The position numbers and the translations under genes are program-made. Positions 1-20,000 of a stretch of 20,000 nt of DNA are shown piece after piece. Numbering within the stretch: position 1 is the first letter of the stretch; every line of letters starts with the position of its first letter. The notes beneath the pieces were generated by a model. The model ran no database searches. It had not been told where the DNA came from and saw nothing but the letters and a program-made list of their open reading frames with translations. The stretch spans positions 154,927 through 174,926 of the forward strand of contig JAFGBS010000019.1 in assembly GCA_016933055.1 (NCBI GenBank), given 5' to 3'. This stretch comes from Promethearchaeota archaeon (GTDB taxonomy: Archaea; Asgardarchaeota; Lokiarchaeia; Sigyniarchaeales; Promethearchaeaceae).

Positions 1-37
1 ATTAATTTTAAATTTCATATCACCCATCATCACTCAT

Positions 38-160
38 ATGCCCAATAACCCCCCCAAAAAACGTAAACTCCATCTTTTTGATTATCTTATTATTTTTTTG
101 CTGGTTTTAGGAGTAAGTGCGTTAATTATATGGGGTATTATACGTGTACTTCAAAAATAA
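38..160 (+). CDS. Possible 40-aa single-pass membrane microprotein, or the C-terminus of an ORF entering from the left edge
   Basis: ATG at 38 and TAA at 158-160 give MPNNPPKKRKLHLFDYLIIFLLVLGVSALIIWGIIRVLQK: a basic N-terminus followed by one strong hydrophobic helix. The frame is also open upstream to the window edge. Confidence 0.35.
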   Translation: MPNNPPKKRKLHLFDYLIIFLLVLGVSALIIWGIIRVLQK

Positions 161-175
161 GGAAAAAAATCGAGT

Positions 176-1099
176 TCAGATTTGAGAATCAAGCCATTGG
201 ATAATATCGAGTGTAATTTCATCCCGATTTATTTCATGGAGTAATTCATGGCGTTTTCCCTCATAAAATTTCGCTTCAATTTTCTTATTCAACTTTTCAT
301 ATTTTTTGATCATTATCTTAACCATTTTTGTGAAATCATTTGTAGGATCCTTGGATCCGCAAAGAACATATATTGGTAGCTCGTTAGGGATTAATTGACG
401 ATTAGATTTTTTATGTGTTCTCTTAAATCCTCGTGTAATTTCCGTAGAAAACACTGTTGAAGGTGTCCATCCGCACAAATTATCGTCCGCATATTTTCTT
501 ACTTCTTTAGCATCGGTTGATAACCAATCATAATCGGTTTCTACAGGCTTGAATGGTTTATTGAATTTCTCCCAAGCAATTTTTTTGAATGTTTTACTAG
601 GTGCTTTAGGCCCTAGTTTCTTAATTTCACGTTTTCCAAGTATTTCTCCAAATAATAAAATATATATGGGTTGCTGAGCTTGAGGTCCACTGAGTATAAC
701 TCCTTGTAAATCATTTCCCCAGCGCATACTATAATCTTGAGCTATTTCCGAACCTAAGCTATGTCCAAGGAGAAACAAGGGTAATTTACTATACGTTTTT
801 TTAATATCATCAACCAACAGATGTAGATCGTCTAATATTAAGTTCCAACCGTTATTCTCAATTACTCCCAATTCTGAAGCACCCTCGGCTGTTTTTCCGT
901 GTCCTCGAATGTCTGGGGCATAAATTATATAATTAGATTGAGTAGCGGATTCTGCAAAATCTTCATAACGCCCTGCATGCTCTGCAAGACCATGAATGAT
1001 TAATAGAATTGCTTTTGGGTCTTTACCGCTAGGTTCCCATTTGTAAACAAATATATTCTTATCATCATGGGTCTTAAACCTAAATGTTGATGATTCCAT
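176..1099 (-). CDS. Alpha/beta hydrolase (monoacylglycerol lipase / serine aminopeptidase S33-like)
   Basis: LLIIHGLAEHAGRYEDFAE, nucleophile elbow GHSLG, YAPDIRGHG, GSKDP acid region and RHELLHE histidine region. An AAGGAG motif lies upstream of the ATG. Confidence 0.9.
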   Translation of the reverse strand: MESSTFRFKTHDDKNIFVYKWEPSGKDPKAILLIIHGLAEHAGRYEDFAESATQSNYIIYAPDIRGHGKTAEGASELGVIENNGWNLILDDLHLLVDDIKKTYSKLPLFLLGHSLGSEIAQDYSMRWGNDLQGVILSGPQAQQPIYILLFGEILGKREIKKLGPKAPSKTFKKIAWEKFNKPFKPVETDYDWLSTDAKEVRKYADDNLCGWTPSTVFSTEITRGFKRTHKKSNRQLIPNELPIYVLCGSKDPTNDFTKMVKIMIKKYEKLNKKIEAKFYEGKRHELLHEINRDEITLDIIQWLDSQI

Positions 1100-1241
1100 A
1101 CTGCATACTTCTCCTTAGTCCGTAATAAAAATTATGTCATTCAATTATACAAAATAAATTCGGATCCTACGCGGGTAAACCTTTATAGGAATTGAGTATT
1201 TTCTCTGCTTATACATTTTTAATAAAAAGACTTTGATTACA

Positions 1242-1769
1242 ATGAGTATAATTGATTTTCTCAAAAGGCTGTGGTATTTTTTAAAAAGATCATGGTTTTT
1301 TCTAACGATTATCATGGTATTGCTATTATTTTTTCTGGGAGAGAGACCCTCCAAAATTGCCGCAATTGTTATTTTATCCTTGACTATTGTGGGATTAATT
1401 CTTCAGATTGTGCTTTCATTGTTGCAATTGAGAAATTTTAAAACTTATTTAGAAAGTTATAATCGTATAGATGACGTATCTATCGCTCGTGGATTACATA
1501 ATGAGTTGGTTACCGTCCGAAGACAATTATATGAGATGATGAAAGAAGAAAAATGTCCGGGAATGATTATTTTGCTGAAAAATACCTATATTTACTATAA
1601 TTCGAAAATGGTCGATTCCCTAAGAACTATTTATGAGCAGGACAAGGACAATTTTAATGAAACAGTACACAAGCTTCTTTCGAAACAAGGAGATTTATAT
1701 AAAAACGAGATACAGGAAATACGTAAACAATTAGAAGGGAAATCTTCTAAAACTAGAGAGAAAGATTAA
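1242..1769 (+). CDS. Small membrane protein with two N-terminal TM segments and a helical cytoplasmic tail, function unknown
   Basis: The track ORF starts at a TTG (1233), but ATG at 1242 gives MSIIDFLKRLWYFLKRSWFFLTIIMVLLLFFLG...IVILSLTIVGLILQIVLSLLQL followed by a charged helical region. Confidence 0.6.
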   Translation: MSIIDFLKRLWYFLKRSWFFLTIIMVLLLFFLGERPSKIAAIVILSLTIVGLILQIVLSLLQLRNFKTYLESYNRIDDVSIARGLHNELVTVRRQLYEMMKEEKCPGMIILLKNTYIYYNSKMVDSLRTIYEQDKDNFNETVHKLLSKQGDLYKNEIQEIRKQLEGKSSKTREKD

Positions 1770-2584
1770 CTTCCAAGTAACTCTGGGATTTTTAAACGTA
1801 AATTATCTTGTGCTCCTATTACTTTTGTATTTTTCCCAATGGACTCTTGAATATGCGTCATCTGTTGGGAAATAATATTGCCATCTGACCATGGAGGATC
1901 AAAAAGGGCTCCATAATGGGTAATAATGCAAGTTTTTGGTTGGGCGATTTCTAAAGCAGGAATGAATTCTTCCACGCATGCATGACGTGGGCAAGTTTTG
2001 TTTGAAGGACGCAAGACATTAGCGATAAGAATATCTATATCTTTATATATCTCCCCAAACCCATCATAGATTTCCGTGTCTGATGTAAATCCAATTTGAT
2101 AAGTCTTGGAAGGATCTTTTGCATCTATTTGTTGAAAAATCAACCCAAAACCTTGCGTATTACCATGAACAATTTTTGTACCTAAGATAGAAGTGTGATT
2201 TGTCAGTTTAACAGTTTTTCCAGCCTGCATTGGGATAATGTCGACTAACAGATCCCGATAATAGGAATGCAAAGTATGTATATATTCCTCTGTAGAGATT
2301 AAGATTCCAGCGGGTTTTGTTAAAGTTTCATGAACGGATTCGATTATGATCGGGATATCATTGATATGATCGGTATGATTATGAGTTGCAATAATCCATT
2401 CAGTTTTCAAGCGATCGATTTTCATCCGGTTCAAATATACAATAGCGCCGGGTCCTGGATCTATATGCGTCTGCTTCCCATTGAATTTGTACATAATACC
2501 TCCAGTTTGTCGGTGTTGGGTTGCACATAAAACCCGCCCACCTCCAGTTCCTAAAAAAATTAATTCATGATCCTCGAAACCCAT
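1766..2584 (-). CDS. Metallo-beta-lactamase-fold hydrolase (RNase Z/phosphodiesterase-like)
   Basis: LIFLGTGGGR, ATHNHTDHINDI (HxHxDH) and CIITHYGA. The start is better placed at the ATG at 2584 (MGFEDHELIFLG) than at 2617, which removes the overlap with the upstream gene. Confidence 0.85.
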   Translation of the reverse strand: MGFEDHELIFLGTGGGRVLCATQHRQTGGIMYKFNGKQTHIDPGPGAIVYLNRMKIDRLKTEWIIATHNHTDHINDIPIIIESVHETLTKPAGILISTEEYIHTLHSYYRDLLVDIIPMQAGKTVKLTNHTSILGTKIVHGNTQGFGLIFQQIDAKDPSKTYQIGFTSDTEIYDGFGEIYKDIDILIANVLRPSNKTCPRHACVEEFIPALEIAQPKTCIITHYGALFDPPWSDGNIISQQMTHIQESIGKNTKVIGAQDNLRLKIPELLGS

Positions 2585-2597
2585 TTGCTTAACCCCG

Positions 2598-3212
2598 TTA
2601 TTTCTCAAAATATGCACAGATACGACATTTATTCTTGATAAGAGTAGCTTTTTCTGTGAATTCTCCGCAATCGGGACATACTACTAAATTTTTATTCATA
2701 ATATGGCATAAATCGGTCATTTTACCGGAAAAGGGAAGAATTTTGAAAATTTCCTCATCCGGAGCACTATTTATTTCATTAACCAATTGATCTAAGGGGG
2801 TTTTTTCTTGTTCTTGTTGATACAGCCAATTATAGAAAAATGGATACGATTTTACTTTGTGTGGTTCTATCACAACGCGAAACAACTCACCGCTTTCTGT
2901 ATGTTTATCGTAATTTTTGTGAATTTGGATAGAAAGTTTCCCTACATCATAGGTTTTTGGATAAATACGCCATTTGTTTTTCTGATTGAGGTATGAGCTG
3001 ATGGAAAATGCAGCGTCTTGCAGACACCGAACACTCTCGGATACTATTATAACCTTGTCTTGGGGAGTAATTATAATTTGATCAAGAGCATATAATATGA
3101 GTTTAAATCCCGTTGCTAAGCCGGGACTCATGTGCCCATGAATATCTATCGCTGTTTTAATAATCTCATCCGGTATCTTTTTTCGTATTTCTGAGACGGA
3201 TATCATCATCAC
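2598..3212 (-). CDS. FmdE/FwdE-like protein (formylmethanofuran dehydrogenase subunit E family) with C-terminal zinc ribbon
   Basis: IHGHMSPGLATGFKL matches the FmdE HGHxxPG signature. The C-terminal CPDCG...CRIC is ribbon-like. The GTG start overlaps the stop of the upstream fwdB-like gene (GTGA). Confidence 0.75.
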   Translation of the reverse strand: MMMISVSEIRKKIPDEIIKTAIDIHGHMSPGLATGFKLILYALDQIIITPQDKVIIVSESVRCLQDAAFSISSYLNQKNKWRIYPKTYDVGKLSIQIHKNYDKHTESGELFRVVIEPHKVKSYPFFYNWLYQQEQEKTPLDQLVNEINSAPDEEIFKILPFSGKMTDLCHIMNKNLVVCPDCGEFTEKATLIKNKCRICAYFEK

Positions 3213-4528
3213 TTTACTCTATCTTCAATGATTTTGGCTAATTTGTCCAACCAATATGCATTAGAGGGCATACATCCCTTGGGAGGGTCTATTACTTTCT
3301 TCATATGAATCGGTACCGCGTCCATACGATATGAACTTGCTTCAGCTTCAATCCCATCATGTGTTCCCGGTAAAATTAAATTCGCTAGCTCGGTGGTGGG
3401 TGTAGGATGTATATCACAAGCAATTAATGGGATTTTAGCCATGTGTTCTACGCATTTTTGTGGTAAATGTGCCCCGGGATCAGCAGCAATGGAAAACATC
3501 GCATCAATTTGCCCTTTTTGTAGCATTTCTACAGTACTATATTCGCCTACATTATATCGTGGATATCCTCGGGAAAAATCTACCGCATAGGGATATCCGG
3601 TTACCCAACTTAACACCATATTCAATCCCGTAACATTATAATGACCTCGTAATGGCATAATTGACCACTTACTCACTTTATTAAGTAACTGGACCATCTG
3701 TATCGCAGCTGCAACATTTTGGGACTTACCCAACGAATGGGTTAATCCTAAACCGAAGAATACGACTCCAAATTTTGCGTTTTTCATGATTTTGGTTAAT
3801 TCTTCCAGATCTTCTTTCTTAATCCCACCAATAACATCCTGCTCTAATTTAGTTCCATTAATAAGTGCTCGTAGTGCTTGAAATACTTCATAATCTTCGC
3901 CTAAATTCATTTTATAATACTTATCTGCCACTTTCGCACTATCAGAAAATCGTGGATCTATTACTATGATTGTACGATCCACTCTGCCATCTTCCCGGAA
4001 AAAACCTCGAGTGAAGGCTGTATATCGACTCATATGTCGTGGGTGCGCATTTAAGGGATTGCATCCCCAATATATCACCACATCCGCCCTATTTTTTATA
4101 TCTCCCAATGTACAACTGGGATACCCTACCATTTGGATGGCTTGAACTGATGGTCCGTGACAGTGAGTAACCTGTCCATCTATAATCCCATTTGTCATCT
4201 CCGCGAGTTTTATTCCTTCTCGAATTGCATCCACACTCGTTTCACTCCAACCAAACCAAAGGGGACGAATTTTACCAACCATAATATCTGCTGCCTTTTC
4301 AAGAGCTTCTTCCCAAGAGATCTCCTTAAAATCCTCGGTTTTTGACTCTCGCCAAAGAGGGGATGTAAAACGTTTCGCACCGGGAACGGGAATAAAATTC
4401 GCAGTACCTACAGAGCATGCATTATACACGCTGATTATCTTGTTATTTTCCACTTCAACTTCTATATCATCACAATTTGAACCACAAAATGGGCAAACAA
4501 CGTCTTTTATAAGTTCTCTCTTCCCCAT
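3209..4528 (-). CDS. fwdB: Formylmethanofuran dehydrogenase subunit B (molybdopterin oxidoreductase family)
   Basis: N-terminal 4Fe-4S motif CPFCGSNC...NACSVG; QVTHCHGPSVQAI; DVVIYWGCNPLNAHPRHMSRY; VIDPRFSDSAKVAD. A GGTGA motif lies 7 nt upstream of the ATG. Confidence 0.88.
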   Translation of the reverse strand: MGKRELIKDVVCPFCGSNCDDIEVEVENNKIISVYNACSVGTANFIPVPGAKRFTSPLWRESKTEDFKEISWEEALEKAADIMVGKIRPLWFGWSETSVDAIREGIKLAEMTNGIIDGQVTHCHGPSVQAIQMVGYPSCTLGDIKNRADVVIYWGCNPLNAHPRHMSRYTAFTRGFFREDGRVDRTIIVIDPRFSDSAKVADKYYKMNLGEDYEVFQALRALINGTKLEQDVIGGIKKEDLEELTKIMKNAKFGVVFFGLGLTHSLGKSQNVAAAIQMVQLLNKVSKWSIMPLRGHYNVTGLNMVLSWVTGYPYAVDFSRGYPRYNVGEYSTVEMLQKGQIDAMFSIAADPGAHLPQKCVEHMAKIPLIACDIHPTPTTELANLILPGTHDGIEAEASSYRMDAVPIHMKKVIDPPKGCMPSNAYWLDKLAKIIEDRVK

Positions 4529-4530
4529 AT

Positions 4531-4950
4531 TTATTTCACCTTATTCAGATAATAGTGTTTCATTAATTCGGGCATGTTCATTGGTTTTGCATTCGTGGTC
4601 ACGGATTCAACCCACACTTCAGTATTTTTATACATGGGAGCTCCGGAACTATAAGTCTCGGGTCTGATGAGCGTATTCGCCCAAGGCCCTCTCGGCATAA
4701 ATGCTAGTCCGGGATGAGGAGCATCTGGAGAGATTTGCGCATACACAATTACCTCATTAAGTTCATTGGATACTTTCACAACAGACATCGGATACAAGTC
4801 CAGTTTCTTCAAATCAGAAGGGTCTAAGAAAATTAATCCCGCATTACGAGTATAAATTGGTAAACCTTTTCCTCCACCTTTTATAATAACACCTTGGTCT
4901 ATTGTAGCTCCACTGGTTAAATTAAGTTTAATTTTTGACACTGAGATCAC
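4531..4950 (-). CDS. fwdD: Formylmethanofuran dehydrogenase subunit D (molybdopterin dinucleotide-binding domain)
   Basis: Small beta-rich protein ending in AFMPRGPWANTLIRPETYSSGAPMYKNTEVWVE, typical of MoPterin dinucleotide-binding subunit D. It sits directly upstream of fwdB. The start is GTG. Confidence 0.82.
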   Translation of the reverse strand: MISVSKIKLNLTSGATIDQGVIIKGGGKGLPIYTRNAGLIFLDPSDLKKLDLYPMSVVKVSNELNEVIVYAQISPDAPHPGLAFMPRGPWANTLIRPETYSSGAPMYKNTEVWVESVTTNAKPMNMPELMKHYYLNKVK

Positions 4951-4983
4951 TTGAGTTTATAATTCTAGTTCAAGTGGGCGTCA

Positions 4984-4992
4984 ATTTAAAAC
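4984..4992 (-). promoter_or_regulatory. Candidate archaeal TATA box for the fwdDBE-like operon
   Basis: The minus strand reads GTTTTAAAT about 35-40 nt upstream of the fwdD GTG start, in a short AT-rich intergenic region. Confidence 0.35.
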
Positions 4993-5055
4993 TCTATTTC
5001 TAGATTTTTTGGAAACTTAGAAAACTGGTATTTCATTTAAAACAAAAAAATACAA

Positions 5056-5078
5056 TAGTGAATTCATCTAGTTCACTA
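5056..5078 (-). terminator. Possible stem-loop plus U-tract at the end of the phosphodiesterase gene
   Basis: Inverted repeat TAGTGAA/TTCACTA with a 9-nt loop spans the stop codon. On the minus strand it is followed shortly by a run of seven T. Confidence 0.35.
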
Positions 5079-6606
5079 AACTTTTTCCTTTTACACTCGG
5101 ATGAGGTTCTTTTCCAAGTAGTTTTACTAACGTGGGTACGATATCCGTAGTTTTACAGTATTCTAGTTTCCTAGGAGTCAATAGTGTTTCACTGCCACCG
5201 ATTACTAAAGGAACGTGCATAGATTCACGTAGACCAATATCATGAGAATACACATGATCATTTTTTGTCTCCCCATGCTCGTAATTATAACACACTGTCC
5301 CTACCGTTGATACCATAATATCACATGAACGTGGGTTAATGAAATACCTCATTAATTGATCGGGAATCATGGGAAAATCTACCGAATATGTATACTTTAA
5401 CCATTCTTCTATCGTATGAAAATTTCCATCTAGCAGTTTCGACGCGTTGGAATCCTCAGAATATCGATATACATCCATATCTTCAAAACTGTATCTCGTT
5501 GTATCCCCATTATAATCAATTTGTGCATTGTGGATATTTCCATTCTCATCTTTCATACGGATATGAATAGTGCCATTCTCGGGGGTATTTTTGTTTCCCC
5601 GATAGTAGACATATTTTACTCCCTCAATCTCAAACATCATCTCAATTAAATTGATCTCCTCTTGGCTATTAGTAGGTTTAAAATGCTTCAATTCATCCAA
5701 TGTTGGATGTAGTTTCCAATTTTTATTTGTTCCTGGAAAATTGAAGAATCCTACTGATCCAAAAGAACAATCAAAGTCCCCCTTTCCCGTTTTTTTGCTG
5801 AAAGGAACCAGCCCTTTACTTTTTATAAACGGTTCTAAATCCTTGGCTTTTTCTGCTTTATAATTACCATGATCACTAGTAAAAACGATAATTGTATCAT
5901 CATAAATTCCTAATTTTTGTAATGCATCAATAACTTTTCCCACTTCTACATCTAAATCTAATACTGATTGTAAATATCGTTCGGAATCGAACCCATACTC
6001 ATGCATAAGGGAATCGGTGAGAAAATAAAGGGCAGTGACGGCTTTGGGTAATTTTGAATTTCCAAAAAATCGTTTAGGGTTTTTGAACACATCGATCAGA
6101 CGCTTTGTTACAATTTTATGAGAGTTTTCTGGTTTTTTCGATAACACGATAGCAAATAAGAAAAAAATTGCTGCGATGAACTTATTGGGAGGAAATACTT
6201 TTGTAACTCCTCTAGAGCAATATTGAACAATTGAATAGGAATTTCCCTCTCCAATTTGTTCAAACAGAGTTTTTACTTTATCTTCGATCTCATGAGTTTG
6301 TCGTAATGCATGTAATGCACTATAATGCCGGTATTGTGGGGGATTTGCTTCCCGATCAAACCAATGATATACAGGAATACCACTTCCCGATTTTGGATAA
6401 TATCCACTATAAGCTCCAGTCATTAAATTTGGTTGGGTGGGTAATGTAATTGAAGGATAAGATGTTACGCATTTATCGCAAATGATACCTTTATCTCCCA
6501 ATAGTTTCAAATTAGGAAGTTTTCCCTCATTATAAAGTCTCGAGAATAATCTTCCACTCACATCATCTGCAACCAGTAAAATCACATGTTTTGCAACTTT
6601 GTCCAT
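5068..6606 (-). CDS. Type I phosphodiesterase / nucleotide pyrophosphatase (alkaline phosphatase superfamily)
   Basis: HVILLVADDVSGRLF..GKLPNLKLLGDKGI; VTSYPSITLPTQPNLMTGAYSGYYP; DDTIIVFTSDHGNY; YSHDIGLRESMHVPLVIGG. Confidence 0.85.
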   Translation of the reverse strand: MDKVAKHVILLVADDVSGRLFSRLYNEGKLPNLKLLGDKGIICDKCVTSYPSITLPTQPNLMTGAYSGYYPKSGSGIPVYHWFDREANPPQYRHYSALHALRQTHEIEDKVKTLFEQIGEGNSYSIVQYCSRGVTKVFPPNKFIAAIFFLFAIVLSKKPENSHKIVTKRLIDVFKNPKRFFGNSKLPKAVTALYFLTDSLMHEYGFDSERYLQSVLDLDVEVGKVIDALQKLGIYDDTIIVFTSDHGNYKAEKAKDLEPFIKSKGLVPFSKKTGKGDFDCSFGSVGFFNFPGTNKNWKLHPTLDELKHFKPTNSQEEINLIEMMFEIEGVKYVYYRGNKNTPENGTIHIRMKDENGNIHNAQIDYNGDTTRYSFEDMDVYRYSEDSNASKLLDGNFHTIEEWLKYTYSVDFPMIPDQLMRYFINPRSCDIMVSTVGTVCYNYEHGETKNDHVYSHDIGLRESMHVPLVIGGSETLLTPRKLEYCKTTDIVPTLVKLLGKEPHPSVKGKSLVN

Positions 6607-9056
6607 ATATCACGACTAGTGCATTTTATTTTTAAATTATCCTTATGGATATTCCAAAATTTTTTTACTCTCTGAGGAAGATCTTCGGGAGTTTCAATAT
6701 CCCAATCCTTAGGCAGCACACTACGATAATAATTTGTGTGAAAGCGTTGTCCAATGAGTACTACAAATCCCCTATCCGTTTCAGACCGAAAAATTCTACC
6801 CGCAGCTTGGATTACACGAGTTAATCCCGGATTCCGATATGCAAATTCAAATCCTCGATAATACTGCTTTTGGAAGTATTCTTTAATGAGTTCTTGTTCA
6901 AAGCAATATTGGGGCAATCCTGGACTGATTATGAATACACCAATAGCCATATCTCCCGGATAATCCACACCTTCACTAAAAATACCACCGTGAACTCCTA
7001 AAAGTAGATATGATGTGGTTTGGGATCGTAGCTGGGATAGTATTTGCCTTCTTGCTTTTTCACTCATGCGTCTTTGTTGCACAATGACTTCGTTGGATGA
7101 CGGTAACTCCTGCAATTCTTTCAACACGCTGTATAAATAATGGAAACTCGGAAAAAATACCAAATAATTTCCCGATTGGCATCGAATCGAATCGTGGATA
7201 AGTTGGGCTATTGTATGATAGGATGATTCCCTTTGCATGTAGCGAGTAGAAACATAAGGAAAATCCATATATAATCGGTTTTCAAGGGGAAATGGGCTGG
7301 AATATTGCAAAATTTTTGTATCTTCGGGTAAACCCAGCATTTCTTTATAATATCCAACAGGATACAACGTAGCAGATTGCACAATTACGCTATGAAAACC
7401 TTTCATCTGTGTTTTCAAAAAATTCGCAGCGGATTTACAGTAGATTTTAATTCTCCCTTCTTGGGGGTAGATTAAAGGCTCGAATTCATCCAGATGCGTT
7501 TGTTCCAAGATTTGAAGGAAAAAATGAAGTTGTTTGACGAAAATAGTAAACAAATCCCCTGCTAAAGGTTCCATTTCGTAGTTTTGCACAAAATTACCTA
7601 AGTAAGAAACAAGTAGATTTTCAAATTCATCTAAAAATTTTGAGAAGTCGTTGAGATCCAGTGGCACCTTAGTGACTCTTAATAAGGGATTTTCTAGTGA
7701 AGATTTAATGGTTTGAATGTATTTCATCAGATCTTGAAGTTTAGCAACTATTTCAGTTCTCAAATCTGCTGAAATTGCTTGATTTTGAATATATCCAACT
7801 AATTCAGTTAAAAATTCTTCTGAAATCTCTGGAGAATAATATTCTCGTGCACGCTCGGGTAGGTTATGCGCCTCATCAATAATGCATATACAATCCTTGT
7901 ACTTTCCTTTGAAAAATCGCTGTAATTTAATAATCGGACTAAATACATAATTATAATCCCCCACAATTACGTCACAAAATAATGAGCAATCTAATGCGAG
8001 TTCAAATGGACAAATTTTGTGTTCTTTTGCCTTTTTTTTGACATATTTAGAATTAATTACTTTATTTTTTAGAATAGACTTCAAAATGTCTTCATAATTT
8101 GCGGGATAAGACTGAGCGTATTTACATAACGCAGGATCGCATGCGTAGGTAGTATTTAAGCACATTTTTTCCTTTGCAGTTAAAATTATCGAGTTGAATT
8201 TTCCTTTATTCCGAGCAAACAACCTCAAGGTATCTTCATAAATTTTCTGTTGAGTTGTTTTCGAGGTAACCACAAATAATCGCTTATTTTCATCAATTGT
8301 ATACCGTAAGGCGGGAAATAGCGTTCCTACTGTTTTTCCAAGTCCTGAGGGTGCCAATAGCATGAGATTCCCGTGATCATTTAACACATTCTCACATATA
8401 TGAATGATTTCATCTTGATGCGGTCGAATTGTTTCAAATGGAAAATTTATTGAGTGTGCTCGTTGTTGTTGCTTTTTTTCATGTTTTTTTGTCTCTGAAA
8501 TAGTAGTGAGTACATTTTTGCATTTTTCGTCTAAGATTTCATAGATATTTTTAAATTGGATGGAGTGGATTGTTTCTTCTTGGGAAAACACATCAATTAC
8601 TACCAACTTACATTGTATTTTTTTATCAGGGTAAGTTTCTTTGAAATAATGGGCATAAAAAAGAAGCTGCAGTTGATATAATTGTCCTGCTTCAGAATTT
8701 AAAGTAAAATCTTTCAGATTATTCACTGATTTAATTTCTTCTACTGTGATTACATTACCCGAGATCTGAACAAGGTCGGTCCTTCCAGTTATAACAAATT
8801 TCCATCTGCCAATCTTCCGAAGTATATTCACTCGATATTCGGATTTCACCGAAACTCTGGTATTTTTTGTTTGGGTTTTTGCTAAGTTCTGATAATCAGA
8901 ATGAATTTCCATTCCTTTATTCGTTCGTAAGTAGAATGGTAAACTGGAGGAACTAAAATTCGAAGATTGAGGGTAAATGAGTTCCCGAATGGAAATTTTG
9001 ATTTGATGATTTATAGAATCAATTTTCAACCTATCCACACCACGATATTTATTCAC
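6582..9056 (-). CDS. XPD/Rad3/DinG-family superfamily 2 helicase with N-terminal PD-(D/E)XK nuclease-like domain
   Basis: N-terminus: GRTDLVQISGNVITVEEIKS...QLYQLQLLFYAHYF (PD-(D/E)XK plus Q-rich helix). Helicase: APSGLGKTVGTLFPAL (Walker A), Cys-containing insertion (C...C.YA...CPFELALDC), IIDEAHNLPERA (DEAH), VQAAGRIFRSETDRGFVVLI (motif VI). The gene overlaps the downstream phosphodiesterase gene by 25 nt. Confidence 0.85.
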   Translation of the reverse strand: MNKYRGVDRLKIDSINHQIKISIRELIYPQSSNFSSSSLPFYLRTNKGMEIHSDYQNLAKTQTKNTRVSVKSEYRVNILRKIGRWKFVITGRTDLVQISGNVITVEEIKSVNNLKDFTLNSEAGQLYQLQLLFYAHYFKETYPDKKIQCKLVVIDVFSQEETIHSIQFKNIYEILDEKCKNVLTTISETKKHEKKQQQRAHSINFPFETIRPHQDEIIHICENVLNDHGNLMLLAPSGLGKTVGTLFPALRYTIDENKRLFVVTSKTTQQKIYEDTLRLFARNKGKFNSIILTAKEKMCLNTTYACDPALCKYAQSYPANYEDILKSILKNKVINSKYVKKKAKEHKICPFELALDCSLFCDVIVGDYNYVFSPIIKLQRFFKGKYKDCICIIDEAHNLPERAREYYSPEISEEFLTELVGYIQNQAISADLRTEIVAKLQDLMKYIQTIKSSLENPLLRVTKVPLDLNDFSKFLDEFENLLVSYLGNFVQNYEMEPLAGDLFTIFVKQLHFFLQILEQTHLDEFEPLIYPQEGRIKIYCKSAANFLKTQMKGFHSVIVQSATLYPVGYYKEMLGLPEDTKILQYSSPFPLENRLYMDFPYVSTRYMQRESSYHTIAQLIHDSIRCQSGNYLVFFPSFHYLYSVLKELQELPSSNEVIVQQRRMSEKARRQILSQLRSQTTSYLLLGVHGGIFSEGVDYPGDMAIGVFIISPGLPQYCFEQELIKEYFQKQYYRGFEFAYRNPGLTRVIQAAGRIFRSETDRGFVVLIGQRFHTNYYRSVLPKDWDIETPEDLPQRVKKFWNIHKDNLKIKCTSRDIWTKLQNM

Positions 9057-9140
9057 TTGGTAGGATTGGTTAAAAACGGGACATGAATTTAGGAATTAAT
9101 ATGATCTAAAAGATGACTGTCGGAAAAATCGATTTGATAA

Positions 9141-9213
9141 AGCTCCCGGAGGGATTCGAACCCTCGACCTGCTGATTACAAGTCAGCTGCTATAGCCGCT
9201 AAGCCACGGAAGC
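9141..9213 (-). tRNA. tRNA-Thr (anticodon TGT)
   Basis: Minus strand: GCTTCCGTGGCTTAGCGGCTATAGCAGCTGACTTGTAATCAGCAGGTCGAGGGTTCGAATCCCTCCGGGAGCT. Acceptor stem GCTTCCG/CGGGAGC, anticodon arm GCTGA-CTTGTAA-TCAGC, T-arm with GGTTCGAATCC, discriminator U. CCA is not encoded. Confidence 0.96.
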
Positions 9214-9241
9214 AAAAGATATTGATTCTTTCGTACCAGAA

Positions 9242-9250
9242 CCTTTTAAG
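9242..9250 (-). promoter_or_regulatory. Archaeal TATA box for the tRNA-Thr gene
   Basis: The minus strand reads CTTAAAAGG centred about 33 nt upstream of the mature tRNA 5' end. Confidence 0.5.
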
Positions 9251-9374
9251 TAAGAAAACACAATTCGCCCAAATTAATAATCTTTACTCAAACTGTGTTT
9301 TATAAGGTAATGATTTTAATAGGCGATTGAAATATTTGATGATGCTGAGTAAATCTTCAGAGTTTTGAAGGAAG

Positions 9375-10712
9375 ATGAAACGAATTATCACGTTGGATTT
9401 TTTAAGAGGGTTAAGTTTAATGTGTATGATTGCTTTTCACGTAATCACTCACCTCCTTGATAAAAGTGCTCGTCAAAGCTTAGAGGATTTGCACTGGTCT
9501 ATCATATTTTTAGGATTTCTCTTTATGCTAACTGCATCTTTTCGATCGTTTTTTCTAATGATCAGTGCGGTAGTCAATACTGTCTCAATGCAGTATAATT
9601 TACTGTCCGGTCAAAAACCCGGGATAGTATGGAAAAAACAACTAATCAGTGGCTCTATAACCTATGTAGCGGGATTACTTGCAGAAGGAATTTTCAGTCA
9701 TAATGCTTTTATCCCTATATCAATTGAATCTCAGACACTATCACCTGAATTTTTAACTCGCTCTCTCCATTGTGAGACCCTGATGGTGATTGGCTTATCT
9801 ATGATCATCATCAGCACAATTCATTTTTTTTTGAGTATAAATAAGGGATATTTACGATACAAACGTAATTTTGTTGTATATGTCATTTTGGGATTGATGA
9901 CACTTTTTCTTACCCCTTATATTAGACAGATTTATTCTTTACCTTATGTGGGGGTTGATCCGGGGGATGGATATTATGAAGTGAGTAATGTTGGCGAATT
10001 CTTTAAAAATTTGGGGCTATCTCCGATATTTGGCATTCCACAACCTTTATTCCCCTTTTTTGCAACTGCATGCATTGGAACTAGTTTCGCAATATATCTT
10101 ACTAACACGGACAAATTACTTTATCCGATACGTATAATCCAAATTGGGAAAATTGTTGCTGCAATAATGATATTGACCGGGACTTCAATTGTATTGACAC
10201 GACTGGATGAAATTTATCTTATGTTTGAGCAGCAATTTGATGTGCATCCTTTATGGTTCTGGTTGATGACCAATGGATTTCAGCTTATAATTATTGTTTG
10301 GTTTTTGGGAATGAATGAGTTCAATAGGAAAAAAACAGGTAAAAACTATCTAAAACACACACTTTTACTCCGTAGATGGGGCATATTATCCATGTCAATA
10401 TTTCTCTGGCAAGCATATCCTGAACTTCTATTACGTTATTTGGGAACTTGGATTACTCCCTACGATTTCATCACCCGACATTCCACTCCCGCAATACCCA
10501 TGCTTATTTTAATGCTGACGACAACTGCTATTTGGGATGGAATTATTCGGTTATGGGAAAAAATTCAATTCAAAGGATCTCTGGAGTGGATTATGCAAAT
10601 TATAAAAAAGGGAAAACGCCAAGTGGATGTACAAGGAATATTATATGAGGTAGAACCCATTCGATTTGTAGCACAACCACTCCCAGCGAAGAAGCTAACT
10701 GCAAAGATATAA
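9375..10712 (+). CDS. Multi-pass membrane acyltransferase-like protein (HGSNAT/YeiB-like)
   Basis: N-terminal RIITLDFLRGLSLMCMIAFHVITH resembles the LDxxRGxxxxxMxxxH start of these membrane acyltransferase families. About ten hydrophobic segments follow. Confidence 0.65.
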   Translation: MKRIITLDFLRGLSLMCMIAFHVITHLLDKSARQSLEDLHWSIIFLGFLFMLTASFRSFFLMISAVVNTVSMQYNLLSGQKPGIVWKKQLISGSITYVAGLLAEGIFSHNAFIPISIESQTLSPEFLTRSLHCETLMVIGLSMIIISTIHFFLSINKGYLRYKRNFVVYVILGLMTLFLTPYIRQIYSLPYVGVDPGDGYYEVSNVGEFFKNLGLSPIFGIPQPLFPFFATACIGTSFAIYLTNTDKLLYPIRIIQIGKIVAAIMILTGTSIVLTRLDEIYLMFEQQFDVHPLWFWLMTNGFQLIIIVWFLGMNEFNRKKTGKNYLKHTLLLRRWGILSMSIFLWQAYPELLLRYLGTWITPYDFITRHSTPAIPMLILMLTTTAIWDGIIRLWEKIQFKGSLEWIMQIIKKGKRQVDVQGILYEVEPIRFVAQPLPAKKLTAKI

Positions 10713-10896
10713 TTCAAAAAACTCAGGAGTACTCGAAACATGTGGAATTCAATGGTTCTTATGAATGGTTCATTTCCAATATCATTGTCGAAAAAACCAA
10801 TTAAAAACCTCTGAAAAAAAACCAGATGCGAATGAAAAATTTATTATCTCATCCCAAGGGATTATTTATGGATAAATTCAATGGTGAAATAGGGTA

Positions 10897-12132
10897 ATGA
10901 AGATGAAAGGTATCTATTTTGATCTAAAAATGTGGAAAATTATTTTAAGTAAACTACGACTTGCACCCAAATTTCTTACCATCAATTATAAGGATAACTG
11001 GGCAATTCCAAAAATCACACATAATAGTCACGTACTAGTAAAAACTCTCAATGCGGGAATCTGCGGATCGGATATCCATCAAATAGATCTTGATATGTCG
11101 TATTATGCAAGTGTGTTATCCAGTCCCTTAAATCCTTCACCAATAGGGCATGAAGTTGTGGGTATAGTAGAGAAAACAAGCAAAAATTCTTCTTTAAAAA
11201 AAGGAGATAGAGTTGTGTTAAATCCAACTGCACATTGCGCATCTTATGGTTTTACTCCTTGTCCCAGTTGCCAAAAGGGGGACTGGCAGCATTGCTACAC
11301 ACTAGTGGGGACTGGAGATAATTCTGAACGAGAATCATCTTTTAAACCCTTTAAAGGGCAAATTTATGGAGGGTTCACTGAATATTTTCTTGCTTTTGAA
11401 AAGAATTTGTACAAAGTTCCCGAAAATGTCCCAAATTATGTAGCAGTATTGACAGAACCCTTTACAGTTGCATTGCATGCAGTTATGCGCAATAAACCCT
11501 CAGATACGGATTCAATAATTATAATAGGAGCAGGAACCATTGGATTGATGACCATTGTTGCTATTAGAACCTTAGGTATTAAGTCTAAAATTACCTCAAT
11601 TGCTCGATACTCTCATCAAGCAGAACTTGCAAAACAACTAGGTGCGGATACTGTATTGACAAGTTCAGGGGATAAAGAAAAATTGTACATAACTATTGCG
11701 GATATGCATAATTCATTACTAGTTACTCCCTTAATGCGTAAATCTTATCTATATGGAACGAGGGGTCCAGATATAATATTTGATTCTGTTGGATCTCAGA
11801 CTACAATAAACGATGCATTCCATTTGATTCGTTCGGGTGGAACCATAATTGTAATGGGGATGGGGTATTCTATCACAAAAAATGTAGATTGGGCGATCCA
11901 AATATATAAGGAAGTTACACTAACAGGGACTTTCCTCCAAAGTATAGGTGAGGTCGATGGAAAAGTAGTAGACCCCTATGAATTAGCCCTTGATTTCATG
12001 GCGAATCATGGAACTCTGTTTGAACAATTTGTAACTCACCGCTACCCTATAGATGAATATAAAAAAGCATTTGCAACGCTGGAGGATAAGGCACGTACTC
12101 AAGCAATTAAGGTGATTTTCGATTACACTTAG
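10897..12132 (+). CDS. Zinc-dependent medium-chain alcohol/polyol dehydrogenase
   Basis: AGICGSDIHQID, GHEVVGIVEK, GDRVVLNP, four-cysteine zinc loop CASYGFTPCPSCQKGDWQHC, Rossmann GAGTIGLM. GGTGA lies 9 nt upstream of the ATG. Confidence 0.88.
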   Translation: MKMKGIYFDLKMWKIILSKLRLAPKFLTINYKDNWAIPKITHNSHVLVKTLNAGICGSDIHQIDLDMSYYASVLSSPLNPSPIGHEVVGIVEKTSKNSSLKKGDRVVLNPTAHCASYGFTPCPSCQKGDWQHCYTLVGTGDNSERESSFKPFKGQIYGGFTEYFLAFEKNLYKVPENVPNYVAVLTEPFTVALHAVMRNKPSDTDSIIIIGAGTIGLMTIVAIRTLGIKSKITSIARYSHQAELAKQLGADTVLTSSGDKEKLYITIADMHNSLLVTPLMRKSYLYGTRGPDIIFDSVGSQTTINDAFHLIRSGGTIIVMGMGYSITKNVDWAIQIYKEVTLTGTFLQSIGEVDGKVVDPYELALDFMANHGTLFEQFVTHRYPIDEYKKAFATLEDKARTQAIKVIFDYT

Positions 12133-12225
12133 ACAATTTCATAACTTTCTGAGTTATCGAGTAAAAGAATAAAGTAATAAATGCATGATTTGTTGTGTTA
12201 CATATACTTCATAGGGTTGGGTATA

Positions 12226-14352
12226 GTGAAGCGAATTCGGATCAAGCTTATCCTTTTGGGAATGATTATTTTCACTCTTCTTGCTCTAGGTTTCACTTCT
12301 TCTTTTAATAAAACCCGAGCGCAAATAGAAATCGACTATGAGAAAATTCACCAAGATATCCTGATGGAAAGTAATCCGGGATATCTCGAGGATTGGTATA
12401 TTCCGAAAATTGAAATGTTATTTATTGTTCCGGACGGTTACGAAAGTACCGTAAAGCCATTATCTGATTGGAAAACTCTAAAAGGAGTACCCAGCATAAT
12501 TATTAACCAATCTACTTATTTAGAATTTCCAGGTCGGGATGAAGCGGAAAGTTTACGGAATTGTATCAAATATTATTACGAGAATTACGAAATCCAATGG
12601 GTATTACTAGCGGGAGATACAAGTTTAATCCCTACACGTTATGTTTATAATCCCGACACACGGATTTTACGGGAAGAAGGGACAAATGATTATGAACCCC
12701 TTGGTGCAAATGATATCTATAAACCTACGGATTATTATTATGCGGATTTAACAGGAACTTGGGATACTGATGGAGATAATATATTCGGAGAGAGTTTGTA
12801 CGAAAATCGAGTAGAGGAAATTGAATGGACTCCTGAGGTCCATGTGGGTAGACTTCCAGGTAATTCTATCGAAGAAATTGAGCAGATGATAAACAAAACT
12901 TTGTTTTATGATACTGTACAAAATCCTGGTGAGTGGATGAATAGTATGTTAATTGGGGCTGCAATTCAGGATTGGCCAACTCCAAAGGATTTAGACGGAG
13001 AACAAGAGATTCGACTGGCGAATCAAATTATAGAAGAATCCGTAAAGGGAAATATTAATTATACTCTTTTGGCAGAATCCACTGACTACGGAACCAATTT
13101 ATCCTCCACTACTTTCCGAAATGCATTCGAGCTCGGTCAATCCTTGGTCTTATTTGCTGGACATGGTTCTCCAAAGTCATTTAATGGAATCAATGGGGGA
13201 GTATCTACCACAATTTTCACAACAACTGCAGCTTTAAATCTTGAAAATTATGAAATGCCGTCTTTTGTCTTTGCCGATGCGTGTTCTACCAATATGTTCG
13301 ATCATATCAATGATTCAATGGGTGAAGTTCTAATTAAAAAAGAACGTGGAGGTGCGATCGGATATATCGGAAGTATGCGGTTGTCATTTTACTATACAAA
13401 TGATTCCCAGAATACTTGTAACCTATGTGAACTCAATCGAGGAATGACACGATTGTTTTTTCATGAATTCTTCAATAATCAACATTATCAGCAAGGGAAA
13501 ACCCTTAACGAAATGAGATTATCTTATTTAAATTCCGTATGGTTACAGAGCAATCCACGGTTCGGTAATTCTTACACTATCCATAATATTGAGTGGGAAC
13601 GAAAAAACGTTTTGACATATAACTTGTTGGGAGATCCGGAATTAGATATTTTCACACAAGCCCCTAGAATATTCAAAAATGAGACATTTATCCTAAACAC
13701 CTCATACTTTGAGGGTAGTTACATCCAAAGAATAATTACCGATGATACGAATAATCCTATTCCCTTCGCTAAAGTCGCATTGCAAGGCGAAAATTCCACT
13801 TATAAAACCTTTTTTACAGATGAAAATGGATTAGTACAAGTACAATTACCCTATGGTGCGAGATTTTATAATTATACAATTACAGCCCATAACATGATCC
13901 CTCAATTTGGTACTTTTCATACCGTGGAAGATGATCACGCTCCATTATTTTCAGATCCATATTCCTACTCTCCAGGAAAACCTACTGTAAACGATAAAAT
14001 AATGTTCAATATCCCCGTGGTTGATTACGAATCTTATATAGCTTGTGGCGTATTAGTATTGTCAACGGATTTATTCCACACATATGATTTTTATGAATTT
14101 CCTTTTAATCGCGAACATCTAAGCGTAAAAGGCGAATTACCACGATTGCAACCGGGTGAGTATGCTTACATTTTATATGTGTATGATTTTGGGCAAAATT
14201 ATACCTTCACCTATTGGAATAACAACATGATCTTTACTATCCCTGTTTCTGTTGCATTCATATTCGTTCTTCTGGCAAATATAGGGCTGTTGGGATTTAT
14301 CGGGTATTTCATTTGCAAAAAATATAGAGAGAATTTACTTCCGTATGATTGA
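12226..14352 (+). CDS. C25 family (gingipain-like) cysteine peptidase, secreted and membrane-anchored
   Basis: The track ORF begins at 12181. GTG at 12226 gives a cleaner signal sequence (MKRIRIKLILLGMIIFTLLALGF-like with V/M start). WVLLAGDTSLIPTRY; catalytic His in LVLFAGHGSPKSF; catalytic Cys in FVFADACSTNMFD; C-terminal TM VSIPVSVAFIFVLLANIGLLGFIGYF followed by KKYRENLLPYD. Confidence 0.85.
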   Translation: MKRIRIKLILLGMIIFTLLALGFTSSFNKTRAQIEIDYEKIHQDILMESNPGYLEDWYIPKIEMLFIVPDGYESTVKPLSDWKTLKGVPSIIINQSTYLEFPGRDEAESLRNCIKYYYENYEIQWVLLAGDTSLIPTRYVYNPDTRILREEGTNDYEPLGANDIYKPTDYYYADLTGTWDTDGDNIFGESLYENRVEEIEWTPEVHVGRLPGNSIEEIEQMINKTLFYDTVQNPGEWMNSMLIGAAIQDWPTPKDLDGEQEIRLANQIIEESVKGNINYTLLAESTDYGTNLSSTTFRNAFELGQSLVLFAGHGSPKSFNGINGGVSTTIFTTTAALNLENYEMPSFVFADACSTNMFDHINDSMGEVLIKKERGGAIGYIGSMRLSFYYTNDSQNTCNLCELNRGMTRLFFHEFFNNQHYQQGKTLNEMRLSYLNSVWLQSNPRFGNSYTIHNIEWERKNVLTYNLLGDPELDIFTQAPRIFKNETFILNTSYFEGSYIQRIITDDTNNPIPFAKVALQGENSTYKTFFTDENGLVQVQLPYGARFYNYTITAHNMIPQFGTFHTVEDDHAPLFSDPYSYSPGKPTVNDKIMFNIPVVDYESYIACGVLVLSTDLFHTYDFYEFPFNREHLSVKGELPRLQPGEYAYILYVYDFGQNYTFTYWNNNMIFTIPVSVAFIFVLLANIGLLGFIGYFICKKYRENLLPYD

Positions 14353-14353
14353 A

Positions 14354-14371
14354 AGGAAAAGAAGAAAGAAA
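14354..14371 (-). terminator. Pyrimidine/U-rich 3' tail of the 5S gene
   Basis: Immediately downstream of the 5S 3' end the minus strand reads TTTCTTTCTTCTTTTCCTTTC, consistent with archaeal U-tract termination. Confidence 0.45.
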
Positions 14372-14490
14372 GGCTACATTTTGAAGTTTCCCACTATTTA
14401 GTAATAGCAGTACTTACATCAACCCCCTTGAGCTTAATTACTCTGTTCGGAATGGGAAGAGATGTTTCCTCAAGGAGTATGAACGTAGCC
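14372..14490 (-). rRNA. rrf: 5S ribosomal RNA (complete, 119 nt)
   Basis: Minus strand: GGCTACGTTCATACTCCTTGAGGAAACATCTCTTCCCATTCCGAACAGAGTAATTAAGCTCAAGGGGGTTGATGTAAGTACTGCTATTACTAAATAGTGGGAAACTTCAAAATGTAGCC. Terminal helix GGCTACGTT/AATGTAGCC (one G-U), universal CCCAUUCCGAAC loop C, UUAAG, and AGUACUG in loop E. Confidence 0.95.
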
Positions 14491-14513
14491 AATTTTGTTG
14501 TATATTACCCTCG

Positions 14514-14520
14514 ATATAAA
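14514..14520 (-). promoter_or_regulatory. Archaeal TATA box for the 5S rRNA gene
   Basis: The minus strand reads TTTATAT at -24 to -30 relative to the 5S 5' end. Confidence 0.65.
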
Positions 14521-14546
14521 TTTTTTCATCTTCACTGTAATGAGTG

Positions 14547-14555
14547 TTTAAAAAT
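14547..14555 (+). promoter_or_regulatory. Candidate TATA box for the saccharopine dehydrogenase-like gene
   Basis: TTTAAAAAT lies 21-29 nt upstream of the ATG at 14576. It is divergent from the 5S promoter and suggests a nearly leaderless transcript. Confidence 0.4.
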
Positions 14556-14575
14556 GAATAAGATAAGGATCTAGT

Positions 14576-15814
14576 ATGAAGAAAATAGTCGTTCTCGGTG
14601 GTTGTGGTGCGGTTGGTCGTCACACCGTTCGAACATTAGCTAAATCTAAGGATGTAGATAAGGTGGTCATTGCTGATATTAATCTGGATCTAGCAGAGCA
14701 GATGGCTCAGCAGTTAGGTGAGAAAGTTACCGCAGTGAATGTGGACGTAAACAACACCGAAGACATTCGAAATGCAATAAAAGGTGCTAAGGTAGTCGTA
14801 AATACAGTCGGACCTTATTACATGTTTGAGAAAAAAATCCTCGAGGCCGTGATTGAAGAGGGTATTGACTACGTGGATGTATGTGATGATACTGGTGCGA
14901 CATATGATGCGTTAAATCTTGATGAGAGAGCTAAAGAAAAGGGAGTAACAGCCCTAATCGGCATGGGTTCCAGTCCCGGAGTTACCAATATTTTAGCAGC
15001 GTTTGCAGCTACCACAAAAAATATTCTGGCAGAATGTGAATCTATTGATCTATATCATATACATGGAGGGGAGCCGGTCGAAGGTGTTGGGGTAATTGGA
15101 CATAGATTTTATTGCATGCAACAAGATGTTCCTTTATTTCTTGATGGAGAAATGTTAAACCTGAGCCAGAAAGAAAGTGAGGACTACATTGAGGAAGTAG
15201 ATTTCATCAACCTGGAAGGAAAACATACAGTCTATCCGTATCCTCATCCAGAACCGATAACTTTGCCAAAATGGATTCCTGGAGTTAAGAGAGTTACGAA
15301 CAAAGGAACTGTACTTCCTGAAGAATATTACGATCTCACCCGAACTTTATATAAATGTGGGATGGCTTCAAAGGAACCCATAATGGTTAATGGTACCCCT
15401 GTGATTCCCCATGATTTTGCAACTCAATTTTTGATTAAACGAAGAAATGAAATTTTGAGGGAAACCAACTTTGGAGAGCAGCGTGGATGTGTGAAAATTG
15501 TGGTAATCGGCAAGAATGAACTCGGATTAGATAGGAAATATATTTTTTCCTTGGTATCTGAAGGTGCCGGAAAAGGACAAGCAATGGGAGAGGGTACGGG
15601 AATACCATGTGCATTGGGTGCATTATTATTATTACGAGGAAAAATCAAGAATGGTCCGGGTGTATTGCCTCCAGAGGCAAGCGTAAATGCGATGGAATTT
15701 CTCTCATTAATGCGAGAAATCATGCAAATAGACGGAAAAGATAAAACTAAAAAATCTCCATTAATCATACAAAAAGTGGATGAAATGGGAAGGATTGAAA
15801 CCATCGATATTTAA
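14576..15814 (+). CDS. Saccharopine dehydrogenase family NAD(P)-binding protein
   Basis: Rossmann motif KKIVVLGGCGAVGRHTVRTLA; VVVNTVGPYYMFEKKILEAVIEEGIDYVDVCDD; GMGSSPGVTNILAAFAA; GHRFY/GVPGVK-like central region. Confidence 0.87.
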   Translation: MKKIVVLGGCGAVGRHTVRTLAKSKDVDKVVIADINLDLAEQMAQQLGEKVTAVNVDVNNTEDIRNAIKGAKVVVNTVGPYYMFEKKILEAVIEEGIDYVDVCDDTGATYDALNLDERAKEKGVTALIGMGSSPGVTNILAAFAATTKNILAECESIDLYHIHGGEPVEGVGVIGHRFYCMQQDVPLFLDGEMLNLSQKESEDYIEEVDFINLEGKHTVYPYPHPEPITLPKWIPGVKRVTNKGTVLPEEYYDLTRTLYKCGMASKEPIMVNGTPVIPHDFATQFLIKRRNEILRETNFGEQRGCVKIVVIGKNELGLDRKYIFSLVSEGAGKGQAMGEGTGIPCALGALLLLRGKIKNGPGVLPPEASVNAMEFLSLMREIMQIDGKDKTKKSPLIIQKVDEMGRIETIDI

Positions 15815-15834
15815 TATTCGATGAAACTTCACTT

Positions 15835-16113
15835 TTATCCCGTCAATTTTTCTATTTTTGAGTGTAATGATTGAAAGCGAGTGAGGAATTGATCGAATAG
15901 TCTCTTTTGGCTGACAAATCGCTCTCGATTTGTTTCGATCCATATCTGAAGTTCAGTGTGAGTATCGGATAAAATAAGCCTAGTATCAGTGGCAATACTT
16001 GTAACTGATGGCGGTTCCAGAATCTTTACGATATGCAGAATACTTTTTTGCATGAAGATTTTTAAATCATCTTCACCGGATTTTTTAATCTCCCGATGCA
16101 GTTTTTCAAGCAT
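15835..16113 (-). CDS. Small helical protein, function unknown, translationally coupled to the upstream gene
   Basis: The track ORF starts at 16152. The ATG at 16113 (MLEKLHREIKKSGEDD) overlaps the stop of the upstream gene by 8 nt. Confidence 0.55.
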   Translation of the reverse strand: MLEKLHREIKKSGEDDLKIFMQKSILHIVKILEPPSVTSIATDTRLILSDTHTELQIWIETNRERFVSQKRLFDQFLTRFQSLHSKIEKLTG

Positions 16114-16885
16114 CCAATTCCTCTTCCACAATCGGTTTGAAATGTTTTGCAACCGATATTAATTCGATATCGGGGATAATCCTATCTTCAGCCAGTTCTT
16201 TCACGGGGTTCGTTTTTATTTTTGTGATTTCCGCAACATCTGATGGTCTTAATATTTCTCCTTTGAACAATTGTTTGATTTCTTTTACATAATCTCGCAT
16301 AAGATTGCCGGTATTTGGAGGAATATACTCAATCTTTTTTGGGGGATTTCGGGAGGGAGAAAGGGGGGGAGGTGTTGTTAATGGTTGCCCAGAAATCGGT
16401 ATATATTGGACTTGTGGTTTAGAATTAATTAGAGCCAATTTTAGCATTTCTTTCAAGTAATTCTGGGTTTCTTCCATTTCCTTTTTGATTACTAGTAATT
16501 CTGAACGTAAATTTTGGAGATCTACATGATCTTGAAGCAGAGATTGAATAACCATGTTAAATGTGAATCGTCCGTGACTTTTTTGACTCATGGTGCTTTT
16601 CATACGTTTAATGGTTTTATAGACTTGACCATCAATCGAAACTGATTTACGAGTTAGGGAATCTTTTGTCAACTCTTGAACGGGAATGTCCTTAAATATC
16701 GATCGAAACTTTGTTATTGTCCTCATACTGGAATTCTCTATTGTCTGCTTATTAATGGGTGGATGGGGTTTGGATCTCTTTGATTTGCTCGCTCTTTTAT
16801 GTTCAATAGGGTTCCCATCTTGTTCATGTTTCTTTTTTGGTGTCTTTTCACCGGATTGCTCTAAGATCATCATCTGATCTACCAT
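16106..16885 (-). CDS. Hypothetical protein with a ribbon-helix-helix-like segment, helical linker and proline-rich region
   Basis: RKSVSIDGQVYKTIKRMKSTMSQKSHGRFTFNMVIQSLLQDHVDL resembles a beta-strand followed by two helices (RHH-like). It is followed by a heptad-like helix, then TTPPPLSPSRNPPKKIEYIPPNTG. The N-terminus is Lys-rich and apparently disordered. Confidence 0.6.
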   Translation of the reverse strand: MVDQMMILEQSGEKTPKKKHEQDGNPIEHKRASKSKRSKPHPPINKQTIENSSMRTITKFRSIFKDIPVQELTKDSLTRKSVSIDGQVYKTIKRMKSTMSQKSHGRFTFNMVIQSLLQDHVDLQNLRSELLVIKKEMEETQNYLKEMLKLALINSKPQVQYIPISGQPLTTPPPLSPSRNPPKKIEYIPPNTGNLMRDYVKEIKQLFKGEILRPSDVAEITKIKTNPVKELAEDRIIPDIELISVAKHFKPIVEEELDA

Positions 16886-17123
16886 TGATAATCTAGCTTA
16901 ATCTGAGAAAAACTATATAAAATACCCTACTTGGAAAGCGAAAACGCGAAAATACCGATTGGAGAGAGAAATGAATTCTTTTCAACAATCGTTTGGGATT
17001 TAACATGTGGGACAATTTTTAAAAAAATATTTTACAGGGGTGTACCTTCATAATTGATCCAGTAGATATGTCAAATTCTTTGTTAATGAAAATCCTGGTA
17101 AATTTTATTAGATTGACATATAT

Positions 17124-17137
17124 TTTCTCATGAGAAA
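17124..17137. repeat. 14-bp perfect palindrome TTTCTCATGAGAAA
   Basis: Direct reading; centre between 17130 and 17131. Confidence 0.85.
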
Positions 17138-17140
17138 GTT

Positions 17141-17167
17141 ATCGTAAATTAAATTATAAATTACGAT
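17141..17167. repeat. Inverted repeat ATCGTAA-(13 nt)-TTACGAT
   Basis: Arms at 17141-17147 and 17161-17167, directly beside the 14-bp palindrome. Confidence 0.8.
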
Positions 17168-17391
17168 ATAAAGCATTTTCAATTATCGGTGTTCAATCAA
17201 GACTTAAACGAACTATTGTTCTCTATCCCATAAAACTCTACATTATTCTATTCCACATCGTGAATCATGTCTTTCTAATACTTTAAAAACCAGATATTCT
17301 AACGAAGGATTTAAATTAATATATCGAGAACTACATACTAGCCTTTATTCAAGGCAAAAATCCATTAATTAATTTCGGTGGGTTTGATATT

Positions 17392-18861
17392 ATGAAAAAG
17401 AATACTCGCCTTACTATATTATCGATTTTTCTAACATTGATGATAGGAATCGTGCCTTTTGTTTTTTTGATTAAACCAGCAGGGGCAAATAATGATAGAC
17501 TTTATTCTCCTGATGGAAAAGGATACATTGAAGAAATTCCCGAATACCCGGGGAAATACAGAATGCATTTAGAGGGAACTCCATATCAAATGGGAGAACA
17601 ACAAGGTTATCTCGGAGCCCGTAGTGTCAGTCGTCTTGCATCAGAGGATTGGTTTAAAAATATCGTGACCGGTTTATTAGATGCCCCCGACTTTATTTTA
17701 GACATAATTTTAGGAGATATTTTGGATTACAATCGTCTGGTAAATGTTGTGGGTAGTGTTGTGGATTATTCTATACTGCAAGCTGTGAAGTATGTTTCGG
17801 GAGATAGTATTGATACTATGTTGGACAAACTTCTTGTATTATGTCGCGCTCTGGTTGCACATAACATGATATATGTTCCAGAAGAGTTTCTAACAGAATG
17901 CCAAGGTGTCGCAGATGGTGCTAATACCGCTGGATACGATGATGTGACATATGAGGATGTTCTATTATTAAATATGGGAATGGATGCTCTTTTGGCACTA
18001 GCCTATCCCGTTGTAGAACCTTGGCTGTTTTGGATGGACTTATTCTCCTTCCTATCCTGTAGTGGTTATGTTGTAAAAGGATATGGTACAGTTGGCGGTC
18101 ATACAATTATGGGACGACACTGGCAGTTCTCCAGTTACGTTCTATTTGAAGAACTGATGATGATCGAATACAACCCAATAAGTGGAAATAGGTTCATTTC
18201 AACATCTGCTCCAGGATTCGTAGGATTGACAAGTGCAATGAATGATCAAGGAATAGGAATCGGTCAAGACATGGTACCTGCCCAAGACTGCGATCCAGCC
18301 AATTACGGGATGGGGACACTATTCACAGCTCGTTATGTTGCACAACATTGTGATCAATATTCGGAAGCAATTAATTTCATTACATCTTCTGTTCATGGAT
18401 GTTCATGGATTTATGGAATTGGAGATGGACGAAATGGAGAAACTGGTGGATGTGCCTTAGAGATATCAGATAATTATTATCGAGTTCGGGATATGAGATA
18501 TACTCGACCGTGGTGGGCTATCTTCTCATATGATACAATCGAAAAGAAAAATGATTTAGTGACGTGGACGAATCATTACATTTACGTACGGATGAATGAC
18601 CTAGCTGACTCGACTGCTATTGATGATTCGAAGAACAGATATAGTTGGCTAACGAATCTGGCATTAAATATGTATGGAACTATAGATCTACATAGTGGAG
18701 CAACATTAATTGACTATCTGCATCCTCCTAATTATAACTATTATACGGGCGGACCCGATATGCCGGTAGGCGCTTGCCTTACCGCTTGGGATCTCACCAC
18801 ATTGCAAGCTAAGGCATTATTTGGTCTGTACAGTGATCAGTGGGTTATTGTGACTTTTTAA
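17392..18861 (+). CDS. Secreted C45-family / phospholipase B-like Ntn hydrolase
   Basis: N-terminal signal/TM LTILSIFLTLMIGIVPFVFLI; LEGTPYQMGEQQGYLGA; CQGVADGANTAG; candidate nucleophile in LSCSGYVVKG; TVGGHTIMGRHWQF; SAPGFVGLTSAMNDQGIGIG, which is typical of acyl-CoA:6-APA acyltransferase/C45-like proteins. Confidence 0.78.
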   Translation: MKKNTRLTILSIFLTLMIGIVPFVFLIKPAGANNDRLYSPDGKGYIEEIPEYPGKYRMHLEGTPYQMGEQQGYLGARSVSRLASEDWFKNIVTGLLDAPDFILDIILGDILDYNRLVNVVGSVVDYSILQAVKYVSGDSIDTMLDKLLVLCRALVAHNMIYVPEEFLTECQGVADGANTAGYDDVTYEDVLLLNMGMDALLALAYPVVEPWLFWMDLFSFLSCSGYVVKGYGTVGGHTIMGRHWQFSSYVLFEELMMIEYNPISGNRFISTSAPGFVGLTSAMNDQGIGIGQDMVPAQDCDPANYGMGTLFTARYVAQHCDQYSEAINFITSSVHGCSWIYGIGDGRNGETGGCALEISDNYYRVRDMRYTRPWWAIFSYDTIEKKNDLVTWTNHYIYVRMNDLADSTAIDDSKNRYSWLTNLALNMYGTIDLHSGATLIDYLHPPNYNYYTGGPDMPVGACLTAWDLTTLQAKALFGLYSDQWVIVTF

Positions 18862-18896
18862 GTAAAGCGCCGATAGAATAAAATAATTCAAAATTC

Positions 18897-18906
18897 TTTT
18901 TTTTTT
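18897..18906 (+). terminator. Poly-T tract (T10) downstream of the C45-like gene
   Basis: Ten consecutive T about 36 nt after the stop codon, consistent with archaeal termination. Confidence 0.5.
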
Positions 18907-18953
18907 CAATCTTAAATCGTAAAATTAAAAATAGACCGCTTTTTAGAAATCTT

Positions 18954-18958
18954 GGTGA
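18954..18958 (+). promoter_or_regulatory. Shine-Dalgarno motif GGTGA for eS30
   Basis: GGTGA with a 6-nt spacer to the ATT codon at 18965. The same GGTGA is seen upstream of the fwdB and alcohol dehydrogenase genes. Confidence 0.65.
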
Positions 18959-18964
18959 CATAAA

Positions 18965-19180
18965 ATTCCAGGTTCGCATGGTTCACTTACAAAAGCAGGA
19001 AAAGTTCGGGGACAAACCCCTCAAGTACCTAAAACAGGCGTCAATTCTAAGAAGAAGAACATCCCACGGGTACGAAATCGAAACAATTACATAAAACGCA
19101 TAGTAAAGCATAAGTATGCTGGTCAAGCTACCAGTATGGGTGCTCAAAAGCATAATCGGAAGGTATCCGTAAGTAGATAA
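18965..19180 (+). CDS. rps30e: 30S ribosomal protein S30e (eS30), apparent ATT start codon
   Basis: Not in the ORF track. The frame reads (ATT)[70 protein letters not shown], matching the eS30 pattern ([14 protein letters not shown]...PRVRNRxNY). There are 72 codons including TAA. Confidence 0.9.
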
Positions 19181-19234
19181 TCCTTTTCTCATTTTTCCTG
19201 TAATTTCTAATTTATGATTGCGTTTTAGAAAAAC

Positions 19235-19243
19235 CTATTTAAG
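19235..19243 (+). promoter_or_regulatory. Candidate TATA box for the tex-like gene (leaderless)
   Basis: CTATTTAAG is centred about 30 nt upstream of the ATG at 19270, and there is no obvious Shine-Dalgarno motif. Confidence 0.4.
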
Positions 19244-19269
19244 TTCTTAACATATTTCTTTATTAGATT

Positions 19270-20000
19270 ATGAGCGATAGCATGCAATTGCAAATTGATA
19301 CATCGAATATTATACGCCAAATAGCCTCTAAACTGCAACTGCGCCCTACTTATATATCCAATGCCATTAGCCTAATGGCAGAAGGGGGTACCGTCCCATT
19401 CATTGCACGATACCGCAAGGAACAAACGGGTGCTATGACTGAAAATGAACTTCGTGAAATCAAAGACTCTTATGAGGATTCTTATAAGCGAGAGGAACTA
19501 CGAATCCAAGTTCTAAAATCCATTCATCTGCAGGACAAGCTCACTCCAGAACTCAAGCAGAAAATCCTTACCGCAAAAACTCTTACAGAAATAGAGGATT
19601 TATACCTCCCGTACAAACCTAAGAGAAAAACATTAGCCACGAAAGCTTTAGAGAAGGGGTTAGGTCCTCTAGCTGAAATTATACGAGAAGAGCGACTTGA
19701 TGGGGACCGGGAGGAAATCTTAAATCGTTTTGTGAATGAGAAAAAAGGAGTGAAAGACACCAAGGAAGCCTTGAAAGGTGCTATCGATATTATTGCAGAA
19801 GATATTGGAAACCATGCAGATTTTCGTAAATACGTTAGGGAAGTGTGCTTTGAACGCTCCACCATAATTTCTAAAGTCGTTAAAAAATATGAACATCTTT
19901 TAAAGGAGAAACAAGAAAAAGAAGAAGATGCTGATGCAGCGGTTCTTCAAGAAATGATCCAGAAACGAGATGAATTAGAACGGCAAGGTGAAAAGGGTGA
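19270..20000 (+). CDS. tex: Tex-like RNA-binding transcription accessory protein (N-terminal part, truncated by window end)
   Basis: MSDSMQLQIDTSNIIRQIASKLQLRPTYISNAISLMAEGGTVPFIARYRKEQTGAMTENELREI...LTEIEDLYLPYKPKRKTLATKALEKGLGPLAEII matches the Tex N-terminus. The frame is open to 20000. Confidence 0.9.
   Translation, partial: MSDSMQLQIDTSNIIRQIASKLQLRPTYISNAISLMAEGGTVPFIARYRKEQTGAMTENELREIKDSYEDSYKREELRIQVLKSIHLQDKLTPELKQKILTAKTLTEIEDLYLPYKPKRKTLATKALEKGLGPLAEIIREERLDGDREEILNRFVNEKKGVKDTKEALKGAIDIIAEDIGNHADFRKYVREVCFERSTIISKVVKKYEHLLKEKQEKEEDADAAVLQEMIQKRDELERQGEKG

Follow-up and report, generated by a model that had tools for sequence, protein, structure and literature searches.

At which codon does translation of an archaeal eS30 gene begin when the triplet in front of the conserved N terminus is ATT? 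The question is raised by one end of a 20,000-nucleotide stretch of Promethearchaeota DNA (hereafter the window), where a preliminary description had reported an intact frame for ribosomal protein eS30, preceded immediately by ATT and by a Shine-Dalgarno (SD) motif. We propose that this is a functional, monocistronic lokiarchaeal eS30 gene that uses SD-guided initiation at AUU, and that this start is an inherited trait specific to the gene and the lineage. On the comparative sequence evidence below, we consider this reading highly probable.

Translation of positions 18956–19180 (+) bore out the earlier account of the frame. The coding sequence at 18965–19180 (+) consists of a 71-codon Ribosomal_S30 ORF and a TAA stop (19178–19180), read directly from the DNA, and the gene is indeed missing from the mechanical ORF list of the window. 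The frame runs TGA (18956–18958), CAT, AAA, ATT (18965–18967), CCA, GGT, TCG, CAT, GGT, and the protein ends in ...SVSR. The TGA, which lies within the SD motif, rules out an in-frame start further upstream and leaves only CAT, AAA and ATT ahead of the conserved N terminus. Downstream, the first canonical start codon to be met in the frame is an ATG at codon 58 (19136–19138), with no ATG, GTG or TTG before it, as the preliminary description had stated. Leu8 is encoded by CTT (18986–18988), and none of the five Val codons is GTG (they are GTT, GTA or GTC). A start at codon 58 would leave only 14 residues, with the whole domain lost. All of the other long ORFs in the window (16/16) have canonical start candidates, and the GC content of the window is 33–40%.

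The predicted protein matches Pfam PF04758 (Ribosomal_S30) at 48.9 bits, compared with a gathering cut-off of 27 (E = 7.5e-13; profile positions 3–52 of 58). Its nearest solved structure is eS30 from Saccharolobus solfataricus (PDB: 9fhl chain e, 9fhl_e; E = 7.2e-12), and in the PDB comparison its N-terminal tail with His (xxHGSLxxAGKV) aligns to 9fhl_e and to eukaryotic eS30 chains. The eS30 family is shared by TACK archaea, Asgard archaea and eukaryotes (PMC11698992), and the profile match, the tail and this taxonomic range together place the window protein in it. The TACK proteins (rps30e), such as that of S. solfataricus, have the same N-terminal tail (M-P-x-), with Pro2 as the expected mature N terminus; the Loki-type proteins differ from them by a TGVN insertion and a longer C terminus. 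The PDB matches also include the eukaryotic FUBI-eS30 (FAU) fusion, in which an eS30 N terminus that reaches the decoding centre is likewise made in an unusual way. This likeness is thematic only because the Loki protein has no ubiquitin-like domain, and a FUBI-like upstream fusion was rejected given the TGA two codons upstream.

The window protein is 100% identical to P0001, which is NCBI MBN2156642.1 ([quoted passage not shown], 71 aa; contig of 196.7 kb), and its best database matches are named Lokiarchaeota or Promethearchaeota S30e. MBN2156642.1 starts with M at the ATT; the NCBI annotation therefore already sets this start. ATT-annotated starts also occur in MFX0017271.1, MFX1276262.1, MFX1357122.1, MFX1445597.1 and TFF97691.1, giving at least six NCBI records together with MBN2156642.1. 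The AUU gene call is thus already in GenBank by homology, and what is new here is its pattern of recurrence and the co-adaptation of the SD in Lokiarchaeia.

Start codons and Shine-Dalgarno pairing in related eS30 genes

The codon before PGSHGS was read in each of 160–163 related loci, which were collected from scans of species-representative genomes and from JGI metagenomes. Of 49 unique Loki-type eS30 genes, 15 have a non-canonical codon at the Met position, although one of the two locus search patterns contained Met (MPGSHG), so the frequencies are approximate and the ATT share is probably underestimated. The 15 comprise 13 ATT loci (the window, L002, L007, L009, L011, L015, L016, L021, L027, L036, L088, L098 and L099), one with ATC (L092) and one with GTC (L102); L036 is a variant that reads ATT-TCT-CCT. 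Approximately two-thirds of the Loki-type genes use ATG at this codon. No non-canonical start codon was found among 107 other archaeal eS30 genes, 55 from other Asgard archaea (with the record labels Thor-, Hermod-, Odin-, Hel-, Heimdall-, Sigyn-, Jord- and Freyarchaeota) and 52 from TACK archaea (0/107; Fisher 5e-9 versus Loki-type). The TACK genes sampled all start with ATG, TTG or GTG (52/52).

The preliminary description had named an ordinary start codon in related genomes, combined with low coverage in this assembly, as evidence against AUU initiation, and on this point the comparison gave a divided answer. ATT is present in 13 Loki-type loci, but the closest relative (P0002/L001; 91% identity) has ATG in the context GTGAT-TATAAT-ATG-CCA. 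Since ATT is retained in many other lineages, the ATG of this relative does not refute the AUU reading. The sister lineage P0005 (L002/L003; 83% identity) reads GGTGA-AAAAAAA-ATT-CCA in two independent assemblies (ENA and Logan), and the same ATT is found in five, three and two independently assembled MAGs of three further species (ten assemblies). When start-codon state was placed on an NJ tree of the 66–70 aa protein, 11 changes were needed for 15 tips, compared with 13.1 for shuffled labels (P = 0.11). Since the changes on this weak protein tree are close to those of random labels, the number of independent ATT origins cannot be stated. As judged from these gene sequences, ATT is an inherited trait specific to eS30 and to the Lokiarchaeia lineage, and it recurs in approximately one-third of Loki-type genes.

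One MAG in the set, CAYUTF01 (binchicken_co196_315), carries two eS30 genes on two contigs (L007 and L021; dN 0.25), both with ATT; the two are either a true paralogue pair or the product of a mixed bin.

The GGTGA motif of the preliminary description was located at 18954–18958 (+), separated from the ATT by the 6-nt spacer CATAAA. It is complementary to GAUCACCUCCU, which we take to be the archaeal 16S 3′ end (anti-SD), and the predicted duplex has an energy of -7.2 kcal/mol. The same calculation was made for every locus, with the 22 nt that precede the start folded against GAUCACCUCCU; all energies thus refer to an assumed archaeal anti-SD and not to one taken from a Loki 16S gene. The median SD duplex energy was -9.7 kcal/mol for loci with non-canonical starts versus -4.7 kcal/mol for canonical loci (Mann-Whitney p = 6e-6, the loci not being phylogenetically independent), and the duplex ended 3–6 nt from the start in the former versus mostly 7–12 nt in the latter. 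Most ATT loci share the upstream consensus [G]GnTGAT-N5/6-ATT, and many ATG loci have the same SD motif 9 nt from the ATG, or none. The ATG relatives that lie near ATT loci on the tree (L001, L019, L020, L025 and L089) mostly have weaker SDs. In these genes a strong SD at a suitable position appears to make up for a weak initiator codon, and the stronger predicted SD at a fixed 5-nt spacing in ATT loci indicates co-adaptation. The initiation region of the window forms less stable folds than its shuffled counterparts (z = +1.13) and is predicted to be unstructured; no Rfam family was found near the eS30 gene in the window.

The two loci with other non-canonical codons also have very strong SDs: L102:1500–1511 (GTC) carries GGGGTGAT and L092:441–452 (ATC) carries GGGGTGAG, at -13.6 and -10.9 kcal/mol, respectively. 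Two positions of the L102 GTC do not match AUG, and the codon may result from a read error, the contig being short.

Alternative readings of the ATT codon

Most ATT loci, the window among them, have an in-frame stop one or two codons upstream of the ATT, often the TGA of the SD itself. Downstream, codons 2–7 encode a protein sequence (PGSHGS) that is invariant across all ATT loci, with codons that vary synonymously (CCA/CCT/CCC; GGT/GGA/GGG/GGC; TCA/TCG/TCT/AGT/AGC; CAT/CAC), which implies that these codons are translated and under selection. The N-terminal tail as a whole (codons 2–14; 18968–19006 (+) in the window) is invariant in alignment A1 and likewise shows synonymous substitutions among ATT loci, indicative of translation. 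Together, the upstream stops and the synonymous changes in codons 2–7 pin the start to the ATT, the codon that aligns with the Met codon of the orthologues. It is consequently very improbable that translation starts elsewhere, whether further upstream, at a canonical codon inside the gene (which would give a truncated eS30) or by coupling to the upstream ORF. Such a start would be consistent with L002, the exception among the ATT loci, where an in-frame GTG lies six codons upstream of the ATT, and with JGI calls that in some ATT lineages begin at codon 8, where a TTG stands; this position holds TTG or ATG in 4/15 non-canonical versus 1/34 canonical loci (Fisher p = 0.026). The window has a TGA two codons before the ATT, CTT at codon 8 and no canonical codon ahead of number 58, and the upstream gene ends 100 nt before eS30; a start within the tail is at odds with the constancy of PGSHGS, whose codons vary synonymously. 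The ATT could also stem from an error in sequencing or assembly, or the locus could be a decaying pseudogene: the window's own ATT is known from one assembly (a cluster of 1), and its nearest relative has ATG. This reading is effectively refuted, and its probability is negligible, given that the sister lineage and ten further assemblies of three other species independently have ATT and that the genes are under purifying selection. The frame is intact, the domain is conserved, and dN/dS for ATT-ATT pairs is approximately 0.1 or lower (window-L002, 0.095; L027-L098, 0.046; L011-L015, 0.050), with dS at 1 or above. Values of 0.05–0.1 point to strong purifying selection on genes that are predicted to be functional and that have retained ATT while synonymous sites became saturated. 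An intact eS30 initiating at ATT behind an SD, the central claim of the preliminary description, is thus supported by dN/dS, by synonymous codons 2–7, by the upstream stops, by SD strength and by independent assemblies.

A less specific explanation is that the codon reflects neutral or mutational drift, in which a change from ATG to ATT is tolerated in AT-rich Lokiarchaeia behind an existing strong SD and initiation in the clade is generally permissive; the ATT would then have no function and would not be particular to eS30. The genomes have 33–40% GC, the start toggles between close relatives (ATT in the window and ATG in L001), and near-cognate initiation sites were seen in Haloferax ribosome profiling (PMC7261190), all of which would fit. 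Against it, in the neighbourhoods of four ATT species (L164, L169, L172 and L174) a non-canonical start was found in eS30 in 4/4 cases versus 0/52 annotated neighbour genes (Fisher 2.7e-6), a control taken from the gene tables of NCBI MAG records, in which the neighbours start with ATG, TTG or GTG according to annotation pipelines that rarely call non-canonical starts. Control N termini were also sought in the 1.5-kb flanks of the 49 Loki-type loci, which yielded only one sizeable family (membrane plus zinc-ribbon), whose N termini were too variable for a start column to be placed. The choice of codon is also not what drift would predict. When the identical L002/L003 assemblies are counted separately, the Ile-type starts comprise 14 ATT, one ATC and no ATA, whereas ATT makes up 50% of Ile codons in window genes and ATC and ATA approximately 25% each (excess of ATT at the start position, P = 5e-4). 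By this measure of codon usage, the ATT bias at the start position is unlike that of a sense Ile codon. Drift is also difficult to reconcile with the persistence of ATT clades over dS of at least 1 and with the SD, which is stronger and at a fixed 5-nt spacing in ATT loci, as expected from co-adaptation. We therefore regard drift as improbable, and prefer SD-guided AUU initiation as an inherited property of lokiarchaeal eS30.

Two further candidates were rejected. An Ile sense codon within a longer ORF disagrees with the upstream stops and with the strong preference for ATT over ATA and ATC, and transcriptional slippage in the A-run before the ATT cannot create AUG.

The codon-8 starts deserve mention in their own right. 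In L009, L021, L027 and L098, the conserved Leu8 position holds TTG, or ATG (encoding Met), either of which is a canonical start. A start there could be a back-up that would give eS30 without the N-terminal tail, and its presence in some ATT lineages explains the 60–61 aa "LTKAGKV..." calls in JGI.

Proposed AUU initiation and its possible regulation

If eS30 is initiated at AUU as proposed, the SD:anti-SD duplex would set the AUU (18965–18967) in the P site, and Met-tRNAi would read it near-cognately, as at bacterial infC. Excision of Met would then be expected to make Pro the N-terminal residue, in line with other archaeal eS30 proteins, for which Pro2 is the expected mature N terminus (PMC11698992). 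The strong SD approximately 5 nt upstream would offset the weakness of AUU; in the alternative state in many Lokiarchaeia, AUG is paired with an SD that is weak or lies further away. AUG, GUG and UUG are the only archaeal start codons named in reviews (PMC7531240), and the near-cognate sites seen by ribosome profiling of Haloferax were set aside in that study (PMC7261190). Our literature search found no paper on an AUU/ATT start of eS30/S30e or on such a start in Asgard archaea.

The closest working analogue of the eS30 AUU is that of bacterial infC, which encodes IF3. As a gene of the translation machinery, infC likewise has a conserved AUU start behind a functional SD, with E. coli pcnB as a further bacterial example of AUU, and the eS30 genes resemble infC in their predicted features: the AUU is at the homologous position, an alternative start is lacking, the SD is suitably spaced and the codon is conserved, although not universally. 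In each domain AUU is rejected by a fidelity factor, IF3 in bacteria and aIF1 in archaea (PMC4705826). The two systems differ in that they belong to different domains of life with different fidelity factors, and in that eS30 is a ribosomal protein, whereas the infC product is the fidelity factor itself. The eS30 AUU is also found in only about one-third of Loki-type genes, where it alternates with AUG, and the likeness is at the level of sequence. Another comparison is offered by the poor-context AUG of eukaryotic eIF1/SUI1, where a component of translation also reports initiation stringency through a suboptimal site (PMC4705826). That autoregulation depends on scanning and Kozak context, whereas eS30 has an SD and an AUU, and any feedback is hypothetical.

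By analogy with infC, a regulatory role for the eS30 AUU, as suggested in the preliminary description, is a plausible hypothesis. One form that it might take, which we put forward tentatively, is a feedback in which the AUU is suppressed by aIF1/aIF1A proofreading on the complete 30S subunit and eS30 synthesis rises when stringency falls. Stringency might fall, for example, on 30S subunits without eS30, whose tail lies at the A site where aIF1A binds. Such a feedback would supplement SD-guided AUU initiation and is compatible with it. Several published observations are in keeping with such a loop. aIF1 discriminates against AUU on Sulfolobus 30S subunits, causing the complexes to reject it (PMC4705826); the N-terminal tail of S. 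solfataricus eS30 contacts h44 next to the A site, and the eukaryotic tail touches eIF1A (PMC11698992); and yeast eS30 influences the acceptance of near-cognate tRNA (bioRxiv 10.1101/2023.06.19.543857). The gene specificity described above (4/4 eS30 genes versus 0/52 neighbours) would also fit, as would the persistence of ATT over saturated synonymous divergence when a single T-to-G change restores ATG. Against it, AUG or UUG suffices as the eS30 start in approximately two-thirds of Loki-type genes and in every other archaeon, which suggests that the loop is dispensable, and the frequent flips of start-codon state, near those of random labels, fit interchangeable solutions better than an essential circuit. 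It is accordingly rather doubtful, on analogy, that the eS30 AUU acts as a fidelity- or assembly-sensing switch, through which eS30-less subunits or low aIF1/aIF1A stringency would initiate at AUU more often and restore eS30. [quoted passage not shown]

The AUU of eS30 would rank among the few conserved AUU initiators documented in Archaea, in a gene whose product belongs to the decoding centre and is confined to TACK archaea, Asgard archaea and eukaryotes. The two states found in Lokiarchaeia, AUU with a strong, close SD and AUG with a weak, distant one, amount to a natural experiment on the trade-off between SD and start codon in Asgard translation, and they provide a testable hypothesis linking eS30, aIF1/aIF1A and initiation fidelity. 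In practical terms, gene callers that accept only ATG, GTG and TTG will miss or truncate eS30 in approximately one-third of Lokiarchaeia, with possible false absences in ribosomal-protein inventories. The finding is of interest to specialists in archaeal translation and in the translation machinery at the origin of eukaryotes.

Transcript context and neighbouring genes

A candidate archaeal promoter, the BRE/TATA-like sequence CGTAAAATTAAAAATAG, lies at 18917–18933 (+), and a similar sequence, CGCAAAWTTWTTWAT, is found upstream of eS30 in L001, L002, L004, L005 and L084. Counted from the window ATT, CGCAAAWTTWTT occupies -48 to -32. Use of this promoter would place the transcription start near 18953 and the SD at the mRNA's 5′ end. 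In lineages with ATT and with ATG alike (for example, L009, L016, L023 and L008), a conserved TTTAAGAGTTT element (TTTAAGA) is located approximately 62 nt upstream of eS30 at a near-constant distance; the subclade of the window carries CGYAAAWTTWTTWAT at 18917–18933 in its place. The TTTAAGAGTTT element, probably the TATA box of eS30, helps to predict the 5′ UTR. Given the usual archaeal distance from TATA box to transcription start, the predicted leader contains the SD, and in the window it would be approximately 11–13 nt long and begin at GGTGA. AT-rich, TATA-like tracts are common at several distances from the eS30 start, and a leaderless mRNA is also compatible with them. After the stop codon, the T-rich tract tccttttctcatttttcct at 19181–19199 (+) is a possible archaeal terminator. 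A scan for sigma-70 promoters and terminators was uninformative, the host being an archaeon.

The upstream gene is an AAT/C45-like ORF that ends at 18861, approximately 100 nt before eS30. Downstream lies a Tex-like gene with its ATG at 19270, and the order eS30-Tex is also found in L001 and L002. Tex is the prokaryotic relative of eukaryotic Spt6. The gene occupies 19270–20000 (+) of the window and is full-length in the relatives (L001:412–3045 and L002:3324–5963), where it encodes Tex_N, YqgF, HHH and S1 domains in approximately 877 aa. The TATA-like element aaaaaYctatttaag is conserved approximately 35 nt before the Tex ATG in the window, L001 and L002, which suggests that the predicted Tex transcript is leaderless or has a very short leader.

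A divergent eS30-like ORF was detected on a metagenome contig (Ga0315314_1007703; L139:1450–1668 (+)), with a Pfam score of 35.6 bits, above the threshold. Its N terminus carries a basic extension of 18 residues (MGRERETRQSTRKKGG-KGTHGSTTKAGKV), and the archaeal Pro2 is absent. The ORF lies among closely packed small ORFs of Cys-rich or zinc-ribbon type, all on the same strand, an arrangement of viral or mobile appearance, and it may be a virus-encoded eS30.

Elsewhere in the window, a 5S rRNA gene (14371–14490 (-); 65.5 bits) is isolated from any 16S or 23S gene and is flanked by a C25-peptidase-like gene and a saccharopine-dehydrogenase-like gene, and a single tRNA-Thr(TGT) gene is found at 9141–9213 (-). 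The ORF at 6582–9056 (-) encodes an 824-aa XPD/Rad3-type helicase (DEAD_2, Helicase_C_2) with a weak N-terminal match to a PD-(D/E)XK nuclease (E = 1.3e-3), which suggests a nuclease-helicase fusion.
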